This document shows, piece by piece, positions 1-64,000 of a DNA stretch of 64,000 nucleotides (the stretch's first letter is position 1; each line of letters begins with the position of its first letter). The stretch lies in contig CP142730.1 in assembly GCA_036630325.1 (NCBI GenBank), positions 248,001 through 312,000 on the forward strand. Direction: 5' to 3'. A program made the position numbers and the translations under genes. This DNA comes from Vairimorpha necatrix. Taxonomy: Eukaryota. Below the pieces are notes generated by a model that was not told the origin of the DNA, did no database searches, and saw only the letters and a program-made list of their open reading frames with translations.

Positions 1-227
1 TTTTTATTGTTCTCTTGTTTTCTGCTCATCGGTATTAAGGGTTAGGGAAAATTCCGTTTAAATAGTTAATTAGATTAACTGTCAAACTATTTGAGATGTA
101 AACAAACAAGAAACCGAAGTTCAAAAAAATAAGAAGTACTTCATGTGACATGCACTTTTCTTACTTTTAGTTTGTGCATGTCAAACATGTTCAATGTTTG
201 TTTACAATGCTCCGAGATGTTTGACAG
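1..227. repeat. possible partial LTR cut by the window edge
   Basis: Ends in GTTTGACA and forms an inverted repeat with TGTCAAAC at about 80. Its caaacaaac/tgtcaaacatg motifs resemble the solo LTRs at 18968 and 33648. Confidence 0.3.
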
Positions 228-244
228 CACCAATGATCATTGTT

Positions 245-1319
245 TAATTGGAAGCCGTATCGTCAGTGCAGGTCTGCAGACTGAAAAGAAAAGTATTTTT
301 TTGAAAATTTCAGCATAAGTATCGATATTTTTGTCTTTTAGATATTTACTTCTAAATTGGAATTCATACTAAAATCTTCCATATTCAAATTCATTCTTCC
401 TCTTCTTGTTCTTAATTCTGTTTTTAAATGACTCCATAGATTCTCTATTTTATTAGTATGATGTCCATACTCATTAGTAAAGCCAACACTATGATTAACA
501 ACTTCATTAACAGATCCGAAGTCACGAACAGCAGAACGGTAAGATGCAAAACCATCAGTTCTTATTATCGTTCCTTCGACAACATACTCCTTAAAAAGCT
601 CTAACATCACAGCCGCAGTCCTATTGGGAACAATTTTTAGAAAACAGTCCCTATCTTCATTTTCTATACCCCCAACCAACCAAGTCGTTCCAGGTATATC
701 ATCTTCCTCTGTAGTAGGATTCGTAATTATACGACCTCTACAGATTGCTGTTTCGTCAACCTGAATAGTTTCACCTATTCCCCCTATTTTACAAAAAATG
801 TATTTATTTCATTTTTTATTTTTTCTAGGATAAAGCCTTTAAAAGAATTGTAGGTTGGCTCGGAGACCTCGTATGTTACTGAGACCATGGTTAGTCCTTT
901 TCATTACCCAAAAATACAAGATTCTATGTTGTATATGTGTGGGCATTCGAGACTTCTGGAGAAAAGTACCATTTTTGATACTTTTTCTTTTTTTGCAGCC
1001 ATTCGTGCAGCAAAAGCAGATTCCTTTCAAGTAATTTTTGGACTTGACTTGGTTCATAAAACAACCACAGTCACACTTTACAGTATGTCTGTAGAAGTTT
1101 AGAGACTTTAAGTATTCTATTGCTGGTTCCTCTTCAACAAAGCTTATGCTGTAAAGGTTCTTTACTTGCATTGGGGGTAAAAAATTAAAATTCAAACAAT
1201 CGCTTTCCTTAAATTCAAAATCATAGGGGCATTTGGAATTTTTTTGTAGAATGTTTACAATACATGTTCGCGAATTTTTTAATTTTTTTAACCCCGTGAT
1301 TTTGAATTTAAGGAGCGCC
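245..1319 (-). mobile_element. Merlin (IS1595/ISXO2-like) DNA transposon, frameshifted transposase
   Basis: ORFs 839-1195 (N-terminal Cys motifs) and 338-679 (IIRTDG, VNHS, HTNKIENLWS). QVDET motif near 750. TIR GGCGCTCCTTAAATTC ends at 1319; the other TIR was not found. Confidence 0.85.
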
Positions 1320-2318
1320 CGAAAACTTAATATCTTTATTTAATTCAAGTTCTTCTGTCTCGGTACTTCGGGTATTATTTTGACTCCTTGTGTTCTTACT
1401 TAAGCAATCTCTGGTGTTATGCATTTTAGATTTATGCCCACTACCCCACAGGTTCATTTCATTTCTCTGCATGGGTTCTCTGAATTCGTTTTGATTGCAT
1501 CTGGCTAGATCCAAATCATTCTTTATTCTAACTACTAGTTCTTTCTCGAGATTTATTAGTAAGTTAATGATTTTCTTAACTTTTTTAACTCCTGATTTCA
1601 TAACATAATCTTTTGTTGAACGATGATAGTTCATTTTAGCAAACTTCATAAAATCTTTTTTCATACTCATTCTTGGTCTATTTTTTTAAATACGAATCCA
1701 CTTCTAGTTTGGCATGAATGTCCGCGGACATTTCTTCTATCAGGTCGTACCTAGACTGTTTAATTTCCAGTAATCTGATACCTAATTTTAAATTAGATGA
1801 TGTGGATATGCCCTATTCAGTATCTCGTCTCTAAGTTTCGCGTAAGTCTTGTCCCCGGGGCATTCCTCGCACTCGTTGACTTGAATTACATTTTGCAGTA
1901 CTAATAGGCTCTCTTCCTCGTTCCATTCTAGTTTTCTGTTAAGCTCTTCAAATTTTCAAAACCACTCCAACATGTTGGTTTTTTCGATACATTTTACTAC
2001 TTCTAATGTTTGATAATTGGCTCTTTGGGCCCTTTAACTTTGATTTCAAAGCTGATCATTTCTTTGTCCTTTTCAGTCTTTTCCTTTTGTTTAGCTTAGT
2101 ATACATCTTCTTTAAATTAAACTTGTGGTATTCACCACTGAGAAGCGTGTCTAAAATATTATTATTTATTTCATTGGATTTGCTTGCCATTGCTCTAATC
2201 CTTGTTGTCATTATCGTATACTTCTCAGGATAAAATATTTAAATAATTATAGGGGGAATTCTGAGAAATTTGGAGGGAAATGTTTCTAAATATATTTAAT
2301 GATATTTGGGATATCATA
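1320..2318 (-). mobile_element. Ty3/Gypsy 5' fragment (5' LTR 2124-2318 plus degenerate gag)
   Basis: LTR is homologous to the solo LTR at 57903-58127 and to 56301-56441. gag has a W-x-x-H-x4-H-x4-C-type knuckle (WGSGHKSKMHNTRDC). Truncated by Merlin. Confidence 0.75.
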
Positions 2319-2341
2319 ATATATGCCAGGAGTTTTATTAA

Positions 2342-2675
2342 TGTCGCGCACAGGCGCGCGACCGGAATAATTTGCAAATAATAGTATATTAGCATAGAGT
2401 GTGTTTAATCTACCCTTTTATTTAAGGCTTTAAATATATTATGACAAGGTTATATACAAAAAGATCTTATTTTTATAAAATACTATACTAACGCCCACTT
2501 ACATAACAAAATTCGATTTTTAAATTTAAACCGGTCTTTTGTCAAATCATATTATGCTCTTTGTGTTTTTTAAGCGCATAAAAATTAAAACAAAGGGCGG
2601 TTGTCTGATAATTGTTTAAGCTTCTTAGTTATATGTATATGCATGTATTTTTTAACATATTTATGGGTACATTGT
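2342..2675. repeat. dispersed repeat of about 330 bp, unclassified (second copy 60151-60492)
   Basis: Both copies start TGTCGCGC and share tatacaaaaagatcttattttt, actaacgcccacttacat and gggtacattgt. Confidence 0.7.
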
Positions 2676-3325
2676 GCAATGCGAGCTGCCTCACTGGCCG
2701 CATGGCTTGTTTAAATAATTTATATCTGTATAATATTTATTGACTCTGGTTCTTTTCATAACTCGGCCAAGTGCTAGAAATTCATCCTTTTATGTTTTTT
2801 AATATTCGTCAAACAACTCATTTGTTTGAGGGAAACCTGGTCATTTGTATTGATTTCTAGAATAATTATTTATTCTTTTGACTAGACATTTTTTCGTCAT
2901 TTGTTTACGTTCATGGCTCAGCTGTGATTGAGATATGACAACCGAGGGGTTCAAGTATTAGAGTTTTAGTAGGCCGAACTAGGCACGGGAAGGATGTCGT
3001 GTGACACACTCCCTTATTTCAAAGTATCTACTCTGTTGGATCTGTTTCTATAATTCACAAGATATCCCTCCCATTCACTTTACATTCTTTCTCATCTAAT
3101 AAATATTTCTTGTACATTCCACTTCCAGCAACATTTATTAAGTCTAGCAATTTGGCGCAACGGTCTGAGCCCAGACTTTTTTCTCTATAAGGAGAGACCC
3201 TTAGAAAAACGAAAAAAAATTATTAAAGCATTTTGTTTCAAAGAAAATTTCATATTTCATTGAAAAACTCTCTCGAACTTATAATATTTTTATATATTGT
3301 TCATCTTCTTTATTTAAATTCCTCC

Positions 3326-6300
3326 TGTTGATGTATTTTTAAATATTTTAAATGTAACCCCTAATTTTTAAAATGAATAACAATAAACATATTTACATGG
3401 TGGAGAATGAGGTAGAACCCATGAATAAAAAGATTAATAGAGACAATATAGTAAATGATACGCGAAGCTTTGAGTTGATGTTCCTTACTTAAGAATATGG
3501 AGGATGAGAGAAAGATTGAATGGATTGTGAGTAGAGCCAGTTACGATTTACTCGATTGGCACTACGAGACTATTGAATTTGTAAAAAAAAAAGTTTTGTG
3601 AAATGGAGACAAATGGTTTTAGAGGCATTCGGACGTAAAACAGAGTCTTTGGCAAAACTTTACTGAATGAAGCAAGACAAAGACGAAAGCATTAAACAGT
3701 ACATCGAGAATGTAAAGACGTCCTCGCGGATTCTTAAACTTAAAGAGGAAGAAATAATTGAGATCATTACAGGTGGGATAAGAGACGAATTTGGAAGAGT
3801 AAAAATTTTTTGGAAATAATGGATCTTTGGATGAAAAAATCATTGAAACGTTGATAATAATTTAAAAAGAATGTTTAAAAGAAATTAATAGAAAACTAGA
3901 AATGCAAGATTTACTTAAGAAGCTTGAAATATAAAAAATCGAAACTACTAAACAAACCATTAAATGTTACAACTGTCAAAAATTAGGACATATTGCAAGA
4001 AACTATCGTATGGGGACGAGTTATAATCAAAAAAGAAGTAAGAAAGTGAATGAAAAAACACTGAATTATCAGACATTATTAAAAATAAAGAAAATTCAGA
4101 CTTTTTATGGACAAGAGGTTCCTGTTACTTTTGACACTGGATTAACTCAACTTACAACTTTACAGTAACGCGGTAGCTTCAAAGTTTTATTTACAATTTA
4201 ATGGAAACCAAAAGAAATGGTAATTAAGACCTGCCTTGAAGAGCCTTTCATAGCAAACAAACATACATTTATTGAATTGACGTATAAAGACCAAGTTTAT
4301 CGTTTAAATTTTTTATTTTACCTAAAGTGAGAATCGAGAAAGTATTGATCGGGAAAAATGGGATAAGGGAGATGATGGAAACAGAAGATGAAGGATATGT
4401 ATGCGAAATCAAGACGGAAGCGGGCAAAAAAGTAGTAGGGCTCGTATATACATTGTCAAAGAACATGGAAAAAGGCGTTGAAATAACGATTCAAAAGCTT
4501 TTAAGTAAGGGATACATTCAGGAGTCTTAGTCTACATGGCTTAATAATCTTAGGCCGGCAATAAAATCAGATGGTTGGATTTGAGGGACTACAAATTTAG
4601 TAGCATTTAATAAAATAGTTGAACTTGACGTTTTTTACTCCCTAAAATAGACGAGATTTTATGCAATTTGCGTGAATGAAATTTTTCTCAAAGTTGGATC
4701 TGGAAGATGGGTTTATTCAAATTAAGTTGGTTGAAAGAGATAGATTCAAGACAGCATTAAGATTGACACATAGACAGTATGAATGGAAGGTGATGCCACA
4801 AGAATTCAAAAATTCACCTGCAATATTCCAGAGGTTCATGGATTTTGCACTTAAAGAAGAAATGGGAAAGAGCTGTTTCTTTATGTGGATGATATTTTAA
4901 TTTTTGGCAGAGATGAAAAAGAACATGATGAGGCATACAAAAGAATTAGAGAAGCTTTGGATAGTAACAAGCTTAAAATAAATCAAGACAAATCTAATTT
5001 AGACAGCGTGAAATCGACTTTTTAGGACACCACAAAGAAGAAAATAAGATACTCCCGTCAGTTAATAAATTACAAGGATAAGATTTAAAATCACCAAGGG
5101 ATAAGCAACAGTTACAGAAATTTTTAGGAACTATTAACTATTATAGAAAATTTATTAAAGACTGCTCCGGTATATGTAGTCCACTGTATGAATTATTAAA
5201 AGACGAGAAACTTTTCATTTGGACAGAAAAAGAAGAGAAAATTTTTAAGGAGATCAAAGAGATTCCCAAAACGAACATAGGATTATTTCAGCCAGATTAT
5301 AGTAAAGATTTTATTTTGACAAAGGACGCTTCTAAGTATGGAATCGCGGCAGTACTTAGTCAAATTATTGATGGAGAGGAGATACCTATTGCATTTGCTT
5401 CTAGAAAACAAAAAGATCATGAAATTAATTACGGTATTAGTGAGAAAGAGTGTTTGGCCATGTTATGGGACATGGAAAATTTTAATCACTTTTTATATGG
5501 TGCGAAATTTGAGGTAATTACAGATCATAAAGCATTATAAGTGCTTAATAAAGGTTAAATAAATTGAGAATTCAAAGATGGTCAGATAGAATGTCTAGAT
5601 ATTGCTTTAAGGTGACGTACAGACAAGGCAAAGACATACCTCACGTAGATTGTTTGAGCAGAAATTTTGATTTCGTTGAAGATGAGGAAATAATGGATGA
5701 TAGTAAACAACTGGAAGAAGACAAAGAAAATAGGAAGAATATAGAAATTAAGATTATGGGGTTGAAGAAAAAGAAATTGTGCGAGCTATTCATTTAGAAC
5801 TATAACATAGAGGGTAACATTCATAAGAGTATGAAATTACAAAAAGAGGACTCAAAATTAATAATGTAGAAAAACTAGTTAAGGAAGTAGTAAATGAATG
5901 TGAGAATGTTGTCAATATAATTCAAAAAGAAAAAAAAGGTTAATTTTTGTTACGGTGTTTGAAAGATGAGAAAAGGTTGCAGTGGATATAATAGGCCCAA
6001 TGGGGAAGCAATATATTATATCGGCTATTGTTTATTTTACTAGAGAAGGAATTGCAAAAGTTCTTAGTTCAAGAAACGATGAAAAGATAGTAAGATTTAT
6101 AAAGAAGTCAACGAAAGGGTTAAGATAGTAACACTTATATTAGATCAGTCAAAAGGAAATTTAAGTTCAAAGGTCATCAATTTTTGTAAGCATCATAATA
6201 TTGAGTTACATTATACGTCTCCCTACCATCACCAATCTAATGGTAGAGTAGAGAGATTTAATAGGACACTACAAGATCTAATTTTTAAGATTAAGGAAGA

Positions 6301-6750
6301 CAGTTTTTAAAAAACGAAGTTAAAAAGAGCTATAGAGATTTACAACAACACATTTTAACTGGAATCTTGCTGACTCCCCAAGAAGCAACTTTGTTAAATG
6401 TACAAGACAAACTAAGACAGATTCAAATGGAAAATATAATAACATACAATAAAAGGAACGAGATTGGTGAGCAGAAACATTTTTTTAGACCAGGGGAGGT
6501 TGTGTTAATTAGACAAGAAGGAAATAGAGGAAAAGGTAGCTTTAGTTAAAGATTCGAGGATGTGTTTATAAAGCTTTAATTAAATAATTCGTATATAATC
6601 GAAATTGGAAAAAGAAAATAAAAAGACACGCTTCACAGTTAAAGCGTTTAGTTGATGAGCCAACTTTGTAGAGGGAGATGTTGATATATTTTTAAATATT
6701 TTAAATGTAACCCCTAACTTTTAGAATGAATAACAATAAACATATTAACA
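3326..6750 (+). mobile_element. degenerate full-length Ty3/Gypsy element with 72-bp LTRs
   Basis: LTRs 3326-3397 and 6679-6750 (TG..CA). PBS TGGTGGAGAATG is complementary to the tRNA-Ala 3' end. PPT AGAGGGAGA. Fragmented gag/protease/RT/RNase H/integrase homologous to 35303-38751. TSD decayed (CCTCC/CCTTT). Confidence 0.93.
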
Positions 6751-9700
6751 CCTTTAAAAAAAAACTGGGATTGCTTTTTCTTTGATCCCTTTTCTAGCTA
6801 TTATTTCACTTTAATAATGTGACCAGACTCCCTCTATTGAATTTGTTGTCTTTTTTGCTTCGTTTTTGATGCCGCCATCGTGGACTAAACGCGATGATTA
6901 GAGTTGATGAATTCTACTGCTGCGGGCAGGATTTGTGTCCATTAGTATTATAAATAGTTTCGCTTTTTATGTATTTTTTTTTGAAACCCCCCCCCCCCGA
7001 ATCATCGGCTGGATAGTTCGGTTAGGCATTATCTCGATTCTCTATTCTAACGTTCGCTCGTCTATCGTACCATTCAAACGTTTTTTTAACTGTGCCATAT
7101 CTTTCCGATGGTGGATTGACAAATTTCCCTTTTACTAAAACCTTTTCATCGTTTTGTGTCACTTCTTCAATCCTTCTATTTTATAGTGCTTGATGTTTTC
7201 CTTTTCAGTGCTTCGCATATTTTTTTTCAACCCTATAGACACTGGAAGCTTAAACGCAGGAATTTTTGTTTCAGTTTAGTGTAGACTGCGTTTCAGTAAA
7301 TTAATACAGTATATACAAATAATTATGTATAGGTAATCGGGGATCAAAAAAAGAAGTTAAATCAAATACTTTCTTTGACGTTTTACATCCTGTCTTTCCC
7401 ATACACTTAAACCGGTGGCAGTCTATGCACAAATCATTTGATATAATACCATTATACCGGGATAATTTGTACATTATATAGCTGTTTTTAGTAGATTTTC
7501 ATCCCCTAGTCAACATATTGCCTCATTTGGGCCTTGGAAGGTTTTTGACCTACTGTCAAGAGGTTCTAGACATTTCATAAGTGAAGAATATTTTTGAAAA
7601 AAAATCATTTAAAAAACAAAAAAACTTATAGCTTAAGAAATGTTAATCCAAATGAAATTTAAATAAACCTGTGAAAATTCGACTTTTGAGGATATGGTTC
7701 GTAAAAAACAAACCCACTTACTGTCAGTGTCCGGATTTGGTACGTAAAAAAAATAGGGGAACTCCGGACACAGATAGTTACGCCCCTTAATTTAAACATA
7801 TAAATTTAAACATATTTTGCAAAGGTATATAGCTTGGTAAGTGGTATAATGTTGTTTCGCGAGCCCAGGTGGTTGCCCGAGCCTGACTGAATACCAAAAA
7901 AACGAAATTTTTATCTAAAATTCATTCCCAAAAGAAACTATCTTAAATGGCCTAGGAAATTGTTTAACATGTTTATCACAAAGACTTATTTTAAAAACAC
8001 TCGATTTTTTGTTATAACATAAAAATTAAATAAAGATTTATATAATAAAATCAGTATACTTTTTCTTAAATTTCTATAATTTATTTTCTAATGTTTCATA
8101 CTATAACTACGAAGATATTTACATATTTTCTAACATGCTTTATGTCTGCATGGTATTTATTTTAGTATCAACTAGCGTATGCTTTCCCGTTTTGAAAACG
8201 GGATCTAAATGTTTAGTTTGATAATATGTCTTTCATCCTTAAATTTTGTTAAGTTTCCATTTTGGGATGAATGAATTTAGAAGGGAAAACATGATTTTAG
8301 AAAATACTTTTTAGTAACATATAAGGAGTAAAGTTGAGCTAAAAACATTTAATAATCTCAATATGATAATTTTGGAACTTATTAAGCTCAGTTTTTGACA
8401 CTTACATTCAATTTCTTCTTCGTTATTTGTTTTTAAAATTTTTCCTGGAAGGGTTAAATAAATTCTAAAAAACGATTCTGACAATATTTTGGAACTGAGT
8501 TTTAAAAACCAGGACTTAAAATGGAAATGCATTAATATATAATATATGCACTTAGAATAGTCAAAATCTTTCAATGAGTTTATATTTGATATTACAATGA
8601 CATAATAAGCTATAATAAGAAGTTTAAAGGTTACAAAATTATTAAAAAGAGGGGTAAAAAATTAAATAAAATTCTTTTATATATATGATATTAGTTTTAT
8701 TTAGATATTTTATACCTTAAAAGTTGTTTGTTATAGATCTAAACACGTTATTTTACTAGTAAAACTACGTATATTTACTTGTAACCTATTTACACTATTA
8801 TTTATGTTCTCAGTGATTTTTTAGGATAGTTTGCATTTGTTCGAAAGTTGAATACAATAATTTATAAAATATTAATATTTAGTCTCAAAAAACAAAAACA
8901 AGAATGAATTTTGATTGTCCCCAACTTATCGATCTTTAAAAAACAACACATACTACAAAAGAACATATAGATTATTAATTAATGTACTAGTAGTACATCG
9001 TTTGCCAATTAAAAAATTAAATTATGCTAGAATAGAATAATCATATTCGTTAAAAAATTATAATTTCAACTTGAAGAAAAACAATTTAAGGGTAATGATT
9101 AGTTTACAAAGCATAAGACTTACGTATTGAGGTATTGCCCGGGTGTTGGGCGTTCCTCAAATAGCATTCTATGATGCTTCTACCGGGCGTTAAATTTTTG
9201 TTGTTGTTTTGATTATATTTATTTGGTTTGGCTATTTGGGCATTATCCTCCCTCTTCTGAAATACAGCGATTGATAGTGCTGTTTGTTAGACTCCTCTGT
9301 TATTCTCCACATTTTTGTGTGAGTAAAATAAAAAGAAAATATTTATACGAAAATAAATTCTAGCAAATTCATCTAAAGGAAACATAAAATACACATAATG
9401 TGTTTTTCCCCCATACCACCTCCTCCATTAGGTTTTATGTTCTTGATATGCGTCCAACCATAGTCTCCAGCGAGCTTTATCCAAAATCCCCTAGCTCCTA
9501 CTTCCACTATCTTTCGTGCTTCCAATTCAAATTTCGGATACAATTTCTTAGCGGTGAACTTTAATTTATATACTAAGTCCCCTTTAGCAAACTTCTTAAT
9601 AAATTTCTTTTGTCCTAATTTGGGTATAAATTTTCTCTTTAAGTTAAAAGGATCATAATAGTTTTTGTCTAAAATTAAGCTTTTTGAGGAAGTCCGTATT

Positions 9701-10585
9701 GTCCTGTTATAATTTATATTTAGGACATATTACTACCTTTACTGCATCTTATCTCCTTCGCATTAAGAAAGGCAAGAGTAAAACTTATGGTCTTATTTAA
9801 TCTCTCTGTGAAACTCTATTTCTGCTTTTAGTGTAATCTGAAACAAGTATGGCCTTATATCGATTTCATTGCAGTAATTTGTGACCAAAATGTTATCGAA
9901 TTGTTTTCCGTTATCTAAAATTATGTATTTTGGTGGACTATACTCTTTTATCCATTGGTTTATAGTCAAAATGACGTCAGTTAATTTGACTCTTTTAAAA
10001 AAAATTCAATAAATCTTTAATATAGGTCAGTTATTGACAGTATTTTTCCTGCTTCTTTAACACAGTCATTTTTAAATTCTGAAATGTCAAATGGACCAAA
10101 AGTGTTATTGAAATCCTTTCAGACTTATTTTCCGAGACAATTTTATTCTCAATGTTGTGTTTAAACCTAGAAGTTTTAAATCTACAACACATTTCTCAGA
10201 TTCTAGTAACTTTAGTTATTAATCTCAATTAATTTCTTATTTTCACAAATCCTTTAATGTTGTTATATGTTGTGGTATTTCCTCTATGCCCCAAAAGTTT
10301 ATGTATCTGTTCGATTAAAAATCTGTACTTATTTGGTGCGATAATAACTCTGTTATGTTCGTCAAAGTCCGAATCTCCCTTTGCGTGCTTTTATTGCACA
10401 TTTAATAATTTTTTTATATTCCGACTTAATATTCGAATTTTATATGAAAAGGCTCGTGATAATCTGTCTGCAATAATGTTTTTGTCTCCATCAATATGTA
10501 CAATGCTATGGTCAAATTCATTCATCAACAAACGCCATCTTTCTGGTCAAAAAGTTCTCTTTTGATTTTTATGTACACAATTTTT

Positions 10586-12428
10586 GGCGCTACTTAAAAA
10601 ATCGCACCCCAAAAAAAATTCCACCGACCAATTAAATTTATATAAAAAAAAATATTATTAACCCTTAAAATTATATTTAAAACAATATTTTTATGAAAAT
10701 ATGAATTTACAAAAGTTAAAATATTTAAAAAACAGTTATAACATATTATTTAGTTCAAAAATTTAATTACTTTAACATAGAAAAAATATCAATAATTTTT
10801 ACGAAGGCTAATTTGATTGTAAATGGTTTTGAATATTCTATATTTTCCTTTTTCCATTTAAACTCATATAACCAACATTTAATTCTTATTTTATTCATTC
10901 CTCCACGCTTTCTATAATCATGCTTAAGATGCGACCACATATTTTCTACATAATTTGTATTTTGTCCTTCTTCATTACAAAATCCCATAGAGGGATTTAC
11001 CACACTATGGTGAGAACCAAATTCACTTATAGCACCTGGATAGGATGGATAACCATTAGTTACTATATCCGTGCCTACTTTTACATATTTTTTTAATACT
11101 AGTAAAATCGTTTCCCATTTTCTATTGGGTATTAGTTTCACAAAAAACTCTCTACAATTTCCTTCCAATACACCTCTTATTATCCACTGAATTCCAGGTT
11201 CAGAATCCAATCGACTATACGGATTCATTACTATAATTCCATTACAAATAGCTGTTTCGTCTATTTGTATCCTCTGACCAACTCCGCCTATCGTTGTAAC
11301 AACAGTAGAAGAGTTGAAAATTGTTTCCATTATTATTTCTTTTACAGAAATATATGTTGGTTCTAAAGTTCACACATGTTGATAACCTGAAAATTAGTAT
11401 ATGACAAACACCAACAATAAATGCAACGAAGAATTTTTGGATCAGGTGATAATACGACATATGACCCCCCAGTGGGCATAATACGACATATCGAAAAAAA
11501 ATAAAATTTTCGCAGATTTAGATATAAAATAAAAGATAAAATATTGATTTTTTATTCAAAAACAAACAGGAACCCAAGTAAAATAGTTAGAGTTCAGCTT
11601 CTAGATTTATCTTTAAACATAATTTCAACCAGATAATATTGTAAAACTTCTTTTTTTGGATCATGTGTATAATACGACATAATATGTGGTATTATGCACA
11701 TGATCCCAAGAAAATTATTTTAAAATAAATATGAATTACACTTTAACTTGTAAAATCATTTTCATCTTCTTTTTAAAAAAAAACAAGGTACTGACAAGAC
11801 AATGCAAACAAAATTATTCTTTTATAATTTCGATCAAAGGACCTACTTCATAGGTCCTAATGACAAAAGTTGTTCCAATCTTGAGGTATTGTTTCTCGTT
11901 TTTTGAGTAAAGAAAAAAATATTTTTAATGGGTATTATACGACATAATATGTCGTATAATACCCATGATCCGAATTTTTTTTAAATTCAATATCTAAAGA
12001 TTCAAACTTAGAACCTTTTTTTAATGAACATCTTCGTTTACAAATTTTTTTGCTACATTTGTACCCCTTTCCTTGAAAATATAGATATGTTTTGAATAAA
12101 CATAATTCCTTTGCACTGATCATTAGTACAAGGAATACAAGGATATAACAAGTTGTTCTTCAATCCGTAGTCGATCCCCCTGTCATTATCAGTGAAAATG
12201 GGATTGTATGGATTGAATTGAAGCATTTCGTCCATCATCCTGTTCATTACAAGGGATAGATAAAATAAAAAAAATTTCACGTTCAAAATACCATTACTTA
12301 AAAACTCGCACCCCCCCCCCCCCCGGAAAAAAAATCCTTTAAAATTTGATCTTATTTCATTTTATACCAAATAATTTTTTTTTCAGTGAACGTATTTTTT
12401 AGGGGGGTGCGAATTTTTAAGTAGCGCC
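10586..12428 (-). mobile_element. Merlin DNA transposon, disrupted
   Basis: TIR GGCGCTACTTAAAAA(A/T)TCGCACCCC; perfect 8-bp TSD CAATTTTT; transposase pieces 10767-11330 and 11935-12286. Confidence 0.92.
11439..11971. mobile_element. non-autonomous Merlin-type MITE
   Basis: TIRs GGATCA..ATACGACATAT; perfect 8-bp TSD GAATTTTT; no ORF; internal palindromic TIR pairs. Confidence 0.85.
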
Positions 12429-12908
12429 CAATTTTTACTGTCTGTGACTATTTCAGTGTAACAACCTTGTATTTTATTTTTAAAGTGTATTGAAGCTAGT
12501 ACTATTTCCAAATATTCCTTTTCGACTATAGTGTAATTTAGTATTGGACCATTTAGCTTCTTAGAAGAATATCCAATTACTCGATCTTCTTGTTTTAACA
12601 CTGCGGTAAGTACTATATCTGAAGCATCACACTCCAATATAAATTTTTTAGTATAGTTCGGAAAGGCGAGCCTTGCTCCGATTGATATATCTTTTTTTAC
12701 TTCATCGACTATTGATTGTAACTTCTCATTTATTCTTATCTTTTATATCTAGTTTTAATGTGTTGCTTATCTTATGGAATCTCGTTGACAGATTTGGTAC
12801 AAATTTTATATACCAGTTTACAACTTTCATCAGTTTTTGCTATATCTCTCCTTGTAGATATTTCTTTAGTAAACATGTTATTTTCTAAACTCTTAAGGTT
12901 GGGATACA

Positions 12909-13972
12909 GGCTAATATCAGCATCTGTGTAAAAAACTGGGGTCAAAATTTTTAAAAAATTGCTTCTTTTAAAAAAAAAAGAAAGGAATGATGAGCAATAA
13001 ATAAAATTGAAGTTTTTCATATCTTTAACAAATAAGAAATACAATTTGAAATGTATAAAATATGGTTGGGATACAGCTATTGTATCAAATGGAACTACTT
13101 ACTTGAGGTGTAAGTCTTCAAATTGTAAACACGGATTTTCAATTTGGGAAAATTCTTTTTTTGATAACAACTGACTAGAATATTTACTGATGTTAAAAAT
13201 AGTAAATTTTTGGATAATAGGAATTAAAGTAATTCTTATATCAAAGATTTTGGGATGTAATGTACAAAATGTAAGTTACACCCTAGATAAGTTATTTAAA
13301 TTCAAATTTACGATAAGTATTTGAACAAGCTGAAGCAGATAGGCGGACAAGATATCATTGTAGAAATAGATGAAAGTAAAATTGGCAAAAATAAATATCA
13401 TAGGGGAAGATTAGTTAAGGGGGTTTGGTGTTTCGGTATGGTAAAACGAACCGAAGCAAAGAAGATTGTATTCGTAATTATAAAGAAAAGAGACAGGGAT
13501 ACATTATTTCCAATCATGTTTAAGCATGTAAATTTTGAATCCGTCATTCATTCGGATATGCGGAGGGCGTATGCAACGATAAAAAATCATTATGCGGACC
13601 ATAGGACTGTGAATCACAATCAAACTTTTAGAGACAGTAAGACAGGCGTACATACAAACACTATAGAAGAAAAATAAAGGTCTTTAAAAGCCCCTATGCC
13701 TAATAGGTGTAGGACTTATGAACTTGCTGAAATATATTTGGTTCTATATATGATTAAAAGAAATGAGAGCAAAGACATATCAAAGCATTTTTAAGATTTT
13801 GTTTTTTATTTTTAATTTATTTTAAAGTATATGTTATACATTTTTATGTCTTAATTGTATTTTAGGTTTTTTCATCATTGCTCATCATTCCTTTTCTTTT
13901 TTTAAAAAAGGGGCAATTTTTTAAAAATTTTGACCCCCCCCCAGTTTCTTTACACAGATGCTGAATTTAGCC
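12909..13972 (+). mobile_element. Merlin DNA transposon, premature stops
   Basis: Long TIRs GGCTAA..TCAGCATCTGTGTAAA; ORF 13321-13677 (VEIDESKIG, IHSD, HTNTIE); near-TSD GGATACA/GGATATA. Confidence 0.9.
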
Positions 13973-14007
13973 GGATATATTCCATTTTTATTTATTGTGG
14001 CGCGCGA

Positions 14008-14276
14008 GCGTTGACCCCTAGGATTTCCAGCTTGTGCAAGCATTGATCCTCAATGAAACTTCATCCCGTGCAAGCATTGACCCCCAAGATTTACAACCCG
14101 TGCAGGCGTTGACCCCTAGGATTTACAACACGTGCAGGCGTTGACCCCAAGATTTACAACCCGTGCAGGCGTTGACCCCTAGGATTTACAACACGTGCAG
14201 GCTTTGACCCCCAAGATTTAAAACACGTGCAAGCGTTGACCTCTAGGATTTACAACACGTGCAGGCGTTGACCCCT
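14008..14276 (+). repeat. subterminal tandem repeat, about 32-bp unit x about 8
   Basis: Unit GCGTTGACCCCTAGGATTTACAACACGTGCAG; each unit repeats the inner TIR motif. Confidence 0.9.
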
Positions 14277-14322
14277 CCTTTTGGAAAGCCCAGTCTAAGT
14301 TAAATCTTTTTTAAATAAATAT

Positions 14323-14396
14323 ATGCACTTGTTTGGATTCGAACCCGCGTCCCATGTGAAAGAATCAAGCAAGCATACCACTCGACCATGGCATAC
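14323..14396 (-). pseudogene. tRNA-like (Pol III promoter) sequence, possibly derived from tRNA-Glu
   Basis: A box TGGTCGAGTGGT, B box GGTTCGAATCC, CTTTCAC anticodon-loop-like heptamer; stems pair poorly. Confidence 0.55.
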
Positions 14397-15088
14397 TAGA
14401 TAAAACGAAATAAAAAATAAGAAAATTGTGGTATCCTTGCTTAAAGATCCACACATTTATTAATTTTATTTTATTTTGTTTTGTTTCGTTTGTTTGTTTG
14501 TTTGGGTACCAAATAAACAATAAAAGCTATAAATAAAAAATAGACCCTGACCCACACGATACAAGATGAAACACAACCAACAAAGAATTAAGGAAACAGA
14601 CCGAACAACGACCGGGGACAGACCTGGATTAAACAATAAAAATATTAATAATAAACTGAATTTTAATAAAAGTATTTTGGAGACGTATTTCAGAGTGGGA
14701 TACATCAAAAATACTTACATAATGACAATTGATAAATAAAAAGATTTTTTTTATCCCCTTAAAAATGATTCTTCCTCCCAGAAATGCTAGTGAATACAGT
14801 AATTTAAAATTAGTTTTACTAGGCAGGGACAATATAGTTGTTTTAGAAAAGCAACAAAAAAAAACGGTTGAAACAAAAAGCTGGTAATTACCTTCTTATA
14901 GATGGGGCGCTATATTTAAGGGACGAGGCTAATGGGAACTACCTCAAGGTTTTTCAAAGTGACCAGCTTGAGGCCATGGAAGTGGAATGTAGAGCTTTCC
15001 ACCAGCTTCATCACAGGGGCGTTAACCGATTCGAAGCATCATGCAATAAGGTTTTTTTAAAAATTCCTAGGGACATTATAAGAAAATC

Positions 15089-17530
15089 GGCGCTACTAAA
15101 TTATCTCGGCCAAGGGGTGAAAATAGGGGTAAAAAAATAAATAATTCGTTCAAATTTAAAGGGTAACTTTTTCTTGGCCGAGATAATTGAGTAAAGGTGA
15201 AAAAAGGATTAAAATCCGCCCCAAACATGGAAAAACTTATTGACGAGCTAACAAGCTTAGACTTCTCCCATGAAATATTCCAAAACAACGAAAGAGCATT
15301 GGAATTTTTCACAAGACATAATGTTTTCGGAGTTCTCTTATTTGTGATAAGTGTGGTAGTGCTAATCGCTTGCAAACCGAGAGAAAAGCACTAGACGGGA
15401 AAGTTTTCCGATGTGTCAACACATCATTTAGGAGAAGGATGTCCACAAGGAAGGGTTCAAAGTAAGAAAAAATTAGAATTAATGCAAACAAAGTTTTAAA
15501 AGGAATACATTGCTGGATTTTTAACGCCAGCAGCTATCACGCAGAAATTTATGCCAAATATCTGAGCCAGCCTACATAAAACTAAAAAACATAATTGATG
15601 AACTGATTGGGGAAAGAGAACAAGAGGAGAAACAGATTGGCGGTGAAGGCGTTGAAGTACAATTCGACGAAACTGCTATCTGTAATGGGTTAATAATCGA
15701 GAACCCATCAAGTGTAGATGATGATATTCCTGGGATACAATGAATTTTAGGCAGCGTAGAGAAGGATAATTTCAGAATTTTGTTTTAAAAATAATTCTAA
15801 ACAGAAAAAAAGAAACGATATGTTAGGCCGGGTTCTATAATAGTAACAGATGGAAATCCTTCGTATCCATGGGCAGTGCGTCAATTTGGGTCAGTTCACT
15901 ACGTTGTAAATCACAGTGAAGGGTTTAGCACACAGGGAGGAACAAACACCAATCAGATTGAAAACCTGTGGTCTCATTTGAAGCAGTAATATTGTGCACG
16001 AGGTGGTGTAAATAAAAAGAGAATCCAAATATTTTTAAATGAATTCGTATGGAAAAAAAGGAATATAAATAATTATGACCCCAAGTCCCTTCTTTTAGCC
16101 TTCTTTAAAATAATATTACTTTTTTCTACATCTTTCAATTAAAATTTTGGAGGAAGGATCCGAAACACCCCCCCCCTCAGAGGGTGTTCACTTTATTTTT
16201 TCGAACCCCAAAATTGAAGTGCAAAAAAAGGAGGAGCAAGAAGGAGACAAAAATTTCTAACCACTTTAAATATTAAAAATATAAAATAAATATATATATT
16301 TAAATACAGAATTTAATTTTAAATTGATTTATTTAATCAAAAGTGATTTTCATTAATTTTTCGAACGTATTTTTGGATTATTTCTTTTAAAAACAAATAA
16401 GTTTAACCAAGGTGTAATATGTTTTTTGGACCTATATCTAAACGGAATTCCTAATTTTACGCCTGCCCATGTACCTTCGATGTGGTTTGTGTGTACACCT
16501 GTCGTCAAGTTTAAAAAACCAATGGAGTGGTTAACAGTAAAATGTCTGTATATGCCAAATTTGAAAAGGTTTACGTAGCCTTTCCAACAATCTGTATATA
16601 TGATACTTCCTGCTTTAACATATTTGAGAATTACACTTTCTAGTGTAATTGCCTTCCTATTTTCTACTTCAACTAACACTATTTTCCTTTGTGTGGTCCT
16701 TTCAACCATCCCAAGAACCCATACTCCATCGACTTTATGTCCTCTATGATTTTTTTCGCTTACCGAACTTAGATTCGTCTATTTCAACTATGATGTCTGG
16801 ACCACCAATCATTTCATTGCTTTTTAGGTCTTTTGCAATGTTTTTTATTGTTTTATATACCGCCTTTTTACTTTTTGATAATATTTAAATTATTGTTTTA
16901 GCGGGAGTATTGTTTATAAATAGAAATATTGCTTGGCTTATTTGTAACCAACTTAATTTTGTTCGGAAAAAAGGTTTTTTATACACTAAAGGCATTTCAA
17001 ACCTACATCTTTTTTTACTACATCTTATAAGATTTTGTGTTTCCTTTGTCTTTTTCATATTACCAAGACATTTTGGACAAAATCTCCCTAATATTCATGA
17101 ATCAATGCATTTAAGCATGATTTCTTCTACGTCTTTATATTTTTCTTCTGGCATTTCTTAAAAGTAGGGGCAAATAACCAAAATATAAAGTAAAATATAG
17201 AAAATTTAATATGCCCAAAAAACAAGTTCTAATAAAGACGGGAAGTATTTTCTGGTTTAAAATTAAATTCTGTATTTAAATATATATATTTATTTTATAT
17301 TTTTAATATTTTAAGTGGTTAGAAATTTTTGTCTCCTTCTTGCTCCTCCTTTTTTTGCACTTCAATTTGGGGGTTCGAAAAAATAAAGTGAACACCCTCT
17401 GAGGGGGGGGTGTTTGGGCATCTTCAGCCAAAATTTTAATTCAGTTTTTTTTTTTTTTTAAAAAAATTTCTATCTACCAACTTTTTTTTTACCCCTCTTT
17501 TTAAAGTGGCCGAGATAATTTAGTAGCGCC
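15089..17530 (+). mobile_element. Merlin DNA transposon, degenerate
   Basis: TIR GGCGCTACTAAATTATCTCGGCCA; TSD AGAAAATC/GAAAAATC; transposase remnants about 15227-16141 (QFDETAIC, TNQIENLWS). Confidence 0.9.
16149..17429 (-). mobile_element. Merlin DNA transposon with TIRs of about 175 bp
   Basis: Long near-identical inverted ends; perfect TSD AAAATTTT; ORF 16353-16709 (IYTDCW, HTNHIEG). Confidence 0.92.
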
Positions 17531-18849
17531 GAAAAATCGTTTCCGAATGCATCACATGTGGACAATCACAACCGTTAAAAAATAAAGAGCGCCAAGTACA
17601 TATTACGGCCTCTAAACCGATGGAACGAATTATGATCGATTTAATCGATATGACACGCTATAAAAGGTTTAACGATGGGTATTGTTGGATTTTAACAATT
17701 TTAGATGTGTATTCTAAGTTTGCCTGGGCCTTTCCATTGAAAAGTAAAACAGGTGATGAGGTTACAAAAAACCTTAAATTTTTATTTTACAATATGACTG
17801 GTCCGGCCAAGATCCTTCAAAGCGATAATGGAAAGGAATTCTGCAATTTCTATATAAATAAACTTTGTTCAGACTTTTTTATTGTTCAAAAACATAGTAG
17901 GCCCCGTCACCCACAATCAAACGGGCAAATAGAAAGGTTTAACCAAACTTTAACGCGAACAATACAAAAACATGTATTTGAAGAAAGTATGTTAGCCGTT
18001 GACCATTCTAAAACCGAAGAAGAAAAGGAATGGCTGAAACATCTAGATAAAGTAGCTTACAACTGCAATTTGGCCAAACATAGTGCGACAAAGCAGGCCC
18101 CGTTTAATTTATTCTTAAAAATACCAGGATTTCGTTCTGTTTATACGCAAGATGAGAACGAGTCTATAGATGATACCTTAAAAGAAATTGAAATGATACT
18201 CGAGACAAAAAATAAAAGAGATTTGTCGAATAGTGTTTTTTATGAGCAAACTGAAACTGGTTCAGTTGATCCAAATTACCTTGCAAGAATGAATCGTCAT
18301 TCATTAGTTCATATCTCAAAATATACTTTTGAAATTGGTGACAAAGTCATTGTAGCTAAAGACTTTGATAATAATATCAAAACAAAAAAACTAAAATTAT
18401 CTTAATTTTTTTCTAAAGAAGTTAAGATTATAGAAATTCTCTCAAACAACAGAGTGAAATGTGAAATTGAAGAAGGAACTCAAATTTTCCCTATGTCGAG
18501 GCTTAAAAAACTTTAATTAAAATTCAATTTTAGAATTTTTTGTGTTCTTTTTATTTCTTATTTTTTTACGTTTTTTTTTGGGGGGGGTCAACGCTGCGCG
18601 CCACATTTATTATACAGCCTAGAACATTTATTTCTGCCTTAAAAAATGCATTATTGAATTTTATCTTGACGCATTTCCCGCGTAGTTTATTCAAAACATT
18701 ATCTATAATTTTAAAACGATCTTCTTTGGTTTGAGTATAAATGACTATGTCGTCGATGTAAACAAAACAGTTTGGCACATCGTGCAATATATCTGATACA
18801 TACCTCTGGAACATCTTTGGTCCGAGGTTTATGCCAAAAGGGATGTACT

Positions 18850-20285
18850 GGTGCTTCTTTGGTATTCGATCGGACCCAAAGATACCCCCTTGTAATGGAA
18901 AAAAATATTGAAAAAATAGGAAAGAATACTAGAAATATATTTTAATTAAATAAATTAGATAATAAATTGGCCTGTATAAAAGAAACTTTGCATTTTTTGT
19001 AATAGCTTTCTAGAATGTTATAATTTAATATTGTTTTATTGATGGTTTCTCTATTTCTCTTATACTCCATACCCTTCAGAGACAGACTTTCTTTTATAGT
19101 TTATTTTTAATTTATTAATTGTTGTCAACACTAAACACATACATTGGCGTACTTACTAATGTAGTAACAGTCGTGCAACTTTCGTTTGTTTGTTTGTTTG
19201 TGTGACTCATCTTGACAGGCCGCTTGTGATGCCCAACGTGTCATTAGAGATGTGTGACAGGCGATGTTTATGACACATGCCCTTGTAATGTAGTAAAATA
19301 CATCACATAAATAAAGATAACATCATAAAACTCATTTAAATCGTCACCTTTACTTTTAAATTTTCAAACATAAATTCAATAAGCCAAGTATCAATTTTTG
19401 TACGCTATACTCCATATTCCTTAGTCATTTCAGATTTTACCTGCGACCAAATGTTCTCAATATTGTTGGTATGAGTTCCATCTGGAGATCTAAAACCTAA
19501 AGAATGATTTACAACCTTATGCTCGAGACAAAGATTTCGAGCCACACCTGGATAACTTGGATGACCATCACTATGTAAAATTGAACCGATACTATTTTAC
19601 TTTTTAAAGCCTCTGTTAAACACTCGACGGTTCTGTTCTCAACTCTTGTAATGTAAAAGTTTGTGGGATTATCAGACTCTACTATCGCCAATATCCAAAC
19701 AGTGTCAGGTGTAAAATCGTCTGAGCTTGTTGGATATCTTATTTTACATCTTCTACAGATGACAGACTCATCCACTTGACAAAATTACCTGGTCCACAAA
19801 TAATTAGACTTTTATACATTCTATTTTTAAAAATTTGTCTAAGTTGTTTCTTGCATTGGCTACTGTTAGTGACGAAACTCCCAGTTTTGAATCTAAAGTA
19901 AGGTAGCTACTTCAAAATAGAATTAAAAAAAATTATTCGCAGTAGTTATTTAAAGGCAACTTGCTTCCTTTATTTATGAATACCTTTGCACTGCACTTAT
20001 AGTCTGTGCACCTGTATACCACTCTTTTAATTCCTCTTTCATTAAATATCACTAATTTTGCAACCTCACTGCATTTGCAACATATTTTTTTTGTTCTGAA
20101 ACACTTCTAACTCAATTAATGAGTTCAAACAATCGTCAGTACTGTAGAAAATCCTCTTTATTGGCTTGATTTTCACTTTCGTGCTTTTCTTCGGTATTCG
20201 ATCAGAAATTTGAAAATTTGAATTTTTGATTTTTAGGGGTCGGAATTTTTTATAAAAATCTCCGATCGAATACCAAAGAAGCGCC
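18850..20285 (-). mobile_element. Merlin DNA transposon, degenerate
   Basis: TIR GG(C/T)GCTTCTTTGGTATTCGATCGGA; ORF 19509-19775 (VDES); HTNNIENIW near 19450; decayed TSD. Confidence 0.88.
18968..19307 (-). mobile_element. solo LTR
   Basis: TG..CA ends; TSD TAAAT; homologous to the solo LTR starting at 33648. Confidence 0.8.
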
Positions 20286-21975
20286 GATTCTCTTGTATTG
20301 GTACTGTCAGCTCAATAACATAAATATGGTATATTTTTACTTTCTTGGTTTATTTTAATTTGATTGAAGCCATTTGAAGTTCTACTGACAAAAATAATTG
20401 TTTTCTCGCATAGTTTGCAAACAGTCATTTATTTTTGGTAAAACTCAGGAATCATCTTCTATGTATTCGTTTATCTTCTTGTAGTCAACGACCAATCTAA
20501 GGTCATTATTCCTTTTCTTTAGAAAGAAAGCTAGGCTCGGAAAAGGTGAGTTGCTCAACTCGATTATGACTTTCTTTAGCAATCTGGAAATCTCTTTCTT
20601 CCCTTGTTCGAAATATTATGGGGAAATCCATCCTTCGACTGTATAACCTTCATGTTTTGTTTTATTGAAAATGTTGCAGGTTCAGACAGCATGTATTTAA
20701 AACTGGAGTTTCAAAGGATACACTCCTTAATTTTTTTGGTTTTCTTTAGCTTTCACGAGGAAGCATATTTTTTTCACTAAGCCGGCCATCTGAAATTTCA
20801 TCATTATTTTTCTTACAGTCTAGCAGCTTCACTATTTTATAATTAACTTTAAGCGATCTCTTACCAAAATCTATCATGCAGTTGTTGTTTTCGAAAAAAT
20901 TTAGACCCAATAAAAAGTTTACGGGTAGACTCTTTAGAACATAAAAATCGATACAATGATCATCTTCTCCTATAGTTACAGTTTCCCTCACGATGCGCGA
21001 GGACGTTTCTTCTTCTCCATTCCCAAATGAGATTCCTTTTGGTTTTGTCTCCTCGTGTTTTAGTGCTAATCTTTTCGCCATGTCCTCTAAAATTAAGTTT
21101 TCATCAGATCCATTGTCCAACATGAATATTTCCAATGATTTTTTTATTTTGGCCCTTTTATGCAAGCTTCTTGATCCAGTTTGCTTCGTCTCGATTATAA
21201 TATACGACTTTCTTTCTTCCTTTGGTTCCCTCTTTGCTATTTCGTCGCTTTTATGGTAGCAATCCCGTGTATAGTAAGATCTTACTTTGTGAACAGAACA
21301 CCATTTACTTTTTCTTAGCATTCTTCCTGATCCTTCTGGTATTTCATAATTATTATTCTTGAAGTTAAATTGAGATATTCGGGCTCCTTCCAGGGTTGCC
21401 TGTAAACTAATCATTTCTAACAGATCTTATAAATAATTTCAAACTTCGTCCATTTCCTTGTTTTTCATTCCTGATTTTAAAACGTCAATGGCAGTTTATA
21501 TGCCTAATCCTCTCTCAAAAGTCTGTTTCAATCTAACATCAGATTATTTTTTCGATAGGTTCATAGATAGTCCGTAGACTTCAATCATCGATTCTATTTT
21601 CTCGTAGTGATCTAGATACTTTCATAATTTACTTGCTTTATAATTTCCATCTCTTAAAAAAATGCTACATCGTTTTTTGAATATCTCACTTACAGCAGTT
21701 CTTTTTTTTGTTTTTTGAAGCTTTTCTTGGTTAGATTATCTTTTACCTTAGAATCTTCAATCAAAGAATGGTAGATGAGTCCCATCTGCTCATCAGTCCA
21801 TTTATTAGCTGCTCCTAGATCTTCAAATAGCTCAAGTTGCTTTATGGTGCAGTCTCGTTTTAGATTTTTTAATTTTAAAATTTTTTCTTTTACTACTATT
21901 GTAGTTCCATCTATAGTCTTATCAAATGGTATATGCTTCACTATCATTTTGTTTCTCGGTACTCATACTTTTTTT

Positions 21976-23143
21976 GATTAAGTTGCGATGTTACACCCAC
22001 CCCCACCCCTGAAAAAATAAAAAAAGACAAAACTAAAATTTATTTAATTCAAAGAAAACCAAATTCAGGCGCTAAATCGTAATTTAAAAATGATATATTA
22101 TTATTTCAAAAAAGCATAACAGTTTTTCAGGTTGTTTCTCTATAAATTAACTTTAAACGTGCTATATTTGGTTTTCGAATGAGATATATTAAAGAACCAT
22201 GGCTTGTTCCTTCTTTGCGTAATTCCCTTTTAATTAAAAACCACATTCCCTCAATTGTTTGGGTGTGGGCGCCTGTTGTTGGATTTACAAAATTTTGGCT
22301 ATGATTTACAGTTAAATGTATATGGTTATAATCCGGACATAGTTCCGCAAACCCCTTCATACCCCCGCCAACAATCAGTAATAATTGTAGATCCGGGTGC
22401 GATTTTTCGTTTTATTAAATCGACAAGAGTAGTTCTATACCGATTTTCAACAATTTCGAAAAAAAAAGAATTGCTGTCTCCTCTTACTACTCCACCAACA
22501 GCCCAAACTTGGTATTGAAGGATTCTACAGTTATGGTTTTTACTTTTAACAAGCAATATCTCGTCTATTTCAACTACGCAATTTAAACCTCCTATGGTTT
22601 TGTTTTGAAGGTAGTTAAAATAGGATAAGAATACAGCGTTATTAAAATGCGTAAACCAGCGAGATACGGTACTACTATTTATATTCAATTCGATAGTAGC
22701 CGAAACATTGCTTACACCTTTAACCCATTCACACAGCAAAATTAAAAGATCATCGATATCTAATCTAGAACTTTTAAAAATGCTTTCTTTGTAAATGTTA
22801 CCTTTGTTTGGGCATTTTCTCCCATTTCGTCGTAAGTAACAACGATATTTGTCCAAATTATTTCTAATTTTGGTCATGGGTGTCATGCACTTATTGCACA
22901 TGGGCACCTTTAATATATTTTTTTCAAGAATAAATAAAAATAATTCTCTTTTTTATATTGTAATTTTCTAAAATGTTTTATGTTCATTTTAGGGGCATAA
23001 TTTTATTCCTTTTTTAGTTTTGTCTTTTTTTTTATTTTTTCCCCTTTTTTTTATTTTTTCCTCTTTTTTATTTTTTCCTCTTTTTTTTATTTTTTCCCCT
23101 TTTTTTATTTTTTTAGGGGTGGGGGTAACATCGCAATTTAACC
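21976..23143 (-). mobile_element. Merlin DNA transposon, frameshifted
   Basis: TIR GGTTAAATTGCGATGTTAC; ORFs 22326-22907 and 22127-22360; close relative of 47969-49363; no matching TSD, and flanks belong to different Gypsy elements. Confidence 0.9.
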
Positions 23144-25885
23144 TTTTTAAGTTTTAATACATGATTACATGTCCGCAATGTCTGACAATTCGTGGACAAA
23201 TTTAATAAATTGTTTAGCCATTTTTCTGTCATAATAAATTCTTTCTTTTTCATCTTTTTTAAAGTTCTTTTTATTTTCTGTTTTTAATGCACATTCCTCT
23301 ACCCTGAGTTTCATTTCCTGTTCTAACAGGTCGGTCTCACTAATACGATAGCATCTTGACAAAAGGTCGGCTATATTATTTTCTCAAATAACATTGCGTC
23401 TAATTTGCAACATTCCTCATTGGGTAGAAATTTTAATCTCCCCCTTCCTACATAAATTGTTCCTTCTTTGTAGTTTACTACTACTTCATTTGCGACTAGG
23501 AATTCATTTCCTAATATTGCATCGTCGCTGTTGTTTTTTTAAATATTCAATCTTACGTATTTTTCTTTAATTAGGTTCTTTAATGTTATTCTAACAAATA
23601 CTGTTTTGTAAGTTATTTCTTTTTGTACATTGGCAAACTTTGTTTGGATTTCCACATCTTCAATAGGTGATAATTTCGCTTCTTTGATCTTTTTATTACT
23701 AATAAAATTTCTTGTGGCATCTGTATCGATTAAAAATCTGGTTTCTTTCTTTTCAATTGAACCTTCTAATTCAATTCCATTTAATACTTTTATTGGTTCT
23801 TTGATTATCTTAAGATTTTCTCTCGTTTCTTTCTTCTTATTTTCATTTTGTCGGTCTTTATTGTAATAACAGCATTTGGTGTCGTGGCTAGTGTTTTTGT
23901 GTATAGAACACCATTTATTTATATACAAAGATCTTGGGTTATTCGTATTGTTTAAAAGTTTTTTTTACTGTATGATCTTTCTCTTTCTTGATATACTGGC
24001 TTGTCATCAGACACCTTGTTTGGTTTCTTAGTTTCTGCTTTCTTTCGGATCATTTTCTCAATATTTTTTAGGTGATTATAAGCATTTAAGACGTTCTCGC
24101 CTAAGTTATGTTTCATTATTTCAAACGTAAAGTTTCTTCCTAATCCTTAGTAAAAGCATTCGCCTAATGTCTGTTAAATTCCGATTTGCTTATTTCGTAA
24201 TAAGCGCTATAGATACTTATCTTGTTGTGAATCTTTTCATAATAGTTTTCTATAAAAGGAAAATCTATTTGTTGTACCTAAAAGGCTTCTTGCAACATTT
24301 CTTTAGCATCTTGCTCAAAAATTCGTTTAATTAAGTTTCTTTTGGTGTTGCTGCATCTGTAATGAAAATATCTGACTCTAGGCGTCAACCAGTAATTAAA
24401 TTTCGTAGTATCATGATGCCTTGTTCAGCATTCCATTTGTTCTGTGTGGGTATTTCTTCAAATTCCTTAAACCAAGAAATAAAAAATAAATTCTCCGATG
24501 TTTTTTATTATTTTTAAGGCTAAAGTCAGCTTTAACTTAAAAATTTCGATTGGGTTTTTTTTTGATTTTTTTGCCCCTTTTTTTAAAAAATGGAGGAGAG
24601 AAAATGTTGAGGAAGAAACAAAAATAACAAATAAAATAAATAATTTAATAATGCGTGAACCCCCGGGGCAGAAGGGTTCCTTTGTAGCATATACCTAAAT
24701 AAATAAAGTTTCGCACTCCGAACTGATCTATTTTTATTTTGTATAGAATTTTCAAAAGAGCGCCAATTACCTTCTATGGTATTGGTATGAACTCCGGTTA
24801 TTGGATCTCTGAAGTGTCGAGAATGATTTACCACCAGATGTTGGTTAAATATTGAGCCCAAATTACGGTAGGCTCTCCACATATCGCTATAAATTGTACT
24901 ATTTCTGTTTACATACTTGCACAAAAGATTAGTTAGCGTTATTTGGTCTCTTTTCTCAATATATATAAATATAATTCGGCGTTGTATGGTACGTTCGACC
25001 ATACCAAACACCAGAAACCTTTTACTGGTTTGCTGCTATTATATTTATTTTTACCAATCTTAGATTCATCAATTTCTACAATAGTATTATTACCACCTAT
25101 AATTTCGATACTAGCCAGATATGTCTCATAAATATCAATTTCTTTTAACTTTTTTAGTATATTAATATTTGTGGCCGAGAACAACCTAGGATTTGACAGA
25201 TAGACTTACGAGAATATCCAAGAATTTACATATTAAGTATCTGCAATACTGTAATATGGTCTAGTCTAGAATGCTGAAAGAAAGTATCTTTCCATACAGA
25301 AACATTAAATTTGCATTTAGTCCATTTACATCTCAGGATCATGCTTTTTTTGTCCTTTATTTTCATCTCTGGCTCACAAGATCCACATTTGCGTTTCGCC
25401 TTTTCTATTTTCAATTCATAATATATATTTTCAAGTTCTTCTCTTGTTTGAATTCTCTCCTCCATTTTTTTTAAAAAGGGGCAAAAAAATCAAAAAAAAC
25501 CTATATTGAAATTTTTCTGTTAAAGCTGACTTTAGCCATTTTTAAATTTTTCGTGAATTCCAGGTTTGAATCTGGAACTTTGTTTTTAACTTGTATACAA
25601 TCATCTTTATTATTTCGTTTTTTGTTTTGTTCATTAAATGTCTTTGAATTCAATAAAATGTTTGTATTATATTTATATTTATGTTTATTTGATCTGTTTT
25701 TATTGTTGTTCTTCATGCTCGGTGTTTTCTAACCTTTTCGGACTATTTATATTTATTTATGAAACATAACGTTTCATGTCCGATCGTAGAGAACACCGCC
25801 TTTGACTATTCGTTCGAAGCAGTGTTTTACCGATTAAAGTTTTAATACAGTAAAACACAGATGTTATGGTTTTGAGGACATGACA
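23144..25885 (-). mobile_element. internally deleted Ty3/Gypsy element (5' LTR about 25659-25885)
   Basis: gag knuckle WCSIHKNTSHDTKCC; protease FLIDT; ADLLSR/integrase start directly follows the protease; LTR starts TGTCATG on the minus strand. Confidence 0.7.
24518..25537 (-). mobile_element. Merlin DNA transposon, frameshifted
   Basis: TIR GGCTAAAGTCAGCTTTAAC; perfect TSD ATTTTTAA; ORFs 25226-25465, 24939-25184, 24583-25011. Confidence 0.92.
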
Positions 25886-38300: not shown

Positions 38301-38751
38301 CGGTAAACTACTGACACGAAGATTAATACATGCCTTACACGTATACAACACCACATTTCACACTGGAATTATAATGACTCCAACAGAAGCATGTAATGAA
38401 GAAAATGCTGAGAAATTGAAACAAACACAACTACGGCAAATATTAAAATTCAAAACAAAGCATGAAAGGAAACCAGCGGAATACAAATTCGAAAAGGGGG
38501 ATGTTGTGATGATAAGGAACGAAGGCATAATTAAAAAAGGTGCTCCAAAATACTTAAACAGAGGAATGGTAGTTGACTCCCTCGATAATAACACTTACCT
38601 AATTGATGTTGGTTGTAGAAGATTTAAAAGGCATGCTGCACAGCTGAAATTAATAGTTGACGATATGTTTTAAGAAGGGGGATGTTGATATTTATTTTTA
38701 AATTTTATAAACCCCTAATTTTGATGAAGGACAACAATAAATCTATTGACA
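35303..38751 (+). mobile_element. intact miniature Ty3/Gypsy element, 3449 bp, identical 69-bp LTRs
   Basis: LTRs 35303-35371 and 38683-38751; perfect TSD GATTG; tRNA-Ala-type PBS TGGTGGAGAATG at 35372; PPT AAGAAGGGGGA. Confidence 0.98.
35344..38673 (+). CDS. single-ORF Gag-Pol polyprotein (1109 aa from the ATG in the LTR)
   Basis: CYKCGRRGHFARSC knuckle, LFDTGA protease, YVDD RT, TDAS RNase H, HKELLHRG..CTIC and DDE integrase; uninterrupted. Confidence 0.96.
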   Translation: MKDNNKSIDMVENGTSKPINMVITKRNLLQECKRLGMMSFFINKNDEDKIEYIIGRAEYAIIEWHEEFLESRRKCALMYEKWLESAKEVFGKKEISLGEIYRLNQDENEGIVAFIERVKEKASIYKLSDLDIVDIIAEGLNAGNSDIKKYLWSVKSIGARELQRIHSMEEEKKKEKQVDKKNNINSLLERLTALKINENSRYTGCYKCGRRGHFARSCRKYPENVRNNGKETDRSRRINEISEDIAEILNKESFIYVKDVKVAVLFDTGARYNFMSYSVIQRLSLIPKELNEEIKFWTCLEEQFSIKQYVSLEFKYKNIKCTADFYVLPKVKSEKILIGVNTIKKVMNKDKFKYICEIKTKEGCKVVEKVYPLPKKLEVEADKSIKTLIEKGYIRKSNSSWLNNLRPVIKPDGKVRITTNLVALNNLVELDRYSLPNIDEILCNLRGMKFFSTIDLKDGFFQIPLSVRDRHKTAFRYKHVLYEWTVMPQGFKNSPAIFQRYMDHVLNSELGKSCYCYVDDILVFGRNEIEHDEAYKRVTDILKQYNMNINMDKSIVKKEEVKFLGHKITYNKVLPCVKRTQALEDLEPPKDKKKVQEFLGLINYYRKFIPNCALIGGPLYDLLKGDKTFYWREAENNAFLALINSLKHSTELTQPDFNKHFKLETDASNSGIAAILSQEFEGEDKAVAFASRRLQETEIKYSISEKECLAILWGMEHFKYFLYGTDFEVITDHKALEALNKGEIKSLRIQRWLERIANFSFKIKYKKGKEIPHVDCLSRNPTNCSAEISPLPQLDSQPTINEVERTVCLEEQIEQIHKELLHRGIQSMKYEIEKRGFKVKNVEEVIRKVIKRCTICAKYNPKKDRRFLYVTAYEKGEKVAIDIIGPINNQYIITGIDYFTRYGFAKIIKSRETSKVAEFIKEINEKLKIKTLILDQSKENLGNAVKNLCADKNISLHYTSPFHHQSNGRVERFNRTLQDLIYKNITGKLLTRRLIHALHVYNTTFHTGIIMTPTEACNEENAEKLKQTQLRQILKFKTKHERKPAEYKFEKGDVVMIRNEGIIKKGAPKYLNRGMVVDSLDNNTYLIDVGCRRFKRHAAQLKLIVDDMF

Positions 38752-38826
38752 GATTGGATGCTGTATATTCTCGAAAAGTAATCGGGTCCTTGGTTTTCAC
38801 TGCCATTTATATGAATTATTGAAGAA

Positions 38827-41208
38827 TTAAATTCCTTTAGAAGTATTTTCCATCTTTGGGCACGTTGTGAGCTTGCTGAGCCAAGAAAGGTTAAATTTTT
38901 TGTAATCTGTGTAAATGGTTACTTTAGTGTCAAATATCAGATTTTTAAAATGTTTAAGGCCTTCAATGATAGCTAAAAGTTCTTTTTCAATAGTTGTGTA
39001 ATTCTTTTCGGGAGATGTGAATTTCTTGCTAAAGATTCCTATTATTTTTGTGTCTTGACATAAGATAGCTCCTATACCATGATCGCTTGCATCTGTTCTT
39101 AGCTGAAATTCTCTTTCGGGATCGGCATGATGTAATAGTATTTGTGATTTAATAATTTGGATAATTTCTTGTTTGATGTTCGTGTCTTCGTCTGTCCAAC
39201 AGAATTTTTCTTTGTCTTTTTTGCATAATTTTGCGTTCAGTTTTGCGAGTTTAGTGCTTAAATTTGGAATAAAATCTCGAAACCAATTAAAGATTCCAAG
39301 TAATCTTTGTACTTGCTTTACTGTAGTTGGATTATTAATTAAATCAATAGATGTAATTCTCGATGTGTCGGCTCTAATTCCTTCCTTGTCGATAATCAAT
39401 CCTAAATATTTAACTTCGCTCTTGTTAAATACGGATTTGTCGAAATTGATAGAACAATTTGCTCCTTGAAGTTTTTCTATAACTGTTTTAAGGTGTATAG
39501 TATGTTCTTCTGTAGATTTACTATGTATTAAAATATCGTCTAAAAATATTTTGACAAAAGGTAAGTCGCCGAGTATGGATTGCATTGCTCGTTGGAACGT
39601 TCTTGGTGCATTTGTTAATCCGAACGGCATCCGTAAAAATTCGTATTGACCAAACGGAGTGATGAAGGAGGTCTTCGGTATGTCCTCTTCTGATACGAGA
39701 ATTTGATAATAACCTTTGTTTAAGTCTAACTGAGAAAATTTAGAGCATCCATATAAGCCGTGAACTTGGTCCTTTAAGCTAGGGAAGGGAAAGGCCTCTT
39801 TTACTGTGATACTATTAAGTTTACGATAATCGATAACGAGTCTTATGTTGCCATTCTTCTTTTGGATTGGAAAAGCGGGAGATGCGAAGGGTGAGTAACT
39901 TTCTCGAATAATTCCATTTTTAAGTAAATTATGAATTTCGTCTTTAACTTGTTGATACAATTTGGTCGGTATCGCGTACGGTTTCGAGGTTATTGGTTGC
40001 GCAGAATTAAGTGAAATACTATGTGTAATCGTCTCAATTTTTCCTAGTTCCTTATTCTCTTTTTTAGCTTCTTTTATTATGTTACTAATGAGTTCTGAGT
40101 GAATGTTAAATATTTTATCTATAATTTCCTTATCAGGATGAGTTTTATAGAACGTGTTAAAACCTGGAATTTCTATTTCCTTATTGTTCAATGAGATCAA
40201 TCCTTCCTTCAGGTCCATCTTAAAGTCTTGTGCTCCTAAAAATTGGAGTCCCAAAGTAATGTCTTGTCTCATGCCTGGCATAATGAATGCGGAAAGTTTG
40301 AATGTTGTATCTTTAATTGCGTCCAATCTAAATTTTATATCGGTCTTATGATTGATCTTGATGGTGTCTCCATTTGCGACTTCTGCGACCAATTTTCCAT
40401 CCACTTCGATTTGTTTTAAATTTAATTTTCTGGCTGTTTTTTCTGAAATGTATGAAAGTGTGGCCCCAGGGTCGAATAGAATCGAAACTGGAGCGCCTTC
40501 TATTGTTCCCATAAATTCAATTTTGTCTGATGTTGTAGGTTTTTCTCGAACTAGGTTAAAAGATGAATAATTATTATGACTTTTATTTTGATTGAATGAT
40601 TTCATCTTCCTGCATTCTTCCGTGCTATGTTTCGTGGTTTTATGGTATTTGCACCATTGATTAATAGATTTTTGTGATGGGAACTGGGAATTTCGGTTAT
40701 GTTGTCTTAAATCGTCTTGATTTGTACTACAAGAGTTTTTTCTAAAATAGTTTAGATGAGATCTTCTTTCAGTTTTTTCTTCCCTTTGTTCATAGTTTGA
40801 TGAGTTGCGTAATAGTTCTAAGGGTGCTAGAAGATTAGCTAGGCTTTCAAAGTTGCTGTTTTCTGAACTTCTTACTATTTCTTGTTTCATCCAAAATGGC
40901 AAGCTTCTGCAAAAAATTTCATTCTTTTCTCGAGTGGTGAGCCTTTCATTAATTTGTAAACATAAATTACACTTAGTTAGAATTGTTGAAAATGCTTTTG
41001 TAAACTGCTGTATATTGTTGTAGTTTTTGTAATTCAAATTCCTTAGTTGGTTGATGAAGATTGAAAATCTTGATGGGTTATAATAGTGGTTTACTAAAAG
41101 TTGAAGTGCTTCCTCTGCATCCAATGCTGGGTTTATAATATAGAGAAGTTCCGGACTGATTAAGAGATGTAACGTATATAATGCTGTGGGTTCTTCCATT
41201 GACGACAA
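38827..41208 (-). CDS. Gypsy gag-protease-RT-RNase H polyprotein
   Basis: WCKYHKTTKHSTEEC, LFDPGA, FLDD, TDASD; frameshifted near the end. Confidence 0.92.
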   Translation of the reverse strand: MSSMEEPTALYTLHLLISPELLYIINPALDAEEALQLLVNHYYNPSRFSIFINQLRNLNYKNYNNIQQFTKAFSTILTKCNLCLQINERLTTREKNEIFCRSLPFWMKQEIVRSSENSNFESLANLLAPLELLRNSSNYEQREEKTERRSHLNYFRKNSCSTNQDDLRQHNRNSQFPSQKSINQWCKYHKTTKHSTEECRKMKSFNQNKSHNNYSSFNLVREKPTTSDKIEFMGTIEGAPVSILFDPGATLSYISEKTARKLNLKQIEVDGKLVAEVANGDTIKINHKTDIKFRLDAIKDTTFKLSAFIMPGMRQDITLGLQFLGAQDFKMDLKEGLISLNNKEIEIPGFNTFYKTHPDKEIIDKIFNIHSELISNIIKEAKKENKELGKIETITHSISLNSAQPITSKPYAIPTKLYQQVKDEIHNLLKNGIIRESYSPFASPAFPIQKKNGNIRLVIDYRKLNSITVKEAFPFPSLKDQVHGLYGCSKFSQLDLNKGYYQILVSEEDIPKTSFITPFGQYEFLRMPFGLTNAPRTFQRAMQSILGDLPFVKIFLDDILIHSKSTEEHTIHLKTVIEKLQGANCSINFDKSVFNKSEVKYLGLIIDKEGIRADTSRITSIDLINNPTTVKQVQRLLGIFNWFRDFIPNLSTKLAKLNAKLCKKDKEKFCWTDEDTNIKQEIIQIIKSQILLHHADPEREFQLRTDASDHGIGAILCQDTKIIGIFSKKFTSPEKNYTTIEKELLAIIEGLKHFKNLIFDTKVTIYTDYKKFNLSWLSKLTTCPKMENTSKGI

Positions 41209-41951
41209 GTTGATTATGTTTCTGTATTTATCGGTCTATTTATGGACATCTTGCAAATCGAGATCGTATAATTTTTCGATTTGAATATTTGGTCCTTTTG
41301 CTCGCCTACTTTGGTAGCGAATGTAAATGCTTCCGTTGGTTCTTGAGGTAGAGTTGTTAAGTTAGGTTGAGTTGATAAGATGTTGTTTCTTCTTGAAGCT
41401 TTAGATGGTCTTGAATCTTTGAACGTTGAATTCAACGTATGGTAACCGGTGTAAGGTGAAGAGTGAGCTGAGTAGTTAAAAGAGTTGTTTCTGTTGAAAA
41501 CCATATTTATTTACAAAATTTTCTCTTTTATATTTTATTATGAAACTATTGTTTTAGATTATTGATGAGAATCTTGAGTTTCAACATGAAACTGTTTAAA
41601 AGCTGATTATTGGTTACATTGCTGATTACTAGGTGGTAGTCTACCACAATTACAAAAATGGCCATGTACCCCGGATACATGACACATTCCATTCTTTGTT
41701 TCGATGCTCCATCTTTTTTATGTACCCTTCCTTTCTTAATTTTATTTATAGTAAATAAAATTCTAAAAAATTCAATGATTGTTTTGACATGGAGGGAAAT
41801 AACGTATAATGTTGTAGAAATACAGTTTAAAACATCATGTCCCTCTCAAAGCTTTAGCGTTTTCCTATGAAGCCATCCTGATAATCCGTATACTTTATGA
41901 CATAATCCATTTTTTTCTTTTTGAACGCCTTGTATGGTCCTATAAATTTTT

Positions 41952-43030
41952 GGATCTAGTTTGCTACGCGCCCGGAGGGAAATCTAGTTTGTTATACGCC
42001 CGGAATAAAAAATTACACATTTTATAGAGAGAAAACCTTTTCTAGCATGATAATAAAAAAGCAGCATTGTAAAAAAAACAGGCTTGTTTTAGAAGTAATT
42101 AATATTATTGCTTATGGCTAGTAAAGATAGAATTCTGATGAACACAGTCTGCTTAAACTCATCTCTGAACATCAGTTCAGCCAGAAGACCAGGAAGTTGT
42201 GCTTTTTGAACACCATACATTTTCTTAATCACAATCTTCATTTTATTCCAGAATGACTCTATGTTCTGGGTATGGGCTCCAGTTATCGGATCAACGAAAT
42301 TTGTCTTGTGGTTTACAACCAGATGACGGAATCCGAGCTCTCTTTCTATATTCACATATGATCCCCAGCTATCAGAGTGAATGATTGTGGCAGGTCTACA
42401 TATCCTAGCAATGATCGGAAGTAAAACAGCAGCTGTTCGATTAAGAACAATCTCCATATAGCACTTCGCAGGAGAGAAAGAGGTGTCTGCGATCCCAAAA
42501 ACCCACACATCACTTGATGGTGCTCTACCATGATGATGTTTGATCTTGTGGACGAACTGGCTTTCGTCGATCTGGCAAACAATACCTGGACCTCCCAATC
42601 TCATAGAATCAGCCTCGAAGTATCCTTAAAGAATAGTTCTCAGCTTGTTTATAATGGTCACGATGCTGTTTCTTCTAAATCCATGCTCGGAAATAATCTC
42701 TTTAATCTGTTTTCCCTTGCTCCAAAGTATAATCATAGCGTAGATCTCGGACAATGGCAATTTAAATTCCTCAAAAATGATCCAGTTCTAATGCTCTTTG
42801 TGCTTCTGTAGAGTCTGCACACTTTATTATTACAAGTCCAGTATATAAGGTCCGGGCCTTTCTTTGATCTCTCAACCATGCCAGATGAATACTCAGAACA
42901 GGACATACTGGCCAAAAGAAGGTTTTGTTCTCGCAGAACAGAAATCATCTCTCTAGGTGGCATTCTACGGATTTGTTCGTAACTTCCAAACTGCGACAAC
43001 CCCGTTCTCATAAGTTTAAATTTTTAAAAA
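41952..43030 (-). mobile_element. Merlin DNA transposon, one end missing
   Basis: ORFs 42733-43011 and 42089-42604 (CQIDES, IHSDSW, HTQNIESFW); terminus GGATCTAGTTTGCTACGCGCCCGG with a tandem internal copy. Confidence 0.85.
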
Positions 43031-43447
43031 CCTAGTTTGTTTCTTATAAAAAATCACCAAATAATCAATGTCCTCGATTTTTGGCTCCTGATCATTAATT
43101 ACTCCTTGGTCTTTTTATTTTTCGATCTCTCTGTATTGGTATTTCCCTTTTTTCTAAAAGGATCATTATATCATATATAGGTACTTTTATCTTGATATTT
43201 TACTACAGTTTGAATTTCTTTTTTTATTTTTTTTAGTAGTTTTAACAGCATTCCATTCACCTACTATTTCCACCATTTTATTATTTTTATTCCAGCTTCC
43301 TTTCCCAAATGCTTTATTTCTTTTATTCTCATATTTATTCCTGATATATTTAATATTAATACTATTAGTTTTCGCTGTATAATTTTTTAGGCGCTATTTC
43401 ATTTTCTTGCCTCACCCTAGAAAAAAAAATTATTTAGAAGAAATTTC

Positions 43448-44499
43448 GGTTAAGTTCGCGACTTACCCCCCCCCCCAACACCTCTAAAAAAAATAAAAAA
43501 TAAATTATTTGACCCATAATGAGAATTAAAGAATTAAGAAAACTCATCTATAAAAAAAATGAGTTAATGCAATTTTTAATTGCAAAAAACATTTTGAGGG
43601 TCCCTATGCGCAATAAATGCAATATACCAATGACTCAAAATTGGACCAACCCTAAAACTATCGTTGTTTTTTAAGACGTGGCGGTTTAAAATATTCTAAC
43701 AAAGGAACCATAATGAAACAAAGCGTTTTTAAGAACTCAAAATTGCCTATTGAGGATCTTTTAATATTGCTTTGCGAATGGGTAAAGGGTTCAAGTAATT
43801 TGCCCGCCACGTTAGAACTTGATATAGGTAAATGTACGGTATCAAGATGGTTTACGCGTTTTAATAACGCCGTGTACGTCTCCTATTCAACATATATAAA
43901 CAATCAAACGATTGGCGGCGTCGGTTGTATTGTTGAAATTGATAAAACTTTACTTGTAAAAAGTAAAAACCATGCGGGTAGGGTTCTTCAATATCAAGTA
44001 TGGGCAGTTGGAGGCGTTGTGAGAGGGGATGCAAATTTTTTTTTTTGAGATCGTAGAAAATAGAACAAGAGCTACTCTTGTTGAATTAATTACAAGAAAA
44101 TTTGCTCTGGGACCACAATTGTGACAGATTGTTGGCGTGGATATAGTGATATTCAAACAATCTGTGTAGAATATGAGTATCTACATTTGACTGTGAATCA
44201 CAGCCAAAATTTTAAAGATAATATAACTGGTGCGCATACTCAGACTATAGAGGGAATGTGGTCAGCTATTAAAAGAGAACTAAGAAAAAGCGGAACTAGT
44301 CATGGTACTATTATGAATCTTGTAAGAAAGATTTACATTAACAGATTCAAATTAATATATCGTGAAAATCTATTAGATAAAATGTTAGAATTTTTTGAAA
44401 TAGGTAATTTTAGTATTGTAGCTTATGATATTATTCCTGAAATAGATTTTACAATTGTGGATTTTTTTTAGGGGGGGGGGGTAAGTCGAAACCTTAACC
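43448..44499 (+). mobile_element. Merlin DNA transposon, frameshifted
   Basis: TIR GGTTAAG..CGACTTACCCCCC; flanked by GAAATTT; ORFs 43713-44048 and 44121-44471. Confidence 0.9.
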
Positions 44500-44565
44500 G
44501 GAAATTTAATAAAAATATTTTATAAATATATTTAAAAAATAAAGATTTAACTCCGGTTCACCACA

Positions 44566-44884
44566 AAGGCCAGGTAAAAAGCTGTTCTTTGCTCTGCATT
44601 CTCGTCTCGAACATCTATAAACTAATCTTTTCTTTCCTTTTTTAATAATATACGAGATTTGCTACGATATGATCACAAGAACTACATCGTTTGGTCAAAT
44701 CAATGATTCCAGTCTCTATCATGTAGTCTTTACATGAGGCAAAACTGGAAAACAAAGGATGTCTAAAATTATAAAAATTTCCTGTTGTCATTTGGGGGGA
44801 TTTCTTAAAAAAATAAAAATTATAAATTTTTGCTTTTCTCTATTTTGCCTGCTAAAAAATGAGGCAGTAAAACAGAGAAGCGCC
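44566..44884 (-). mobile_element. Merlin 5' fragment truncated by an LTR end (TGTGGTGAACCGG on the minus strand, from 44565)
   Basis: GGCGCTTC terminus; CCCCCAAATG start; translation MTTGNF..RCSSC..RCSRREC. Confidence 0.6.
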
Positions 44885-47800
44885 TAAGTAAATAATATTT
44901 TAAAGGTATTGAAAAAAAAACAGAACTATAAATTTTTAAATAAAAAGATCTATAAGTATGAAACAAGACTTTAATTTTAGAAGTAAACAGTATTGTAAGC
45001 ATAAACCTTAGGTACCCACCACAATTAATTCTTAAATATTTCTTCCCTTTCAATTTTTAGAAAATATTTTTTATAAATAAAAATATTGAAAAAGGGTATA
45101 AGAAATGAAAAGAAACAATCAATTAGACAGCCGATCGACTTATATGACTCCACAGCGAGATCATGCCGATAAAACTTTAATTAAAAACAAAATATTTTTT
45201 TTTTACTTATAAAACAACAACTTCGTTTCGGACACCTTCCCGAGGTTACGACAAAAAAAATATAAATATTAAAAATATAAGTATTGCAAGCACAAAACGG
45301 AAAAAGTATATTCTAAGAGTCTATGCGATTTCATAGGAACTAAAAAATTTTATAATTTGGAAAGAAAGAGAAGCGTGTCTATATAATATCCAAATACTAA
45401 AACTTAGAAAGTTTTGCAAACAAAAAATTCTGATTAATTAATTTGTTTGTAAATAATGTAATATAATCGGAATTTATTGATCTAGTTACACTTTATGCTC
45501 TATGTTTCAAATACATACAAAATATATGATTGTCTTTTGTGTAAGAGAGGGCATTTGCACACTGAGACTTGTACTGCACCGAAACTTAGCTCTTGATGAC
45601 AGGTTCATTGATAGACGTAAAAATCGATTGATTTTTTACAGTTCATTGGGCAAATTTATCTATGAAATAGATTCCTATAAAGTATTTTATTTTATAATTT
45701 CTTTTCGTTTTCAGATATCTTTAACATTCATCCTGTTATACCAACAAACATCTAGAAATTAATATAGTCAAGATCAAACATTAAGATTATAGGGAAATAA
45801 TATAATAAACATGCAAAGTTATAAATATTACAATGTTGAGCCGATACCAGCTAAATATATTTAACACAGATGTAAAAACAATATTTAAATACAAAAGTAA
45901 ATTGTAATTAAAAATTTTAAAAAGATTTGTTTAGATATATTAAAAAAGCTAAACTAAAAATGTAATAATGTCTACAGATAAATATTAACAGTTGTAATAA
46001 AATATAATAAACTTTTGAGGTTTGTTTTTAAGCTTTTAAAAACCCAAATTTTCATGGAGGAAAAGAATAAATCTATTTGTAACAACGGGATGTATACATA
46101 TATAAGAGAATAATATAATACAGTTACACGTTAAAACATATTGTATATGAACAGGGTTGGCACTGTCGTAGTTCATCAAGTCCCGCCAATCATCTTTATA
46201 AATGGATGTATTCCATTGAAACCTAAACTATATAAAATCATTCCCCCCAAAACGATAAGAAATCAAATAAAACAATTGACATGGCGACATTGCGAACAAT
46301 GCAAACTATTTCTTCGGATAACTAGGAGAAGTTGTAAATCCTAAGTACGAGATATAATGATGTTTAAAGGAGTCTCTAAGGGGACATAGCAACAAATGAA
46401 AAGGTCTTATTTTTAAAAGAAAAGAAAATGTTTATCTTGGGCATCCCAAGTCTTAGCAGAAAATGTAAATTTAATAGGTACACGACCGTTTGGAATCCGT
46501 TTTAAATTTAAAAGGACCCCCTTTCAAAAAATTGAAAATTAGCAAAAACAATGTTTGTTGAGGCAGATGAGCTTTTAGTGATAAAATGAATTTTTACATG
46601 AAAAACAATGAAAAGTTTATTTTGATAGGATTTGATGCCGAATATGCTTGCGCCTTGCTTGTTTCTGTAATTAGTAGAAATACTGCTATTTCCTTGAGGT
46701 AAAACAATTAATGTATAGCCTGTTTCTATTATGATCTCTAATCAATGGGTAGCGTATGAGGCCACATTAGACAATCAAAGGGATTGAGCACAGTACTATG
46801 AATCACTCCATCAATGAGTAACCCCTAGCGATTCTGAGACATAGTACGAAATAATTTAGTTGTTTTTGGCTCGTTTCAAAAAAAAATATTCGATCTATAC
46901 ATGATTTAATTGGAACGAAACAATGAGCACCTTTTACAGTTCCTCTGGGCAATTTATATCCCCAAAACCAACGGATAAATCGTCTTCTTTTATTATTTAA
47001 AATAAATCTATAAGTCCTTTTTTTATTATTTTTTTTATTTTTCAGAACAGGTTCCAAACGGTCATGTACCACTTAATAAGTATAGCAGACATTATAAAAA
47101 AAATGTCTATGTTAAAGATAATTGTAAGTTAAGGGTTAAATTTATTCAATATATATTCTCAACAGGTCAATTTCCACTTTACACCCCCCCTACATATTTA
47201 AATACAAATTTTCAAAATATCCCTTTTTGGAAACCAAAATGGAAAGAGAAGGAGAAAATTTTATAATAATAACTTTATTAATTCATCAAAATAATTATGT
47301 TTTGAGTTTCTAAGCAACAAAATTTAATAAATAGGGCAGTATTAAATCTTTTGTTCTTCATCTTACCGGTGTTAGGCGTTTAACGGCAGACCAATTCCCT
47401 TCTATAGTGTTAGTATGAACACCTGTGATAGTATATACAAACCACTTACTATGATTAACTGTATTATAAGCAGCTATTATCTGGCTCATTTTCGAATATT
47501 ATTTCCACATATCAGAATAGGCTGTTTATTGTTTATCAACATATGTAGAAATCAGACTTAATAACATATCTTTGTTCCTATTTGCGACAGGTACTAATAG
47601 AATTTTTCTTTCTAAAGTTCGTTCGACCATCCCAAATATCCATACTCCCTCTACTTTATGTCCAACGTTGTATTTACGTTTTCCAAATTTGCTTTCGTCT
47701 ACTACAACTATTATCTTTGAATCGCCTAGTGTTCCTTTTGCCGTTTTCATGTATATGATATAAACTTCATCAAGCAAAAACAGTTGAAGACATCTCGGCT

Positions 47801-47968
47801 AATATCAGCTTTAGTGTAAAAAAAATGGGGGGTCAAAATTTTTAAAAAATTGCCTCTTTTAAAAAAGGAAGGGAAGAGAAAACTTCAGAAAAAAAAAAAA
47901 ACAAAACGTATTTGGGATGTAAAAATATAATAAAATTGTATTAAAATAGGTAAAATATATCAAAAACA

Positions 47969-49363
47969 GGTTAAATTGCGATGTTACCCCCCCCCCCACC
48001 CCTAAAAAAATAAAAAAAAGGGGAAAAAATAAAAAAAAGACAAAACTAAAAAAGGAATAAAATTATGCCCCTAAAATGAACATAAAACATTTTAGAAAAT
48101 TACAATATAAAAAAGAGGAATTATTTTTATTTCTTCTTGAAAAAATTATATTAAAGGTACCAATGTGCAATAAGTTCATGACACCCATGACCAAAATTAG
48201 AAATAATTTGGACAAATATCGTTGTTACTTACGACGAAATGGGGAAAAATGCTCAAACAAAGGTAACATTTACAAAGAAAGCATTTTTAAAAGTTCTAGA
48301 TTAGATGATTAGATATCGAAGATCTTTTAATTTTGCTTTGTGAATGGGTTAAAGGTGTAAGCAATGTTTCGGCTACTATCGAATTGGATATAGATAGTAG
48401 TACCGTATCTCGCTACTTTACGCGTTTTAATAACGCTGTATTCTTATCCTATTTCAACTACCTTCAAAACAAAACCATAGGAGGTTTAAATTGCGTAGTT
48501 GAAATAGACGAGACATTGCTTGTTAAAAGTAAAAACCATAACGGTCGAATCCTCCAATACCAAGTTTGGGCCGTTGGTGGAGTTGTACGAGGAGACAGCA
48601 ATTCTTTTTTTTCGAAATTGTTGAAAATCGATTAAGAACTACTCTTGTCGATTTAATAAAACGAAAAATCGCACTCAGATCTACAATTATTACTGATTGT
48701 TGGCGGGGTTATGAAGGGTTTTCGGAACTATGTCCGGATTATAACTATTTACATTTAACTGTAAATCATAGCCAAAATTTTGTAAATCCAACAACAGGCG
48801 CCACACCCAAACAATTGAGGGAATGTGGTCTGTAATTAAAAGGTGTGGTGAACCGGGGGTAGATCCCCATTTTTTAAGTATTTTTCTAAAATACTTTTAT
48901 TAAATTTCTTTTTATTTTTATAACTGTTGTTTTCTTGTTGGTTATAATTCTTATTCATTCTTTATTCTGTTGTACCCTTCTTTCAAAAATAAATATTTAT
49001 AATAAAAATATATAAACAAACAAACAAATAAAATAAACAAACAAATAAAATAAGAATCATAAAGTCGTGACTGAAGGTCATGACAAAAGGGAATTGCGCA
49101 AAGAAGGAACAAGCCATGGTTCTTTAATGAATCTCATTCGAAAACTTTATATAGCTCGTTTTAAGTTAATTTATAGAGAATCACTACTTGAAAGAATGTT
49201 ATGCTTTTTTGAGATTGATAATATATCATTTTTAAATTACGATTTAGCGCCCGAATTTGATTTTGAATTGATTGAATAAATTTTGTTTCCCCTTTTATTT
49301 ATTTTTTCCCCTTTTTTTTATTTTTTTAGGGGTGGGGGGGGGGGGTAACATCGCAATTTAACC
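47969..49363 (+). mobile_element. Merlin DNA transposon, disrupted
   Basis: TIR GGTTAAATTGCGATGTTACCCC; ORFs 48076-48835 and 49067-49279. Confidence 0.92.
48844..49085. mobile_element. solo LTR, 242 bp
   Basis: TGTGGTGA..TCATGACA; perfect TSD AAAGG; interrupts the transposase at IKR|ELRK. Confidence 0.9.
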
Positions 49364-49570
49364 CTTTAATATATTTTTTTCAAGAAGAAATAAAAATAAT
49401 TCCTCCTTTTTATATATTAATTTTCTAAAATTCTTTATGTTCTTTTTAGGGGCATAATTTTATTCCTTTTTTATTTTCCCCCTTTTTTTTTATTTTTTCC
49501 CCTTTTTTTTATTTTTTCCCCTTTTTTTTATTTTTTTAGGGGTGTGGGAGGGTAAGTCGAGAACTTAACC
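49364..49570 (-). mobile_element. Merlin 5' end fragment
   Basis: GGTTAAGTTCTCGACTTACC terminus; start of a transposase like the one at 48076. Confidence 0.75.
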
Positions 49571-50062
49571 TAAAGATGGTATAAGACCTGTTGGAAATCT
49601 TAGCAAAAATACTATCCTGAATTATATAAATTATCTGGATTCTCCGAGATTCAATTATAATAAGAAAGCTTTATTGTATTTCGCTTATTACATAAGAAAT
49701 GATGAAAGTCATGATAATAAAATGGATATAATTGAAGAAAATGAAAATGATATGAGAAGAGAGGATAAGAATGATGATGAAAATGTATTTAGAGGAAGGA
49801 AGAGAAGAAATTAAATCTAATAAAATATTAGGATTTAAAATATCGAAAAGACTTTCAGACGACGCATACCTAGTTTTAAATGGAAAGTCGAAACTCAGAA
49901 CCAATAAAGCTCATTTAAAGTCTGTTATTAGAGGTGAGGGGATGTCGTAGTTACTTACGCTTAAACCGAGCATTTATAATGCTTGGATATTTCTTTATAT
50001 TTTTATAATATTTTAACCCCATCTTATGGAAGAAGGAAGTCAAATAAACCGTTTTACTAACA
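49571..50062 (+). mobile_element. Gypsy 3' fragment with an LTR of about 120 bp (49943-50062)
   Basis: PPT GAGGTGAGGGGA, then TGTCGTA..TACTAACA; upstream translation resembles an integrase tail (AHLK). Confidence 0.6.
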
Positions 50063-51957
50063 ATTATAAAGGTTAAAGTTATCTAGCTTAATAATATTAT
50101 TAGTTTTAGTTCTAATGCGTGAACATTTTTGTATTCTTGATACGTTTTTAGTACGAATATCAATTTTTTTCTTTATAAACTAAGTGATCCTAGTTTCTTT
50201 TCTTTAAGTAAAAATCTTAAATTCAATTTTTTTTGATGAAAAAACTAATAGTATTTTTTGTATTCAATTGCAAAATTTAATATCTTTATAGTTTTCTGCT
50301 AACCTTACAATATATTAGTTCTATAAAAAGAGACTTTTTATCAACTCAAGGCATTTATTGTGATATTGTGTTATGATCAGAATCTGACGCAGTTATAGAT
50401 CTATTAAAGGGTCGGTTTATCAAAATTCGATAATTTTTTTTTGTAAAAAAAATTTATAGATATTAAGCCATAAATTAGTTTCTGTTCTAAGGCCTTTTAT
50501 AAGTTATATTTGAAGTTTATAATATTTCCATTAAATACAAATAAAAAAATGCACATACAACATATTTAAATTTTAAATTTAAAGTCATCAACAATTTCTA
50601 ATTTTTTTAAACGTTTTAGGCTTGCATAAACTTAAGTCTTTTTTAACATTTCTGCATGAATAAATTTTAAAAATTAATAAACGAGTTTTTTGTTTACTTT
50701 TTTAAAAAAAAGATGCACTTCAGAGTTCGTAATATATATATAATGGGATTAGACTAATTATACAAAATGAATTAAAATATTACGAATTTATAATAATATT
50801 CTATGGATTTACATGTTCATATATGAAAACTAAAATTATAATTAATAGCGCAGAAATTCTTGAATATAAAGATATCTAAATTATAAGCTCGAAAATTGTG
50901 GCAATATTTACCACATTATAGATTTTTATTCTTATATTCCTTCCAATTGAATTTTCTAGAAAATATTTTGCTATTAAAATTTTTTTTTCTTTTACCCCCA
51001 CAAAAAAGGATGTGCGAGAAGAAGAATCACTACTACAATTATGGGAGGTCACCAAGAGACATATCCCCTCACAAGAGTACAGCTAATTAACCAACTGGGA
51101 TTAGCATCAATAAAAAAATTCAAATAAAACTAATCTAAGTGCAGGGGGAAGCATCGTTGAATGCTATTTACAAAATGGCCATATTCCTGGTGTCCTCACC
51201 ACAAAAATACATTTATAATGTACTTTAAAATTTCTGTTTTTTTTCTGTACAGAAATTTTTTTATATATACATAAATACTATAACAACAGTTATATTTTTT
51301 AAGATTATAAATAAAAAACTTTTATATGATATAGATTAAATCAACCCCTAAAAATTTAAATAATCATTTTGAGTCAGATCATTATTAATTAAGTCGCTAA
51401 ATGGAAATTTTATTGGTCTTTTCGAAAAAAATATTTATCGTTTTAATGGGAATGACGTGGATAATCATTTACAAAGGTAATATTTCAGTATATATATGAG
51501 AGAATTAGCATATAAAAAAATACAGTTTGTTATTAAATACATAGTAAATAATAATGTGAAAGAATTTGACAAAATTCTGACCTAAGTTTTATTCAAACCT
51601 ATTTAAATATATAATATTTGTTATAGTCAGAAAATAATTTTTTTTGTAATTAGATTTATCATTATGTCCAAAAATTCAGAAATCAAAAAACGATATTTAT
51701 AAATAGATTGTATTGTTTTTTATATAAATAAATTGTTTGATTCATAATATTCTTTTGGATTTTCAATATACGTGCTTAAAATCGTCGGAAACATTGCAAA
51801 TATTTGTAAGTAAACAATTAAAAATTACAGAAACATGTTTTTTTATCTTTTCTGAATATATTTTGAAATTATGTAAGATAAAACAAATATGAGTATACAT
51901 GATATGATAACCCCTTTCTCCTTTTAAAAGATAAAACCAAAAAAAATTACGAAGAAT

Positions 51958-53106
51958 ATGACAAAAAAGAGAGACAAACCAGAAACCCCCTTTTTACAGA
52001 CAAAATCTTCTAAGACATCTAAATCAAATAACCCGTCGAAAGCAAACAAGAAACAAAAAACTGAAAATAAAAACACAGGCACTAACACAAGAAATGATAA
52101 TGACGGTCGAAAAAAACATTCTAAATTAAAAAGAAAACAAGATACAGACTCATTTGATGATTTATATGATACTTATATCCCAGGTTCCGAGAACTGGCCA
52201 AAAAGACAAAGCTCACAGATAAAAAATAGAAATAACGCCGAAAATAGTATTTATAAATCTAAAAGTTTTAACGATTATAAAGAAGGTGATGAAAAGTTAC
52301 CTATTGAATATTTAGTTGAATGCGCCAAACAAGAAGTTGTATCGCCAAAAAAACAAAAAAAGACAAACCTTCAATATTTATTAGAAGCTGCACTTGAAGC
52401 AGAAAATGAACTAACCAAAAATTCTAACATAAAAAAAAGAAAGTTATCGGAAAAATCTGATGTTTTAAATAAAATAGAGAAAAGGAAAAATCTAAAACAA
52501 AACAAGAAGTTAGATCATACAAAAAACGAATCTAGAAAAGAAAAAGATGTTGGAATTCTTTCTGAAGCAACACTTGAATATGATAATGAACAACCCCTAG
52601 AAATTAATACAGAAAGTAGAAGATTAGAGGCGAAATCAGAATGTGAAGGGATAAAAAACATACAGAAAAAGTTAAAACATAATCAAAAGATTAGTTTAGA
52701 TCAAAATGAAGATAAATTAGTAATTCGAATACCAGCATATACTCCCCAAGAAAACTTAAAAACGAAAAAAGCGCTGAAATCAAAGAATAAAAAAATAAAA
52801 CGTGCTATGGATAACCAAGTTATAGAAAGTAAAAATTATCCTAAAGACATGTTTCCCGTAGAGTTTATTGGGGATAAAAAAATATATCTTTGTCCGTGGC
52901 GAGGTTGGGACGATATGTCCGAAACTTGCAATAGACAGTGGCATACTTTGAACCTAGTAAAAAGACATTACCATTCGCATACTGGAATAAAGGGCATTGA
53001 ATGTCCAAGCAAGGGATGTAACAGGAAGTTTACTAGAAAAGATTTTGTGAAAAGACATCTCAACGAAAGTTGCAAATACAAAGATGAAAAGAAGAAAAAA
53101 GAATAA
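51958..53106 (+). CDS. C2H2-type zinc-finger protein, probable transcription factor (382 aa)
   Basis: Intact ORF; Lys-rich N-terminus; two C-terminal fingers joined by HTGIKG (TGEKP-like); upstream CCCC motif; AATAAA downstream. Confidence 0.85.
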   Translation: MTKKRDKPETPFLQTKSSKTSKSNNPSKANKKQKTENKNTGTNTRNDNDGRKKHSKLKRKQDTDSFDDLYDTYIPGSENWPKRQSSQIKNRNNAENSIYKSKSFNDYKEGDEKLPIEYLVECAKQEVVSPKKQKKTNLQYLLEAALEAENELTKNSNIKKRKLSEKSDVLNKIEKRKNLKQNKKLDHTKNESRKEKDVGILSEATLEYDNEQPLEINTESRRLEAKSECEGIKNIQKKLKHNQKISLDQNEDKLVIRIPAYTPQENLKTKKALKSKNKKIKRAMDNQVIESKNYPKDMFPVEFIGDKKIYLCPWRGWDDMSETCNRQWHTLNLVKRHYHSHTGIKGIECPSKGCNRKFTRKDFVKRHLNESCKYKDEKKKKE

Positions 53107-55371
53107 TATTTTAAGAAAAAAGGGCAATACACTAATAAACTATAGAGTTTTATACATTTTTTCTTTTTTTTTCACGTTATGTTTTGTTTCTTTACACAAA
53201 GAAAAAAAATATGTTAATTAGCCCGATTTACAGAATAATAAATAAATTCTAAAACTTTTGAAATGCTAAGTAAATAAATTTTTAACTATTTTTAATAGAT
53301 ATATAAATAATGGACAATTTGTTTCTGTTTATTTCTTAGGGCTTTTTTTACTATAGTAAGATAAAAAGATCAATGAAATTAATTATTATTATTTATGCAA
53401 ACTAAAAAAAAAAATTTTCATCTATTTTTTATCAGAATTATAACGAAATTATATTAATTCCGTCTTACTTACACTTGTGTTATTGTAGTCTTTTGTTTAT
53501 TTTGTATAACTTTAAGTACGTAATAATTTTATGAAAATAGAAAATAGAAAAAAAATACGTTATTGTACTTAACTTCTATTTTTAAAAAATTAATTTTAAA
53601 ATAACACTGGTCGGATATGATCAAATGACATGTTGTAAGGCTGAACTTATGCTTATAAATACTACGACTTTTGAAAGGAAAATCAAGAAAAGAATATGTC
53701 TGAACAAAAGAAAACATTTTCATATTATGACAATCGAACAAATTTATGCTTCCAAATAACTTCGAACTATTGTATGAAAAACACATAGAAGTAGTATTGT
53801 ACACCATCCGCGATGATAATATTGGAATAATCTAAAGATAATTTATTTCGTGCTCATTGTATTTTTCAATATTTCTCTTCGTATGTATTAACCAGGAAAA
53901 TTTCTCTTAAAATATTCTTTGTATATTATATCATAAATGTTTATCATAAAACTACAATAAAAGCTTTCATACTGCAAAATTATCATAATATCCTACCTGT
54001 CACATACAGACATAACTTTTTAATGTATGACTTCTCTTTGAAATAAATTATGTCATTTGGGGGTTTGTGGAAAATCAGAATTTAATTATTAATTAATGCA
54101 TAAATAAGAATCATCTGGTCTGTTAATTTTTTTTGCAACCAACCTAAATCAAATTTTTAAATGCCGTATATTTATATAAATTTTCTATTTCAGATCTAAT
54201 TTCTATGAAAGATACTCGTTTTTATCTTATATTTGTAAAATAAAGAACAATCTGGTATTTGAAAAGTAACAACATCGAAATAATTGCGTAATTAATCACT
54301 ATACAAAAAACAAATGCTAGGATAAGATATATTGCTGAAGTCCAATGTAAAATGTAAGATAACATTGACATAAAAAATCATAAAAACATTGTATCAATAC
54401 ACAAATAATATAATGTGATCAATTGTTTTCCTCTTATTTATTTTTACATTTATGTTTTGGCGCTTTGTGAAGATCTTAAATTTATATATAACTACATAGT
54501 TCGTAACTGTAGAAAGTATGCTGTACTTTTTTAAGTACAATTAAAAAAAATCAATGCAACTTTTAACTTATTCGAATATTTTGGCCAAAAATAATTTTTT
54601 TGAGTGTCATATAGTATGAGATTACGATGTTATTGGCTGAATCTTCCATAAATATTAAGTGTTGAAGTAGACTAAATATGCAGTATTGAAATATTATCTC
54701 AATTACTTATCTTCGTCAATTCGAAGATGGATTTATATTCAACACAAACAATTGTTTCAGATGCCAAGAAGACAATCCGATTCGTCCGGATTATCCGTCG
54801 TCCACAATAAATTATATACTTATTGCTAATGGTCAAAAACATAAAGTATTTTTAAATTTTAAAGTAATTGAACACAACAATACAGACTTATATACGAAAG
54901 AAGGCATAGAAATGTATTTTTATAAGCATTAACATAACAACCGTCACCATTTAAACACCCTTAAACTACAATTATTTAAACAATCTGTTTACATAGAGTT
55001 TGAAGAAACTCCTTTAAAAGAAATTAAAATCAATATATATATATATAAAAATTTTATGTAAAAATAAAACAAACAAATAAATTAAATAAAAAAGGTAAAA
55101 ATACAAAAAAAATTGAAAGGATTGAAACATAAAGACTCTTTTATACCAGTAATGAGCCATCAACTGTTTTTAGAGTTTAACAGAGCTTAAAAAATACAGA
55201 AAGAGTACGGTAAAAAGATACAATAAAACCAGATTGGCATATAATTTAAGTCACTATCATTATAAATATATTGAGAGGTGAAAACTTCTAAGGTTTAAAA
55301 CGTTTTAAGTAAATATTTCGAGTTTTTTTTAACAGTTTACTATTATAAAAAAATAGAACTGTAGTATTATT

Positions 55372-55470
55372 TGTCACCGTTCGGAGCGGAATCCAAGAAA
55401 AAGGCTTACTTGAGAAGGGTAAAAAATTAAGAAAAAAATATCTGTTAGGAGCGGAATCTAGGAAAAATGC
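55372..55470. mobile_element. Ginger-like terminal fragment
   Basis: TGTCACCGTTCGGAGCGGA..GGGTAAAAAATTAAGAAAAA matches the terminus at 61078. Confidence 0.65.
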
Positions 55471-56300
55471 GGCCAAAGTCAGCTTTTGGCCGCAAATTTC
55501 GATATAGGAGTTTTTTTTGCCCCTTTTTAAAAAAAATGGAAGAAAAAAATGACAAGAGCAGAATTGGAAACAGTGTATAAAAATTTAATTACTAAAAGAC
55601 AAAATCAGATTTACAGTGTGTGTGATAATAGATGAGGCTTACGAGAAAACATAGTTGTGTTTTAATTTGTACCTGGAAAGATTGTAAGAAGCAAACATCG
55701 ATATGGACAAATACTTTCTTTGAAAACTCCAAACTCGATCATGTCCCGATTTTGTAGGTACTAAATTCGTGGATTCTTAGCTATATTCGTAAATTTATTT
55801 GCCAAATTCTCTGTTGTTCTAAAACTTCGATATCTTTTTTACTTAAAAAATTAAAGGAAATAAATTTCTATGATATATATTTATCATCTTTAACAAGATA
55901 GGAGGAGAAGATATCATTGTTATAATAAATGAAATTAAAATTGGAAAAAATAAATATAACAGAGGAAAATTAGTGAAGGGATTTTGGTGTTTAGGCATGA
56001 TAGAATGTTTTATCGAACGTAAGATTGTGGTTCTATATATTTGAAAATGAGATAAAAAATTCAAATGGGTCTTTTATTAAAATTTGTAAGTTCAAAAGAT
56101 CTATACATAGTGATATGTAGAGGGCTTATCATTTTCAAGTGAGAATATTTAAGAATGCCATATGTTAACCACTTGTTGACTTTCGAGATCCAATACTGGG
56201 GTTCACACAAATACTATTAACGCAATTGGCGTTCCCCATAAACTCTATACCTAAAAACAAGTAGGAAAATAGCGCAAAACATTATTTATCTAGGTACATG
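55471..56300 (+). mobile_element. highly degenerate Merlin, 3' end lost
   Basis: TIR GGCCAAAGTCAGCTTT; homologous to 24518-25537. Confidence 0.8.
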
Positions 56301-56766
56301 TATGATATCATGAATGCCATAAAAATATTATAAACATTTCCCTCCTATAATTATTTAATATTTAACACAAATAAGGGGCACGTGATGAACAGAAAGCATA
56401 AAATTTTTTTTTAAATACATTTCTGAGTGGTGAATACCACAAGTTAATTTTAACAAAGACGTATCCTAAACAAACCAAAAAGATGGATAAAGAGTAAAGG
56501 AACATGGTCAGCTTCGAGATCAATGTCAACAGCCCAAAGCCAATCATTATTAAACAATTTGAGATTATAAGTGATATCGAGAAAACCAATATGCTAGAAT
56601 GGTTTAGTAATTCGAAGAGCTGTGTAATAAATTGGAATTGGACGAGGAAGAGATTCTCCTAGTACTACATTTAATTGAGGATAAATAATGGAAAAAAAGT
56701 GGTAGTCTAAAAAAATTATAAAAAATAAAAAGAAAATATAAGTGTCGTATATCCACATCACTTATT
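56301..56766 (+). mobile_element. Gypsy 5' fragment (LTR 56301-56441 plus gag start)
   Basis: Homologous to the reverse complement of 1800-2318. Confidence 0.75.
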
Positions 56767-57826
56767 GGCTAAAATCAGCTTTAGTGTAAAAAAATGGGGG
56801 GTCAAAATTTTTAAAAAATTGCCCCTTTTTTAAAAAAAGGAAGGGAAGAGAAAACTTCAGAAAAAAAATAAAATGTAATTAAGATATAAAAATATAAATT
56901 TGTATTAAAATAAGTAAAATATATCAAAAACATAATTTTAATAATGCTTCAAAGGCGTCTTGAATCTCATTTCTTTTAATCATATATAGAGTTAAATAGA
57001 TTTCAGACAGTTCATATGTTCTACACCTGTTGGGTATAGAAGCTTTTAAAGACCTCCAATTCCCTTCGATGGTGTTTGTATGGACACATGTTTCATTATT
57101 TCTAAATGTTTGACTGTGATTCACAGTTCTATGATCTGCATAATGGCCTTTTAACGTTATATATGCCTTTCATATATCGAAACGAATGATTGATTTTAAA
57201 TTTACATGCTTTAATAAAATTGGCAGCAATGTATTTTTGTTTCTTTTATTTATTATGACAAAGATTATCTTCTTTTCTATTGTTCTCTTACCATTCCAAA
57301 ACACCAAAACTCCTTAACCGATCTTCCTCTGTGGTATTTATTCTTACCTATTTTACATTCATCGATCTCCACTATAGTATTTCCGCCTCCTATTTGCTTT
57401 GTTTTATTTATATATTTCTCATAAATTTTTAATTTATATAATTTTTCAAGTGTAGAAGTTACATTTTGTATGTTACAGTCTAAAATTTTAGAAATATGCG
57501 CTACTTTAAGTCCCATTGTCCATAAATTAACAATTTTCAGCATAAGAATATGATCTATCTTACTATTTGAAAATAGAGTATTATTCCATATTGAAAATCT
57601 GTGTCCGCATTTGGGAAACTTACGTCTCAGATAAGCTGTTTCATTTGATACTCTAGATGTATTCCAATCACAAATTGTACATTTCTGCTTATATTTTTTA
57701 TTTTGCAGGTTTTCATAAAAATCAATAATTTCTTCATTGCTCATCATTCCCTTCCTTTTTTAAAAAAAGCAATTTTTTTAAAATTTTGACCCCCCCCATT
57801 TTTTTACACTAAAGCTGTTTTAAGCC
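56767..57826 (-). mobile_element. Merlin DNA transposon, right arm of the composite
   Basis: TIRs GGCT..CAGCTTTAGTG; ORFs 57277-57747 and 56924-57124; its first ~165 bp are a direct repeat of 47797-47968. Confidence 0.92.
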
Positions 57827-57902
57827 GACATCTCGATACAATACTGGGTGAAATACTTAACAACTTGGCGATTAGGAGAGGCGGAATTTGCGTAAGCCAG
57901 AG

Positions 57903-58127
57903 TGTGGTATCCACCACTTAAGAACATGTCAAGAATATTAATATTTATTTGTTTGTTTACCGTATTGGTTAATCTTCTTGTTTCCTGTTCTTTATTCATC
58001 TCGTACCCCTGGATGGATAAAATGTTTAAATATTTATCGGAGGGAAAAGTATTGGACTTGGAGGGAAAGATGTCAAATTTGGAGGGAAATGTTAGTAAAC
58101 ATATCGTATGATATTTAGGATATCATA
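57903..58127 (-). mobile_element. solo LTR, 225 bp
   Basis: Perfect TSD CAGAG; ends TATGATAT..ATACCACA on the minus strand; interrupts the transposase at ILNL|WLTQ. Confidence 0.9.
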
Positions 58128-58893
58128 CAGAGGTTCAGGATCTTTAACATTAGTATATGATCCAAGTGGGGTTTTGCAAATATCGTATTTGCAAAAAGGC
58201 TCCCCTCTTTTTTGCATTTTTTACCAATGCATCTGACAGCGTACCCCCTTTGCTGTCTTTTCTTAACTTCTTTACCACATTTTCTGCATTTTATTTTAAG
58301 AGGTTTTTCTTTTATCTTTTCGTATGCTATGTTAATTTCCTCGTTGGTAAGCATAAAATAGGGTACAGAAAAAAAATCTATAATCGGCGCTACTAAAGAA
58401 CTAAGAAGTTATTTTTACTTATAAAACAGAGAAGTAAGTTCAAATAAATAACTTATTCTTTTGTTTTGTTTATTCATTATCAATAAAAAAACAAAATATA
58501 TACTAATAAACATGTAACATAAAGTGACTTATAGTATATTATTTGTTTTTATATGATAAAATTAACATGAATTATATATTTATATTTTTATAAAAGATAA
58601 TTTAAATAGTACTTTTTTTTATTTTTTTTTTCTCCTCCTTTTTTTCCATTTTGGTTTTCCAAAAAGGGATATTTTTTAAAAATTTGTATTTATATTTGTA
58701 GGGAGAGTGTAAAGTGGAAATGTTCCTCTAAACATCCCCGCGCTAATTTAAAACCGGAAATGTAATTATCTTTACAACTTCCTACGCCTACTACTTGGCT
58801 TTCAAAATAAAAGTGCATTTTTTAAGTTAATTGATCATGGGCTGCACTTTATTCTTTCGCGTCTTACTATCCCTTCTTGTATTGGTCTTTACG

Positions 58894-59088
58894 TGTGGAA
58901 TACCGGGGAAACGTTCCCGTTAATAAAGTACCACTCCAAAATAGATTTAATATATTTAGTTTTATTTTTAAACGTCCCCCTGAACTCTCTCAAAGCACCT
59001 TGTTGCTATCTCCAAAGCTCCTTGTATTTGTCTCTCCATCACCTTTCTGTACCCTTTTTTTTTATAAAAATTATTTATAACAAATAAT
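58894..59088. mobile_element. LTR fragment
   Basis: TGTGGAATACCGGGGAAAC.., similar to the LTR at 62708. Confidence 0.65.
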
Positions 59089-60110
59089 GGCTCTAGAGAA
59101 CTTACAGCCCCCGCATTTGAGGCGTTACGATTTTTTTTTTGAACCCCAAAAATGAAGTGTAAAAAAAGGAGGAGCAAAGAAGAGACGAAATTACTAGGCA
59201 CTTATGATATTAAAAATACCAAATAAAAACATAAAATGATTTTAAATTATATTTTAAACACATATACTTAATTAAAAATTTTATTTAATAAGATTTCTGC
59301 TGGGTTATTGGTGTTGTTTTTTCTAAATGCAAACATATTTAAAAAGCGTCTTATATCTTTAACTGTTCGATTTCGAACTGGTACTACTCTTTTTACTGCA
59401 GACTAAGTTCCCTCGATTGTATTGGTGTGTACTCCATTTGTTGGATTTACGAAACCGATTGAATGGTTTACTGTATAGTGTTCGTAGATACCTATTTTTT
59501 TAAAATTTACGTATCCTTTCCAACAATCTGTATAAATTATGGAACCAGGTAGTACGTACTCTTTGATTAGATCTTCCAAAGTTTCAGCCTTCCTATTTTT
59601 TACTTGAATTAAACTATCCCGCTTTCAATTGTCCTTTCGACCATTCCAAGTACCCAGACTCCGTCAACTTTGTGCCCTTTATTGTATTTTCTTTTTCCGA
59701 ATTTTGATTCATCGATTTCTACAATAACACCAGGGCCTCCAATCTTCTTATTACCGGCGACATTCGTACTAACTTCACTAATAATCTTATTTATTGTTTT
59801 TTTACTTATAGATAAAATGGTTTTCATAGTTTTAGAAGGAGTACTATCAAGAAATAGAAAAATCACCTGGCTTTCTTTCAACCATGGCAGTCTTGCTTTG
59901 AAAAAAGGTTTTTTTTTGTTAGAATTGTTTCTATTCTACACGCTCTCGTCTAACATTTGAGTTTATTTACGGCTTTTTGCTTAACTTTAAATTCCCCATG
60001 CAAAAGGGACAGAAAATGGTTTTTAATTTATTTTCTATCATTGTATTTATGATTTCTTCGACCTCATTACAGTTCACGGTCATTTTTTTTTTTTGGGGGG
60101 GGGGGGTTTC
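59089..60110 (-). mobile_element. Merlin DNA transposon, degenerate
   Basis: ORF 59609-59881 (VEIDESKFG); subterminal region resembles the 16149 element; ATG at 60083. Confidence 0.85.
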
Positions 60111-60150
60111 TATATTAAAATTTATAAAATTTATGAAAAATTCAAATTAT

Positions 60151-60492
60151 TGTCGCGCGCCCGGAAGAATTCGTGAAGAAATTTTACATAAACATATTGT
60201 ATGTTTAATCTAACTTCAGATTTGAGGATTAAAAGTGTATTATTAACAAGGTTGTATACAAAAAGATCTTATTTTTGTAGTAACATTTTACTAACGCCCA
60301 CTTACATCATGGACATAAACAAAATACAAGATTTTTTAAATTAAAGGTAGATTTTTGTCAAATTGGGTTAAGCTTTTTTTAATTTTATAAGCGCATTAAG
60401 ATTATAACAAAGATCTCTAACGGATAACTCATTAAGCTATTTATTTATATGCATATACATAAAAAAAAATTACAAATTTAAGGGTACATTGT
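60151..60492. repeat. dispersed repeat, copy of 2342-2675
   Basis: Shares collinear sequence blocks with 2342-2675. Confidence 0.7.
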
Positions 60493-61077
60493 ATTCCATT
60501 ATTTCTTTTCATAATGCTTAATTTGCTCTATTTTTATAGATCAGCTTAGAAGATTCTTAGAATTTAATTAAACTTCAATTTATAAGAATTTTTATAAACA
60601 ATAAAAATAAATTAAAAGGAACATTTATATATAAACTAGAGTAATTTTTTTATTACATTAAAAACTCTTAACTCAAGTATTGATTATCTTGGAAAAATAA
60701 ATTAAAAAAAATAAAAATATGATGCTGTGCTCAAATATAAAATTTTAGAAAAAATACCTAAATTTGAGTTCACAAAAATTCATTTTAGTTAATTAGATAC
60801 CCATAGCTGTGTAAAGATTACATTATAGACGCCCGTTCAATAAATAGTCTACGAAGGTCGATTGAGATATTATATTTCTAGTATGTTGGTATTTACATTT
60901 TTACACTTTATTCTTTAAAAAATCGCACATCATATATACATATATATATATATATTATAAAATAAATTATATTAAAAAAACGGTTTTAGTGATTTCTTTT
61001 AAACAGATAACTTTTTTAATTCAAAAACATACAATTTTTATGAATAAAACATTAAATGTAGTTTTCAATACATAAAT

Positions 61078-62707
61078 TGTCACAGTCCGGAGCGGACGCA
61101 AGGGGTAAAAAATTAAGAAAAATCTCTTCAGTGAGGATCGAACCAAAAAATAAGAACAAATAAATGTTCGTCTTAAACGACAGCCCAAATTTTGTCACGA
61201 GTTTTTAGGGGCATATTTTTGTTTTATTTTTATAATAATGGGAGGGAATAATGAAAAAAAAAGAAAAAAAAATAAACAATATTTTTAGTACTTTATTCAT
61301 TTCCAAGCAACCTAAGATCCCTAGTACTTAGTTCATCTATAATAATTCCATTATCATCTTCTCTGCATAATTTCACTTTATTAAATTGTATTATGTCGGT
61401 TACAACATAGATTTCTGCATCTAAATGTTCATAAAGCGAATGTCTTCTGGTATTGACATTGTTGTCCAGATAAGGTCTTATAAGGACTCTATCTCCAATT
61501 TTAAATTCTAAAAAATCATTTCTCCACATACCTCTTTGCACCATTCTATCTGCAGCAGTTTGTGTATGAATTCTATCTGCATCATGATAAATTTCATTTA
61601 AAAAAAGATTTGTGTTATTAAGAGCATAGAGTTGCTGTATTTCTTCATTGGTATTGCCATTTAGAACAACTGATAAACTTTCTTCAGCGCGTTCTTCGTC
61701 CTCTGACTCTTGTTCATGATTTTCGCTATTAATCGAATCTAGAATGCCTGTGATTCTAGACTCGTCCATTATTTCCCTAATGGGCCTACCAAACATTAAC
61801 AAGAATGGTGTTTGTCTCGTAGTAGAGTGTCTTAAATTATTATATGACCAGGTAACTTCTTCTCTTACCTTGGTCCATTGCCCCATAATATTTTTTGTCC
61901 TGAGAGTAGATGCAATCATCCACTTTATTGTTTGATTGCATCGTTCTATCTGTCCTTGTATCCATAGACATCTAGCTCACCCCCTTACGTATCTTATTTC
62001 ATATTTCTGACATAAATCGACAAGTACTTGATTTACAAATTCTCTGCCGTTATCAGTATGAAGTATAAAACAAGGGCCAAACGTCCTAAACAATGTTTCA
62101 AAAGCATTCCCTACGCTAATACCTGTTTTGTCAAGCAGTGGTACCGTCCAACAAAATTGGTAAAAGAATCTACAACATTTAATAACCATTTATATCCTTC
62201 ATTGAGTTTGTGATATAGCCGGAGATCAATCAAGTCTGCAACATATCTTTCCCTTGGATATTTTGATACAATTGGTCTAATAACTGGTCTAGTTACTAGA
62301 TTTCTCTTTGATTGACATATTTCACAGCTATTCAAAACTCTATTGATATCGTTTTTGGTTGCGTCGTAAACTTTTGTTTGCAATAATGGAAACAATCTGT
62401 CCCGTCACGCATGCCCATTTGAGACGTGGATCAATAATTAATCAATTTTAAAACGTTGCTCGTTGGTGGTAAAGAATCTTAACGATTTATATAGACCTAC
62501 TTTAAATCTCACCGTGAGCTCTGTGATACCATCAATTACATCCTCAAAAAGGATAAATTTTTTTGCTTTTTTCCTAAAAGCGTCTCTTGCTTGTCTTTCA
62601 ACCAACCTTGTTGGAACGATACCAGTCTGTAAAAAGACAAAAACTTCTTGTCTTTCATTGTTATCCAATTTTATTTTCATGCCCCTAAAATTAAATAATT
62701 TTTATAT
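61078..62707 (-). mobile_element. Ginger-like integrase transposon, degenerate
   Basis: ORFs 62438-62680, 62111-62395, 61977-62189, 61293-61919 (CEIC, ADLID, HTDNGREF); TGTCACAG terminus; no RT. Confidence 0.82.

Positions 62708-64000: not shown

Follow-up and report, generated by a model that had tools for sequence, protein, structure and literature searches.

We analysed a window of 64,000 nucleotides from Vairimorpha necatrix, a microsporidian parasite of insects (contig CP142730.1, positions 248,001 to 312,000). A zinc-finger gene lies there within a 10,030-bp block that has Merlin ends and sits inside another Merlin (family O) on C5. The features are summarized in Table 1.

The preliminary description had claimed a Merlin-ended block with a perfect 8-bp TSD, whose removal restores another transposase, and both claims were borne out. 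GACATCTC was located at both edges of the block, directly outside the Merlin left end (47797) and right end (57826), and the duplication is exact over 8 bp. From the composition of the window, this 8-mer would be expected at any given place with a probability of 8e-6. Eleven copies of family O were examined for the uninterrupted site. The three closest copies (87–89% identical) have GACATCTC once and continue across the site, and the eight more distant copies have a single related 8-mer at the insertion site. The interrupted element has its own ends at 47165 and 58726, and an IS1595-type domain is present in the family-O copy at C6. The block is a true insertion, and its location within a transposase gene cannot be the ancestral place of the zinc-finger gene. 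The flanks of the family-O element agree at 7 of 8 bases.

Table 1 Features of the block and of the Merlin element that it interrupts (positions in the window).
Feature	Position	Strand	Remark
Outer Merlin (family O), first part	47165..47796	-	Includes first duplication copy; TIR at 47165; 87–89% to uninterrupted copies
Outer target-site duplication, left copy (GACATCTC)	47789..47796	.	Single in 3/3 closest O copies
Left arm, first 172 bp of family-A Merlin	47797..47968	+	Cut off by element B1
Family-B Merlin (B1)	47969..49363	+	Flanks unmatched (left, A body; right, B body); marks deletion
Chimeric Merlin end	49364..49570	-	Family-B body joined to family-G TIR of donor locus
Cargo, 7,196 bp	49571..56766	+	Copied from a locus like C12:558275-569983
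Core common to all four genomic copies	50063..55372	+	C5, C12, two on C9
Zinc-finger gene	51958..53106	+	Intact, open ORF; 382 aa, two C-terminal zinc fingers
Decayed transposon DNA from donor	55373..56766	+	Merlin-like remnant and start of dispersed repeat
Inner target site of right arm (CACTTATT)	56759..56766	.	Single and empty on C12
Right arm, full-length 1,060-bp family-A Merlin	56767..57826	+	Transposase on minus strand, broken
Outer target-site duplication, right copy (GACATCTC)	57827..57834	.	
Outer Merlin (family O), second part	57835..58726	-	

The two arms belong to one Merlin family (family A) and are in direct orientation, the left truncated and the right full, as initially described. 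All three family-A ends of the block begin with GGCT and have a common 28-bp TIR; TIRs of the Merlin superfamily are at least 24 bp long and start with GG (PMC8101967). Merlin target-site duplications measure 8 or 9 bp; among 19 full family-A elements obtained from 30 loci, 16 have an 8-bp duplication with at most one mismatch. The three exceptions include the right arm, whose two flanks derive from two different insertion sites. The right arm spans the full length of the element, but its transposase ORF is disrupted after about 160 aa and had no PF12762 score. An intact copy that is 89% identical to the right arm lies at C12:879.7 kb; it contains a 274-aa ORF that matched PF12762 (DDE_Tnp_IS1595) with 60.7 bits (cut-off, 27). 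By TIR, duplication and transposase, the arms belong to the Merlin superfamily. Since both arms are broken, the unit is now a fossil and could move again only with transposase supplied by an intact copy at another place.

We compared the arms with each other and with other family-A copies. They share only 172 bp, at 87–93% identity. The left-end type common to both is rare (5 of 39 family-A left ends), and the right arm is the closest match of the left arm among 38 other left ends (93.2%). The right arm is nearer to three other copies (95–97%) than to the left arm. Taking the sites on which three close relatives are in agreement, we counted 8 deviations among 134 for the left arm and none among 137 for the right arm. 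By this count, the arms look like two distinct copies. The ages of the arms and the cargo agree: the right arm carries 14 private changes over 1,060 sites, the left arm 3 over 162, and the cargo 23 over 2,056.

The inner side of the left arm was deleted, as marked by B1 and the B/G joint, and its inner flank is lost. B1 carries a 241-bp insert at about 48844–49084, and its reciprocal junction gave no match in the assembly. Of the full copies of family B, 5 of 24 have unmatched flanks. Alignment placed the B/G joint in a subterminal repeat common to both families, where the homology for an exchange is about 70 bp, low-complexity and imperfect. The G-type TIR occurs on one of 30 B-left bodies, that of the chimeric end, and a second B/G chimera exists in the genome. 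On C12, the G element is whole, with TAAAGATG on both sides. The chimeric end is the true left edge of the donor-derived DNA; it is a homology joint, and the DNA to its left could not be traced to the donor. Two candidate sources for the left side were considered. Descent of the B body at 49364 from one of the two B copies upstream on C12 was not supported, as five others matched it better (112 bp, a weak test). An orphan 3′ half of an A copy at C7:279–284 kb was rejected as the lost rest of the left arm, as its flank enters a C6/C7 repeat and not C12.

A search for the donor locus or paralogues of 50063–55371 identified a locus on C12 and two copies on C9. The cargo differs from the C12 locus by 0.8–4.6% substitutions per segment, about 3% overall (about 97% identical), and lacks two insertions of C12. 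The cargo is a transplanted copy of the locus found on C12. The right inner end adjoins donor DNA, and the C12 match ends at the last base before the TIR of the right arm. Five other copies of the repeat at this site run through it uninterrupted, and no second CACTTATT beside a family-A end was detected among the family-A ends read. Because the C12 match stops exactly at the right arm and the C12 site is empty, we attribute the right inner junction to Merlin transposase, which, judging from the sequence, also made both outer junctions. Neither arm is present in C12:490–590 kb. The single family-A copy in these 100 kb is on the opposite strand and 77–80% identical, and none is in the needed orientation. 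No excision scar was found in the haplotype of this assembly, nor does the assembly contain the reciprocal junction for the right arm, in which CACTTATT and then downstream DNA of C12 would follow the A right end. The cargo was also considered as a mobile unit of its own and rejected, since neither a TIR nor a duplication could be seen at the ends of the 7.9 kb that the two C9 copies have in common.

The preliminary description had assigned an intact C2H2 gene to about 5 kb of non-transposon DNA. The ORF is open as claimed, but a dispersed repeat of about 300 bp lies within the 5.3 kb called non-transposon, and the score of the gene for Pfam zf-C2H2 was under its cut-off. The C-terminal part matches WT1/Zif268-type fingers (best E 4.5e-15), and the gene is probably a transcription factor. 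Seven synonymous and six non-synonymous changes were assigned to the C5 branch (pN/pS 0.20, Fisher p 0.004), indicating that the gene is under purifying selection. The coding region holds 26 copy-specific differences. A search for homologues in other species gave three matches among 6,310 candidates, all of which are paralogs of this genome itself. The species named for these paralogs has been described as tetraploid (PMC10759460), so the donor allele may lie in a haplotype outside this assembly.

The most likely origin of the block is one transposition using the ends of two Merlin copies, to which we assign a probability of roughly 0.55. In this view, a single Merlin transposition would have used a left end and a right end that belonged to different family-A copies, bringing the zinc-finger locus of a C12-type allele into the family-O Merlin on C5. 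A family-A end is joined precisely to donor DNA at CACTTATT, and a family-A left end and right end are joined to the new 8-bp duplication on C5. Repeat-to-repeat events, later or concurrent, took away most of the left arm and produced the B/G junction. A second A copy is presumed on the donor allele. Its position upstream, giving a classical outer-end macrotransposition, has somewhat less than an even chance. A position downstream is quite unlikely; by analogy with maize composite insertions, it would imply reversed ends during replication, with the B/G junction as the repair joint.

Several observations favour this two-end jump: the exact outer duplication with an empty site in related O copies, the end of the C12 match at the TIR of the right arm with C12 empty there, and arms of one family, direct, apparently distinct and agreeing in age with the cargo. 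The mechanism is documented for Ac and Drosophila foldback pairs (PMC9910405, PMC4270019, PMC6431247). Against it, neither arm was found at the C12 donor and nothing ties the left arm to C12; the unit occurs once; neither scar nor reciprocal junction was found; and recombination between Merlin copies is common, as seen in the unmatched B copies, several A mosaics and the second B/G chimera. The earlier claim that two Merlins moved a host locus was supported in part. The true insertion, the C12-derived cargo and the right arm at an empty C12 site agree with it, but a left arm beside the cargo at the donor was not found. Recombination into a resident Merlin and the reversed-ends course retain some weight because the inner part of the left arm is deleted, the left edge is B/G, and C12 has no suitable A copy. 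That the block is a natural IS-style Merlin/IS1595 composite, in which a working transcription-factor gene was carried from one microsporidian chromosome to another by two 1-kb Merlins, may be called an even bet.

Alternatively, a resident family-A Merlin at GACATCTC, already holding a family-B element, may have been patched by ectopic recombination with a donor allele having A at CACTTATT, through a B/G exchange on the left and an A/A exchange on the right, or through a circle. We consider this a strong rival, though less likely than the two-end jump. The outer duplication would then be old, with no movement of the block as a unit at any time. A donor carrying a single A copy would suffice, the left edge of the cargo is a B/G homology junction and not an A end, and repeat-to-repeat recombination is frequent in this genome. 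The nearest relatives of the right arm also change along its length: over positions 1–350, it shares 94–100% identity with C5:505304, and AAC-type copies are the closest to its 3′ part. The breakpoint against single partners was significant (0 of 300 permutations), but the break shifts with the partner (about 590 versus about 350–430). Because mosaics are family-wide, also in A copies with intact duplications, the pattern is not diagnostic, and we did not accept it as proof that recombination had occurred. The idea that the right arm joins a young 5′ half to an old 3′ half was likewise rejected, since its private changes show an even distribution (4/350 versus 10/710). Two inter-chromosome exchanges would be needed, one of them in the short low-complexity homology at the B/G joint. 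The outer TIRs of the block are of different subtypes, and none of 23 other duplication-matched pairs has such a mix; as the right arm's own ends are equally mixed, this feature does not distinguish between the models.

It is improbable that a single element provided both arms. Here, a single replicated A copy at GACATCTC would have attacked the C12 locus, or a circle, at CACTTATT with its sister-chromatid ends, and the B/G exchange would have resolved the translocation into an insertion. This would account for C12 without an A copy, as none is needed there, and it fits the best match between the arms and their rare left-end type. However, three other copies resemble the right arm more closely than the left arm does, the 8-versus-0 asymmetry (sign test, about 0.008) speaks against twins unless the left arm was locally converted, and the reciprocal junction is absent. 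Misassembly of a C12 haplotype into C5 via Merlin repeats is very improbable even for a repeat-dense region of a probably polyploid organism, as the cargo differs from C12 and lacks its two insertions, the arms share little sequence, the left join would need passage through imperfect homology, and the outer duplication and O element are in exact register. Two sequencing runs contain part of this stretch (48% and 20% of sampled words), with no RNA run listed, and they count neither for nor against the assembly.

Returning to the two-end jump, we evaluated the block as a unit. Two copies of one element bound passenger DNA, and a single outer duplication accompanies an empty site in relatives. 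A genome-wide survey for distant Merlin ends sharing TSDs was confined to family A, and the block was the only such pair among 103 family-A ends. The other three cargo copies have no family-A arm within the stretches examined. The block is built like a composite transposon or macrotransposon, with no repeated move seen among the 103 ends. A Pack-type element (one element with captured host DNA) was rejected, since the block also contains an internal, third end of the family and a full-length element.

Bacterial IS-flanked composite transposons include Tn5, Tn9 and Tn10. They are a known class (PMC6431247) and, like the block, have two IS-like copies around a passenger gene and a duplication outside only, whereas the block has no known selectable cargo, no active arm and one copy. 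In maize Ac/Ds macrotransposons, the ends of two linked TIR elements bound 10–28 kb of host DNA and move together with an 8-bp duplication outside, as in the block (PMC9910405, citing Huang and Dooner 2008 and Wang et al. 2022). Ac/Ds belongs to the hAT superfamily and was followed in real time in plants; ours is a single Merlin/IS1595 fossil with a presumed two-element donor. Maize composite insertions from reversed-ends transposition have transposon ends outside and duplicated flanking DNA inside (PMC4270019). Their internal joint is formed by homologous recombination or microhomology, like the B/G joint, and the donor locus is copied and not lost, as here. The described cases lie near the donor on the same chromosome and keep the flanks of both elements, whereas the block is on another contig and keeps only the flank of the right arm. 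The composite TE of Ising in Drosophila is likewise a eukaryotic case in which two transposon copies, here foldback elements, were relocated together with the host genes that they enclose; unlike the block, it spans hundreds of kilobases and its repeated mobility was shown (PMC6431247). The kind is already known from the maize Ac macrotransposons and Drosophila foldback TEs.

Merlin is the eukaryotic relative of IS1016/IS1595 (PMC8101967). Microsporidian Merlins are about 1 kb long with GG-ended TIRs, an 8-bp duplication and an IS1595-type DDE transposase (PMC4202319, PMC8101967), and those of the block agree in length, TIRs, duplication size and transposase type. The word 'composite' is absent from the main text of these two papers, and our literature search found no report of such a composite for Merlin or microsporidia. 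If the two-end model is true, Merlin would join Ac/Ds and foldback elements as a eukaryotic TIR superfamily moving host genes IS-style, an echo of its bacterial IS1595 relatives. Segmental duplications are reported to be common in microsporidia (10.1101/2025.05.12.652816), where we noted no mechanism for them, and a composite would offer a transposase-driven route to them; recombination into a resident Merlin would instead make this a well-resolved case of repeat-mediated duplication. Under either model, the block is a single dead unit and not a new class of element. For this one duplication, of a regulatory gene that is intact and under selection, the donor, the empty sites and the junctions can all be read base by base.

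The block carrying the zinc-finger gene is a genuine duplication, resolved to the base, that placed a copy of a functional gene on another chromosome; it is bounded by Merlin transposition and was at least partly made by it. We read GACATCTC on both sides of the block, flush with its Merlin ends (chance of the outer 8-mer, 8e-6), confirming the perfect 8-bp target-site duplication (TSD) noted in the preliminary description. As also proposed there, the block sits inside another Merlin (family O), whose own ends lie outside it with flanks matching at 7/8 positions. The three closest family-O copies (87-89%) are uninterrupted, reading GACATCTC once and then running straight into the sequence right of the block. 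Eight remoter copies have a single related 8-mer at this position.

The search for a donor locus or paralogues yielded three further cargo copies, at C12:558-570 kb, C9:217-223 kb and C9:631-645 kb (C1-C12, contigs of this 15.0-Mb, 12-contig eukaryotic genome; C5 holds the window, at 248001-312000). The C12 copy is about 97% identical to the cargo, with 0.8-4.6% substitutions per segment, and matches its whole length, indels aside. In the gene region, both C9 copies share about 90% identity with C5 and C12; one of them is frameshifted. The C12 match stops at the final base before the right arm, where C12 reads CACTTATT and runs on into a dispersed repeat. Five other copies of that repeat (19 matches) are also uninterrupted at the arm's insertion point, indicating that the empty site is ancestral and that transposition joined the arm's inner TIR to donor DNA. 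Since the arm's other flank is GACATCTC from C5, its two flanks stem from two different insertion events. The C12 copy holds two insertions that the window is without.

Coordinates of the block, its surroundings and related loci.
Feature	Location	Remarks
Family-O Merlin, ends	47165; 58726	
GACATCTC	47789-47796; 57827-57834	
Block	47797-57826	10,030 bp
Left arm (family A)	47797-47968	172 bp
B1 (family B)	47969-49363	
Insert in B1	48844-49084	241 bp
Family-B body with family-G TIR	49364-49570	
Cargo	49571-56766	
Dispersed repeat	50896-51204	~300 bp
Zinc-finger gene	51958-53106	382 aa
Right arm (family A)	56767-57826	
Insertion in C12 copy	C12:559246-560814	1.6 kb, long terminal inverted repeats starting TACCGGG
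Insertion in C12 copy	C12:561018-564074	3.1 kb, Ty3/gypsy type
Opposite B/G chimera	C12:528315-529780	family-G body, family-B TIR
Family-A-like ends	C2:674181, 719344, 758583, 800366	39-45 kb apart
Split family-A 3' half	C7:279424-284292	4.3-kb insert
Fourth zinc-finger copy	C9:633540-634674	frameshifted
Remoter zinc-finger-region matches	C7:845308, C5:674374, C5:691183, C8:298834, C5:672361, C7:839805, C1:575301, C1:589570	31-45% identity, some paired

The left side departs from a clean composite pattern. The left arm ends where the family-B Merlin B1 starts, and the flanks of B1 are mismatched (family-A body on the left, family-B body on the right), so B1 marks a deletion. Unmatched flanks of this sort occur in 5/24 full family-B copies. 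Beyond B1, a family-B body terminates in a family-G TIR with TAAAGATG after it. C12 has this TIR and flank as part of a whole G element that is bordered by TAAAGATG at either end. A G TIR on a B-left body was found here only (1/30 scored). Donor DNA therefore begins where B and G ends were exchanged, within a low-complexity subterminal repeat that both families share. Nothing was found at this joint or in C12:490-590 kb that ties the left arm to C12, and the sole family-A copy in that interval lies on the opposite strand (77-80% identical). Elsewhere on C12, the subterminal repeats of B and G were exchanged a second time: a family-G body there ends on one side in a family-B TIR, and its flanks do not match. 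The insert in B1 has no counterpart in the remaining B copies; it begins with TGTGG, is similar to the ends at 58894 and 62708, and is probably a solo LTR.

Family A is about 1,070 bp long with a 28-bp GG-ended TIR. An 8-bp duplication flanks 16/19 full elements recovered from 30 loci, and one intact member has an ORF for a 274-aa transposase of IS1595 type; these are Merlin features according to PMC8101967. The right arm keeps its full length, but its ORF is broken. Both arms share a left-end type seen in 5/39 left ends. The best match of the left arm is the right arm (93.2%), in a near tie with C5:505304 (92.7%), and the right arm is nearer to three other copies (95-97%) than to the left arm. 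At positions where three relatives have the same base, 8/134 sites differ in the left arm and 0/137 in the right arm, an asymmetry in sequence that favors separate copies from a single sublineage. Strictly private changes (right arm, 1.1% in the first 350 bp and 1.4% in the remainder; left arm, 1.9%; cargo C5 branch, 1.1%) put arms and cargo at about one age. The closest relatives of the right arm shift along its length, which is not proof of a crossover at the event because several copies with intact duplications are mosaic too. Such sublineage mosaics abound in family A and break close to positions 360 and 596; they may, for instance, have arisen by template switching as gaps were repaired. 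On C7, a split family-A 3' half that is similar to the right arm (94%) adjoins a B element whose flanks do not match.

By pattern search, family A has 104 ends (100 listed), and flanks were read for 103 ends by a looser pattern in the retrieved loci, which may miss a few. Among these 103, 24 same-contig pairs share an 8-mer (≤1 mismatch): 20 are spaced 1.0-1.1 kb, and one each 1.6, 2.7 and 5.6 kb and, for the block, 10 kb. The suggested scan for distant ends with a common TSD thus recovered the block pair, but no other family-A pair beyond 5.6 kb. None of the 103 ends has CACTTATT next to it, so the reciprocal product is missing from the assembly. The four ends on C2 have an identical 8-bp flank, which suggests a large tandem segmental repeat.

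Three junctions of the block are of transposase type, namely both outer ones and one inner one; it also has one B/G homology joint and one B-bounded deletion. We favor, at a probability of roughly 0.55, one transposition using the ends of two family-A copies on the donor allele. Use of their outer ends would be macrotransposition; alternatively, reversed ends would have been used while the DNA was replicating and the B/G joint would be the repair, paralleling maize composite insertions (PMC4270019). V. necatrix is described as tetraploid (PMC10759460), so the donor allele may be missing from the assembled haplotype. The proposal that two Merlins moved a host locus is supported by the insertion, the donor copy and the right inner junction; the left arm is not linked to C12, where the 490-590 kb interval has no family-A copy in the orientation required. 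The main rival, less probable, is that a family-A element already stood at GACATCTC and received the donor segment through two ectopic exchanges or from a circle; recombination between repeats is clearly common in this genome. One-element sister-chromatid transposition would account for the missing family-A copy on C12; it is a poor fit to the asymmetry between the arms and is doubtful. Misassembly is unlikely.

In build, the block resembles the 10-28 kb macrotransposons of maize Ac, in which paired TIR elements move host DNA (PMC9910405), and pairs of Drosophila foldback elements that do so (PMC6431247). Repeated movement as a unit, a feature of composite transposons and macrotransposons, was not found for the block, which is a single dead copy; element pairs carrying host DNA are already known elsewhere. 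A literature search, mostly at abstract level and with most subscription journals outside its scope, found no Merlin or microsporidian two-element case. The word "composite" is missing from the main text of a Merlin survey, a microsporidian transposon paper and the genome paper of this species.

The cargo's copy of the zinc-finger gene is intact. Polarized against a C9 copy as outgroup, changes on the C5 branch number 7 synonymous and 6 non-synonymous (pN/pS 0.20, p 0.004), and those on the C12 branch 5 and 8; part of these may be older than the move. Relatives in the database were 3 hits among 6,310 candidates, all of them this genome's own paralogs (named Vairimorpha necatrix), which places the organism among the microsporidia. 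Other long ORFs in the window resemble Ty3/gypsy, integrase-type or Merlin proteins by eye, with a domain scan on some. The fourth zinc-finger copy is frameshifted, yet a 266-aa database protein is annotated from it. The eight remoter matches suggest a small expanded family. The dispersed repeat upstream of the gene is common to C5, C12 and one C9 copy and is missing from C9:218 kb.
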